DNA of 64,000 bases, taken from Entomortierella parvispora E1425. Lineage: Eukaryota > Fungi > Mortierellomycota. The position numbers and the translations under genes are program-made. Under the pieces are notes generated by a model that saw only the letters and a list, made by a program, of their open reading frames with translations, was not told the DNA's origin and searched no databases. The stretch lies in NCBI GenBank assembly GCA_020891255.1, contig BQFW01000014.1:992001-1056000 (forward strand), written 5' to 3'. Within the stretch, counting starts at the first letter, position 1. Every line of letters begins with the position of its first letter. Of this stretch, positions 1-64,000 are shown piece by piece.

Positions 1-865
1 AGCGTCAACAGACCCAAGTACCCAGAACAGAGACCTCAATAGCCGACAGCCCCCACCATTGAACAACAAGAACACTAATGTTGAATTGGAGGCCGGCGGG
101 GCAGCAGATGAATCTTCCCTTCGAAAACTGACTCCGTCAGGATCCCATCATGATATGAACGATAACGACTATTACCTTGGTTCTGCCGAGGAACGCCAAT
201 TCGAGTTCCTTCCGGACGAACTACGTCAAGAATACCCCTCCACAGTCAAGCCCTTGGAACTGGATCACTCGTTTGGATTGCGTCAACGGGTCTACACCAT
301 GACTCCGTACACGCTCGAGTGGCGTACTCCAGAACGTGTGCAGGAATTACTCGATTACAGTGCACGAATTCAAAAGGCCCTCGGACGGTATATCCAAAGA
401 CGTCCTCTGAACCCTGTTCCCCCTCCTTCGCTCCTTCCCAAGGCCCTGTTCCTCTCCAAGGTGATGGTTGAGCTTGTTAAAGATCAGACCATGGAAGTGG
501 TGGCGGTTTTGGCCAAGGATGTCCCTGCAGAGACCATGTTTCAATATCTGAGCGTGCAAGACCGAGTCCCCTCGGCATTCTATCGACTACGTGTTCAGAT
601 GGTGGTGGTTCAAGTTCATCTGGACCCAGAGACGATCAAGAGTGCGATTCTGCAACAGCAGCGACCTCCTCCATTGCAGCTGGGCAGTGGCCGTCCATTA
701 AACACCAATGCAAAGGATTCTGAATCTGGCGCTTGGCTGTCTAGCCTTTTGGATGTGGGCAAGGTCAAACCTATGGAAGGCTGGGAGTTCCCAGAAGGAG
801 GCGAGGTCATTGATCGATACGAGGCCGTCACTCGCAAGTTCTATGTTGCTCCTGGTGCCCTTTGA
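1..865 (+). CDS. 3' part of a hypothetical protein (frame open from the window edge)
   Basis: Frame is stop-free from position 2 to TGA at 863-865 and is followed by an AT-rich, 3' UTR-like tract. No recognisable motif. Confidence 0.55.
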   Translation, partial: ASTDPSTQNRDLNSRQPPPLNNKNTNVELEAGGAADESSLRKLTPSGSHHDMNDNDYYLGSAEERQFEFLPDELRQEYPSTVKPLELDHSFGLRQRVYTMTPYTLEWRTPERVQELLDYSARIQKALGRYIQRRPLNPVPPPSLLPKALFLSKVMVELVKDQTMEVVAVLAKDVPAETMFQYLSVQDRVPSAFYRLRVQMVVVQVHLDPETIKSAILQQQRPPPLQLGSGRPLNTNAKDSESGAWLSSLLDVGKVKPMEGWEFPEGGEVIDRYEAVTRKFYVAPGAL

Positions 866-1145
866 AAAAGGGATACATGACAACCACTCCTTTACCTAAT
901 GTTACCCATCTAGAAACCTCACTTATAATGACCATGAATTCATATTATAACCCATTGTATAGTACAAATATATATATATATATATATATCACGTCTGCAT
1001 CTTTCACGATCGACCCGTCAGAATGCTTGGTTTCTTTCATTAATTAATGCAAATGAGGGAGGGGGGGGGGGGTAGGCATACGAGAGGGGTATAGGTTTTG
1101 TAATCGGAGAGGAATGAAGCGGGAGCGGTATATATGATTGAGAAC

Positions 1146-3806
1146 CTATAGTTTCCTAGACAGGCCCTTTGCGCGGTCTGTCAAGTAAGCCAACACGACG
1201 CCCGAGACAATCCGCGCCAGCGCGTTCCCTGCAGGACCCCACACCATGCCCCTGGACGAGAAATGGCGAGTTGGCATCCCAGGTGCGGTTTCAGCCTTGA
1301 TATAATCTACCATCAACGCCTCGCTCTCGCGTTCTCGCATGGCCTGTCTCATTCGCTGAGCCAAGCCTTCCTGTCGAATCTTTCTATAGAGCTCTTTGGC
1401 CGCGCTGGCGCCTGCACTATCGCGGTATCCATAAATGTAAGCAAGCCACTCCTGAGGTCCATGGTTCATGTTATTGGTCAACAAACGAACGCCCATCCAA
1501 CCCAACGAGATCTCGCTCAGCTTATAGACGACCCAAACGATGAGCATCATCTCGAGAGACCCGGTCAGAACGTGCATGATGCGGGTCCGAAGCCAAGACT
1601 GTTTCCAAAGTCTGTACAACTGAACCAAGATGTTCTGAGACGGACTAGGTCCTACACCTTGATTTTTGAAATGTCGATTAGACTCCACGGACTGATCTCT
1701 CCTCCTGTGCCGATCCATGGACGAGGACAATTCAAGTTCTTCCCGCCGACGACGCGCTGCTCGAACTTGAGAGCCTAGAACCTGAGCCTGGTACTTTCGT
1801 TGGACGCGCTCTGCCTTGGAGATAGTGGGGGCTGCAGTGACAGGTTTCCTGTTGTCACCACCAAACCGTGTCAAGCGCAATCCTGCTCGATCCAGGGACC
1901 ATGTCCCAAACAGAGCCGCGGGTTTGACCACTGGTGGTGTTAATAGCAGTTCCTCGGCTGCCTCTCCAATATCCGAGTCGATTAAAGAGTCGTCCAGCAA
2001 CGTCTGTAATTCAAACGAGATCATGTCACAGGATCGTCGGTACCGCTCATATTGCTCCTGCTGCTTCTCTTTCCATATCATTCTCGAGAATGACTTTGAA
2101 TGGGTGTGGTGACCCGATATCCGTGGTGAGGAAAGTGGTGAAGGTGATGAATGTGTAATAATAGTAGGGGGTCGTAAAAATCGGTCGGTCCTGGATGGTG
2201 CCCATGAGCTTCGACGAGACGTTCGACCGGAGGCAGAATTGGATGACTCGGGTCGATGTGTAACAGCGTCTTCAAGGAACAGGGTTGAGTCATTGACAGA
2301 AACATCAGGTCGCTGGCCTGATCGTAAGCGTAGTCGGCGGTGGAGAGGAGGCAAAGATGACTCTCTATCCTGCGAGGGTGGTGTCAAGGAGGTCTTTCGA
2401 ACAAGAGCTGATTGCGCCTCGGTAATAAGAGTTTGTAGGGCGTTGCAGATCCGATTGTACACTACATTCGAGTCTTCTTCACCTCCATGCTTGGAACTCA
2501 CTGCAACAGAGTCCCCACTGTCAGAATCATCCGATCCCACCAGAGTTCCCTCGGCACTGGTGGTTAGTTGATATATTGAATGACGGTTAGATGCATGCAG
2601 GGAGGTGCAAACAAAGGCAAAAGAAAAAGACAAAAAAATAGCCTGTCAGTTTAACGTGTCAAAGTGAATGCCAAGACATGCACTCCCCAGTTCGCCGTCC
2701 AGCATGCAAACATGATATACTTTCCAGGAGACTTACTCGGCTAGAAGCGTCTTTAGCTCCTCAACAATATGCTTGTTGGAGTGCTCGGCGCTGGAATAAG
2801 TAAAAGTCGAGCAAAGGTTAGAACGAAACATTGGGAAGTGGGCAAAGAGACACAAAAAAAAAAAAGCATGAACAAAGAAAAATGTGACCTACGCGTTGAG
2901 TCTGCTCTCCAGGTCAAAGACGATGGCCCTTGTGTCTGCAACCTCGGATTGCAACTTTTGCACCAGGTGCTCAAGCACGTCTCCCTGTTACGAGAGATAA
3001 AAAAAAGGGTCAGATTTGATGATCAAACAAAGACATGGCTTGGATCAGAGCATGCACAGGCCAGGTGCGCGTGGAGAAAGAGGGGGGTGGAAGGGGGGTG
3101 CACATGGTTGGTTGGTAGTTGCAAGCGAGACCAAGGGCGGAGACCCGCATTGAGGATTGACAATCAGCTTGTGAGCCAATGGGTGCAGACACCGCCCGTG
3201 CCCTAGCGAGCCCAGACTGTTTGTTCTCTCGACTGCAAGTGCGCATGAGGAGGGAAGGACAGAAAGGCTCTTTCTGTGAAAATGAAAAAGAACTTTCATT
3301 CATTGTTGTGGGGAAGTCAACAGGGAAAGCGAGAAAAAAAAGGAAAGAGCCGTTACCTCCATGCCAATCCCTGAATCGCAGGGGTTCCTGCCAACGACCG
3401 AGGTCTCCACTAGTGTTGCACTTGATGCCGTCAAATCCGATCGATCGTGGTCTTCCTCGTGCGTTTGCTCTGATGATGCAAGGTCTTCTTGGCTAGCGTT
3501 TTGCTCACGTATCCGAGAGGATGTTGGCTCAATCGGCCTCTTGTGTCCTTCCGAGTCGCTGTCAGTATCGTCCCTGTCAGAGGCAGCAATTGTTTCCTCA
3601 TAGGACCATGACCGCATGTGCGCCTGCCGCCTCGAATGCAATCGGTTCAAGTCCTCGGCATAGTCTTGAGTCGTGAACTTGTAATAGTCGTCCAGCTGGT
3701 TGCCCTCATGATCCTGTTCGATAGAGTGTTGGTCTAGGTGAAGAACCGGTTCCTTGGCGTGCAGCTGTTGGGCATTCCAGGGATTAAGGACATGCTGCGT
3801 GTCCAT
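1146..3806 (-). CDS. Hypothetical multi-exon protein with a coiled-coil segment and C-terminal hydrophobic segments
   Basis: ATG 3806 (MDTQHV...) and an exon ending at a GT donor near 3355. A small exon at about 2985-2893 encodes GDVLEHLVQKLQSEVADTRAIVFDLESRLNA. The long terminal exon (ORF 1146..2633) has hydrophobic stretches (LEMMLIVWVVYKL; IVSGVVLAYL). Confidence 0.65.
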
Positions 3807-4907
3807 GATGTAGGGAATACGAGTTGAAGGATGAGATGGAAGCGAGAGATGAAAGAGGGGGGAGGAAATAGAGCTGCTAGAGTCCGTTCTTGCAGACTGA
3901 GAAAACAATATCGGGAGGGAACGAGAGGAGGACCGTTGGGAATGCCAGAACGGTTGTCGTCAAGGTGCATGTCAAATGAGGAGCAAGTGGTTGGCAGTTA
4001 GTCGCCAGCTGGGAGGGAATGGCAGCAAAAGGGACGAGGTAGCAATGCAATGGCAAGAACAAGGACAAGGACAATGGCGAGTGGCAGCAGGTGCGGGGAA
4101 ACAGACAAAAAAGGGCTCCATTCACAGAACATAATAAATTACCCCGCTGCTCGGCGATGACCGCAAGACTCGTTCTTGCGGCGCGTGTTGTTGCTGCTCG
4201 TTGCTGTCAAGTCTCCTGAGATGACTATGACTACACCTTGACTCTTTCCTCAGCCCCTCTCTGGAACCCCCTCAATTGATCTCGAGAAGAAAAGGATCTG
4301 CGATCTGATCAAGGCGCTACCTGACTGACTGGCTGGATTCTCCGATATCTGAAGACACGAAGTTAGGGCGCTCCTGTAGATTTGATACACGGAAAAAACA
4401 CGCGATTCCAGCCGACACACGCACGAAGGGCTTTACACCTTGCGTGGTCTCGATCCGTGGGGTATATCTCATTCTTTTCTCATTTCCTACTCCATTCTCC
4501 TTCCTTCTGCCAAAACACTCCTCGCCTCTCTGGTCTCTATTTCATCATTTTGCGAAGTCAGGATCGTTTTGGTGGCGTAGTGACGTCACACTTTTGGCAA
4601 AAGCAGTCATATCCCGTGACCACAGCAAATGAAAGAGGACACGCACCACTCACGAACACCACATCGCACCAGTCCAGGGCACACACAAAGAATGGACGCG
4701 TAATCTTGCGCTGCTACGGCACAGAAGGGTCTCAGCGCCTCACTTTCTTTTCTGCCTTTGTTCTGGCTTCTTCTTTCATTCTTTATTTCACATCTCATCC
4801 CCATCCTTTTCTCCGCCCCCAGTCTCTCTTTCTTTTTTTTTATTACTTTTCTTCCCCTTCCTGTCGCTCCTTCCTTCCTCAACCCTCCCTCCACATAACA
4901 TACAATC

Positions 4908-7756
<2,849 letters not shown>

Positions 7757-8119
7757 ATATTCGACTGTTGAAGTGAAGCGTGGCAAGCAATAGAGCTGGT
7801 GGCCAAATCCCCTGTACAAATATCAATCCTCCTTCAATTTGCGAGATATAATTTTCTTTTTCTTCCCGTTCTTTCTCCCTCTTTCTCTTTCTTTCTACGT
7901 TGTTTTGTTTGAACAATGGTGACATGCCCATTGCATGATGGTTTGGTTAAAAACGAATAAAAAAAGGAAAAAAATAACTTTTTTTTTTGAATCGCTCATC
8001 GCATTCATTGATACATTCTTGAATTGCTTTCACAAATGTTGGCCATGAACCTGCTGATTGTACTCTACAATGATGATTTTATTGAATATTTTACAAGAAG
8101 ACGCTAATGCTTGAAAGAA

Positions 8120-10659
8120 TTAAAGATCATACAGCTCAGACTCGTCCAATCCATCCAGCAAATTGTATAGATCGTCGTCGTCGTCCACATCTACTGTCGA
8201 GGCTTGTCGATAAATGGATGAGGGTGGGTTGGCTGTCACCGCTGGGGCGTTGGATCCATGATTCGAAAGATGAGTGGGGAGCAAGGGTTGAGGGTTCTCG
8301 GGCAGAGAGGAGGTCATCTGGGCAGTAGAAGTGCCAGGACGAGGAAGCGTAGGCGAACTGTCAAGGTCATCCAGCGCTCCATCAAAATCCACGCCTGAAA
8401 ACTCATCCAACCAATCTGAAGAGCTCAGTTGTTCGCTCTGACTCAAAGGACGACCAGTTTCTCCCTGGGAAGAGACATTCGGGTTGGATATAGATGCCAT
8501 GGACATATCGGCAACGGAAGAAAATCTAGCAGCAGAGGCAGTAGGCAACGAGGGCGTCGTTGTTGATCCTGACGAACTGGATCTCTGACTGACTGAGCTT
8601 GGTGACGACCGTTTCCGAAGATCGGCTGAGGCGGCAAAGGCCGAGAGTATTCCTCCTCCTGCTCCTGCTCCTGCTCCTGTACCCGCCCCAGTGCTTTTGT
8701 GCGTTGGGGGGCCCATGGGAAGCGCCGGAGTAGACGGACCGAGCAAGTTCATAGGCGTATACGGCAAGTCGTCCTGTCGCGTCGTAGCCCTTGCGTAAGG
8801 ATTAGAACCACTCAAGGTCTGCCTCAAACTTTGGAACTGCACCTCCTGATTTGGAGACAACGGCTGAGAACTAGCCGGCGAATTCCGACTAGTCGATCCC
8901 AACTTTTGCTTCTTAGCAGGTACGCCCTCTTGACTAGGACGGTCGCTATAGGTAGGACTTTGGATCGAGCTCTCAGATTTGATGGCAAGAAGACCTTCGT
9001 CCTCCATGGACAGATTCAAGAGATCCAATGTTGATTGACTTTGGCTCCCAGTTTTCAGTTGCGACAGATCATCTTCTGGCCATTCGGGCGAAAGAATCGC
9101 ATGCTTTCTGTTGGGTGGAAGGGATGATTGTCGAAGAAGGGACGAGCTTTCCTGACTAGAAAATGTGCCTGACTCTGCGCGCGTTCCAGAGGGGCTAGCA
9201 GAGTCCTCCTGTGATTGTGAGGACCTGATCTTTTGTCGACGTTGAGATGCTCGATCCTGAGACGATCCTTGAGAGAGGGTGATGGTAGGGGGGTGCGGCT
9301 GAAAGAGCTTTTCAATGTTCTTGGGCATGATCATCAGGTAGTGCGAAACCTGAAGTGAAAACACAGAAACCTGTAGATTTGTTCGAAATAAAAGGATGTG
9401 GTGTCAGTGCCATTTGAAAAAAGCAAGCATACCAACTAAGGGAGATGTAACAAAAAAGAAACTTGCATTCTTGAGGGCCAAGACAGTGCCTGTTCTGATT
9501 TCATTGTTCTTGTATTGGTCCAACACACTCCTGTGAATTGTGCCGGGCATTTCTCCAGAAGGGTCCAAGAGTGTTGCAGCTGTATCAATCTCTGATAGAG
9601 AAACGTCTTTGATCATGACCACAATATTTTGAATTTTCCCTCGATGAAGATCCTTGTTGTGCTCAATGTCTGAAATGGATAGTGCAGTCCATGGAGAGAG
9701 ATGTTTGCATTCACGAAGCGTTGAGGCTAAGGTCAAAAAATGGTTCGAGACAAAAACAAGTTAGCATCTGAATAGACATTCCTTTTTCTTTCATTGTGCC
9801 AGCCAAGTTTACTAACGTTTGTAGTCAGGCAGCCCCATGGTCCGCATCATGTCCTGCCAGGCTCCTGTAACAAACATACTATCGACAGGTCCTGGAGCCA
9901 CGGCCTTCATTTTCTTCTTAATGGAAGAGCTTGGACTGGTACTGTTTGGATCAGGTACGACATCTCCTCCAAAGGGCTTTCCTTTGGATCGAAAAAGTCT
10001 GTCCTTTTCTTCTGCACTCTATAGATACCAACAAAAAATGAGAGTCAATAAACTACAATGCTGACTTGGCCTCTAGCCAAACCTGTCGTTCCCATATTGT
10101 TGTTCCCATATTGTTTTCTTACCAGCCTTGGCAGATTGCCTGCAGGCCCTGGCAGTCTTCGTTTTCTTGTGACCTCCTCACCAGACCGTGTCGCAATGCC
10201 GCTGGACGGCGAGCTAAAACTGCGTAATAACCCTGAGCCCGACTTGAATACCGGACGAGGCACCCCGCCATTGAGCTCTGGCGTCGTCCTGTTTGAATGG
10301 TTCATGGTCGAATGTGACGACGTCCCGGCAGATGCATTGGGAGTTGTCGCGCGGCTGCTGTTGCTGCTTCCAGTGCCATTGGAGGTTGAATGTCCAATGT
10401 CGCTGTAACTATAACCGTGGTTGTCATTGGTATAGCCGGTGTTGTTTTTGTTGCTGTTGTTATTGTTGCTGCCGCTGTTGCTGTTGCTGTTGTTGTTAGT
10501 GATGGCCACCGGATCGCGCTGTTTCACGGTCTGCGGAATGGTGCCGCCGCCGAGTTTGGAGGAAAGACCCTATTGACGCATGAAGAGGATTGGTTAATGT
10601 GAGCTCCATCATGACTATGCTGGTGATGGACTTTGCCCTGTCATCCTTGCCTTGAACAT
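8120..10659 (-). CDS. HROB: HROB/MCM8IP (C17orf53, DUF4539)-like OB-fold protein, multi-exon
   Basis: Motifs RKRRLPGPAGNLP and IVVMIKDVSLSEIDTAATLLDPSGEMPGTIHRSVLDQYKNNEIRTGTVLALKNASFF resemble the HROB RRFPGPAG and DPTGEMQGTVHR...PGSVLLL motifs. The start (ATG 10659 through a GC-AG intron) is tentative. Confidence 0.75.
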
Positions 10660-10878
10660 ATTATTCGACAGCCAGCATGTCCAGCAAGCGCGTGTCCAGG
10701 GAGAGCAGAGCACAGTTCGAGGTATGTGGAGACAAGGAACAAAGGCACAAAAATGGTGGCGAAAAACAATGAACGAATCTGACCTGGCAAAAAAGGACAC
10801 GGACCCTTAAGGGAATTGGGCCACGTTTTTTTTTTTTTGACTGTCTCCAAAGGCACATGCTGGGCCTCGCGTTTCTTT

Positions 10879-12193
10879 TTATTTGAGCAAGGTGGCATCG
10901 CCTGTCTGCACGTATTCTTGAATACGTCTTTCCAAGTCAGGGTTGACATCAGAAAGAGCGCTCGTCGAACGGTTAAAGGTGGCTCCAAATCCATAAAGAA
11001 AACTTGGGATCACTTTGGGCACAGTCATGGAGGCATCGTCCAGCTCCTTCGCAAGCGACGTTGTCTCCTTGCCTGTCAATCCGCAAGCAATGATCTCTTT
11101 GAAAAAGCCCAGATCAGTGTTACAGTTGAGTGCCAGCCCATGGGATGTAATGTATCGTTGAACATGGACACCTATATGAAAACAAATAACAGGCTGACTT
11201 AGCTACCATCATAAACGAAAAGGGGCCAAAGCTAACAACACGTCGTCCTTTCGTACCAATCGCAGCAATTTTCTTGTGGTCATTGATCCACACTCCAGTA
11301 TTTTCTGTCGTAATGGCCTTGACTCCCCATTCGGCACAGGTGGCGATGATCGCCTTTTCCAAATAGGATACATAGCATCGCACGCTCAACTAAAAGCAAA
11401 AAAAAAAAAAAACAGTGGACCAGACTGTTAGCAATTGCTGAGCAAATCTTCAGGCAGGATCTCCCCATCCTAGAAGAATTCTCGGTTTCTATCTTTGCTC
11501 TACCTTGATGGGCTTGAGATCCAGAATAGGGTACGCCACCAACTGCCCAGGTCCATGGAAAGTAATTTCGCCTCCTCGCAAGGACTCTACATAGGTTGCG
11601 CCTAGATTTTGTAACCGGGACGTTTCTGTTGGACTGATAGCCTGTGCGCCTCTATTGCGCCGGCCATTGGTATAGGTGGGAGTATGCTCGACCAAGAGAA
11701 GCAGATCTGTGGCGCCATCCTCTGCTGGCGAAGCAGATGTTGTGGGGTCGTCTTTCTTGTCTTTTACTGGATCCAGGTTCTTTGCTCGTCGATCTTCTCG
11801 CTCTTTGCGCAAGCGAATCTGACGATTTACCAAAAGTTCCTGAAGCTCAGACGCACGGTTGTATGGAAGATCTTTGAGGTAAATGTAGGGCAGGGGCGAT
11901 AACCGTGGTCTGGAGATAGTTGTGGCACAAGCTGCTCCTGATGAGGCAGAGGCTGTAGATTCCGAGGCAATAGTTGCAGATGAAGATGTACTTGATGAAA
12001 AGGATCGGAAGGGGGAGGCTGGATGTGTGTTGGGCTGCGAAAAGGAGGCTCTCGCTGGGGATATCCGAGAGATGGCTGTTGGGATACGTCCCTGACTTTG
12101 AGTATTAAGGTGGCGCTGGAAGACAAGAATGGCAGAGCCAGTGCGCCCATGGCACGGCTGAAGAGCTCTCTCTAGTAGAACGAGACTTTGCAT
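10879..12193 (-). CDS. LIP2: Mitochondrial lipoyl(octanoyl) transferase (LipB/Lip2)
   Basis: Motifs LLLVEHTPTYTNGRR, RGGEITFHGPGQLVAYPILDL and ENTGVW...KKIAAIG. Arg/Ser-rich N-terminus resembles a presequence. GT-AG introns link the ORF pieces. Confidence 0.93.
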
Positions 12194-12515
12194 TGCAATG
12201 TTGCAACTGCGATGGATGAATGAATGTCGAGAATGAGGAGCGGGAACACAAATAATTGATTGAATGAATGAATGAGGTGAAAGGAGAAGTGTCTTTAACC
12301 ATCAGCCCATCAGAGCGGGCAAGACTGGGTCGATCTGTTAAGGGGCGCGCCCCATCATTCGAACGCGTCGGACAAACCCTCCGATCCCATCCGCTCTGTG
12401 GGAGATAACCTCGCCTGCGGATGGATGGTGCGATCATCAAGGCACCGTAGTATGGATTTGTTTATTTAGGAACTAAGATTATATACCCTCATCCCATCGC
12501 CTTTGCTGACTTCTC

Positions 12516-15278
12516 CTAGTTGATCTCGGCGTACATTCGCTCAATCTCCACCGCGTACTTTTCCTTGGCTGTATGGCGCTTGAGCTTGAAGGTAGGAGTC
12601 TAATAGTCCAAGAACACGAACATGGATGAGGTCAGGTAAGTGGAAGGATCATCGAAAATGAATCACCCATCAATGAACAACAGAGCAGCTTTTTTTCTTC
12701 TTTACCATCAAGTCGTTCTCGATTGAGAACTGTTCAGAGACAACATGAATGTTCTTGAGAATCTCAAAACCTTTCAGATCCGAGCTTCGTCCAAAGACTG
12801 CTAGGTCCTTGAGCAAGAAAGCCTTGACACTGGGCTCTGCGCAAAGTTCCTCAAAGGTCTTGCCCTCCAATCCGTTCTTATCAGCCCAAAGCTTCAATGC
12901 TTCAGGATCAGGGACAACCACGCCTACCAACGTTGCCTTGAGGGAATGGCCATAGACAAAGACCTGGGCCACCAAGTTGTGCTTGGCCAAAATGGCCTCA
13001 ATCTTCTCGGGTGCGATGTATTCGCCCTGCGCCAGCTTGAAGATGTTCTTCACACGGTCGATGACAATGAGGCGGCCGAGCTCATCCCACTGTCCAACAT
13101 CGCCAGTGCTGATTTGTATAAAAACAAGCCCGTTAGAAAATAGAAGTTCAAAGAGAACTAGACAACCTCTACTAAACATGAATACCAAATTTTACCTTGC
13201 CCAGCCATCAGCATCGATGGTCTCTGCAGTCTGTTGAGGTGCTTTGTAGTACCCAGGGAAGACTGAGTGTCCACGAAGCATAATCTCGCCGCGAGGGTAG
13301 GGCTGGTCCTGACTGGTATAGTTCATGTCGGGAATATCCTTCAGTTTGACTTCTACACACAACTGTGGGGGTCCAACCTGACCTGGGGTCAGGTCACCGC
13401 GATAACTCATGCACAATCCTGCAGCTTGCTCCGTCTGACCGTATCCCTCATAGACATCTGCACTGAAACAGATGCGCAAGAAGTCAATGACATCGGGTGA
13501 GATGGGGGCCGAGCCAGACACAATGTGCTTTACACGTCCGCCGAGCCGAGCCCGGATAGCCCCAAAGACCAAGCGATCCCAAATTGCATGCTCGAGGATT
13601 CCTCGTCGGAGGTTGGCCTTCTTGGTAGCATAGGCTCGGTTGAAGAGGAAGGCGGCTATGCCTCCCTTGGCCTTGACACCTGCTAGGACCCTGTCGTAAA
13701 TACGGTTAAAGAGTCGAGGTACAGAAACAAATATGGTGGGCTGGAGAACTGCAACATCGTCCAGAAGTTTCAAAATGTCTCCCTGGTAGTATCCAATACG
13801 GGCTGCGCCCGAGATCATTACAGCCTGACAGGCTCGCTCAAAGACATGTGCCAAGGGCAGGTAAGAAATGTGTGTGTCGTTCGGGCCGGGAATAAAGAAC
13901 TTTTGGTGGGATGCCATCTTGTGAAGCGAACTGACGGTGGCGATGATGTTCTTGTGGGTCAAGACAGCACCCCTAGAGACCCAGCAGCAAACCAGAGAAA
14001 AGAACGAGGGTTGGTACTTGTGGTCTTCCTCTTACCCCCAATACAATTGCGATTTATCATATTCGTGCCGACGCGACGCCCGACGAACAATAAGACGTTT
14101 TCTGGGTTGTGTGACCACAGACAAGACATGTGTTCCACCCGCTCCTCAGTGGTCTTTGCACAACAAAAAAAGTGCCCAGGGGGGCCGAGCGATGTGATGT
14201 GGGGGAAGGTGCTTGTCTCCTGTGCCGTGTAAGGTCACTCCACCCCAACGAATAGAAAAAGAACGCCGAGAAATGGACGCACTGCTCAACTGCGGTTCGC
14301 CTTGTCCATGTCAACAAAAAGAACTTACTTTGGCGTGCCTGTCGTGCCAGAGGTATAGCAGATACTCGCCACATCGTCAGCTTTGGGTGGTTTAGGAGAA
14401 ACGGGTCTCTCCAATCCGGTGCGTTCGACTTCGGTCCAGGCAAGGACTTCAATGTCCAATTCCGCTCCCTGAGCCGCAAGTTCAGGATCCAGCTCACCCA
14501 TCACAATAATCTTCTTGACCGTTGGCAAGACTGAACTCATGTCGAGCAAAATCTCTGCCTTGTCCGCAGACGCAATAATGACCTCCATCTCTGTCTGGTT
14601 CACAATGAACTCAATGGCAGTCGCACCCAAGGTATCATAGAGAGGCACAGACACAAGACTGTACATGTAACCCGCCAATTCACTCATGGTCTACGCTCAT
14701 CGAAGAAAATCCATGGTTAGCCTGATATCTCCACAGTTACTTCTTTTAACAAGCATCTTTTGGCGGCTGAGGGGGACTCGATTTCTTACCCACTCAGGGC
14801 GGTTGATGGAAAAGATTCCGAAGTTGGCATTGGTTTTAACATCAAGATGGATCAAACCCGCTCCAAAGTTGGCGACACGTTCTTGGACTCGTGCATAGGT
14901 TGTCCATTGGTATGGCTGAGGGACACCAGAAACGATAGGTCGAACGCCGAGAAAGTCACCGCCCTCTAGGAGACAATGAAAGAAAGAAAAAAAGCGAAGT
15001 AAAAAGCATTAGAATAAGATGTCAATCTCCTGGAGCTCTTTATGTTGTCGACTGCGCCTATAGCAGTAGTCTGCAAAGGTTGTCCAGCATGGGGTGTTAC
15101 CTGAACGTTGGATACCCTCGACAAAGTTCTCGTAGAGGGTTGTAATTTGATGGGTGCCCTTTGCAGAAGGATAACTGTCCACCAGCCTTTCGGGACTGAG
15201 GACGCTGCGGCGGGGTTTACCCTCTCCGCTAACTTCGGAATGACCAGCAACTTCGACAGAGTACATTTGGGATTGCAT
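12516..15278 (-). CDS. Long-chain fatty acyl-CoA synthetase (ACSL/FAA family), multi-exon
   Basis: AMP-binding motif ICYTSGTTGTPK|GAVLTH, SYLPLAHVFER, YEGYGQTE, IDRVKNIFKLAQGEYIAPEKIE. Last exon TPTFKLKRH...EIN* ends at 12516. Confidence 0.96.
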
Positions 15279-15812
15279 TTCGAGGGTAGGGAATGAGACG
15301 AGGTGAATGAATGAATGAATGAATGAATGAATGGGTGAACCAGAAAGTGTAGGGTGAAGGGGGAGGCGTCAAGCAAAGAAAGCAAAGAGGGGTTCAGAAC
15401 GATTTTATTCATTTTATCCCATTTCCTGTGCTTGCCCCAACGGCCTGAGCACACCACAACAAACAACTCCATCAAATGAAAGTTGGTCCAGGCTCTCCCC
15501 ACAACTTAGGCTGAGCGTTGGAGTCCATCGGGAACGCAAGATCTGCTCAAAGTGTCAGCCTGGAAAGCACCTTGACGGATCGTTAGGACCCCATGATGCC
15601 AAGCCAATCGCACGTTTCCGGCAAAGTGAACACAGCACTCTCACTGGCACCTGCATTGACACCTGTCAACAACTTCCCCGACTGTCTTCAGCCAACTCAA
15701 GTTATTCGTGGATAAATAGATATATTTGAAAAGGACAAAAGTGAGGTATGGTCATCTCAAGAGAAGGACTATGGTATCATATCAAAAAGGGAATATATTT
15801 GTGCTGAGTCGT

Positions 15813-18155
15813 TTACTCGTCGCATGCGTTGGGGAGGTCAAAGTTCTCCGAGCGGATGCTTCCGAAAGGCGAGTTGGCGCCAATGACCCTGGCCTTGGTA
15901 CCGAGACCACGCTTGGAGAAAGCTCTCCAGATATCGCACTTGTAGCGACCCTCGGTCAACAAGTTCTCAGCCTGGAGGATAGCATCACGAGCCTGAATGA
16001 AGGAAGGTGTGCAAGGCTGAAGCTTCAAACCATCAACGACCAACTGCAGAACCAAAGTGTTGGCGTAGCTGGTCTTGTCGTTGGTGTACCAGTCATCCGT
16101 GAAAGGAAGACGGAGGTTCAAGTTGCGGTAGACCTCGTACAACATCTCGGCCCAAACCTCACCCTTGGCATGGACACCCCAGTAAGCGGGGCCGTCCATA
16201 ATCTTGAAGGTCGAGGGGTTGGTCACCATCGATGTTGTGTAAGGGAAGCGACGAATACCCTGACCTCCGTTGGCGTAAGAGCCCATGTCGAACACAGACT
16301 CGTAGTTGTGGCTGGCGTTCTGGCGGAACATGGTGGCAAAGAAATCGCCCCATCCCTCTCCCATACCACCGGCCTCACCCCATCCCAAACAGCCAGAGTT
16401 GGCGGGACCTCCAGTCAAACGGGTTGAGATACCGTGAGCATACTCGTGGATGATGATGCCACTCTCCAAGTCGCCATCACGAGCAACCTCGGTGATATCC
16501 CAAACATACATGCGCATCTGACCACGCTGGCCATCAGGAGGAGTAGCAAAGTTGGCGTTGTTGTATCCAGATCCGTCCTGAGCATTGGCAATGACGGCGT
16601 CATTGCCCAATCCACCGCGACCAAAGTTGTTCTCCTGGAAGTTGCCGGACTGTTCATCAAAACCATAGTGGTGGAAGACATCGTGGACCTGGTTGTTCCA
16701 GTAGAACAGGTTGGTGATGGCAGCATCCACATAGGTGGCGGGATCCTTGCTGAAATCAATCTTGAAGTCAAAGGTCAACTCGCCATCCTTGGCGACCTTT
16801 CCCTCAGGTTTGGGGTTGTTCTGCCAGTCATTTCCATTTCTTCTGTTCTCACCGGCGTAAACGTTGTTGCCTACAGTGGTGGTGAAGTTTTTGTTTTGAG
16901 CCTGACGGTTCCATCCCAAGGGAGAGGCAGGGATGTGATGAGGGTCAACGACCAACTTGCGTTCGCCATCCAAGGGATCATTGACACCCATGGGGTAAAC
17001 ATTGTAGGTAGCATCTGCAACCCAGTCGATAACCTGCATGACCTTTCCAGTTTCAGCATTGACCTGAACGTGGAACCAGTTGTCGGTATCCTTCATTTCG
17101 ACCTGGAAATCATAGACGAGCTGAAGGGTGCCCTCGTCCGTCTGGATATAAGCCTGGGCCACTGGAACCTTTCCGTCGGCGGTCAAGGGGCAATTTGTCA
17201 TGACGACTTCGACCTTATCAGAGTGAAGCGAGTTAGTCGAGACAATATCCATGTCCTCGGGACGAGGGATCTCGACGTTGAGGTAGCGCGCAAACGAGAG
17301 GAGGGCATCTTGAGGCGAGAGCGAGGCCTTGTGCTCGGGCTGGTGCTCATCCTCGACAGCCTATTTGCATAGAACGAAAGAGTTAGATTGCCTGACATGT
17401 TTCACCAGAACAGAAACTGAGACCAACAATCAGGGCGTGCCGCATGGAAGAGGGTCCATTGCCACCAGCCAAGCTCTTTAGGTCTCGCATCGAGGATCTT
17501 TTTATGCTTACTTTGCTACGGCTGCTGCCGCGGTGTCTCCAGCTATCAAAGCTCAGTTGACGGCCTCGTTCAGCAACTTGCTCAGCCTCCTTCTTGATCC
17601 ATTCCTTGATCGTCAAAGACTCTTGCTGCTTGCGGCCTTTGTAGAACGAGTCTCCATAAGAGATCACATGGCCGTTCTTGTCCACGTTGATGTTGATGTC
17701 GCCGTTGACGACTTCGAGGCCATCGACCATTTGACTGGTGGATTTGAAAAAAAAGGAGTAACATTGTTGGACTGGCAATTAGATACTGTGCGCACAGCCA
17801 AGAAACGTACGTACACATACACATTCCCCACTGGAGACAAGATCTATATATCAATATCTTACCGGAGATAGACATGAGTGACACCGTTGTGCTTGGAGGT
17901 GTAGGCATTCTTGACCAAGTAGTCATTGCTGGTCAAGGCCAACTTTTGCTCAACAAAATCAAGAGCGGCTCTCTCGGGGTTTACGGCAGAACCGGTGAAG
18001 AAGGGACCTGAGTTCTCGACTGAGGGAGAGAGGTATTCTTTGTGGACCAACTCTGGTCCAAAAGGCTGGACTCTGGCACGGTGGGCAGAGGCAGTGCTGG
18101 CGACGACCAACACAGCGGCCAAGAGCGAGTACGAGTGCGACTTTGTGAACTTCAT
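15813..18155 (-). CDS. Secreted fungalysin (M36) zinc metalloprotease with propeptide
   Basis: Signal peptide MKFTKSHSYSLLAAVLVVASTASA from ATG 18155. Propeptide motif NGVTHVYLR. HEYAHGIS (HEXXH) and GMGEGWGDF in the mature domain. Confidence 0.96.
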
Positions 18156-18617
18156 TAGTGACTGTGTAGAGGTGTAGGTGTGGTGGAGTGTGGAGTGTGA
18201 GGAGAGAGAGACAGAGAAAAGAGAGGCAAGTGTGGAACAGGACAACAAAAATGACAGGAATAAATAAGACGGGACGGAGGTGAAAGACGGGGACGGACAG
18301 GACAAAGAGGAGGGTGCGATGAAGAGAAAAGAGGTGATGGGGAACAAGACAAGAAGTGAAAAGAGGAAAGGGACTGGGAAAATGAACAATGGATGCAATG
18401 AATGATGGGCATCCCCTCCCGATTTGGACTCCTTTGGGACAGCCCTGCCCCTTGCACCGCAGCATTTGCGGCGAATGAGCAGTCGTCATGTGACCCTTTC
18501 GATCCCGTGCCTGCTTGCGCCCAGTTGCTCCTTCCCTTTGTACGTCCACATTGCAAACATCCATCCATTGCCTACTACCTTCATTACTCATCCTACACTC
18601 ATCCTACACTCAACAAA

Positions 18618-20643
18618 ATGAACGTCGCCGTCAAGGGGAGCGATTTGCTCTTCATCAACTTCAATCAGGACTTCAGGTACGTCCACTGTCGGCCATAGAC
18701 TCGCTTGCCCACTCCCACATCAATGCGTGAATGTCCGCTTGCCTTTGCAGGCAAGGTCAAGGTCAACAAGCAGCGTTTACTCATACCAATCGATCTCACA
18801 ATATACTCTGCTTTTTTAAAAAAAAAAAAAACACACACGTAGCTGTATTTCGGTCGGGACAAAACATGGTTTTAAGATATACAACTGCGACCCATTCGGA
18901 AAATGCTATTCCAAAAGTACGTGGCAAAAGAAACGCGTCCTCAGAACATGGACTGCAAAGGCTCGCCGGATCGGATATGGAGTGACTCATCTATTCACAT
19001 TCAACCAATTTCTATTCAGCCGATAGCTCAATTGGAATTGTTGAAATGCTCTTTTGCACTTCCCTGGTTGCCATCGTCGGTGCAGGAGATCAGCCTGCAT
19101 CATCACCTCGGAGGTTGCAGATCATCAACACAAAAGTATGACCGAATTGTGGATTGAGCAACTGGCACATGGTAGGATAAATGGAAGCTAACACTTGTCT
19201 CTGTACTTTTGCCCCCAACTACAGCGCCAATCCACCATCTGCGAACTCACGTTTCCGACGTCCATCCTATCAGTAAAACTCAACAGGAAACGTCTTGTCG
19301 TTGTTCTCGAGGATCAGATTTACGTTTACGACATTAGCAATATGAAGTTATTGCATACCATCGAGACGAGTCCAAACCCTCATGGTAAGCGTCAACTGCG
19401 TCTCAGATGTATATATGTTTGTTTGTGTCGTGGCGCAGCTGTTAGGGGCAAGCGGCTCATTCGACCCCTCTATATTTGTTTCCATATAGCTATCTGCGCA
19501 CTGTCCTCTTCAAGTGAAAACTGTTTCCTTGCTTACCCTTCCCCGACCCCTTCTCCATCGGCCTTTTCCAGCAATGGCCGTAATGACAGCCATGGACCTT
19601 CAGGGGACGTTTTGATTTTTAATGCACTGACTCTGCAAGTCGTCAACATTGTTCAGGCTCACAAGACGTCAGTATCCAACATTGCAATCAACTCTGAGGG
19701 CACAATGCTCGCGACTGCTAGCGACAAGGTAACGGGAGACCCCCTTGGCTTTTTTATTCTTGTTTATACGGAAGGATGTAAGGGTTCAATGGAGATAACT
19801 GAACTTCTGAACGTTTGCAATTTTTTATCGATAGGGTACTGTCATTCGCATCTTCTCGATACCCAATGGCCAACGCCTGTTCCAATTTAGACGTGGCTCG
19901 CAGTCCGCACGCATTTATTCTCTGTCATTCAACCTTGCCAGTACACTTCTTTGCGTGTCTAGTGCAACGGACACTGTACATATTTTCAAGTTAGGAGGAT
20001 CAAAACCATCGACTCCTTCTGGTGGAGGCTCGACTGATGGATATTCGGAAGGCCTAGGTCTAGGAAGCGTGGGGTAAAGTTCAAGATTAAGAAAAGCTGT
20101 TTTATTTTCTCGAGCCAAAAGGAACATTGACCCATGTGCGCTTTTAAACACTATAGATCTATGGTGCGAAGGCAGTCTATGAATATTGGGAAGAATCTTG
20201 CTGGAAGCGTCGGATCGTACCTCCCAGGAGCTATTACAGAGATCTTCGAGCCTTCTCGTGATTTCGCGCACCTGAAGTTGCCAACTGCGGGAGTACAAAG
20301 TGTCATCGCCCTCAGCAAGTAGGTGGTTTGTTCGAACACAGTGGAACTAAAGCGATTCCTGTCGGCTTGGCTAACACCTCCCTCCCCCCTTCGTATTATT
20401 TCTTCTAAGCACTTTGCCACAGGTCATGGTCGCCACCTCGGATGGTTACCTTTACCAATACAACATTGACTTGGAGAATGGTGGTCCATGTGTCCTGCTA
20501 AAGCAGTTTAGGTACAATATTTTCGGAATATCAGGCACTCCAACTATGAACATGTTGGCTTGACACTGACTCATTTGCCTTTGCCTTTGCCTTTGCCTAG
20601 CCTTCTGGAGTCCTTGGATGATAAAGGAGAAGAGGAAAAGTAG
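18618..20643 (+). CDS. ATG18: Autophagy WD40 PROPPIN Atg18/WIPI, many short exons
   Basis: Spliced reading gives NFNQDF|[51 protein letters not shown] and AHK...LATASDK|GTVIR. Stop TAG at 20641-20643. Confidence 0.93.
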
Positions 20644-20682
20644 ATGCTCCAAAAAAAAAAAAAAAAAAAAAAACGCGATATA

Positions 20683-20692
20683 GTCACGTGAT
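20683..20692. promoter_or_regulatory. GTCACGTGAT E-box (bHLH/Cbf1-type) next to ACGCG/CGCGT (MCB-like) motifs upstream of NDC80
   Basis: ACGCG at 20673-20677, CACGTG at 20685-20690 and CGCGT at 20716-20720, about 230 bp upstream of the NDC80 ATG. Function is inferred from yeast motif knowledge only. Confidence 0.35.
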
Positions 20693-20921
20693 GTAATAAA
20701 TAAAAGCGCAAAGTTCGCGTGTCCATGCATCATCGTTGCCCTTCGTTTTTAATCAAAGTCAACAACCCCGGAATCAGGAGTGCACTCAAACAGGGCAAAC
20801 CACATCCGTGTCTGCAAATTCAGGAGCAGCATCTCGAAAGACAGATCCTTTCAAAAACGCGTTTCTATTGCTGGAGGTACTTGGACATCCGAGAAAACTG
20901 AGGAACTATAATCACTTCACC

Positions 20922-23467
20922 ATGCAAGGCCCTCCCTCCAACAACTTCTATAGCAACAACCCGGCGCCAGGCGGCATGAATACGAGTGGAGCTGCGGGTT
21001 CAAATAACCGCTGGAGCGTATCGTCAAACTTCAGACAGTCTGTAACCGGCAGTAGCGCCCACAGGAACAGCATGTTGAATTCTGGCGTCATGATGTCTCA
21101 ACGCCCTTCTCCCATGGGACAACTGAACAATGAGGATCACAACATGCTGAACAGCAGTGTAATGGGCCCCCCAATGGGCACAAGCCGGTACGGTTATATT
21201 CTTGGGTCCAAGTTACTGAACAGCCTGCGACGCTGCTCTCTATCTTTTCTTTGCTAATTTGGGACCGATTTTATGCAACAGAAGCAGCAGCGCAAGTGGC
21301 TTTGCTCCAAGGCAGTCCTTCTCTGGCAGTGGATCTCGGATGACAGCACAGATCAACTCTATGAACCAAAGGGATAATCGTCCGATCAAGGATAAGAGCT
21401 ATCAGCGGAGCATGGTGAATGACCTGGTCAACTACTTAAATCAATCTGGATACCAGCACAACGTTACCACCAAAACCTTGACACAACCTACCAACAAGGA
21501 TTTCCAAGAGATATTCAAGTATCTTTATCATAAACTGGAGCCAGATTTCGATTTCCAAAAGAAGCCAGAAGATGAGGTGCCTGCGCTTCTGAAAACGATG
21601 AGGTATTGCTTCACCAGCTGATTGATACTATCAGAACAGACCGCTATCAAACTGGACAATTTTTTCTAATTTGTATAATCCTTTTTGCTTCAGATATCCG
21701 GCAGCAGACACCATCACGCGAACGGCACTTTATGCAGTGGGAACGCCGCATTCTTGGCCCAACATGTTGGCTCTGATGTCTTGGATGGTGGAGGTTAAAG
21801 CGGTAAGCAGGGGACTCGACATAAACAAAACGACTCTTTTCTGAATGGACTTTCTAACTTTCTAATCACCGATACATTCTTTCCTGGTTACTAGGTCATT
21901 GACAAGCACAGAGATATGTTAGATCAACTCAAGTCAAGCAATGCCCAACACAGGAATCGGGATATCATTCCAGATCTTGACATGACTCAAGTATCTCCGG
22001 ATCGCGCTCTCTACTACTACCTCATTCAAACATACAAGGGGTGGATGCTCTACGGTCTCTACAACGATCCTGATCTGGATGAAAACCTATCATTAAGTTT
22101 CCAGCGGCGCCAAGAGTACGCTGAGGATCAGGCTCGGCACTTACAGGACTCTATTGAATCCTTGCGGCTCGAGTTGGAAACATCCTTGAAAGAACCCGTA
22201 TGTATCCCGAACTAATTTGGACAGAATCAAGGCAGGAATGCAGCTTGAGGACCGATGACCAATATCCCTTCTTATTATTATTTCTTGTCACCTAGTCTGA
22301 ACTGGAGGCGCTGCAGAGAGATCAAGAAATTCTTGAGAAGGACCAGCAGCAGTTTCATAAGGCGATTGAGTACACGGAGCCAAGGATCGAGGAGGTTAAC
22401 AAGGCTAACGAAAAGCTGAAGTCCAACATGGAGGCCAAAAGAAGCAAACTGGAAGACTCTGAGCGAGCCTTTGAAGAAATTCAGGAGATTGTACGTTCAC
22501 AAACCATGACGCGAGCTGGTCTGGAAGCCAAGATCGACGAGCGGAACAAACTGCGCCGGAAAGAAGAAAGTTTGAGGCAACATATTAGAAACCTTGACAA
22601 TGAGCAACGGTCTTTGGACAAGCGCTTCCAGGAGAATGAAGCAAAAGCAGAGGAAGTGGCCAAAGAATATAACGACTTGGCGATTCGAGCAGGGATCGTA
22701 CCCATTTCTGCAAAATACGCTGGTGGCAAGGACTATGAGCTGCAACTGGACCTCGACAGTACTCTTACTGGATCTGGCAATATTTACACGGTCGATATCA
22801 AGGGAGCTGAGAGAGCTGTCAGCGCTTTAAGGAACCAGTTCACAAAGGAAGTGAATCGAGTCTCGAGTGAATTGGCGGTAATGAAAGAGGAGTATGATCA
22901 ATTGGAGGACCAGTTTGATGATGAATCAACAGATCTCCGAATGATAGACAGAGAATACTTCAATCTCAACAAAAAATATCAGGAAGAGAAGGATGTAAGT
23001 TTTGCCTTTGGGCGTTTGATTAACCTGAGTTCAAGTACTATCCCTAATATTGATTTATTCATGGCTATTAGGCTGCGAGATCAGAGACTCTTCAAAGACA
23101 GTCTTTCGTGGAAGCACAGGAAGAAGCTATTCAGAAAATGATCCAAGACACCAACTACCTTGTAGCCGATGCGGAGCGGTTGGACAGCGAGAACGCGCAA
23201 TTGGAGAAACAATTGGCCCAAATAGTGGAACAGTCGAACAAAAAGATCAAAGACATCCTACAGCAACTAAGCAAAGCAAAACAACAAGTCGAACAGCAGG
23301 TGGGCGTTATTCAGTCCATGGCAAGCAAGGAACTTGAGGATACATTGCATCAAAAAGATCAACTCTTGGATATCTTTGATGCTGAATCGACCATTGAACG
23401 GCGTCGAGCCAATGATCCTGAGGCAACCATTGTGAATTTTTCCAGAGATTTGATGTTTTCACAATAA
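20922..23467 (+). CDS. NDC80: Kinetochore protein Ndc80/Hec1
   Basis: Calponin-homology-region motifs RDNRPIKDKSYQ, PTNKDFQEIFKYLY and KKPEDEVPALLKTMRYP. Unstructured N-terminal tail and long C-terminal coiled-coil exons. Confidence 0.92.
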
Positions 23468-23560
23468 TCATCTTCTAAATACAATGATAAAAGAAAACAT
23501 GCAAAAAATCGTAGAGGTGATAGTGACTGTATTATGAGAAAGGCGCTGGCGGTGGTTCGC

Positions 23561-25187
23561 CTACTCGTCATCTTCATTCCCTATTTCACTTCCGTTCTGT
23601 CCTCCACTGCCGCCGCCAATATCCTGGCCACTCATCAACAACTGCCTCAGAATCTCGGGTGGGTATTCGGCTCCCCGGACTTTGACGTTGTAACAAGCCA
23701 GTTCGATCTTGTTGAGCGACTGCTTTAGGACACCCATTTTTTTGGAGATTGGAGAAGCCCTCGTGAGTGAAAGGCCATCAAAGCCAGACTTGATGTCCCG
23801 AAGAAAGTTCAAAATTTGCTGTACACGCACTTCTGGTGTTGGTAGAGCAGCTGTGGAAGCACTTGGGTCCTGAGGCACGGCGATGATGGATTGGCCAAGA
23901 GTGTTGATAGCCAGTCGCATCAACTCTCCGGTCAGGTCAGCAATCCCGAGCAAATAATCCTCATCTGTAACCTCCAGGCTCACTCGAGTCGAAGGTGCAG
24001 GTGGACGAGTCTGGAGGGCCTCTAAATTTGAAGCAACTACCAAAACAGCAGTTGCCACTGCCGCCGCTGTGCTTTGATCTGTATCGACGACCATAGGCGA
24101 TGGTGATGCGGATGTTTCTGATTCGGTCGTTCCTTCAGTCTTGGGCTCCGTTGGTGGCTGTGGTACCTTTTGGTTTGCTTCCTCCTTGCTGTCTCTGGTA
24201 TAAGGGCCGCGTCGAATGTCATCGCCGCCACCAAGGCCGCCGCCTCTTCCTCTGGATCCGCCTCGCCCTCCTCTTCCTCTGCCCCCACCACCCCCAAAGG
24301 ACGACGTTTCGGCGATGCTGATGATGAGATCAGGGTTACTCATCTGCTCTGGTGTGGTCATAAATACGAGATCTTTTTCCAGTGCACTCTTTGGCATGAG
24401 CGCTCCGTGAGTTAGATAGTATTCCAGGGTCAATGCCTCGATCTACAAGGAGAAAAAAATGTAGGTCAGATCATTACTTGAAGTGTAGAAATAAATAAGA
24501 ATAAATGAGTATATTTGCAGTCTCGTACATATTCTTGCATGGCGCCGGAGATACTTCTTTGGTAGCGATAGTAATTTGAATCCTGGAGATCAATGGCAAC
24601 ACGATGAAAAAGCTTGAGTACCGTGGCGTGTTTCTCCTTGAACTCGACCAATGCCTCGGAAAAGGGTGCAAACTGCGGAAGAAAATCCTTGGGTTCTGCG
24701 CGATGAAGGGCAAAGATCATCTTTTTGCTGAAGTTATTGATGTCCCTAGATTCATGTCGAATTCAGAGTGTAGATTAGCACCTGGTCCATGACCATGTCT
24801 TTTTTTTTCGGTCTCGAAGGGCTATAACGCCCTGGCTCTTCCTGTCCATCGTCATGGGCTTTTACCTGGAAATCTTGATGATTCTCTCTCGTTTCTCGTG
24901 CTAAGATGAATTGGAGCCAAAAAGACAAAGTGAGTGTATGAACGAATGCACTGGACCATCCTGTTGGGTCCACACTGTATTTATCCGAGTGTTTCCTCCA
25001 GATACTTTACGTGTTGTTCCAGGATATCGCGATAAAGTGCAAAGTCCTTAACGACAGACTGACCCAACTTGGCGCGCACAGATTCGGTTTTTGGGGTGTC
25101 TTCATGAGCCAGAGCCGAGAGTAATGGATCAGAAGCCGAGGCTGAGGACGCGGGCGGGGTCTCCATGTGCACGTCTGAGAGGTCCAT
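23561..25187 (-). CDS. TSNAX: Translin-associated factor X (TRAX, C3PO subunit)
   Basis: Spliced ISGAMQEY|IEALT, DYLLGIADLTGELMRLAIN, KKMGVLKQSLNKIELACYNVKVRGAE. Confidence 0.9.
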
Positions 25188-25265
25188 AGCGGTAATGTAT
25201 GATGAGGGATGTGATGCAGAGGGGGAAAGAGGAATCAGTTCGCGTGTCAAGTCAGTGAGTATATA

Positions 25266-25288
25266 TGTGTGTGTGTGTGTGTGTGTGG
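25266..25288. repeat. (GT)n microsatellite in the TRAX / hypothetical-gene bidirectional promoter
   Basis: Run of about 11 GT units read directly from the sequence. Confidence 0.8.
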
Positions 25289-25404
25289 GACAGTCACTGA
25301 AACGCCACCATGTATCTCTATCTTTTGTCCATCACTGTGCATGTTCTCTCCTTCTCTGCACCATCCCATTCCTCATCGCCGTCACCGGAACAGTAGCAGC
25401 ACTC

Positions 25405-28303
25405 ATGGACGACCAACGCCCAAGGATCCTTGACAAACGACAGGCTCCTGTAAGAACTCGGGAATATACGCCATTCCAGCATGAGTCTTGCTTTGCCTTT
25501 ATTTTTATTGTTCTTTCGTGCTCACCCTGGACACTTTTCCTTAGTCTGGTATAGAGTATCTGGTGTCTGTCACAGACGAATGGGTCCCGTCCTCTACAAG
25601 TCGGTTCATTCAACCAGAGTTGGTGGAGCTGTACGAATGGCTTAACAGCTCTGGCTTCCGCGAGGGCGATGATGCCCTGCCAACGGTGATTCGTCCGAAG
25701 ATCGCAGTACCCAAAGGCACGCGGATAAGAACAACGAGCTCCAATGGCGGCTATCCTTCACAGCTACTCAGGGCGCAGCAAAAGGAGCAACAACAAAGAA
25801 TACAGGAGAACAAGGAACCACGGAAACATTCTGCACCAGAAGACCATCACCTTGAGGCTGACTCGGAACAGTCCAGGCAAGCCAAAAAGCAGCGATTAGA
25901 AGGTTCTTACATTGAAGGTCTTGGACACTTGAAAATCTCGAACGATACCCCTGGTCAGGATGATTCAGACAGAGAGAAAGAATCCGCCTCAGAGTCCACA
26001 ACTACATCCCCGCCTCCATCCGTGTCGACATCAAATCAGCCATCTGAAGTGAAGACCTCGGCAGCAAACTCTACACCAAAAACACCTTCTAGTCCTGCTC
26101 CACCACAACTCATGGAATTCAACCGAAACACCGAACAAATGGTCGAGGTTTATTTTAAAGAGGGCATGGGTAACGTACCGTGGCAAACGGCCAATTCTTT
26201 TTCTTTGACAGATGGTTTGGATCTAATGTCACCGAGATCAATTTGATCCGCCAACTAAAACTCGCCTCATTGTCCTCCTGCAATAGATGCATCTGGAGTG
26301 GAAATGTTTGATGTTGTTCTTGGTCCTTATAGACGACCCACAAAGTATGATGACAAAAAAAAGGGAGGGGGGGGGGGGTATCGGCATCTCGATAGAAAAT
26401 GAAGAAACTAACCCAAATCATATACCTTTCAATAGAGAATTTGTTGCTGCCTTCTTTTTTGCAGTCGTTTTGTCGCCACTCACAGATCCTGCAACAATTG
26501 AGGCTGCAATTCACGTCTTGGATCGAGCCCTGACACTTCATGGACCTCAGATCTTTGAAGATGTTTGGAGTGTACAAAAGCGACGTCGAGAATTTGCTGA
26601 AGGGAATAGTCCATTTTCCCGACAACAGAGCTCCAGTTCATCCGCAGCCACTGGAGCTTCTCTCCTTGGTGAAAGCACTTCCTTTCAACAACGTGAGGGT
26701 CCACTTGGGATGGACCGGGCCATAGCAAACCGGCTACCAAACTGGAACGACCTGTGGGATGTAGTCAAGGCAGAACTTGGACTGGACTCCAAACCAGAGT
26801 CGAAACAGCATATCGCTCTACAGGAACACCATATCCGACTGAGGTTACAAGGAGAGGATCAAACTCAGGAGCCGTCATCACCTATCATGGAGGATCTTTT
26901 TAAGAGCGAGGCTCAGACTGTACGGGAAGAACTAGGCAGAGCCATTGTAGGGTTGCTTTTACGAGTCTTGGAACAGGACTCTGTTTCGACCAATGGTAAG
27001 ATCATGAAATGCAAGATCCCAACTATACTTACATGAGAAGGGGCTAACATTTTTTCTTGTATTTTTTTCTCTCGCAACAAAAATGGATATGACAGTCGGT
27101 ACTAGGTCCTTTTTCTGTCGAAACGTCCTTCGCTATGACCCATTCTCTCCTTCGCATGGTGTGCGACAGACCTTGGATGTTGTTTTTCAGGTGGCAGGGC
27201 TTGCTACATCCTCAAAATTCTTTTCCCCTCCTGCGCCCAAAATTATGGCCCCTGTGGGAAAGTCTGGTCCGCGCGCTACAGGACCTTGGCCCCTGGAAGA
27301 TCGGTGTCAACTGAACGCAGCTGGAATGGAGACGCTACAACTTGGACAGCAGATTCTGCTGCTGCTAGTCCGCTTCACACAAGCAGGAACACTCTTCCCA
27401 GAGAAAGGATTAGAAGAACTGGCGAGGGAAGCACTTTCCAGGCTGAGCAAGATGAACAAAGACAGGAAGGTTGCGACAACCAGCAGCGGTCGATCCTCCA
27501 CAGGATCACCTTCCCCCTCATTGCCATTTATACTGGAACGATACAACCTCGACCAGACAGAGATCTTTTTGAAGACTTTGCTTCAAGGCCCCTGTTTATT
27601 GGGTTCAGGAACTGGCTCTGGGGCTGGATTGAAATGTGCCATGAAGGAGAACAAGTTCGAATCTCCTGTCAAGAATGAGTCCTTTGCTTCGTCCGCGATC
27701 GGTATTGGTACAGGCAGTGGACTCCCAGAAGGTGCGTTCAAGAGTCAGACGGGCCTCTGTATGGGGTCGAGCACGTTTGTGATGGTCCTGGTTGATCTTT
27801 GGTTCCAGTCCAAAACCACATCCAAGGGCAGCGGTGGTGGTGGCTCCTCCATGCTGAAATTCAAGACTGTCGTCGAAACCTATGCCATGCCTCCACATGT
27901 GCGACCCGTCGCGAACACAGCTTCGTCCAAAAAAGGATCCAAATCGTCACCGTCTTTGGATGACGACGAGCGCGTCTCAGAGAACTGGAATGCCAAGGAT
28001 ATGGAGCAACTAGAGTGGACTGTGATGATGATTGAGGTCTTGGTTTGGGCCTGGATTGAGGCTCGCGGTATTCGGCGACATGAAATTGAGGGTACAGGCT
28101 TAGAACAGGCCCTTTTCCCGACGGATCAAAGTTCTCAAAAGACAAACAGTTCTGGCGGCTCATCACAAGGACATTCTTCTTCTGGATGGCTGGTCATGTC
28201 TGATCTTTTGTCCGCCGTAGGAGGTTCGCTTCAGAGGCGGTGGGAGCACATTGAGAATGCAATTGAGGCCGCCATCATGATTGAGGATCTTTGCTTACGG
28301 TGA
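25405..28303 (+). CDS. Hypothetical multi-exon protein with a possible degenerate chromodomain-like N-terminus
   Basis: ATG 25405 and a GT-AG intron ending at 25544 join in frame to ORF 25563..26246. Later ORFs 26287..27036 and 27083..28303 have plausible splice sites. Divergent from TRAX across a 217 bp gap. Confidence 0.7.
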
Positions 28304-28476
28304 AACTCTCCTCTGAAATAAAAAACAACAACCTCAGAAACCCCAAGGCCCCCATTTCCAATTGAATGATGATTGTGGAAATGTTTTAAAAGAAAAGCAC
28401 TTTTCTAATGAATGATTCTAGGAAGTAGGGTAATTATCTGTTGGAAGGGCAGGAAGCTGATCACTGAAAAGCTGAA

Positions 28477-30566
28477 TTAAAGGCTAGGCTCGAAATGACG
28501 ATGGGGGTCCAGATTTTCACCGTGAATACAGGTCTCGATGGACTTGAACCATTTGTCCTCCAAGACGCCCTCGATCGTGATCCTGGTCTCTGGGTTGGGA
28601 TCCAAGATCTTCTTCATCAACTGACGAGCGCCATAGGGTAATTTCTCAAAGGGCTCATAGCTGTTCATAGCCCTCATGTCCAAGAAGTGTTGATAGTTGG
28701 CGTCCTTGGAAGTGGCGGCTCTGAAGGGAATTCCTTGGTAGACCATACAGTAGTAAACGATACCGCAAGCCCAGATATCGACTCTACGGGCATCGTATTC
28801 CTTGTACAAGAACTCCTCAGGAGCAATGTAGGGCTCTGACCCGCAGAGACCCTTGGAGAGATGAGGGTTCTTCTCCCAGCACATTCGGAACACGTCTGAA
28901 ACGCCAAAGTCTGTGATCTTGAGTCGACCTTGACCGTCGAGCAAGAGGTTCTCTGGCTTGATGTCACGATGGGCTACACCCATGGAATGCAAATAGGCGA
29001 CACCGTTCATGAGCTGCTTGAAACAGCAATCAATCTCGACGCGGGACATATGGCCCTGCTTGATCGAGTTGTAAAGATCTCCTCCACAGCAGTATTCCTA
29101 AAGTGCGCCAGATTGAATAAAAGATGTAAAAAGGTTAGATGCATGCATGACCACGAGGGACAGGAATAGATCTAAATAGATCTAAACAGAAACAGAATTT
29201 CGATCGACCGTTGGGTGGAGGGAGTACGACGATGATGATATCGTTTTTGTCGTGGTGACACAAATGGAAGACGGAACGAAAAAAAAAATGCCTCGTTTTT
29301 TTTTTTTTTTTTTTTTGAGTTCTCGATCCAGGGGGTGAAGTGATTCTTTTTTTTTTTTTTTTGAGAAGACCATGAGAGAGATAGCAGAAAACGAGGGGTT
29401 CAAGTCCTCAGGTCGGACAGACGGAATGTGGCAGGGTGGGAGAAAAACAATAACGTGGATGGATGGCCAGGATAGTTATCGGCCAAAAGGTATGACCATC
29501 AAGAACCATCGCACGTGGAGTTCGCAAATGATACCCAATGGACAATGTACGATGAATTGCCCAGGATGGTGTATCTCTTTGCCAAGGAAAAAGGGGGTGC
29601 CCCGGCCAAATCGCCATGACCACACCGTAAACAACAAGGAATAGATATTCAATCCCCCCTTCTCCAACATGCATGCTCTGATCAGGCCTGTAAACAGAAA
29701 AAGGAAGAGCTATTTTCCTGTCAAAAATAACTTACCATGACCTCGCACCAGTGCTTCTGTTCGTCCTGGACCAAATCCACGGTCTCGACAATGTTCTCAT
29801 GGTGCAATGTGGACGAGATGCAGAACTCACTCGTCAACTTCTTGACGTATTCCTTCTCGGTCTCGTCCTTTCTGCGTTTCCGGAACTCCTTGACCGCAAA
29901 CAGCTTCTCGCCCTCGTCCTCAACCTCGGACAACTTGTGTGCTAACCGGACGACGGCTGTGGCGCCCTGGCCAATATGACCCTTGTCGCAAAGTCCATAC
30001 TTCTTCAAGAGCGTACATTCCGACTGGTTCGATTGACCCTGCTGACCACTGGATGCATTCTGCTGTTTCTTGGCGGCCTCGCTACGATCGCTGCCTCCAA
30101 AGGAAGAGGCCCGGCCGAGAACACTGGCGAAATTAAAAATGTTCTTCTTTTCCATTATAGGGCTGGGAGAGGCATTGGCTGCGGTCAGATAAGGATCCTC
30201 ATCCATTGGTTCCCGGGGAGAGGCTGGAGGGCTGGAAGAGGACGAATGATGAAAGATCTTGTGCATCAACGTTTGCTTCTTGTTGGTGACCGCGACTGGA
30301 GGGAGCTTTGGGTAAAGAGCCTTCTTGAGGGCCGAGGGCGACTCCAAGCCCATTCCGGAAAGATGGCCAGTGGAGGAGGTAGAGGAGTCGACGGTGGGGA
30401 CTTGTCGGAGAGTGTTCCAATGTTCGTCCTGATGCAAGTATTGACCTCCGTTGTGAGCAGAGATGCTGCTATTATTCCGGCCCAAGGAAGGCTGGGATTT
30501 CTCTGTACGACGACGGACGTTGACCTCCATGGCTGGGGCCCAGTAGTCGGTCGAGAATGTAACCAT
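28477..30566 (-). CDS. Fungal Hal4/Hal5/Hrk1 (Npr1-like) Ser/Thr protein kinase, 2 exons
   Basis: IGQGATAVVRL, FAVKEF, KKLTSEFCISSTLHHENIV (family hallmark), HRDIKPEN, DFG, CGSEPYIAPE. One 638-nt intron at 29098-29735. Confidence 0.92.
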
Positions 30567-31604
30567 GATGTGAGGAAGGAAGTGTGTAGTGTCGACGGGA
30601 GATATGGGTATGTAGTACGCAGTGACAGAACAAAAATAAAAATAAAAAAAAATAAAAAAAAAGACAGGTGCGAGATAATGCAAGGCGATATGGTACAGAA
30701 ATCAGAAGGGTATTACAACAAGGGGTAAAAGAGAGGGGAGTGTGTGCGGTGTTGGTGTGTTGGTACAAATGGAATGGAGTGGATGAATCAGTGATTCGGC
30801 TTTTCTCTGCTGGTGTTGATTCAACAAAAAAAAGCGGGCGGTTGCTGCGTTGGGTAGTGGAGAGAGAAGTGGGGCAGCAAGCAAAAGATCGAAAGAGGGG
30901 GGCGTGGTGTTAGAGAGTGATGATGACCAACATGTGGAGGCTGTGCGTTGTGTGGGAGAGAGTGGGGGCTATATTGGTCAAAGAGTGTAGGAGTGATGGA
31001 GCAGAAAAGAAGAGAAGAAAGAAAAAGAAAGAAAGACGACCACCCAAGGAACCCCCAGAGCAACACACACTGTCTCGCCCTCATTCCTTGGCTGTGTCTG
31101 TCCCTTGTTCGGACCTCTCAGGCGTGGTCGCGGTCCTTGTTCCTGATAAGATCAGTCGCCAGGACAGGGTCAATGAGGGATTTTTTTATATTTTTTTTAG
31201 TGTTCTTCGTCCGGCCTCTTTTGATTTGCTGCCCTGCTCTGAAATATACCTCATTCGCAATTGGCAATCGACCCTGGCCAGGCCCCCACAATACCACAAT
31301 ACCCCATTCCCTTGCCCTCATCCAAGGGGCGCAGGGGCTTTATTGATGTCTGTCCCACCGTTGAGAACACAAAGCAATGAAGATCCAAAGAGACCAGAGC
31401 ATGGCAGAAAAACGTGGTGAACTGACTCGTGCGCAAACATTTCGCGTACTATCGTGCAGAGAAGATTTGCACACACTTGGATCAAAAGTCTTGCAGGACC
31501 CAAAAATGAATCGCTTTCGCCTCCGAGTTCCTGCCCCTAACTCCTACGAACTTTCATCACATCAAAGACAAAGACGGGACAAAACAAAAAGAAGCAAAAA
31601 GAAG

Positions 31605-31677
31605 AGGTCTCGCCGAGACTCGAACTCGGATTGCAAGATTCAGAGTCTTGATTGCTAACCAATTACAACACGAAACC
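31605..31677 (-). tRNA. tRNA-Gln (anticodon CTG), intronless
   Basis: Reverse complement GGTTTCG...CAAGA-CTCTGAA-TCTTG...GTTCGAGT...CGAGACC-T folds as a cloverleaf and is followed by a TTTTT Pol III terminator. Confidence 0.97.
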
Positions 31678-31918
31678 TGTGGAAACAAGCTGAAGAAGTT
31701 GCAGCTGTTCTGATTGGATGACGAAAATTTTCTGCTGTCATCTTTGTTCCTGAACTCAACTTTCGCAGCACATGCGATTTTATATTCTGTCACGTGATAC
31801 GCCACTAAATTTTGGTTGCATGGTTCTTCAAAAAAGTTCTCTGGCAACCAGACCTTCTACGAAAAAGTAGTTTTTTTATATTATAATACTAAGGCCACTA
31901 TATATTTATCTAATTGAC

Positions 31919-34900
31919 TTACAACACGATGGACCAAATCTCCACCGTTTGACAAAAGAACTCTCCTTTGTCCGATTTATCACGGGGACTACCGCTTCGA
32001 CTGCTCGGCCCTGCATTCGACGCCGTCGGTGGGTATGCATTTCGGATCGCTGTGGGCCCCAAAGACTCCTGAGTTCCATTTGAAAGTCTGATCGGATGAT
32101 GACAGGCAGCTGCCAGGGGTTCGTTGTCAAAGGTGGCACATCGAGAAGAGTGACCAGTCTCTAGATCAGAATGAATCCACAGTCCAAACTTGCCATCACC
32201 ACCTCCGAGACCAATAAAGCCTGGCTCTGACAACACCATATAGTCGTTCTTTCCTGTCCACTTCCAGAACTGAGCCACCCTCTGTCTTTTACGCCTGCGA
32301 CTGGCTGCTCCTGTGGCACTAGAGGGCGTCGTTGGCACTATGGGCCTAAGGGTCGGAGAGTTGTTACCCGAGTTGTTGCCATGTTGGGGGGTTATCAAAA
32401 GGGGGGAAGGCGATCGTGTAGACAAATTCAATTGCTCGTTCATGGCCATAAAGAGATCCTGTCGTCTATCGCCTCCACTTCCACTGTTATTATTGCCTCT
32501 ACTCGCATTTAAGCTTGCTGAAAGGGGAGACGGTGAAGGAGATCGCCCGTTGAAAGGTGTCACGGCAGAACTTGAGAGTTGCAAAGGAGAGGGTGATGGA
32601 AGTGGAGACGGCCCAAAGGATGGCGATGCGGGTGTTTGTTGTTGAGGGCTGCTAATGACCGTTGTAACATTCCAGAGGAAACTAAATACGACAGTTCGAG
32701 AACAAAAGATAAATTAGAATGAGGCTGATCCTCAACTACAGTTTGCGTATTAGCTAACACTAACAACTTCTTAGACTCACCATTCTCCTGTTCCATAGTA
32801 TGACAAGTTGGGCTTGAACTCTTCAGTTACATATGCCCCAAAGATCTGTCGGTACCGTAGAACATGAAAATACATATTAGTTACTTTGACAATGATATTC
32901 TGCGGTGATTAGAATGGCATTGTGCTTAGTTCAGCTTACAGCATCGGTGCTGTCCTTGATGGCGAGGATAACGGGCCCTTTGCCTTTACATCGATGGTAG
33001 AGCGTCGTCATGCTGATCCCATGCTGATCAGACGAGTAAACTAGACTCCACTTTGTGGCGTTCCTCAATTTGCGGGGCAACTCTAGCCGGATCTGGAACG
33101 CGCAGGTGGCAAACACAGGGTTAGACGCGAGGACACTGATCATTTAAAATTTGTTAAGCAAACACAGAACGAACTGCCAGTGTCTTTTTTTTTCCTTACT
33201 TGATGAGCAACATCGGGGTCCAGCACAGGGTCTGTGTCGTCATAGCGACCGAGGAGCTGCAGAGCTGGCAGTCGATTCAACTGGGCCTCACGCACCGATA
33301 TCGGGGTCGACACGCTTGCAGGCTCCGATCCAGCACTGTTCAGGGGTATCGGAAAACCAGAGCCAGAAATCAGAGTCCAAGAGTCCTGCCGGGAGGCGGC
33401 CGAGTTTGGCTCTGCTCCCTGCTGCGATGGAGAGATCCTGGATGGTTCGCCCCAATTGCCACCACTGACGGTGGTCTGCGTCGACCTTACAGGGCCATGG
33501 TTGGAGTGTTCGATTGTCACAATTGATATATCTTCTGCTTTTTGAGGGGCCATGATGGGTCTGTAGAGCGACGGTGCGGTGTTGTGTCTGGAGCGATGTT
33601 TGACAGAGACAGTAGAGAATGCAAATGGTGAAGACGGGGGCTGATTGGGTAAAAGAGAAATGTGTCTTGAATGGTGATTCTGGTGATTTTTTGAGTGGAG
33701 TCGAGAAGTGACAGCGGAGCGTAACAGTGTTTTGTTGTTGCTGCTGTTGTTATAATTGGCAGGAAGAGGTGCAGACAGAGACGAGGAAGTTGATTCCAGC
33801 TTAAGCGGGGATGACGGTGCAGAGACGGAGGGATGTTTCGTTGCAATTGTCAATGGGCGGCGGGTTGCTCTATCTGCTGCTTCGATGGTGACAGTACTAC
33901 CCTTGGTGTCAGAGGTATTATTGGCTGTTGCGTCGTGAACGCGGTCAGCTCGTGGCCGTGTTGGTGGTCCGGGTGACGGTGGTCCAGGTGGGGGTTGACC
34001 AGGAGTACTGGGGGTCGAGACTGCAAGGGCTCTCCTGCGCCCAATTGAGACAGGGCGCGTGTGGGTCTCGGCAAAAAAGGCCGTCAAGTAGTCCGGAGAG
34101 TGCGAGCCTGAGGCTGCGGTGGGCGAGGTTGTAGGCGAGGTCGGGGAGGACGAGGAGCCAAAAAGCGAGTGACGCCGCTTTGAATTGAAGAAGGATGCCC
34201 CGAATGAGGAACGAGTTGTAGTCGCAGCAATGTAGGCCGCGTCCGAGCGCGATAAAGACTGACACTCTACTGGTGAGTTGTTGAGGGCAACGGTGGAGTA
34301 GTTGCGAATGGAATGTAAAGCCTCTGGTGAGACGGATGAGGCGGACGAGGAAAGGAAGGTGATGGAACGAGAGCGATGAATAAGAATGGGCGATGGGCTT
34401 GTTTGTCCAGCAGTTGTTGTTGTGGAAGTCGACGAGCTCGGACTTGTGTTGAAGCAGGGGCAAGTGAGTCGGCGGGTGTGGTGGTGGTGTGGACTCTGAT
34501 GACAGGAGGGAGGAGAGGAAAGAGAAAGTGAGGGTTGGGTGCGTTTGCTCTCTTCGGCTATTTTGTCTGCAATGTTGTCGCGCCTGCTGACGACAAAGTT
34601 GTGCTTGTGGTCGAGCCCCTGTTCGCGCCTGGTGGGAGAATGGGGTGGGTGAGGATGAGGATGAGGATGATGAGGATGACGAGTGGGGATAGGGGAAGAG
34701 GAAGAGTCACCAGAGGACGACGCGGTCGAGGAGATGGACGAGGATAAGGAAGGAAAGTCAGAGGTGGAGGACGATGACGATGACGACGAGGAGGATGCGT
34801 GGGAGATCTGTGGTGGTGATGCTGGTGTCTGTGCTTCTGCTGGGGCTTGCTGTGAGGTGTCGGGAGGAAAAGAGGGCGACAGGGAAGAAGGACAGGGGGG

Positions 34901-35449
34901 GGAGACAGGGGCAGGGGAGTTAAGTAGTTGCGACTTTGAGGTCGAGATCGAGGGCATCTTGGCCAAAGCTGTCTTCGTCCTTGTCCTTGACGGCTGCTGG
35001 AACTCGGACTCTAATTCTGTCGACTTTGGATCGACGGTCCTTGCTCTTGGCACCCTTCTGTAGTACAGCTGCGAATGCGGAAATGCAGGAAATAACAATG
35101 AAAGCGGCGATCGTGGCGTCCGCTGGTCGTCCTGGGTTGAAACCACGCCATCCCCGTTTTCAGTCGCAGTTCTGGCTGCGTCCTTGGCGTAGAGTCGACG
35201 GGATAGGTGTGTCCCAACATTTGCTCCCTTGCCCAGCGAGACCTCGGCCAAAGCTACGTTGGCACTCGTCAGAGTTGCGGTCGTGTGAGCTCGGGAGATG
35301 GCCAAAGGCGCAGCATGGACGACGCTGTCATAGTGATCACCGTTGCCCTCGTCATGGATGACTGGCAGACTCAGTGATTTGACAACGGCCCTGCCAATGC
35401 GAGAATGTTTGGGGTTTGCGGCGTTCTTTTGGATCTGGTCCGACGACAT
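31919..35449 (-). CDS. OXR1: TLDc-domain protein (OXR1/NCOA7 family) with a long Ser/Pro-rich N-terminus
   Basis: WSLVYSSDQHGISMTTLY, AIKDSTDAVFGAY, YYGTGECFL and FWKWTGKNDY...LGGGDGKFGLWIHSDL...CATFDNEPL are TLDc motifs. ATG 35449. Confidence 0.9.
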
Positions 35450-37302
35450 GGAGTTGTGTTGTCAAGGCTACTTTGTTGTTGCTGCTGTTGTTGTTGTTGT
35501 CGTTGTTGTTGTTGCCAGCTGGTTGGTGCTGTTGAAAGGGAGGAGCGAGAGCCTTCTGCTTCGTAGTGCGTGCGTGGGCGTACAGGACAAAGAAGGAATA
35601 GAAGGAAACAAAGGTTTGCCGAAAAAGAGCTGCAGGTTGGGGCCTAAGGGGAAAGGGGTAATCTCAATGGGAAATGAGACTTGGGGCGGTGAAAGACGTA
35701 AAGAGCTTGTTGGAGTATCGGAACCAACGATAGTGATAAGGAGTGATCAGACAAGAGGACTTGGATGGTAACAACGATGGCGATTAGACTGTGGGGAGAA
35801 CTTGTGGGAGCAAAGCGGCGAAGAAAAAGATATGAAGTCCGGAGACAGAGAAGGTCAAGGAAAAGCAGTAAGAGGCTCAATGGGTCGAGGATGAATGACA
35901 GGTTGTCGCTGGATCGACTATTTTCCTTTTCGAGTGGGCGATGGGGGGAGAGTTGGAGGGAACGGATAATTGGACGGAGAGAGAGGAGGTGGTGAGAAGG
36001 AGAAGGAAAACGCCAAGAACAGCAACTCTACTCGAACGAAGGAAATGAAAAAGAGGGAACGAAAAGAAAAAAAAAGGGAAGAGAACAGGCAGCATCGGAT
36101 TGTCGTGCGATGACATGACCTTTTCTTCATTCCCACTCTCCTTCCCAATCAACTCTATTCACTGCAGTCCTCTGCAGCTCTGCAGGTGCAGGAGGTGTCT
36201 GCTGTCCACTGTTTGTTTGTTTGTTCGTCCTCTCGGCTTTTTGCACCGAGTGCGTCTGACTGTGTGTTGTGTGTATCTCAGGAGAGTGCCTCGACTGCTA
36301 GGCTAGCAGCGCAAGACAAGATGAAGGCGAACTTCCCCTATAAAACCAACGATGGAAGAGTGTTCGTTCATTTGTTTTGGTTGAACAAACAGCGCCCTCT
36401 TCCTTTTCACAAGACCCTCTCTTTTTGTGCTGTTTGTTCTCGATCCGGACAGGCCATGTGCTGGGACAAACACTAAAAGCTACGACAAAGATGATCGCGT
36501 GTCGACTTTGTTGGACAGCACGTCCTCCACCACCAGAGCAGACCAGAAGGACAAGGGCACCCTGTGGGCCATCGCGCCGCGTGTCTGTGCCATCTGCACG
36601 CGTCGTCGCCCCACCGATCTACGGATGGGGAGAGCTTCCAACTCCGACTGGATGGACATGCTCCATAAAACAAGGGGGTTGTGCACACCATCAGAATACT
36701 CGCAAGAAAAGGAGATTGACCGATCTGTCTCGATGCACCACAGACACCACCACCACCACATGTCCTCCAGAATAGTACAGCTCGGCAGCTTGTCTAAGGC
36801 AGATATGTCTTTTCAGAAAAGACAAACCTGATGGAACGCGACTCCTACCGTGAATTGCACAGCATCACTGCTTGCTACATGTTCTTCAAACTAAGGCAGA
36901 CTTGTGGTCAACGCCACATATATAGCACTGTAGCTCGCTTCCCTGGAGACAAGGTTGCGCCATGCTGAATGAGACCCTGCGGTTGGCCACTAGCTTTCCC
37001 CTGGAAACAGACTGGATGTGAATAGCGTTTGGACGCAATTTGCTTGAACAGGTTGAGGACATTTTCAAAAAATTACATTTTTGATATTGATCGCTCCTTT
37101 GAGAGCATCGAGAGCGACGAAACTGAGCACATCGCCAGTGGTTCCCACAAAAAAAACCTTTAAAATGCCGGGGTTCCCCTGTCCCTTTATTCTCCTTTGT
37201 CCGTCCATTCCCCTGTCCTCGTCCACAACAGCTTCTCCCAAAAAACCCCGGATCTCAACACGCGCTTTTTCAGCACTTTTTTACCGTTTTTACCTCAGCA
37301 AC

Positions 37303-38185
37303 ATGTTTGGAAGACTCTCCCTGTCCACTTTGGTGGTCTTCATGACCTTGGTTATCACCCTTCTCTTTGCTGCCACTGGTGATGCCGCCAAGGCTACACC
37401 CAAGCCCAAGCCCAAGCCTACCCCTAAACCCACCCCCAAGCCTGCCTCAGGAGCTATCACCTTGGCTCAATTGACAAAGGCCTTTGCTGGCAACTGCCCT
37501 CCAAAGACCACTGGAGAGGCCATCACCTGCAAGGATGCTCTTCCTTTCATCAACGCCGCCATCAAGAAGTAGGTGTTACCAAGACTTTTCTCGGTACACA
37601 CAACTGTGTTCCTGGGGAACCAAATGGTGCTGTAGATACTTACTCTTCCTTGTTGTCATAGGTATAAGCTGAAGACCAAGGGGCAGCAGGCTGCTTACAT
37701 TGCTAACATGGCTTACGAGGGTGGATACCTCAAGTACGACCACAACCTGAACACTCACTCCCAGGGCAGTAAGTTCTTCCAACTTCAGATCATACCACTC
37801 TTATTTTTTTTTTTTTTTTTTTTTTCAATTGAAGTATATACTGACTTCATGACTCTACTGGTGAATTACCTCAGCTCGCTCGATCATGCCAGCCACTTCT
37901 CTGAGAATCTTTGTCAATGCCAACAAGTCTGTCCAAAAGTTCTGGCCTGGCTTCCCCGCCAAGGTTGATAACAACAAGATCGTCGATGTCTTAATCAAGC
38001 ACCACGCCGACTTTGAGCCTGGTGCGTGGTGGGCCGTCTCCGGACCCGGTTGCGCCAAGGCTGCCTCGCGTCTCTCAAGCTCTCAGAGCAGTTTTATTGC
38101 TTGGGAGCAAGCCTGCATCAACGGTGGATTCGTCGATGCTCGCGCTGCCATCTACAAGACCGTGTACGCTGCCATTGCCAAGTAA
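37303..38185 (+). CDS. Small secreted protein with a Pro/Lys linker and a GH19/lysozyme-fold-like domain, 3 exons
   Basis: Signal peptide MFGRLSLSTLVVFMTLVITLLFAATGDA and a KPKPKPTPKP linker. Introns at about 37569-37660 and 37768-37875 restore one ORF containing QQAAYIANMAYEGG, similar to the GH19 AAFLAQxxHETG motif. Confidence 0.75.
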
Positions 38186-38375
38186 AAGTTGCCTTGCCAC
38201 TTTTTTCCAAAACAATAAAAAAATCCCTTCTTCCCCTCTCCAATTAAAGTGAAGAGCAAAAAGAAAATATTGCAATTGGCGGCGGATACCAAGGTCAAGA
38301 GCCTTCATCAGAGAGCTCACGCGCGGTGTCCCTGGTGTCCGGCTTGGCTCCCAGGTTAAAAAAGACAAAAAGAAG

Positions 38376-38448
38376 AGGTCTCGCCGAGACTCGAACTCGG
38401 ATTGCAAGATTCAGAGTCTTGATTGCTAACCAATTACAACACGAAACC
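38376..38448 (-). tRNA. tRNA-Gln (anticodon CTG), identical to the copy at 31605-31677
   Basis: Same 73-nt sequence and the same CTTCTTTTT trailer. Confidence 0.97.
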
Positions 38449-39384
38449 TTTCAGAAGCGACTGATGCGGACTTCATGTTCAACTCCGTACAAATACCCGC
38501 TCCTCTTGGGCTCAAGATGCTCGTTATCCATGCGATAATTCATTATTATATCACGTGATCAACACGGAGCTGCAGGGTGTACTTATTTGCCCAGGATAAT
38601 CTACAGTCACTGTTTTGAATATATTGAACACCTGTGAATCATTTCACAGCGTTGAGTGAATGCATCCTTTGTTGCACCCCGTTTGGTTTATCTGAGTGAA
38701 GGGGGGCCCCTTGTCAATATCCAGCTGGGAGCAACCCTCATACACGATACCGGTGGCGCTGGCGCAGCGTATGTCTGCTGTGTTTTCTGTCTGGCCAACA
38801 TGCCCTCAAAGAAAACGATACCTGGTTGTGGAAACGGGCCAGCGGGGTGTGGTCCACTTTTACTGATGACTACGCGGATATCAACATCCATCAACATCCA
38901 TCATCGTACCCCACCTTGGTTATTATTTTGCCTCTTTTTTTCCCTTTCTCATTCCTACTCTCTCCTCGACGTGCACTCTTGATACACCCTTCCAACGCAT
39001 CCCCATCCCCATCCGCAACTATCCACGCTCCTTCTCCCAAGACTCTCCCCTCACGTATCTCCCTACCTACCTGCTATTCATCAAAGATATTGTCTTGACG
39101 TCGTGCAAAGGTAGGCTTTACTCGCGCTGTTTGCCTGCTTTAATCCGGTGTAAGGGAGCAATACACTCACACGGTTTCTGTAATAGCACCTCTCTGCCAT
39201 CTCTCTGCCTCCCCTCGGCCCTTTGAAAAAGTCTACTACAAGCTACCGCCCTCGTTTGCTGCCAACACCAGGTACTGTGAAGCAAGTGCGAATGAGTAGC
39301 CCCTTGACGTTGTTCATATCAAGGGTGCAAGAATCTGATCAGAAAGGCTTTTTTTTTTTTTTACCACAGCGTCGCTCTTCTAAA

Positions 39385-40294
39385 ATGGGTGGCCCTGGCC
39401 TTTTGGCGGTCGTTGGTACAGCAAAGGAGCTCCCCAAAGTCGATCTGCCAGACTGCAAGATCCTCGTCGATGTCGGTTCGTTTTACCCATTTCTCGTTCG
39501 CTCGGTCTACAACAGCAAGATGGGCAAGCCAGAAGAATTCGCCGCCATTTGGATCCTGAACAAGTTCAATGCTCTCAATGTCGAGTTCTTTATCGACGGC
39601 CATGGCAACAAAGAGAAGCATGCAACAAGCATGGCGCGACGTGACAACCAGGCCGATCTAGACAGTGCGGAATCCATTGTTAAAGAGATGGAGGATAGAG
39701 CTGCCGTCGGAAAGAGTACCAACAAGACCGACTACAGGACCTGCACAAAGCTATTAAGGTCTTGCACATCCCTCACCTACGACTTTAAGGACAAGCTTAG
39801 CAAGCAGATGGCATCACAATTGGCGGATCGTTTCATGAATGACTATCAGCTTGGACGGACTTTTGAACAATCTCCGCGCCATGTGCAGGCGAGACGACGC
39901 ATCAGACATGAGGTTATCGTTGGTTTCGAAACTCTGAACGATCACCAGCTGAAGCAGCATTTCGATACCGCCGCCCAGAAGTACGTCAAGCTGGTCGACG
40001 GTGAGGCCGACCTCGCAATTGTTCGTCGAGCCAAGGAGCTGGTTATCGCAAAGACAAAGTTTGTTGTAGTCGGCAACGACTGTGACTATGCCATCCATCC
40101 GTCGATTCCGATCCTTCTGCGGCCTTCTGGCAAGAAGTATATCCAGTACAATGTTGATGAGCTCTTGGCAAAGTCGGAGCGGACACGGGCTCAGTTCACA
40201 GTTCTGGGCTGTGTGTCCAAAACGGACTATAACGCGAACCTTGCTGGGTTTGGCATTGTCACCAATTCGCGTATCATCAAGTCTTGCTCAAAAG
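39385..40294 (+). CDS. Exon encoding a FEN1/XPG-family PIN + H3TH nuclease domain (N-terminus of the fusion)
   Basis: ILVDVGS (D 39469), FFIDGHGNKEKHATSMARR (D 39595), DGEADLAI (E 40003, D 40009), VVGNDCDY (D 40078, D 40084) and LGCVSKTDYNANLAGFGIVT (D 40225, H3TH-like). Confidence 0.8.
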
Positions 40295-43029
40295 GTAAGT
40301 AGCCAAGGCCATTTTTTGTTCTACCAAACATCAAGCTAGAGTTCACATCAAGCAAAATAACTAATCACGCTCCGTGCAACCTTCTGTTAGACATCATTGT
40401 GGACGGCATTCCTGTGAAGGACGCTGCGCTCAAGATCTTGGACAATTACTACGAACACAAGGATGTCAAGGAGGCCATTGAAAAAATCGATCCCTCGGAT
40501 GTCGAGATGAAGGAAAACCAACGAGCGTCTTCCAAGAGGATATTCATCGATGGCGTAGAGACTCCACTCAGTGACGACGTAAAGCTCACAAGAGCAAACT
40601 TGGAGAATCAGACTCGAGATAAAGTCATCGACCTGAAGAAGCGCATGCTTGCGGCCGGCAAGGTTCGCCGCCAGGTACTCAAAAGCCGAAAGGAAAAGTC
40701 GACACAGCAGTAAGTCATCATGTCAGAACAAATACAGACAGAGCCACGATTGAAAGCTTCATCTTGCTGACACTTCTTTTTACATTGACACCTTTGATCG
40801 CAAATAGAACAAGCGTAGAAAAGTACAAGAGAAAGAGGTACAACCGCTTCAAGACTGTTCAGTGCCCGCGCCTCGATGACCCGTCACACCCAGGCTATTC
40901 TGCCAGGCCGGATGACAGTGCGACACCCGATCCAGCACGTCAAGAGCGTCAAGCACGTCAACATCTCCATCGCCAAAGTGTCAACGCACGCCGATTGACA
41001 CGTGATGACAACATGGCCATTCGTGCTGGGCGCTGCAAGGCCGAGTACAAGAGCAAAGGATTTCACAAGATGCCTTCCAAACAGTTTGCCATCAAAGTTC
41101 ACTGTGTCGGAGGCGCAGGCACGCAGGTCAATGCGACCTTGGGGGATCCGCCAAAGGATCTGGAATTCAAGCCATTCAAGCCATTCGATCCAGACTATGG
41201 CAAAAAAAACAAAGACCCCGAGAACCCCGAGGCAAGGACCAAGCCCGAGACCAAGCCCAAGCAGAGCCAAAAGAAGACGACAAGAAAGTCTGGGCAGACT
41301 CCAAAGACTCCAAAGGCACCCAAGCCGGCCACTCCACCCAGCAACCGCGCCTTGAGAAAATCGTTCTTTCTCAAAAGTCTGACTGGTCGTCACGCATGCA
41401 AAACACTGAATACGGGCCAGCTGGGAAGCAATATTGACAAGGCGATCAGCGCATCGTGGTTGGCTGAACACTCAAACAAAACAAAGTACAACACCTTAAG
41501 GAAGTTGACCCAAAACGACGTCAGACTGGCAGTTGTCAAGACCATGCGGCGCATTGCACGGGTCGCCAACGAGCTGTTGCGCCATGGGCAGGATGCCGTT
41601 GGGTTGTACATCACCGACACCAAGGATTTGCGGCCCTTGAAGGAAGCTTTGTTTCTGCCAAAGAAATTGAGGGACGCCGCTGAAGCTGCCAAAGCCGCGG
41701 CCAGTATTGCTCGCACTGCTGCCGAAGCTGATCCTACCAACACTGATGTCGCCACTGCTTTGGCAGCCGCCGACGCCGCCGCCGCCACTGCGATTGCCAA
41801 TGCCGACGTCGATAGCATTATCAACAATGCAGGCAAGAAGAGGCTGGCGAATATCGAAAAGAAAAAGGGCTCGCGTCGTCGCAGGGGCAGCAAGACGAAA
41901 AGTGCTGACACTCCCGGGTCCGGTCCAACCGGTATGGACGTTGACGCACTTGCTGTTGGTCTTTCCGATATGGATATTGACACGTCTAGCCTTGGCCCCA
42001 TGGACATGGACATTGACTCGCCTGCTCCCGCTCCTGTCTCGAGTCCCAAGGAGGACATGGACTCTGATGATGAAGTCAACGTGGATGATGAGGAGGAGGA
42101 ACTCGAGGAGGACGACGATGCACCTGACGAAGACAACACTGGGGACGGTGACGACGACGAGGGAGACATTGAGGATGAATCGGGAATGAAGGGGGACAAT
42201 GGTGGCTTCATGGTGTCTCTGCTCAGGTATTTTCGACACCAATTTGAAATTGGTCAGGGAAACACCAACCGCCACCTCATTGAAGATATTCGCTCGTTAT
42301 ACTCCAAAGTTAATACCAACTTTGACGAGTCCACGCTCCTCGTCTTGACTGGGATTCAGGCTAAAGGGTCGAGAAATGTGTACCTGGAAGGCGGTATTGT
42401 GGCTCAACTGGGCATCCGTTTAGCATGTCAGTTGCGGAGGTATTTTATTGATCAGGCGGCCGGCATTGCGACGAGTCTTCCTCAGTCCCCCATAAGGAAC
42501 GGCTACATCAGGCTAAGCGAGCTGGACCTTTGGAACCATTTCCAGTATGTTTGGGATATATTCAACTTTATCATGGTTATACGGAACGCCGAAAAAGACC
42601 CTCCAAGGCCTTCCTGCATCCACCCAACAGAACTTCAAGCTAGAACTCAACGAATTACCTCCCGGCTGGCTCCTCACAAAGCTGGTGACACCCCTCGGCA
42701 AGGGGAGACAAAGACAAGGTCACCACTGCCACGATCCAAGAGATGTCTGATCTGAGAGCATACCTGGTAAATGATGCCTCGGACAAGAGTGTTAGCTCGA
42801 GCGAGTTCTTGATGGCACAGCGGAGGATACCAGATGCTACCAACCTGGTGCGCGGACAACCAAAAAACTTTTTGCCGTCGTATCTACACAGAGGATCGAT
42901 CGTCACCAATGGGTCCCACGCCTACCTCTCAACTGTTGATCTCCGGATTCGGAAGCAACAACGATTTATCACAGAGATATTCGAGGAGGGAGGGTTCCGC
43001 AGGAGACATGTCCTCTCCCCCTGATAATC

Positions 43030-44241
43030 GAAAGTTGCTACCAAACTTGTCAACAGCCGTCCCTAGCCAGGAATCACTGACGGCAATGTTTCCAGACACA
43101 ACCAGGGTGGACATTGGCGCGATTGACCTTGGCAAGGAGTTTATGGTCGGATTTGCCTGCAAGCGCTATGACAGTGACGACTTTATCTATACGATCAGTG
43201 CAAAGACAAGGGCAGTGTACCAACCGTCCAATCGACGTCGGAGCGAAGTCAACAGATTGAAGAACAACACCATCATTGACATCCCGGTTGGAGAGAGCGC
43301 CAAGTTGATCCCACCACGCAAGTTCACTCCAGGAATGACCACGACTGGTCAGGCCATAGCAATGTATGAAACAAGGCTAGAGTCGATGGACAACAACCCA
43401 AAGGGACGGATCCAGGAAAAGTTGACCCCAGAGTACCATTTACTCTCTTCGTTCTACAACAAAGGCCATCGACATCAAAAGAGTGAGGCACAAACGAAGC
43501 GTGCGACAACGGCAGAGCTAGACATTCTGACCAACCATATCTTAACAGCCATGGGGACACATCTGCGCGTGCAAGAGGATGGTCAGCCCAGACCGAGGGG
43601 AGTAATTTCCATCGGGCAGGACGGGAAGCGTGGGTTCTCGTCGGTGTCAAAGGGCTACGAGATGTCCAAGCACAACACGTTTCTGGACCACTTTGTGCCA
43701 CGGGTAATTTTTTTTCTTTCACCTCTTTTTTTTTTTTTTTTTTTTTTTTCGGATCTGTCAAGGTCCAGTCAACAAGAACAAGAGACTAACAGTTGTTCCA
43801 CGATTCATGTCTACAACCATTGCAACTAGGCCCGAAGACTTGGCTACATCATTGTTGGTTTGCCAGAGTATTATACCTCCCGCCGTTGCCCAAAGTGTCA
43901 GAGCAGCGGCATCTCCGAGCAGGACTTTGTGGGCTATATAGGAATACGCCGTGCCCATTGTGTCCGCTGTGGGACATGGTTCCACCGGGATCTTCTTGCT
44001 GCTTCCAACATGGTCGTAGCGACCAGGTACTACCTGGACCACCTCTCGCGCCCTGCCTACCTTTTGCCAATCACAAAGGACGAGAAATTTGTCTTTGACC
44101 AAAGGTATGGACCCAACCTTCCACCGGGTGTGCCAGCCAACAAAATCATTCGCCGTGGTGAATCTGGTGATCAGCCAGACATTGCCAGTTCGAGCAGTTC
44201 AAGCGCACCACCACCTCCTCCACCACCAGCGTCGCCGCCAG
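43030..44241 (+). CDS. TnpB/Fanzor-type RuvC nuclease domain with zinc finger (two exons)
   Basis: RuvC-I IGAIDLG (D 43125). After the phase-0 intron 43704-43829: ARRLGYIIVGLPEYYTSRRCPKC (E 43866), HCVRC, and WFHRDLLAASNM (D 43989). Confidence 0.88.
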
Positions 44242-45420
44242 GTAAGGCAACTCTGCTGCTCGTGCTTTTATAGGTTATAGACCATGTGCTGCTGAATGTC
44301 CTCTTGACGTCCTCTTGACCACATTTCACATTGTATTTTCTCAGGCACTCCGCAGACACCAAAGTTGAGCCGAAAGGACGCCCAAAAGCAGAGGCAAGCA
44401 CAGACTCTAGCCCAGCTTGGCTCAGGGTCAGCTGCAGGGTCAAGTTCTACGCAAGTGCAGGCAGAAGGCCCTCCACCAAAGAAGCGACGCACTCGTCCTG
44501 CTGCAAAGAGGACGGCACCGCAGACGCCGGCACAGATACCGCAAGGATCATGGACAAGTTCAGCTCTGGGTTCGCAAACGCACAGTCAGGCTCAGGCCCA
44601 GACACAGGCCCAGGCGTCATGGACACCAGAGCAAAGGTCGTTTCTTTCACCCACTCAGTCATCACAAAGACAAAGCTATGCTGCCATTGCAGCAGTGGGA
44701 GTGGCACAGGCACAGGCACGGCAAGGACCAGCATCAGCGTCAAGTTCGCAAGCTCGTTCACGGATGCAACCCCAAACACGACAGCAGACACAGAGTCAGC
44801 CGCAGAGTCAGCCACAGACCGGGGCACAGAGACCACCCATGCGGTTGTGGTCCTACGCAGAGTCAGTGCGAGGAAGGCAAGCCGAAGCAGGATCATCCAC
44901 AGGAGGTGAGTGAATCGCCCAATTGCTCCACAATTATATCCATTCGTTATCTAACACAGGCGCCGACCATTTCTTTGACTGTCCATCGCAACAGGTCCCA
45001 TTCGCCGTGGCCAGTCCATTCACCCGCAAGCAGGGCAGCAAACAGGCAAGTCCATGGGAGCGTTCAAAAAGCGAGACCACTTTCTAACATGGATGTATAT
45101 TCATCCTTTCTTGTAGGCTTGGCCTTCTCGGCATCGCCCTCTACCCCATCGCCGGCCGCTACATCAGCCTCAGCCTCAGCGTCATCTTCTTCTGCACCCA
45201 GGCGACAGCAGCAGCAGCAGCAAGGTAGATGCAGCAACCTCCTCGAGTCATCCAACGCACTTGATACTCACTGTCACCATGGTTGACCACTTTTCGCAAT
45301 CATCACAATAGATCCAACAGCAGGATCAGCATCTTCATCCCTCAGCGATACTAACAAACTCGCGTAATCTACCTTATAGTAGAACTGGGTAAGAAAAAGT
45401 TCTTGTTCAAAAGGCAAAGG

Positions 45421-45452
45421 CAAGCGACATGCTACAAGCGACATGCTTCAAG
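45421..45452. repeat. Tandem repeat CAAGCGACATGCT x2 (14-nt period) plus a partial third unit
   Basis: Units at 45421-45433 and 45435-45447, then CAAG at 45449. Lies inside the predicted last intron of the Fanzor-like gene. Confidence 0.85.
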
Positions 45453-45744
45453 TCTTTCTAACACGTTGATCACCTCTCTTTTCGTCTCTACAGGTTTTGC
45501 TCCGGGTAGGTCACTATTTTTTTTTTTTTTTTTGCAAAGGTCGCATGTGAAATTGTGATTTTTGTGAATCGTCGTGAAAACTAATCTAAGCCACCCTTGA
45601 CCAATAGCGAAGCCCGCAGCTGCAGACTGCACACTCTCTGGTTGCGCCCCCGGATAGATAGTCCCTGCCTGCCATAAAGCCTCCCTTGGAATCTTGCAGG
45701 ACCGATAGCTCCTTTTTACATCACGAATACAAGCACGACCCATT

Positions 45745-46827
45745 ATGACCGCCGAAAGCATCTACTCCATTCCATCCAAGGATCAAAGAGCGGAATGGGC
45801 AGAGTAAATGTCCACCATGCAAAACTGAGGTTGTGTTCTCTGCTCTCTCTAACGCGTCTTGTAATCTTATATGACTGTGTAGAGAGCAATCAGTCCTCAA
45901 AACAAACTTGGTTGTTGAGGACGACCATCCAGACTGGTGGCTCTCGCTGGTCAAACCTGAAGACGAAGAGAACAATCCCTTTGAGCTACAGTCAACCCAG
46001 GGGCTGAAATACGTCGGAGGCGTGGATCTCAGCTTTATTGTCGGTAACAATGAAGATGCAATCGCATCTTTGATCATCCTGTCATACCCAAAACTCGAGG
46101 TGAGTATGAGGAAGATAAAAGGCACAAATGGGCAGACTTTTTTTTTTCCAGAATACAAGTACTCTTGAATGTTGTTCTGATATTCTTTCCAATGGCGTCT
46201 TCTTATCCGTTTCTTCCTTAGGTCGTGTATGAGAACCACGCAAAGGTCAAATTGACCCTTCCTTACATCGCGGGATACCTAGCTTTTCGAGAAGTTCAGC
46301 CCCTAATGTCGCTCATCAACACCCTGCGAGACACGCGCCCTGAGCTCGTACCGCAAGTGATCTTGGTCGATGGCTGTGGTATTTTGCACCCACGCGGGTT
46401 CGGACTTGCCAGCCACCTTGGTCTTTTATCCAATATCCCAACCATTGGATGTTCAAAAAACTTCCTTGTCATTGACAATGAGGGTCCAGTGTTGGGTGCT
46501 CAACCAACGGAGCTCAAGAACATCTTCAAAAGCTATGTGGCCAAGCATGCAGAAGAGAAAGGATTGATGTTGCTCAAAGGCGAGGTCTCGGGCAAGGTCT
46601 ATGGTGCGGCTCTGTCTGCTGCGACAAAACGATCTCCAGCAGGTCCTCAAAACCCGATTTTTGTGTCCATTGGACACAAGGTCTCATTGGCGACAGCGGT
46701 GGCCCTGGTGCGGGCATGTTCTTTGTACAGAGTCCCGGAACCCATCCGACAAGCAGATCAAAAGAGTCGGACAGAGATTCGCAAGTGGTGTGAACAACAG
46801 GAGAGGGAGAAGCAGAAGCAGGAGTAA
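45745..46827 (+). CDS. ENDOV: Endonuclease V (inosine-specific nuclease), 3 exons
   Basis: ATG 45745. Spliced WAEEQSVLKTNLVVEDD, GGVDLSF, PYIAGYLAFREV, ILVDGCGILHPRGFGLASHLG, IPTIGCSKN, PIFVSIGH, YRVPEPIRQAD. Confidence 0.95.
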
Positions 46828-47026
46828 TAGCAAGGGGTGAAACCAACAGCCAGCCGTTCATTTTTGGGAATAAAATGGAGTGAAGATCTCCGCGTGGGTT
46901 TTCCCCTTTTGGGCACAGGGGATGGGGATTGAATAGGATGGCACCACCTATTTCTCTGTCTCGTGCTGCTCTCTTTTATTTTTCTCTCCCTCATCCCAAG
47001 CTCCAGTCTCCACTAAAATCACCACC

Positions 47027-47595
47027 ATGATCAGCAAGATTGTCCATTACGCTGCCGACGCCGTTCTTATCTCAGCCGTCCTTGCCGGCATCAAGCGAAG
47101 CACCGTATGGACAATGTTGACTCTGTTCGCAATTGAGAATGCAAGCTAACAAGAACTCAGCAAGGCACAAGTTCTAACACACAGTCTTTTCCATTCACCA
47201 TTTCACCATCTGGCATTACTACATTTGCCTTCACATATCTCTGCTACAATCTCTCTTGGAAAACGATCCATCATCAGGGCTTGAGGTAGGTTCATGGGAT
47301 CCAACAAAGCCATCATGGTTCGACTGGAGGGCGTTTGCTTCATCCTATTTTTTCTTCCGTGGCTCAGAACAGGGAGGGGAAGGAACACGGACCATCTCGG
47401 GAGCAACTTCGCGTTCTTCGACTGATCCTTTTTTCTTTTTATTATTATTCTTTGTTGTGTAGCGTCGCCACGACCAAGATTGATAACCAGGATGTTCGTA
47501 CTTATGTCGAGAAGTACTTGACCGTGGGCGAATGGGTTGTTGACCAGGGCACCGCCTTCATGTCTGCCTCCCAATACTTTGAGCGCAAGCGTTAA
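47027..47595 (+). CDS. Small DUF1748-family fungal protein with an 8-nt microexon
   Basis: Exon 1 47027-47104 (MISKIVHYAADAVLISAVLAGIKRST), microexon 47278-47285 (AG|GGCTTGAG|GT) and exon 3 47463-47595 (...DVRTYVEKYLTVGEWVVD...YFERKR*). Confidence 0.85.
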
Positions 47596-48288
47596 GAAAC
47601 TAATTAAAAAAAACACGCGATTTAGACACTCAAACACCTGAAAGTAGAATGGCGACCACTCCATTAGTGTTGCATACTAACCATGTCTCATTGGGTTGAC
47701 GAAACAATAGTCTTTTTTCTCAGGTATCGACTTGGGTTCACTTCAAAGGTCATTGCCCATTTCTGTCTCTTCTAGTTCGGATTGTTTTTTTTTATTCTGT
47801 TACATTTTTGTTGTTGTTGTTGTTGTTGTTGTTGTTGGGGGGGGGGAGGAATTTGGTGTTTTTTGGTGTTTTCCATGCATCTTCCTAGGAAGATGGGAGC
47901 ACAGAAGACTTTTTATTTTTATTTTTTTATTCGTTAAAAGTTGCTGTTCACACGAGCGTGTGTAGAATCTCGTCAAAATATGAATCATGGCACTCATTGC
48001 GCGTTCAAAGGAGCAACAGCGCAGACTCTTAAGGACCAGCCTCGAAGAAAGAAGTGTGGCGATCAATGAGACAGGGAGCATTGGCCACAGGGCAAAGTGA
48101 ACAGAAAAAAAAAAACAGAAATTGAAGAGGGGAGGCGGACAAAACCAAGGAGAATCAAAGACAGAAGAACTGAGATGAAAGATCATAAATAGTAACTAAA
48201 TGGGGTCTATCCTATTGAAAACTGAACGGATTCATGAAGACGGACCTGATTTCCTTCACGAGCATCTCACTGAACCTTCCAATGACTT

Positions 48289-50407
48289 TTAGGATCCCTT
48301 GACAGCAGTCCCCTTCTTTTTGGGCCTCTTCGTAGGCGCTCTGGCAGGTAGCGTCCAGCTCGGAGTGGGCTTGAGCTTGGGCTTGGGCGCACGAGTCGAC
48401 GCAGCGTGTTTAGCACCAACTCCAGAAGAGGATGGGAGCGATCCAGGAATTTTGGCAGGTAGCGTCCAGCTCGGAGTAGGCTTAAGCTTGGTCTTAGGTG
48501 CACGAGTCGACACAGCGTGTGTAGCGCCAGTCGCAGAAGATGATGGCAACGGTGCGGGAATGACTGCTAGATCTTGATCGCAGAAGATGCTGTAGCATGG
48601 CTGGGTATTGGGGGATGGCGAATGAGACGGAGAAGGAGACGGTGAAGCGGGTGGATGATGGGATGGATGATGGGATGGTGAATGAGTTGGTGGAGGAGGT
48701 GGAGAAGGAGCTGGTGGAGGAGGTGGAGAAGGAGCTGGTGGAGGAGACGGTGAAGGAGCTGGTGGAGGAGACGATGGAGACGATGATGGAGATGGCGAGG
48801 GAGACGGTGATGCGCCTGGGTCTTCGTTCGCTCCTTGTGAACAGAAGAGGTCGTAGCATGGAGCCGGCAAAGGCGAAGGAGACGGCGGCACCGGAGCATG
48901 CGAATGGTGGGCAGGCGTAGTCTTTGCGGGGGGTGGGGATGAAGGAGATGGCGGTGCCGGCACATGCGAATGGTGGGCAGGTGTGGTCTTTGCAGGGGGC
49001 GGCGGCGAAGGCGAGGGTGGAGGTGGTGGAGGAGACGATGGAGACGATGATGGAGATGGCGAGGGAGACGGTGATGCGCCTGGGTCTTCGTTCGCTCCTT
49101 GTGAACAGAAGAGGTCGTAGCATGGAGCCGGCAAAGGCGAAGGAGACGGCGGCACCGGGGCATGCGAATGGTGGGCAGGCGTAGTCTTTGCGGGGGGTGG
49201 GGATGAAGGAGACGGCGGTGCCGGCACATGCGAATGGTGGGCAGGTGTGGTCTTTGCAGGGGGCGGCGGCGAAGGCGAGGGTGGAGGTGATGGTGATGGT
49301 GGGGGCGAGGGGGAGGGAGCAGGCTGAAGAGCTTTGTTGTTGTGCAGGAACTTTGCCGCGCTGGTAGCCAAACCAGAGTAGCGGGCGATGCCAGCATCCC
49401 ACATCATTACGCCACCAAAATTGGAGTACGAAGAGACCGCGTTCATGATCTTGTTCAATTGACTGCCATCAACCGTGCCTTCTCCAGCAGCACCGGGCCC
49501 GCCTGGAACGCCCAAAAGAATACGCACGTTTTTGTTCTTGGCGGTATGAGTAGCCCACTTGTTCCAAGTGTCAAAGTTGAAAGCGGATGTGTCAAACTTG
49601 TCCACGCCACAATCGTTGTTGTAGAATTGAACCCAGACCAGGTCGAACCATGAGTGATCCAATGCAAAAGAAGTGAACTCATCCGGGTAGGGGCACTGAG
49701 GGGCTGCCGTAATGTAGTACGTTCGTGAGCTATCACCCTCAAACTTGTCACGCAACTCATCCACAAATGAGGCGTAGCCTATTTGCATGCCACCTTTCTC
49801 CAAGTCGAGGTCGATTCCATCCAGGATTACATCGCCAAATGGTCGAGTATCAGACGAGCCACCAAGAAACATATTCCAGATTTGCTCCGCGAAGGCCTTG
49901 CCCGCAGGATCGAGCATGAGGGTATAGGACCCGTCAGCGCCTCCAATCGACAGAATAATAGCTTTTCCGTTGTCTTGGCAGGTTTTGATGTCTTTGCCTA
50001 CATCGGGGCAGTTGAGGATGTCCGTGCCGTCGAATGTGTCACTGCAATGGCCCGCGAGGTTCAATATTGGGACACCTTCGATGTTGATATCATCGATAAA
50101 TCCAAGAACAAGGACATTGATGGTGTCATCCTCGCAGTATTGAGCAAGGGGACCCTCGGATTTGCCCTGGACGATTGTTGAGAGCGAGCTGAAAGATGGA
50201 GTAAAAATGTCAATAAATTGATTGGAAATTGTGAGTAAATATGAACATGGAGTAGTGCTCAGGGATCCAGTGAGTGTGTGAGGATGTCGCATACTCTTGG
50301 CCCCAATAGTTGACAACGTTAGTCTTGCTCAGTGGGTCAAAGGCCACGGCACTCTGCGACATTACTGTCAGGCCCAGAATCCCAAGAAGGCAAGCACGAA
50401 TATTCAT
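48289..50407 (-). CDS. Secreted GH18 chitinase (class III / Cts1-hevamine type) with a long Pro/Ser repeat tail
   Basis: Signal peptide from ATG 50407. NVVNYWGQ, IILSIGGA, catalytic LDGIDLDLE, ITAAPQCPYPD, VQFYNN, GGVMMWD. Confidence 0.95.
48761..49288. repeat. Near-perfect 264-bp (88-aa) tandem duplication in the chitinase tail
   Basis: The sequence starting GGTGGAGGAGACGATGGAGA recurs at 48761 and 49025. Each unit holds two PAKTTPAHHSH subrepeats and one PCYDLFCSQG motif. Confidence 0.93.
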
Positions 50408-52393
50408 AACGGAGCAAATTCGAGCCACCCAGTGAGTTTTTTTTGAATCTTAGAAAAGGAAGGGGGGGAACAACCAAGGGAAGAAGGGCAGGGGTATAAG
50501 GAGGGGGGTACAGGTTTAGTCGGAAGAGGAGGGACTGAGAGGGACTGAGAGGGTTGTACACCGAACAGAAGCAAAACATAAAAAAGAGAACAGGAGCGAG
50601 AGTGGGGGTGGCCGTGCCTCTTTATACGCTGTTGAAGTGTTGCAGTTCAATGGGTGCACAAACATAAAACGCGGGTGGACCTGTGCACATGTTGATCATT
50701 GGCAACAACATCAAAGTGAAAGTGGTTCTGGCTATTGCACAGATGCAATGAGGCTGTCCGATCGTTCGCGTGAGGTTCCACGCTGCAACAACTGAAAAAA
50801 TAACTCGTGGGCGGGACAATGAGCCCTTTCCCCCCACCAAGGAGTTGACTGGTGCCATCCGTTTCTACAGTGATGATCGTCTTAAAAATAGTGGTTGCTG
50901 GCAGAAATGATGAAAGGAAGCCAAAGAGGCGAAGGGTCGAAGAGGCAGAGGAGTAAACAGGCAACTTGATCTTGTACTCCGCCCCTTCCCGCCCATATTT
51001 GTCACCGAAGGAGGACACCTACGTTGGCGTGCCTGAGTTTAGCCTTCTGCAACTCCCATTTGTTATGGGTCCTATTGTGGTTGAGGAGTGTATGTCTGGT
51101 AGAGTATCCATCATCAGAGTTGAACCAGCGACAGTGAGCAACGGACCTGGACTGACTTTTTGATCTGGTCCTTGGGAAAAAGGAACGGAACAGGGGACCG
51201 CACGGACGCCAGGGCGACATTAAGCTTTGACCCCTTATTCGGAAGAAAATCTCAACAGTTTTGCACAGGGTCAGTTGGACCAACGCTCTTGTTTCCAACC
51301 ACCCCTGCCTTTAGTTCTGCCCTTTGATCGAACAGGGATAAACAAACAAGAAGTAGCGGCGTTTGCCTTCGGCGATTTCTGCAGAGAAAAGTAAGAGGGC
51401 GTTGGAAAAAAAAAAAAAAACAGATGGGGGGTTCTAACTGTGATGTTGATCTACTCTTTGCTCTCAATTTTTTTATCCTTTGCCTTAGCCTTGCACAAAC
51501 AACATTTTGAGAGAGCCATTGTTCGATGTGGTGCTGACCACTATCGCGCAGCATTGTCAACATTCCAGCAGAGCAAAAAAAAAAAAGAAAAAAAAAGAGG
51601 CGACACTGGGGAAAGAGCCATTTTGCTGGTCTGTTCAGTCCCGCGATTTGCTGTCCTTGCCACAACTATCCAGCTGTTCACGGTGACCCGCCCTCTCCTC
51701 TCGACTTTCGTGAAGGTTTTCCCAGAGAATTTGCCAACTGGACATGTCGAAACAGGTTTCCATTTTATTTTATTGGAGCGCTTTGACCATTTCTGGACAA
51801 ATTGAATTTTTGACGCGGGAGATGCAACTAGGCATCTCTTTGTGCCGGTCGTTTAAATGCCATTCCCAAAGGCGATGATTGCCTCTGCTTTGAAGCATGA
51901 TGTAAGGAGAGCTATCTGTTTGCCTTGTAATCGAGAGTCAGTTTGGCAACTCATTTGTGCCTGAAAAAACAACTACAGTCATACAGTATCGGGATCGGCA
52001 TTTTTTTTTACGTACTAGACATATCCGTGCCCACTGACGGAACAACATGATGATGCAGGGTAGGAGAAAGTTCTGGTCCGAGAATGGATACAAGGGTGCA
52101 GGTGCCCCATTATTAGTAAGATGTACACAGTTCATTTGTTCTCCTCAATGGCATCGCCACCCTGATCTAGCCCCCTTCATTACACGTCAGGAGGTCATTA
52201 TTAGATATAGTAGTATGGCGGCTTGGCAATGGCATATCTGGTATACGCGCCTACCATGCATGGACCCTCCGCGGATATAAAGAAGAGCTGGGTAGCAAGC
52301 ATCCTTTCAGAACAATGGTCGTGGTCGTAGTATGTTTTGGTATGATGATTAATGGCACTTCGCCATATTATATATTTTTTTTTTTTCAAAGTT

Positions 52394-53993
52394 CTACTTT
52401 TTCCTGTCCAAGACCTTCTCGGTCAATTGAATCAATGCCGTCTTTGCCAAAGAATCTGGCAATCCATCCAATGCAGATATGGCCTTTTGGCAGTGACTTT
52501 GAGCCAACATCCGTGTCTGGGCCAATCCCTGACTCTTCAACACCAATTCCCAAGCCAGTTCAACATCTCCCTCCTGGTCAAAGTTTCTCTTGATGAGCTT
52601 GCCCAGTTCTGGGTATTCCTCCCAAGCAAACAGAACTGGGGCGGTGGCCAATCCCAACTTTAAATCCGCTCCCGCAGGTTTGCCAAACTCATCTGAGGAC
52701 ACAGTAAAGTCCAACATGTCGTCCACGAGCTAGAGATACAGTCAAAGTCAAAGTCAAAAAAAAATCGTTAGAGGTTACACAATCAGCACGATAAAGCAAA
52801 CAACGCAAAGGGTGCAAGGTTACCTGGAATGCAAGACCAATGTTCTTGCCGTAGGTGTAGGCAATATCGCAGACCTCATCCGTGGCTCCACCGAGAACGG
52901 CAGAGGACCGACAACTCTTGGAGATCAAACTGGCGGTCTTCATATAGGTCTTCTCCATGTAGTACTCAAAGGTCGTCATGTTGCCGTTGCGGTTCTTTCC
53001 ATTCTCCACCTGTCCGTTGCGAAGTTGCATGAATTCCCCCTCAACCAAGTTGGCAATCACAGTAGAGATCAGCTCTGTGACCTCATGGTTACGAAGTCTA
53101 GCCAAGGCAATGGAGGCTCGAGCCAAGAGGAAATCGCCTCCCAAGACTGCCATCTTGTTACCAAAGCTCTCATTGGCAGAGAGTAGGTTTCTACGCTTAT
53201 CCGCCAGATCAATCACATCATCATGCAACAGCGAGGCGGTATGGATCATTTCGACAATCTCACCGAGGCGACGCTGAGATGGCAAAATGACAGTCTGGTC
53301 CGCCTCGTTGATTCTGGGCAAATAGATGGAGTTAACGTTGCTGGTGTTGTTGCCAGTGGTTGAAGCAGATGCCTCCTCGCCATTGTTGTCAAGCGTAGGG
53401 ATGTAAAAGTTGCTGAGCTCAGAGATGGGCGTGTCAATTTCCTCGTATGAGTCCTTGACTTTGACATGAACCTTCTTCGGAGCGAGCGAAGTTGCCTGGG
53501 CGATCAGGAGGATGATAAGAGGTCGGATATGTTTTCCGTCAGCTGAAAAGTAGTACTTGCTGACAGTGTCCAGCATAGGGTGCCCACTGCCCAACAGGTT
53601 CCGGATGTTGTTCTTGAGATCCTTGAGATCATCGCCCACAAGCTGCTTGGTGTCTACAACGGGTCCGCCTTTCTTTTCCACGACGAGGGTCTCCGCCTCC
53701 TTCAAAGCCTCATTCCAAGTGGTGGCCTTTCCAAAGTCTGTCGAGGGTGTAGAATAAGATCCTGCGGATGGTGAGAAGGTCGACTTTACGGCGTTGGCCA
53801 TGCGAGTAAAGACTGTAGGCGACGATTGTGAGGTCTCAGTCTCCTTAGTCTGCGCATTGACGGAAGAGTAGTGACGGGCGAAGCCGGTATGTGCGGCGCG
53901 GGGCACCATGGGCTGTGCAAGAAGTGTCCGTGAAATGCGGGATGTATAACGGCCAGCGATCAAAGCTGGCCTTGAGGCAGAAATCGAGGCCAT
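52394..53993 (-). CDS. COQ1: Trans-polyprenyl (hexa/deca-prenyl) diphosphate synthase Coq1
   Basis: GKHIRP, EMIHTASLLHDDVID (FARM), KTYMKTASL, FQ|LVDDMLDF (SARM). Mitochondrial presequence-like N-terminus and one intron. Confidence 0.95.
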
Positions 53994-54478
53994 GGCAGGT
54001 TTGTATATCTAGGACCACGCAAATAGAGCAAGTTAGTTACCAGAGGCCGCGGGACACTAGTTGCTTCACCATGGTGGCCTTTCGATTCACTGTTGCGCGT
54101 TAAATGAAAAGCGTAGGCCTGTGATCCTTACCAGAGAGGACAGTAAAGCTGATATTGAAGGCTCAAGGTGAGGCCAGGGATGTGCTGTAGGGCGGGAAGC
54201 TGTTTTGGGTTTTGGGTTGATCAGCAAGGGACCTGAATGAGCCAAGAGCTGAAAGAAAGCGTGGCGTCAAGACGATCAGGGGGGAGCGATTCCAGCAGAG
54301 ACCTGTTGAAGGAGAGCGCCTGTGTTCACAAGGGAACAGTGGAGAGGAAAGGGCGGAAGGAGGGGGGACGACGTGAATGACCACGGAAGGAATGGGAGTC
54401 GGTAAGAGAAAAGATCTGTTTGTCAAAGGCTGGTGCCGACACTTCCGTGCAGGTCGAACTTCGAAGAAGTCCTGTCAC

Positions 54479-54503
54479 GATCACATGACCTGTGGTCACG
54501 TGT
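54479..54503. promoter_or_regulatory. Paired E-box-like motifs (TCACATGAC, GTCACGTG) in the COQ1/EMC5 divergent promoter
   Basis: GATCACATGACC at 54479-54490 and CACGTG at 54497-54502, about 85-105 bp upstream of the EMC5 ATG. Confidence 0.35.
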
Positions 54504-54586
54504 AGACTACTGCTGCTGCTCTTGATGCTCCATCATCACTTCTCTCATCACTCGCATCTACTCTTCGACAACACATACACTTCGCC

Positions 54587-55304
54587 ATGGCAGTTCAACA
54601 AGCACCAAGCCAGCTCGGCCGGATTATCTGTCTTTTTGGATTCCTCCTGTTGTTCCATTCTGGATACTCGACCTTCGAACGTAAGGCGCGCGGACTGATG
54701 TGTCTCCTCTGTTTCCAAGCAAGGTTGTTCCGTTCCCTCAGGTCTTGAACGTGGTATCTAACGTGTCATCTCCTTCATCCTTTATTGCTTTGTCTACAAT
54801 AGACCTCTCATATCTCAAGGCAGTAGATGGGCATGAGGCTGGATTGCCACTTGATGTAAATTGATCTTCATTTGGGAGCCATGGATATTCAGGAACCACC
54901 CAAAAGGAGAAAAATTGCCGTCGGTATTCACCATATTTTTTTTTGGTTTTCTTTACTCACCTTTCCCATACAATAGATTACGATTGAACTGTTGATGTCC
55001 GTCGCACTCTTTGGCCTCGGTATTGTCTTGGTGGCAGATGACTTCAAGGAGATTCTTATGGAGACAGAGATGGCAAAGCAGTAAGATGTCTAATTCGATT
55101 TGATTTGAAAGTCATTCTTGTGCATAGCATTGAGTAGTCTTGAACTCTTGCTGGTCTGGGAGAAAACACACCTGATAGCTCATTCGCCCCTTCCATTCAT
55201 TTATTCTTGATAGATCCATCGAGTCATTGGATGCACGCCCATCGTTTTACTCTTTCAACCATCGCGGTCGGGCAGTGTTCAGGAATGTCGTTCTCAAGGA
55301 TTAA
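54587..55304 (+). CDS. EMC5: ER membrane complex subunit 5 / MMGT1 (4 short exons, absent from the ORF track)
   Basis: Spliced MAVQQAPSQLGRIICLFGFLLLFHSGYSTFEH|LSYLK...GLPLD|ITIELLMSVALFGLGIVLVADDFKEILMETEMAKQ|SIESLDARPSFYSFNHRG...*. Contains the family motifs HSxYS, LPLDI and RPSFxxFNHRG. Confidence 0.92.
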
Positions 55305-55551
55305 AAAGACGATCGTATGAGTACAGGAGAAGACTTGTAGAAATAAAACATCGATATAGAAATTCATAATTTCGGATATTTAGCAGTTATCCTTTGAGGT
55401 GTATGACTTGCAGGAACATGTGTGGAATTGGTTGGGATATATTATATTATTATAAGCAGTGGTACTGTACAGGTAGAGTATTTTACATGAGAGGGCAGGA
55501 AAGAGAGAAGGTGACCTCTAGTTGTCCTACACATTGCTAACTTGGGGTTGA

Positions 55552-58415
55552 TCAGGATCGAAGCGTATTGGTGCTGGATCGGGTCGGGGACAACGCCAGG
55601 GCTTCTAAGAGTGTGTGTGGATCACCTGCGCTATGGTAAGGGGATTCGATCTCCTTCATTTCCGGACCTGTTGAATCAATGGCAGTGAGATCAAGGGATG
55701 CGGTGCCTGAAGAGTAATGAGCCGGAGAAGGCGGCCAGAGGCTACTGGAGCGGACTCCTGCACCAAATGTGTGATGGGTCGCTGGCCGATGAAGGTCATA
55801 GAGATACGAATCACTACGAGGACGGGTCGGTCGTGAAGGCGGCATGTACATGGCAGGTGGTCTTGAGACCGAGGATGTATCTGGGCCCAAAGAATAGACT
55901 TCAGGTAACTGAGGAGGGCCTTGATGGACATGGTACAGAATCGAAAAAATAAAGTACGCAAAGATCGTAGGCGTACCAGGGTCTAAATTGAAGCAGACGC
56001 AAAAGAAGATGTTCCAAACAATATGTTCATGGATCATGGGCCGTGCAATTCCATAGATCAGGTAGATCGTAATATAGAAGCACAGCATGAGAGTGCCAGC
56101 GTTACGGATACTAATGAGCTGTTTGTTGATAAGAGAAGAAAGGTCAGATATCGGATGGTTTTTTTCGAGGTCAATTTGACCACGTCAAATGATAAACGGC
56201 AACTTACACGTAGGCGAACTTTTGCGAGACTGGTATCCCAGATCTGTTCTTCCTTTTCGCTTTCGGGTAGTGGACTCAGAGTAAAAGTCTGGCCACCAGA
56301 GCCATCCAGTGCTGCGGGCGTCACACCCACATGAACTAGGGTCATGTTAGAAGGAACGGTGTACTCAGCAATGGCTTTTGCCAGTTGGTCCAGCGTTAAC
56401 CAAAAGATTATCATGGCCACTGAGATCACGACTGCAAGAGTGATAAAGTGTGTTGCAATCGAGATGTTGGTCTTTGTATACTGCCGACGACTGAGGAACG
56501 TGCCAGAGCTGATAACGCTAGGCAGGTCCAGCAGAAAAGGGCCAAAGAGCAAGTACGCGAAGACAGAGTTCATTACTTGAGGTCTCGGAACCCGGATCTT
56601 CATGTTATCGCCAGGTACAGACTATAGTATTGAGCAACGCGAGACTCACGTCAGAAACTAAGCCCAACAAAGAGATGAGGAGGAGGGCAAAACAAGTTTA
56701 TCCAATGCTTACCAGTTTTGGAGTAGCATACCAAACCCCGATGACGAAGCAGGCCCAACATGGAAAACTGCAGCACACCGCTATTTCAGACTAGTAGGAG
56801 ATAAGAGGTACAGAGGAGGATCAGCTTTCAATTGCTTGTATGTTGCAGGGGTACATCGTCGGCCATTGATACTAAAGAGCTTCTTCAAATGACTTACGAT
56901 CAGCTCTTGGACTATAGTCGAGTTTGGGAAAGCGTCGATGATGACGAGAAAGATGGAGAGAGAGCGCACTACCAAGCGACAGAGAAGAACGAAAATGAAG
57001 AGTGATGAGATGAGACATTAAAGATGGTTAGGTTTTCTCTCCTGTGAAGATTGAACGTTGTCAAAAAAGAAGTGCAAAGAATAAAAGGCCAGGCGAGGTA
57101 GCCAAGTAAACAGGTAACTGGGAGATAGCTGTAGTAAGAAAGCATCCGAGGCCCCCACCCCAACCCTGGTTACGCGGGGGATCTCTACAGGCATGTGGTG
57201 CAGACACACTCAGTCTCAGTATCGGTTGCAGATCTGCCGATTGTGCTTTGTCCCCCACGTTCCGCGACTCTCTGACCACTTTCTCCGGAGTCTGGTACCT
57301 AAGTTCTCTCGTGTTTGACTCTGAAGATCCTCGCTGCTGTCACTACTTTGACAACCCAAACTTCTCAGGAACATCCTCTCTTGTCCTTATTCCCGGGTCT
57401 TTGGTTCAGTGGAAACTTCCAGCTTCTTAGAGTATGATCGTCGTCTGACCATCCCATACACTGTTCCGGATGAATATGGGTGAAATCAACGATGGCAGTT
57501 AGTAGAGGTACTCTTGAGTTACCTACCAACGGGAATCTTGGTCCCAGCTGAGAGCGATGCTCAACCAGAAAGAAAACGTGGCTGTTGTCCTTGTGCAACC
57601 CAACTCGCCCTCTCCCACTTCCCAAAGTGCTCACCCCCCCACCCCAGTTGTGCAGTGGACAAAGATCCTTCTTGAGAAAAAAAAAGTTGCTGCGAGCACC
57701 TTGAATTTCAATCACAGCAACAGACCAAAAAAAAAAGTAGTACGTCGGGAGGACGTCAGGCGACAGTTTAGATGTTGCCTTTCCTCTCTCTGGGATTTGA
57801 AAGAAATCCCTCTTTCCACTTTTTCTACATCTGGCGGGGGGCCATCTCCCACGTTCCGAACTGCAAAGCAGGGGCAGGGGCTGCTGGAGGAGACCGAACC
57901 CAACTGGTCTCTTTTTTTTCTTTCTTGTTGATAATTTGCCGCACAAACCCCGCTCGCCCCATTCAACGCTCGACCCTTGATAAATTATGAGAATTGTAAA
58001 AAAGATAAAAAGAAGGTGCAGCCAGTCATCGTGGCACAGGAGGAGGATGACGATCATGGTTCATCGACAATGGATTCCTGTGCAAACAGGAAAAAACGAG
58101 GTTTTGGAGAGTAGGTGGATTCAGGAGGATGTTGCACTTACCGAGCAAGCCTGCAATTGAGAGGACACAAAAGGACTCGATTGGTTTTGGGCGAATGCCT
58201 CCATCTGGGTGGTGAAAATCGATGGTGGGGCCGGAAGGTGTGAGGTTATATCGTTTTCTAGCACAAAGAATCCCGTAGCCAACAACAGCCAAAACCAAGT
58301 AGCAGCAAACGCACATGATCAAGACTGCCTGGACAATGGTCCGTTCACGGCCATCGCCACAGGAGGTGATGTCCACGCGCCAATCGCATTCGACTGGTCC
58401 GTCGGCCACATCCAT
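55552..58415 (-). CDS. Hypothetical multi-pass membrane protein
   Basis: ATG 58415 and several hydrophobic helices over the exons (58415-58143, from 56963, ORF 56058..56603, ORF 55552..56088). The first intron is about 1.18 kb. Confidence 0.7.
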
Positions 58416-59802
58416 ATAAAAGTATTGAAGAGACCGAGGAGCGAAGTAGATGTGTTGTCGAGGGTGCTATTGAGGCTGGGCGGTGAGAGCTGAGGGTGCC
58501 GGGAAGGGTGTGGTCGAAGTGTAGAGGAGGAAGGGGTAATCAAGGTGTGTGTCGCGGTGAGGCAGAGAGTCGAGAGTTGCCGAAGGTGGGAATATTTTGG
58601 AGTTGGATCCAAAAGTGAAGACGAAAGGAAGGAAAGGGGTGATAGATCGTCTTTCCTCTGTCGTTCTGTCGCTGATGAATCTTGTTGAAAGATGGATCAG
58701 CCAAAAGGGATAAAAAAAGAGCGCGAGAGTCGAAGTGGGGTGTCGCACACGCAGTCGATGATGCTATTTCAGTGAGCCAGCCACAGAAAAAGACGCTTTT
58801 TGTGCAAGGATCGGTCTGCGCTCAGTAATAGTGACGGGGTTACTCCAAGCGATCGAAGGAAGCGGGCGGGTAAATGCGCTGAGGTGCACAGTCAAATACA
58901 GTGGTGGTCGTGGACAGTCAATCCCCTGTTGGGCTAAACTTCAGGTTGGTGGAAGGAGTGGGTCGTGAGAAAGAAGACAGGGAGGGAACGGGAAACGGTT
59001 GGATTGAAAAGAAGAGAAAGGGGCAAGGAAGAAAGGGAGGAGTTGATCGCTCAAAAGCGAGATGGGAGTGGTGCTTCAGAGGGGAACAGTGGAGAAAAGA
59101 GGCCAGAAAAGTCCGAGGTGTGCGCCATTATTGCACCGGGGCCGAGCGAGGGAACGAGCGAACCAGGGAGAGGAGAGGGACAGACAGGTACACGAATGAG
59201 TGCACAGGAACCACGAAGGAAGTCAAGGAAGCAAGAAAAGAATCCACAGAAGGCCGATTGAATCAAATTGCTGGCAACCTTTTTTTTTCTTTTTGATTGA
59301 ATTCTTGATCTTTTAGACTATTAAGTACAGTATGTACAGAGGCCGGCCAGAATCATATAAGGGCGATGATGGTCCACTGCAGGGGGAGATACATGAGCAG
59401 ACAGTCAGACACGCACTCACTGGCCGCCCCTGGTGCCCGTGTCCTGATGGACTCTTCAGATGGGCCCGACCGAGGCCCCTTTGAGTGCCTTCGGCTATTT
59501 TTGCCCTGGCTGTTGAAAAGAGCCTCTTTCCATAATTGAACAAGGTCATTTTTGCAGGGCAGGGCAGGGACGAGGAGCACTGTCCATCTGATCAGCCATT
59601 TTTTTTTTTTTTTTTTTTTTTTTTGTTCGCGCATCCTCTTCCATCATCATCCCTGGGACCGCATCCGTCCTCCGACAGTGCTCTACACCGGATCAGACAG
59701 ACCAGTAACCAACACTTTAACTGAAGTTGTGTCGTGTTCAGTGATAATTATCATTCAGCACGCACCCCTGGCATCCTCTGCGAGTTGCCACCAGTCAATA
59801 CC

Positions 59803-61867
59803 ATGCCACGTAGACAGTTCAAGCGCCTGCAGGATGAACCCGAGGACATTGACACGGCGGTTGATCACATCGAGATGACCGAGCCCAACAGTCATCATCA
59901 CAATAATGCAGTATCGCCATCCTCAGAGAGAGCAAGCTCATCATCATCCAGACCCGCGCAAGAGACACAGCCAAGGAGATCAATGCATCAAGTCGACCTG
60001 GACCTGGAATGGCCCATGATTGACATCCCTCAGGAGCTACGGGAGATGAATGTTGACCAGGATGATTCGAACACTCGGTCGAACTCGCAGGCTAATGCCA
60101 TTCGGGTATGTTAATCAGGATCTTGTTTGATGACAGCAATGATTTTTTGAACTTCGTATCTTTTCGTGCCATGTTTCTTACCAACCGTGTGTCGATTTAT
60201 TGTATCTCAGAATCCTTTCAAGAGGAAGCTTTTTCTGCTTCTGGAGGATCCGTCTTCCAGCAACGCTGCGTTTGCACTCAATGTCTGGGTCTCGTTTGCC
60301 ATTGTCCTCAGTGCAGTGATCACCACCATCGAAACGATCCCCTCCTTCCGCTCCACGGACTCTATTATCTGGTACAAAACCTGTTGTCTTGGAATGGACT
60401 TTTTGCCCTGCATTTGGAGGTCGCACTGTGAGAGCCTGCTTGTTTCGATCCTTGCATCCTTATCGCTCTCCTTGGTTTCGTTTTCTAGGTTCGACTTTGA
60501 GACAGTCATGGTCGCGTTCTTCACCATCGAGTTTATTGCGCGTGTAATTTGTCATTCGGACTCTATGAAGCAGCTTAAAAAGTTCTTGCTCTGTAAGTGG
60601 CTCTGCTGGGCAAACTCTCATGCCGGCGTGGACCTGTTCAAAGTTGGAGCACTAACCAGTTTTATCTCCATGCTTCTATGTGATAGCTCCTCTGGCTTTG
60701 ATCGACATCCTTTCCATCCTTCCGTACTATATTGAACTGGCGCTCACAAGAGACACGGTATGCTTGTTTGGACACGGAACATCTTTGTGGCCCTTCCGGA
60801 AAGAAATGGTCACGAGATCATGTTGATCCGAATGCTAAACGACGAAGTTTTTGTTTTTTTTGATCCGATCGTTAGACGGTGTTCTTCCGTTTCACCATCC
60901 TGAGGTTGTTTCGCCTACTGAGAGTATTTAGAACATTTAAATATTCTTCGACAATTATCATGACGATCGAAGTCATGATTGTCGCTATCAAGAGGAGTAT
61001 GGATGCATTGAGTGCACTGTTCTTCTTCTTGATTACCGGAACCATGCTTTTCTCTACCCTTCTTTACTTCGCAGAAAGAGGTAAATATCTTCACAATGTC
61101 GATACTGTGGGGAGGGGGGATATTTTGTCTACATTGGCGTCTGGAGACAAAAATGTGCGAAATTAATGGAAAAACTAACGTGCAACCCTTTACCTTGCTA
61201 GGCGAATGGGACGAGGATAGACAAAAATTTATTGATGCCAACAACAACCCTAGTACCTTCGACAGCATCCCAGCCGCGTTTTGGTTTGTGATGGTGACTA
61301 TTACTACCACAGGATACGGAGACATGGTTCCTACAACGTTTGTGGGGAAGCTGATCTCGTTCCCTGCCATGATGTGTGGAGTCCTTTTGATCACGCTGCC
61401 ATCCATCATCATTGGTCGGAACTTCACTCTGGTCTGGGAGGCAATGCAGCGGTATAAGCGTCAAGTGGCTGCCAATATGCGCGAGACAAGTGCTGTCTCG
61501 AACGATGGTAAGAGTTTTTTTTTTCTCGATCGCTCATTTTTATTTTGAACAAAGTGTTTTCTCGATCGAAGAAAAGAGTATGTTTCGAGTCTATTCACAT
61601 TTTCCTCTCCAAACTTTTGTAGCTGATTCAAGAGAAAGTTTCGAAAGCGAGCATTCTTACGATTCAGCGACAACTAGACCAGGATACGCGTCCTTGGGAT
61701 CCGACAGTATCCTGCCAGGTCAGCAGGAGATGCTGGATCGTATCCAGACAATGACCCAGGTTTTGAAGCAGAACCAGCAAACCATGGATGCACTGCAAAA
61801 AATCCTGGAGACGCATCAGCTCGTCCCCAAGAAATCTCCCTTTGAGGACCCCGTTCGTCTTTCATAA
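59803..61867 (+). CDS. Voltage-gated (6TM, Kv/Shaker-like) potassium channel
   Basis: S4 FRFTILRLFRLLRVFRTFKY, pore SIPAAFWFVMVTITTTGYGDMVP (TxGYG filter), S6 GVLLITLPSIIIGRNF. Confidence 0.92.
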
Positions 61868-62549
61868 TCTCTGATAATCTGCAATTGCAATTACTGGGCA
61901 GTTGACAAAGGTCCCCCTTTCGCAATTCTATACCACTTTTCACTCTCATTTCATTCTCCCTTGTTCGTGCGTTCTGTCTTTTTCCTTCTATATTTCTATC
62001 TTAGTTTGTTGTCTATTGTATTTCTTTTGTTGTTCTTCTTCATGCTTGCTATAGACCAAATAATAGTATCCTTTCCTTGATGCAAAGTTCTGCTATGGGA
62101 TGCTGTCAGTGGGCGGAAATGATGATGACGATGCAGGGTATAAATATTGCTTAGAGTTTCGGGTGAAGGTTCTGTGCCCTGTGGAGGAATGAAACGGAGA
62201 AAAAGAGAGGGAAGGAGAGAAAGTTAGTAGTGCCATCCACCAAATGTTTCTCTTGGTATCCTTCTGCCGTGGCCCACCCTGCATGAGGCTTCTCTCTGTA
62301 GGGTTCTTTTTTGTTATTTATTACAAAATCATCCACACCAATCGACTTGATGATTCGATAGGAGAAAATGACCTTATGGATCTGAAAGGTATGAAAATGG
62401 AGAACCCATCCCGCAGACATTTACAGACCCCAACTCTTTTTTTGTAGTGGAAAAGTGTACGTTGGAACAACAAGAGGGATGAGAGAAAGAAAAAAAAAGT
62501 GGGAAAAAATACACTGAAGGGAAGAGGAGAAAAAAAAACAATCAGATAT

Positions 62550-63941
62550 TTACACCCTGTTGACGTAGAACCACTTGTCGATGGAGCCGTCGATGGGAGC
62601 AGCAGGCTGGCGAGAGTCGGCAGGAACGCTGGTGACAATGGGGTTCTGGGCATCAACATGGCCAATGCTGTTGGCAACAGTGACGTTGCTCCTGTTGGTT
62701 TCAAGACAAAAAAACAAAGTTAGAACATCATCATATTTTTATCTCTCTTGACCTTACAAAACAGGACAGAAAAACCAAGCAGATGGATGATCAATTGTAG
62801 CTTACACTTTGACTTCTGAGGGGGTCTTGCCAGACATCAAACGGGTCCAGGCCTCGTGAGTGTCCTTGACAACCTGGAGGGCGTAGTCTCTGTTCTTGGC
62901 AGCGCCATCGAAAGCAAACTGGTTCTCGGGCTTGCCATCGGGGATCTTGTAGATGCGGAACCAGTCACGGGTGGCATCAATGAATCCGGGCATGTTCTTC
63001 TCAATATCCTCAATGTCGTTCAACTTCTCGGCCAAAGGATCGTTGACATCGATAGCAAGAAGCTTCCAGTCAGTCTCACCTAGATAAAATGAACAGGCAA
63101 AAAAGTTGCCCCACCAGGAGTATTGTTAAGATTTCATCATATGAGCGTGGATGTGTGTTCATTGTCATATCTAAATTTGTCATTTTTTTTTACCTTCATC
63201 CAAGAGAGCCATAACACCAAGAACCTTGACCTGCTTGATCTGACCAGTGTAGCCAATGGCCTCACCAATCTCGCAGACATCAACGGGATCGTTATCACCC
63301 TTGGCGCCAGTGTCCTTGTCGACGTGAGTGGGGTCCTCCCAGGTCTAAAATATATCAAGAGTCGAATGTCACACGCGTTTAGTACTAACCCGACAAAAGT
63401 AATCCGCATCTTATCTGCAAATCCTTTGCTCTTTTTTTTTTTGCTGATCCGGATCTACACACACGACACAACCAAATCACCGCCACCTCCCGAGTGACAA
63501 AAAAGAATCCAGCCGTACCTGGGGAAGAGCACCATAGTTCCAGATGTAACCCTTGTGGGGGAAGGGGTTGCGGACGAAGCGGAGCTTGCCCTTCTTGACA
63601 TCCTGCTTGATGGGGTTCAACTCATCATCCTTGGAGATCTCGAGCTTAGCGTTGGACCAACGGGGAATCTCAACAATCATGTTGAAGACGTTGTTGGCCT
63701 TGTCAGCGTAGAGAGGAACGTCGTGGAAGGCGGAGACGGGGGTGCCCTCCTGGTTCTCTAAAAGTCGAGGTATCCGTCACCATCAAGCGGAAGGAAGGTG
63801 TTAGCAGAGAGGCACCAACGAAGGCGCGAAATACAGCTTTCATCAGAATGTTTGAAAACAAGACGTGGCCTTACGGAGGTAAACACGGTAGTCGAGGGTG
63901 TTGGGGGCACCGATGACACGGGTGGTGAATTGCTGGGACAT
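62550..63941 (-). CDS. IPP1: Soluble inorganic pyrophosphatase (family I)
   Basis: ATG 63941 ([21 protein letters not shown]), [65 protein letters not shown]. Stop at 62550. Confidence 0.97.
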
Positions 63942-64000
63942 GTTGAAGGCTGAGGAGTGGAGGGTGCGTGCACGGATTGGGGAGTGAAGGGATGCGGTGC

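Follow-up and report, generated by a model that had tools for sequence, protein, structure and literature searches.

The window, which is the whole stretch analysed here, comprises 64,000 nucleotides of contig BQFW01000014.1 from the fungus Entomortierella parvispora E1425. Within it, positions 38575–45615 are a non-autonomous DNA transposon of this species, and its gene encodes a fusion of two predicted nucleases (Table 1). The gene has eight exons and encodes one polypeptide of 1765 amino acids in the intact sister copy L001, a second copy of the element elsewhere in the Entomortierella parvispora genome. Spliced, L001 yields this protein (P0141) without interruption. The order along the chain is a FEN1/EXO1/XPG domain, a long basic and then acidic linker, a Fanzor nuclease and a low-complexity tail.

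Table 1 Features of the element and of the fusion gene (positions in the window)
Feature	Position	Strand	Remarks
Left 9-bp target-site duplication	38566..38574	.	GGAGCTGCA; 8/9 positions match the right one, GCAGCTGCA
Mobile element	38575..45615	+	7.04 kb; starts GGGTGTACTTATTTGCCC, ends CCAATAGCGAAGCCC; fusion gene is its only gene
Exon 1	39385..40294	+	FEN1/XPG-superfamily nuclease domain (predicted): N region, helical insert, I region, H3TH-like motif
Catalytic codon D29	39469-71	+	exon 1
Catalytic codon D71	39595-97	+	exon 1
Catalytic codon K78	39616-18	+	exon 1
Catalytic codon R85	39637-39	+	exon 1
Catalytic codon E207	40003-05	+	exon 1
Catalytic codon D209	40009-11	+	exon 1
Catalytic codon D232	40078-80	+	exon 1
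Catalytic codon D234	40084-86	+	exon 1
Catalytic codon D281	40225-27	+	exon 1
Intron 1	40295..40390	+	96 nt, GT-AG (GTAAGT...TGTTAG), phase 1; skipped in X2 contig
Exon 2	40391..40709	+	helices that extend the nuclease domain and pack on it (model)
Intron 2	40710..40807	+	98 nt, GT-AG (GTAAGT...AAATAG), phase 2; skipped in X2 contig
Exon 3	40808..43703	+	linker; from about 42159, Fanzor N-terminal half with RuvC-I
First +1 frame break	42592	+	extra A in A-run; absent from L001, X1 and X2 contigs
Second +1 frame break	42702	+	extra G in G-run; absent from L001 and contigs
Third +1 frame break	43017	+	extra C in C-run; absent from L001 and contigs; original frame regained
RuvC-I Asp codon (GAIDLG)	43125..43127	+	nearly invariant column in alignment A2; D1183 of P0141
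Intron 3	43704..43829	+	126 nt, GT-AG; X2 joint and splice sites
Exon 4	43830..44241	+	relocated RuvC-II Glu, C4 zinc ribbon, RuvC-III HRD
Relocated RuvC-II Glu (PEYYTS)	43866-68	+	exon 4
C4 zinc ribbon Cys codons	43887, 43896, 43959, 43968	+	exon 4
RuvC-III HRD Asp	43989-91	+	exon 4
Intron after exon 4	44242..44344	+	GT/GC-AG joint downstream of introns 1-2
Exons 5-8	44345..45367	+	Ser/Gln/Ala/Pro-rich C-terminal tail
Intron in tail	44906..44994	+	X2 joint
Intron in tail	45046..45116	+	GC-AG; X2 joint
Last intron in tail	45225..45311	+	public gene model only
Right-terminal ~320 nt	45294..45615	+	nearly invariant between the two copies; expected place of a Fanzor guide RNA scaffold
Conserved 20-nt motif and hairpin	45345..45383	+	GCGATACTAACAAACTCGCG; candidate guide-RNA or regulatory element
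Stop codon TAA	45365..45367	+	CDS end
Right 9-bp target-site duplication	45616..45624	.	GCAGCTGCA

Exon 1 is 910 nt long and intron 1 is therefore in phase 1. The long middle open reading frame that follows (40764–42755, 663 aa) is joined to exon 1 in frame by a spliced, cDNA-like contig of run X2. This single 727-nt contig maps to 40165–40292, 40389–40709 and 40808–41058, and exactly omits introns 1 and 2. Other contigs cover the remainder of the gene, two short gaps excepted, and no splice joint is present in the X2 contig across 41838–43704. Run X2 carries the tool label 'DNA?' and is read here as cDNA because of six GT/GC-AG joints which are absent from X1 of the same sample. As about 2–3% of positions differ between the X2 contigs and the window, the contigs derive from one or more sister copies and not demonstrably from this locus. 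They show transcription and the predicted splicing for at least one copy of the family. Splicing of L001 at the sites in Table 1, including 45225–45311, reproduces P0141 exactly. The linker encoded by exon 3 has basic, Pro/Lys-rich and acidic stretches with family-conserved blocks, and the middle part of this exon is conserved in P0005, P0006 and P0008.

An earlier note, made from the letters of this stretch, had proposed introns 1 and 2 in these positions and phases; their canonical sites and the X2 contig which skips both confirm them. The gene end was placed at 45509 in that note and has to be moved, since the coding sequence stops at the TAA. Its estimate of roughly 1,700–1,800 aa agrees with the sister copy and with the public model of the window copy (1701 aa), but the window copy is frame-broken as assembled. 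Three observations go beyond the earlier note: a transposon with 9-bp duplications carries the gene as its cargo, the reading frame is broken in this copy, and the architecture belongs to a multi-copy family.

Judged by profiles and modelling, exon 1 is a true FEN1/XPG-superfamily 5′ nuclease domain with a complete predicted set of active-site residues. The nine conserved catalytic positions are kept in 61–65 of the 66 family members. A profile of these 66 members matched Rad2, EXO1, FEN1, XPG and GEN1 chains of the PDB at nearly full length (E=1.4e-15 to 1e-12), and the motifs matched in the alignment include vD, DG..EK..R, EAD, DSD and NDY..LG. Pfam XPG_I is present in 41/66 members. The AF2 model of the N-terminal domain has a pLDDT of 92 and a pTM of 0.90; residues 304–410, encoded by exon 2, exceed a pLDDT of 89 and form helices continuous with the nuclease domain. 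At E<=0.001, the best 49 PDB matches of this model belong to FEN1, EXO1, Rad2 or the related XRN2, and the top 30 among the Swiss-Prot models are all FEN1.

The domain shares with FEN1, EXO1, Rad2(XPG) and GEN1 the fold, the N and I regions, the aligned acidic residues, an H3TH-like motif and a conserved Lys and Arg, 7 and 14 residues past D71. However, it is only 12–16% identical to any solved member and has its N region separated from the I region by a helical insert of ~110 aa. A PCNA-binding tail was not identified in the fusion-family domain. Furthermore, the known enzymes are housekeeping repair proteins, whereas the fusion-family domain is transposon-borne and fused to a second nuclease.

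For the C-terminal part, sequence comparisons support a Fanzor (eukaryotic TnpB) nuclease with predicted activity. The RuvC/zinc-ribbon part matches Pfam Cas12f1-like_TNB (E=6e-9, exceeding its cut-off), and the profile search against the PDB found mimivirus Fanzor2 (9b0l), TnpB, Cas12f, GtFz1 and SpuFz1. The sequence satisfies the Bao–Jurka Fanzor motif, with a D-to-TS distance of 208. In alignment A2, a Gly occupies the canonical RuvC-II position and the Glu lies in N/PEY[YF]TS; a Gly at this site and a relocated Glu are described for Fanzors in PMC10530073.

The characterised Fanzors SpuFz1, GtFz1, ApmFz2 and MmeFz2, as presented in PMC10432273 and PMC10530073, share with the fusion family the RuvC-I Asp, the RuvC-II Gly and relocated Glu, the zinc ribbon and the RuvC-III Asp. 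Introns in the gene, basic NLS-like N-terminal regions and transposon residence are also common to both. In contrast, each of these four has a single nuclease active site, and in term searches of the two papers their N-termini came up only as disordered or NLS (PMC10432273, PMC10530073). The fusion family gains an N-terminal nuclease domain of ~410 aa and a linker of ~450 aa, for a total of 1150–1800 aa, and its similarity to solved Fanzors is limited to the C-terminal 60–90 residues.

By sequence comparison, the fusion architecture is a multi-copy family and not a one-off. Both domains are found in about 20 of the 140 cluster representatives. All named matches to either domain belong to Mortierellaceae (Entomortierella, Dissophora, Actinomortierella, Mortierella, Linnemannia and Haplosporangium, together with Modicella, Benniella, Lunasporangiospora, Podila and Gryganskiella). 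The tblastn hits L002 and L003 have the same domain order; in L003 an intron lies at the point matching the end of exon 1, and the fusion is kept among proteins only 20–40% identical. The FEN1/XPG–Fanzor architecture was not found in the literature searched. The survey of Mortierellaceae suggested in the earlier note recovered the two-domain order in at least nine genera. Its calls have stood up as well: the FEN1/XPG assignment through the profile, XPG_I and AF2 matches, the Fanzor/TnpB RuvC and zinc-finger assignment through the Pfam hit, the published motif and the solved chains, and the single spliced fusion gene through the cDNA-like contig, the sister copy and the shared order in Mortierellaceae proteins and loci.

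The window copy switches frame three times within 42545–43025, in the Fanzor N-terminal half, and each switch is one extra base relative to the sister copy and the cDNA contigs. Downstream of the second break, frame 2 holds the family-conserved LPSYLxRGxIVTNG block, and at the third the window reads HVLSP|PDNRK against HVLAPDPHR in P0006. Because of the three extra bases, the spliced window copy read straight meets stops at codons 1059, 1064 and 1078, and the full protein is not encodable as assembled. The public gene model masks the breaks by an intron which the cDNA contigs do not have. As homopolymer insertions break the frame, the window copy is either decayed or dead, or mis-assembled.

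The chances are about even that the gene is a dead relic, with real frameshifts and nothing at 39385–45509 working today. The insertions stand against L001, the cDNA contigs and the X1 DNA contigs alike, the straight reading meets the stops just described, and the intron required by the public model is not seen in the unspliced contig over 41838–43704. However, each of the three alters the length of a homopolymer run by a single base, and the non-coding parts of the element hold five more of this kind, a pattern also typical of residual repeat assembly error. Outside the three sites there is no stop, and only 12 amino acids differ. In addition, Logan contigs drop rare variants, and the lack of the window version among them is therefore no proof of its absence.

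The element is delimited by blastn, which aligns window 38574–45615 with L001 5203–12204 at 97.7% identity; similarity ends sharply on both sides, and L001 is flanked on each by a perfect AAAATGTAA duplication. With regard to selection, 23 of the codons that differ between these copies do so synonymously and 12 non-synonymously. No transposase was found within the window. Since no terminal inverted repeat was detected past GGG/CCC at the element ends, the 9-bp duplication is the sole basis for assignment to the Mutator superfamily. According to Bao & Jurka (2013, PMC3627910), Mucoromycota Fanzor1 elements are transposase-free, have 9-bp duplications and are assigned to MuDr. Three of these MuDr Fanzor1 elements, ROr-4, PBl-3 as well as MCi-4, share with the present element a Mucoromycota host, a Fanzor without transposase, the 9-bp duplications and the C-terminal D...[TS][TS]xxC4...RD motif. 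Compared by paper text only, they differ in that a term search of that text brought up no FEN/XPG domain ('xpg', 0 occurrences); the paper terms their N-terminal halves 'highly variable'. The E. parvispora element in turn differs from MuDr Fanzor1 elements in that a MuDR-like inverted repeat was not detected.

The right end is strongly conserved, with two differences in 322 nt (45294–45615), whereas the internal non-coding stretch 38745–39360 has diverged by about 4%. GCGATACTAACAAACTCGCG is identical or has 2 mismatches in L003, L002 and L015, where the proteins are 31–60% identical over aligned pieces. The 5-bp hairpin 3′ of it (45368–72 pairing with 45379–83) includes two compensatory pairs and is followed by a GGTAAG donor-like site at 45389. 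Folding of the right-terminal 256 nt was no better than shuffles (z=0.81) and the region had no Rfam match, so that neither approach found a guide RNA.

The best explanation overall, to which we assign a probability of about 0.6, is a transposon-borne FEN–Fanzor fusion which would combine an RNA-guided cut with 5′ end processing favouring homologous recombination. By analogy with other transposon-borne TnpB/Fanzor nucleases, the Fanzor part may be guided by an RNA that the element encodes close to its right end. Excision of the element would be the work of a Mutator-type transposase provided in trans, and the Fanzor with its guide RNA would cut the site left empty. The tethered FEN/EXO1-like domain would then act on the break by 5′-to-3′ resection, or by removal of a 5′ flap or displaced strand. 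According to a review, OMEGA nucleases cut the excised site, which leads to gene conversion, and homing in eukaryotes is harder through reliance on end joining (PMC13565253). Resection for homing would be only one of several roles fitting a FEN-type domain.

It is possible, if rather unlikely, that the domain aids the RNA-guided cut by trimming the non-target strand or an R-loop 5′ flap, or matures the 5′ end of the guide RNA, and does not act in repair. FEN-superfamily enzymes cleave 5′ flaps and bubbles, the domain is covalently tethered to and co-conserved with the RuvC part, and the K78/R85 pair and the following helical region are kept in the family. R-loop trimming might assist one RuvC site in finishing a double-strand break. 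However, characterised Fanzors and TnpBs cleave both strands by RuvC alone (PMC10530073, PMC10432273), the linker of ~450 residues makes precise R-loop positioning less obvious, and no RNA substrate was identified. We find it more doubtful still that the domain serves transposition, at flaps or gaps of Mutator-type insertion or excision intermediates, or is a general DNA-repair accessory. Accessory nucleases and helicases are known in transposons (discussion in PMC3627910) and the 9-bp duplications need gap repair, but an accessory need not be fused, yet the fusion and the matching L003 intron are kept at 20–40% protein identity. Lastly, an artefactual gene model joining a neighbouring Rad2-like nuclease to a Fanzor is highly improbable and largely refuted: many database matches to the N-terminal domain have only 250–450 aa, but those with a recorded source are mostly ORF calls on short metagenome/Logan contigs or partial models, one cluster of them also contains an 801-aa fungal protein, the spliced contig connects exon 1 in frame with the middle ORF, a single 642-aa ORF in L003 starts just past the nuclease exon and extends into the Fanzor half, and the 1765-aa sister copy has no stop throughout.

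Engineered Cas9/Cas12–exonuclease fusions, which raise homology-directed repair or enlarge deletions, likewise bind a programmable nuclease covalently to a 5′ end-processing nuclease. They are laboratory constructs, whereas the Mortierellaceae fusion is natural, encoded by a selfish element and conserved in a fungal family. In the preferred reading of an RNA-guided cut followed by 5′ end processing, the break would be channelled into homologous recombination, with the sister or homologue that bears the element as partner, instead of end joining, and the element would therefore be restored or copied.

Exon 1 of the window copy, searched alone, gave no Pfam match even at E<=10, so its domain could be recognised only through a family profile. 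Word-indexed protein searches, in which the 8000 candidates sharing most words were scored, returned few relatives. Among 1.84 billion cluster representatives searched, 140 relatives were found, and 66 of these were aligned over the nuclease domain (alignment and profile A1). The consensus reads MGxxGLW ... VD ... LYxDGxxxxEKxxTxxxR ... EADxxIA ... VVSxDSDxLxY ... LGIVSxNDYxxNIxxLG. Nine residues (D29, D71, K78, R85, E207, D209, D232, D234 and D281) are each conserved in 61-65 of the 66 members, and the window copy has all nine. We take them to be the equivalents of human FEN1 D34, D86, K93, R100, E158, E160, D179, D181 and D233.

Against the PDB, the A1 profile matched 35 sequences, nearly all from the FEN superfamily, with Rad2 as the best match (4q0r, E=1.4e-15, profile positions 1-285). 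The catalytic cores of Rad2/XPG, EXO1, FEN1 and GEN1 are matched almost end to end, and the acidic motifs pair one to one with those of Rad2 in the profile alignment. At the level of individual members, Pfam recognises XPG_I in 41 of 66, XPG_I_2 in 14 and XPG_N in two. AlphaFold (AF2), run on residues 1-410 with A1 as the alignment, gave a model with pLDDT 92 and pTM 0.90; the single sequence gave an unusable one (pLDDT 31). The 49 Foldseek matches in the PDB at E<=0.001 are FEN1, EXO1, Rad2 and the related XRN2, the first three leading with E down to 3.8e-7 and TM 0.5-0.6. Among Swiss-Prot models, FEN1 accounts for all of the best 30 fold matches. Since profile matches, XPG_I in family members, the structural model and its FEN-type fold matches agree, the FEN-type assignment is correct: exon 1 encodes a domain of the FEN1/XPG (Rad2) superfamily with a complete set of predicted metal-binding carboxylates and catalytic Lys/Arg, and structure-specific 5' nuclease activity is predicted. 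The modelled domain combines a PIN-like alpha/beta fold with a helical arch region and an H3TH DNA-binding motif.

In a contig of run X3, from another sample under the same species label, 196 nt in the helical insert of the nuclease domain, at window 39789-39986, are replaced by 184 unrelated letters. This difference points to an arch/insert region that varies among subfamilies.

Fanzors are eukaryotic RNA-guided nucleases related to Cas12. In the C-terminal half of the protein, exon 4 matches Pfam PF07282 (Cas12f1-like_TNB) with 36-50 bits (cut-off 26.3). A phmmer search of the PDB with this half found no match, and a profile of 12 family members (A2) was required. Its matches are limited to the last 60-90 residues: the mimivirus Fanzor2 (9b0l) at E=7e-5, LaTranC, Cas-phi, TnpB and Cas12f at E<=0.07 and, more weakly, the Fanzor1 proteins of Guillardia (GtFz1, 9cer, E=0.027) and Spizellomyces (SpuFz1, 8gkh, E=0.12). 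The Fanzor motif of Bao and Jurka, D-X(125,275)-[TS][TS]-X-X-C4 zinc finger-X(5,50)-RD (PMC3627910), is present in P0141, the 1765-aa protein of the sister copy L001 in the same Entomortierella parvispora genome (assembly GCA_020891255.1). D1183 (in GAIDLG) lies 208 residues before TS 1391-1392, which is followed by CPKC...CVRC and HRD 1427-1429; the window sequence is identical in this stretch (YTSRRCPKC...CVRC...HRD). In A2, the canonical RuvC-II site reads I-x-I-G and a Glu occurs in N/PEY[YF]TS (PEYYTS in the window copy), immediately ahead of the zinc ribbon. The Gly and the relocated Glu are seen in three of the four full-length members, and the model of the fourth, P0117, lacks that stretch. 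According to PMC10530073, Fanzors have exchanged the canonical RuvC-II Glu for Gly or Pro and relocated the catalytic Glu; judged by alignment and not by structure, the present family shows the same rearrangement. Among protein-language-model neighbours, the nearest are clusters from eukaryotes and giant viruses that carry PF07282 and DUF8286. Both domain assignments of the earlier note are thus borne out. The PIN/XPG domain in exon 1 is supported by profile, Pfam (in family members) and AlphaFold/Foldseek, and for the RuvC plus zinc-finger module of Fanzor/TnpB type, Pfam, profile-PDB matches and the Bao-Jurka motif agree.

The two halves belong to one gene. Its first two introns bear what read as textbook fungal splice signals, and a single 727-nt contig of run X2 skips both. 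Other contigs of this run skip four further introns, one of them of GC-AG type. Although X2 is typed 'DNA?', its contigs derive from spliced RNA, since the six joints are canonical and X1, a DNA run of the same sample, has none of them. No RNA run is recorded for the gene, and run X5 gave almost nothing. Locus L001 (EMPS_11535), when spliced at the mapped sites, yields the deposited protein P0141 exactly and without a stop. About 20 of the 140 cluster representatives carry both halves, including proteins of 1166, 1191, 1310 and 1315 aa from Dissophora globulifera, E. parvispora, Actinomortierella ambigua and Mortierella sp. AD094. Furthermore, tblastn of P0141 on two loci in other assemblies recovers the same order of nuclease, linker and Fanzor, and at L003, a family locus in another assembly, one ORF of 642 aa leads from directly past the nuclease exon to within the Fanzor half. 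The single spliced fusion gene proposed in the earlier note is confirmed by these four lines of evidence, and the two introns it had placed proved right in both signals and phases.

Features of the window and of related loci (window coordinates unless a locus is named)
Feature	Coordinates	Strand	Remarks
ORFs in succession	39223-40302, 40399-40713, 40764-42755, 42834-43829, 43860-44273	+	
Intron	40295-40390	+	GTAAGT...CTAAT...TGTTAG, phase 1; 727-nt X2 contig
Intron	40710-40807	+	GTAAGT...CTGAC...AAATAG, phase 2; 727-nt X2 contig
Intron	43704-43829	+	X2 contigs
Intron	44242-44344	+	X2 contigs
Intron	44906-44994	+	X2 contigs
GC-AG intron	45046-45116	+	GCAAGT...TTGTAG, 71 nt, C-terminal tail; X2 spliced contig
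20-nt motif	45345-45364		overlaps last codons
Motif and hairpin region	45345-45393		window copy
Motif and hairpin region	L003 10479-10520		
Motif and hairpin region	L002 11568-11620		
Motif and hairpin region	L015 135-90	minus	metagenome contig
tRNA-Gln(CTG) pair	31604-31677 and 38375-38448	minus	6.7 kb apart; the second is an ordinary neighbour of the element
Endonuclease V gene	45795-46827		directly downstream of the element; intron-containing; Pfam Endonuclease_5, E=2e-45; ordinary host gene

As assembled, the window copy itself does not read through. Between 42545 and 43025 the conserved reading frame passes from 0 through 1 and 2 to 0 again, with the family-conserved blocks PPGWLLTKL in frame 1 and LPSYLHRGSIVTNG in frame 2; translated straight on, the copy runs into stops at codons 1059, 1064 and 1078. 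Introns were considered as the source of the frame changes: for a GTATGT donor at 42545 there is no acceptor that restores the right frame, and the shift from 2 to 0 permits no intron. Comparison with the sister copy replaced this explanation by single-base insertions, for the window copy has an extra A at 42592, G at 42702 and C at 43017, all in homopolymer runs. The same three bases are missing from the cDNA contig and from the X1 DNA contigs, Logan contigs in which near-identical repeats are collapsed. They are either mutations or residual assembly errors; the non-coding parts of the element show five more one-base differences in homopolymers. The public gene model of the window copy (EMPS_10280, protein P0001, 1701 aa) bridges the frameshifts by an intron at about 42.68-42.89 kb (42680-42890), which is not shown by a cDNA-like X2 contig that is unspliced from 41838 to 43704. 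Due to this intron, some 70 residues of P0001 are out of frame and part of the conserved N-terminal half of the Fanzor is missing. All other coding indels relative to L001 are multiples of three, and 23 synonymous stand against 12 non-synonymous codon differences. The resulting dN/dS, a rough estimate near 0.2, indicates that the lineages leading to both copies were under purifying selection along the whole protein.

The gene is the cargo of a transposon. By blastn, window 38574-45615 corresponds to L001 5203-12204 with 97.7% identity over 7.06 kb, and similarity drops abruptly at both ends. Between 38575-45615 and L001 5204-12204 there are 82 substitutions, 60 of them transitions (C>T 21, T>C 19, G>A 16, A>G 4). 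The element begins with GGGTGTAC and ends with GAAGCCC. L001 is flanked by a perfect 9-bp target-site duplication (AAAATGTAA on both sides), and the 9-bp flanks of the window copy, GGAGCTGCA and GCAGCTGCA, match at eight of nine positions. Terminal inverted repeats were sought by aligning the left end with the reverse-complemented right end, which scores 17 (shuffle mean 18); the ends have only GGG/CCC in common, and a repeat search over 36-48 kb found the element without inverted repeats. The fusion gene is the only one in the element, which has no transposase. In this it resembles the Mucoromycota Fanzor1 elements described in PMC3627910, which likewise have 9-bp duplications, lack a transposase and were assigned to MuDr. 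As for a Mutator/MuDR-type identity, the 9-bp duplication was found and the terminal inverted repeats were not. The left end lies 126 bp from the second of two tRNA-Gln genes. Insertion beside tRNAs as a habit of the family was rejected: no tRNA lies near L001, L002 or L003, so the family as a whole shows no target preference of this kind.

Conservation between the copies is far higher over the element's first 170 nt and last 320 nt than over its internal non-coding DNA; the last 320 nt hold two differences between the copies, as against about 4% divergence internally. A Fanzor guide (omega) RNA would be encoded at the 3' end and extend to the right end of the transposon. In this region, the fold is no better than that of shuffles, an Rfam scan matched only the flanking tRNA, and RNAalifold on three 3' regions gave a weak result. 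A 20-nt motif, GCGATACTAACAAACTCGCG, overlaps the last codons. It is identical in L003, and in the family locus L002 and the metagenome contig L015 it differs at two adjacent bases only. The proteins of the motif loci are 31-60% identical over aligned pieces, and all wobble positions of the motif are kept. Downstream of the motif lies a 5-bp hairpin, two of whose pairs are compensatory among the four sequences; in these, the hairpin is 95% paired as against 10-45% with the partners slid, and 23 of 500 shuffles do equally well. A donor-like GGTAAG comes after the hairpin at three of the four loci. Motif and hairpin may be part of a guide RNA, a 3'-UTR intron or splicing signal, a regulatory element or a protein-binding site, and are only a lead. 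A metagenome scan for the motif returned 30 loci, among which L015 is the only family member; with 18 fixed bases, chance matches are expected, and they account for the other 29.

All named relatives of either half come from Mortierellaceae. The same domain order across this family, which the earlier note had proposed to look for, is seen in Dissophora, Actinomortierella and Mortierella proteins. Matches of 250-450 aa that seem to stand alone are, where the source is recorded, for the most part partial models or ORFs called on short contigs from metagenomes or Logan, and one cluster of short nuclease matches also contains a fungal protein of 801 aa. The short matches represent exon 1, truncated at its intron. 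ORFs of about 260 aa from soil metagenomes and Logan (P0018, P0030, P0036, P0064 and others), some annotated '5'-3' exonuclease', are likewise pieces of exon 1 from this Mortierellaceae transposon family and neither bacterial nor stand-alone nucleases. Public annotation of the family is piecemeal. EMPS_10280 is a 'hypothetical protein / Cas12f1-like TNB domain-containing protein', the Actinomortierella ambigua relative was named 'Rad2 nuclease' by its annotators, and 'putative transposase' also occurs. The other E. parvispora loci examined are L001 and L006, which encodes a distant paralogue (P0104). Several runs of other strains under the same species label (X7-X12) contain none of the sampled 31-mers of the gene. 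This hints at presence/absence variation, in which other strains may lack the subfamily.

In full-text literature searches, no paper turned up in which Fanzor occurs together with XPG or with Mortierella. At the level of titles and abstracts, Fanzor with 'flap', Fanzor with 'PIN domain' and TnpB with XPG led to unrelated papers only, and term searches of the main Fanzor/TnpB literature found no such fusion described. The searched passages of Bao and Jurka (PMC3627910) contain no XPG domain and no occurrence of 'xpg'; they call the N-terminal halves 'highly variable'. PMC10530073 states that Fanzors 'often contain various domains', and its supplement lay outside the search, so an earlier mention is possible. 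What appears new is that the nuclease of a Fanzor transposon has acquired a second nuclease domain, of FEN type: in the main Fanzor literature, the characterised proteins have a single RuvC active site, whereas this family adds a FEN-type site.

What could the second nuclease do? OMEGA nucleases cut the empty site after excision and thereby provoke gene conversion, and homing is less effective in eukaryotes with their reliance on end joining (PMC13565253). The same source poses as an open question the role of Fanzors in eukaryotes, where end joining stands against the recombination needed for homing. By analogy, we infer that the Fanzor half would act like other OMEGA systems and make an RNA-guided break at the empty site left by excision. 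At this break, the tethered FEN/EXO1-like domain would then start 5' resection or remove flaps, and repair would be biased to homologous recombination over end joining. The element could copy itself back to the site or into empty alleles and depend little on end processing by the host. That the tethered nuclease biases repair in this way is a tentative proposal; for a natural 'cut-and-resect' homing device that forces homologous recombination, we put the probability at roughly 0.3. Alternatively, the FEN-type domain may aid cutting of the R-loop or non-target strand or mature the guide RNA, a role we consider unlikely. Action on transposition intermediates appears quite improbable.

If true, cut-and-resect would be a novel mechanism among OMEGA/Fanzor systems and could serve as a blueprint for editors that favour homology-directed repair, with the family as a natural model for nuclease-exonuclease genome editors. 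Throughout the family, a predicted complete FEN1/EXO1-type active site has been kept by selection in fusion with a Fanzor. Conserved across Mortierellaceae, the fusion is also expressed, present in multiple copies and recently mobile, and it suggests a route by which a selfish element may get around the repair-pathway problem.
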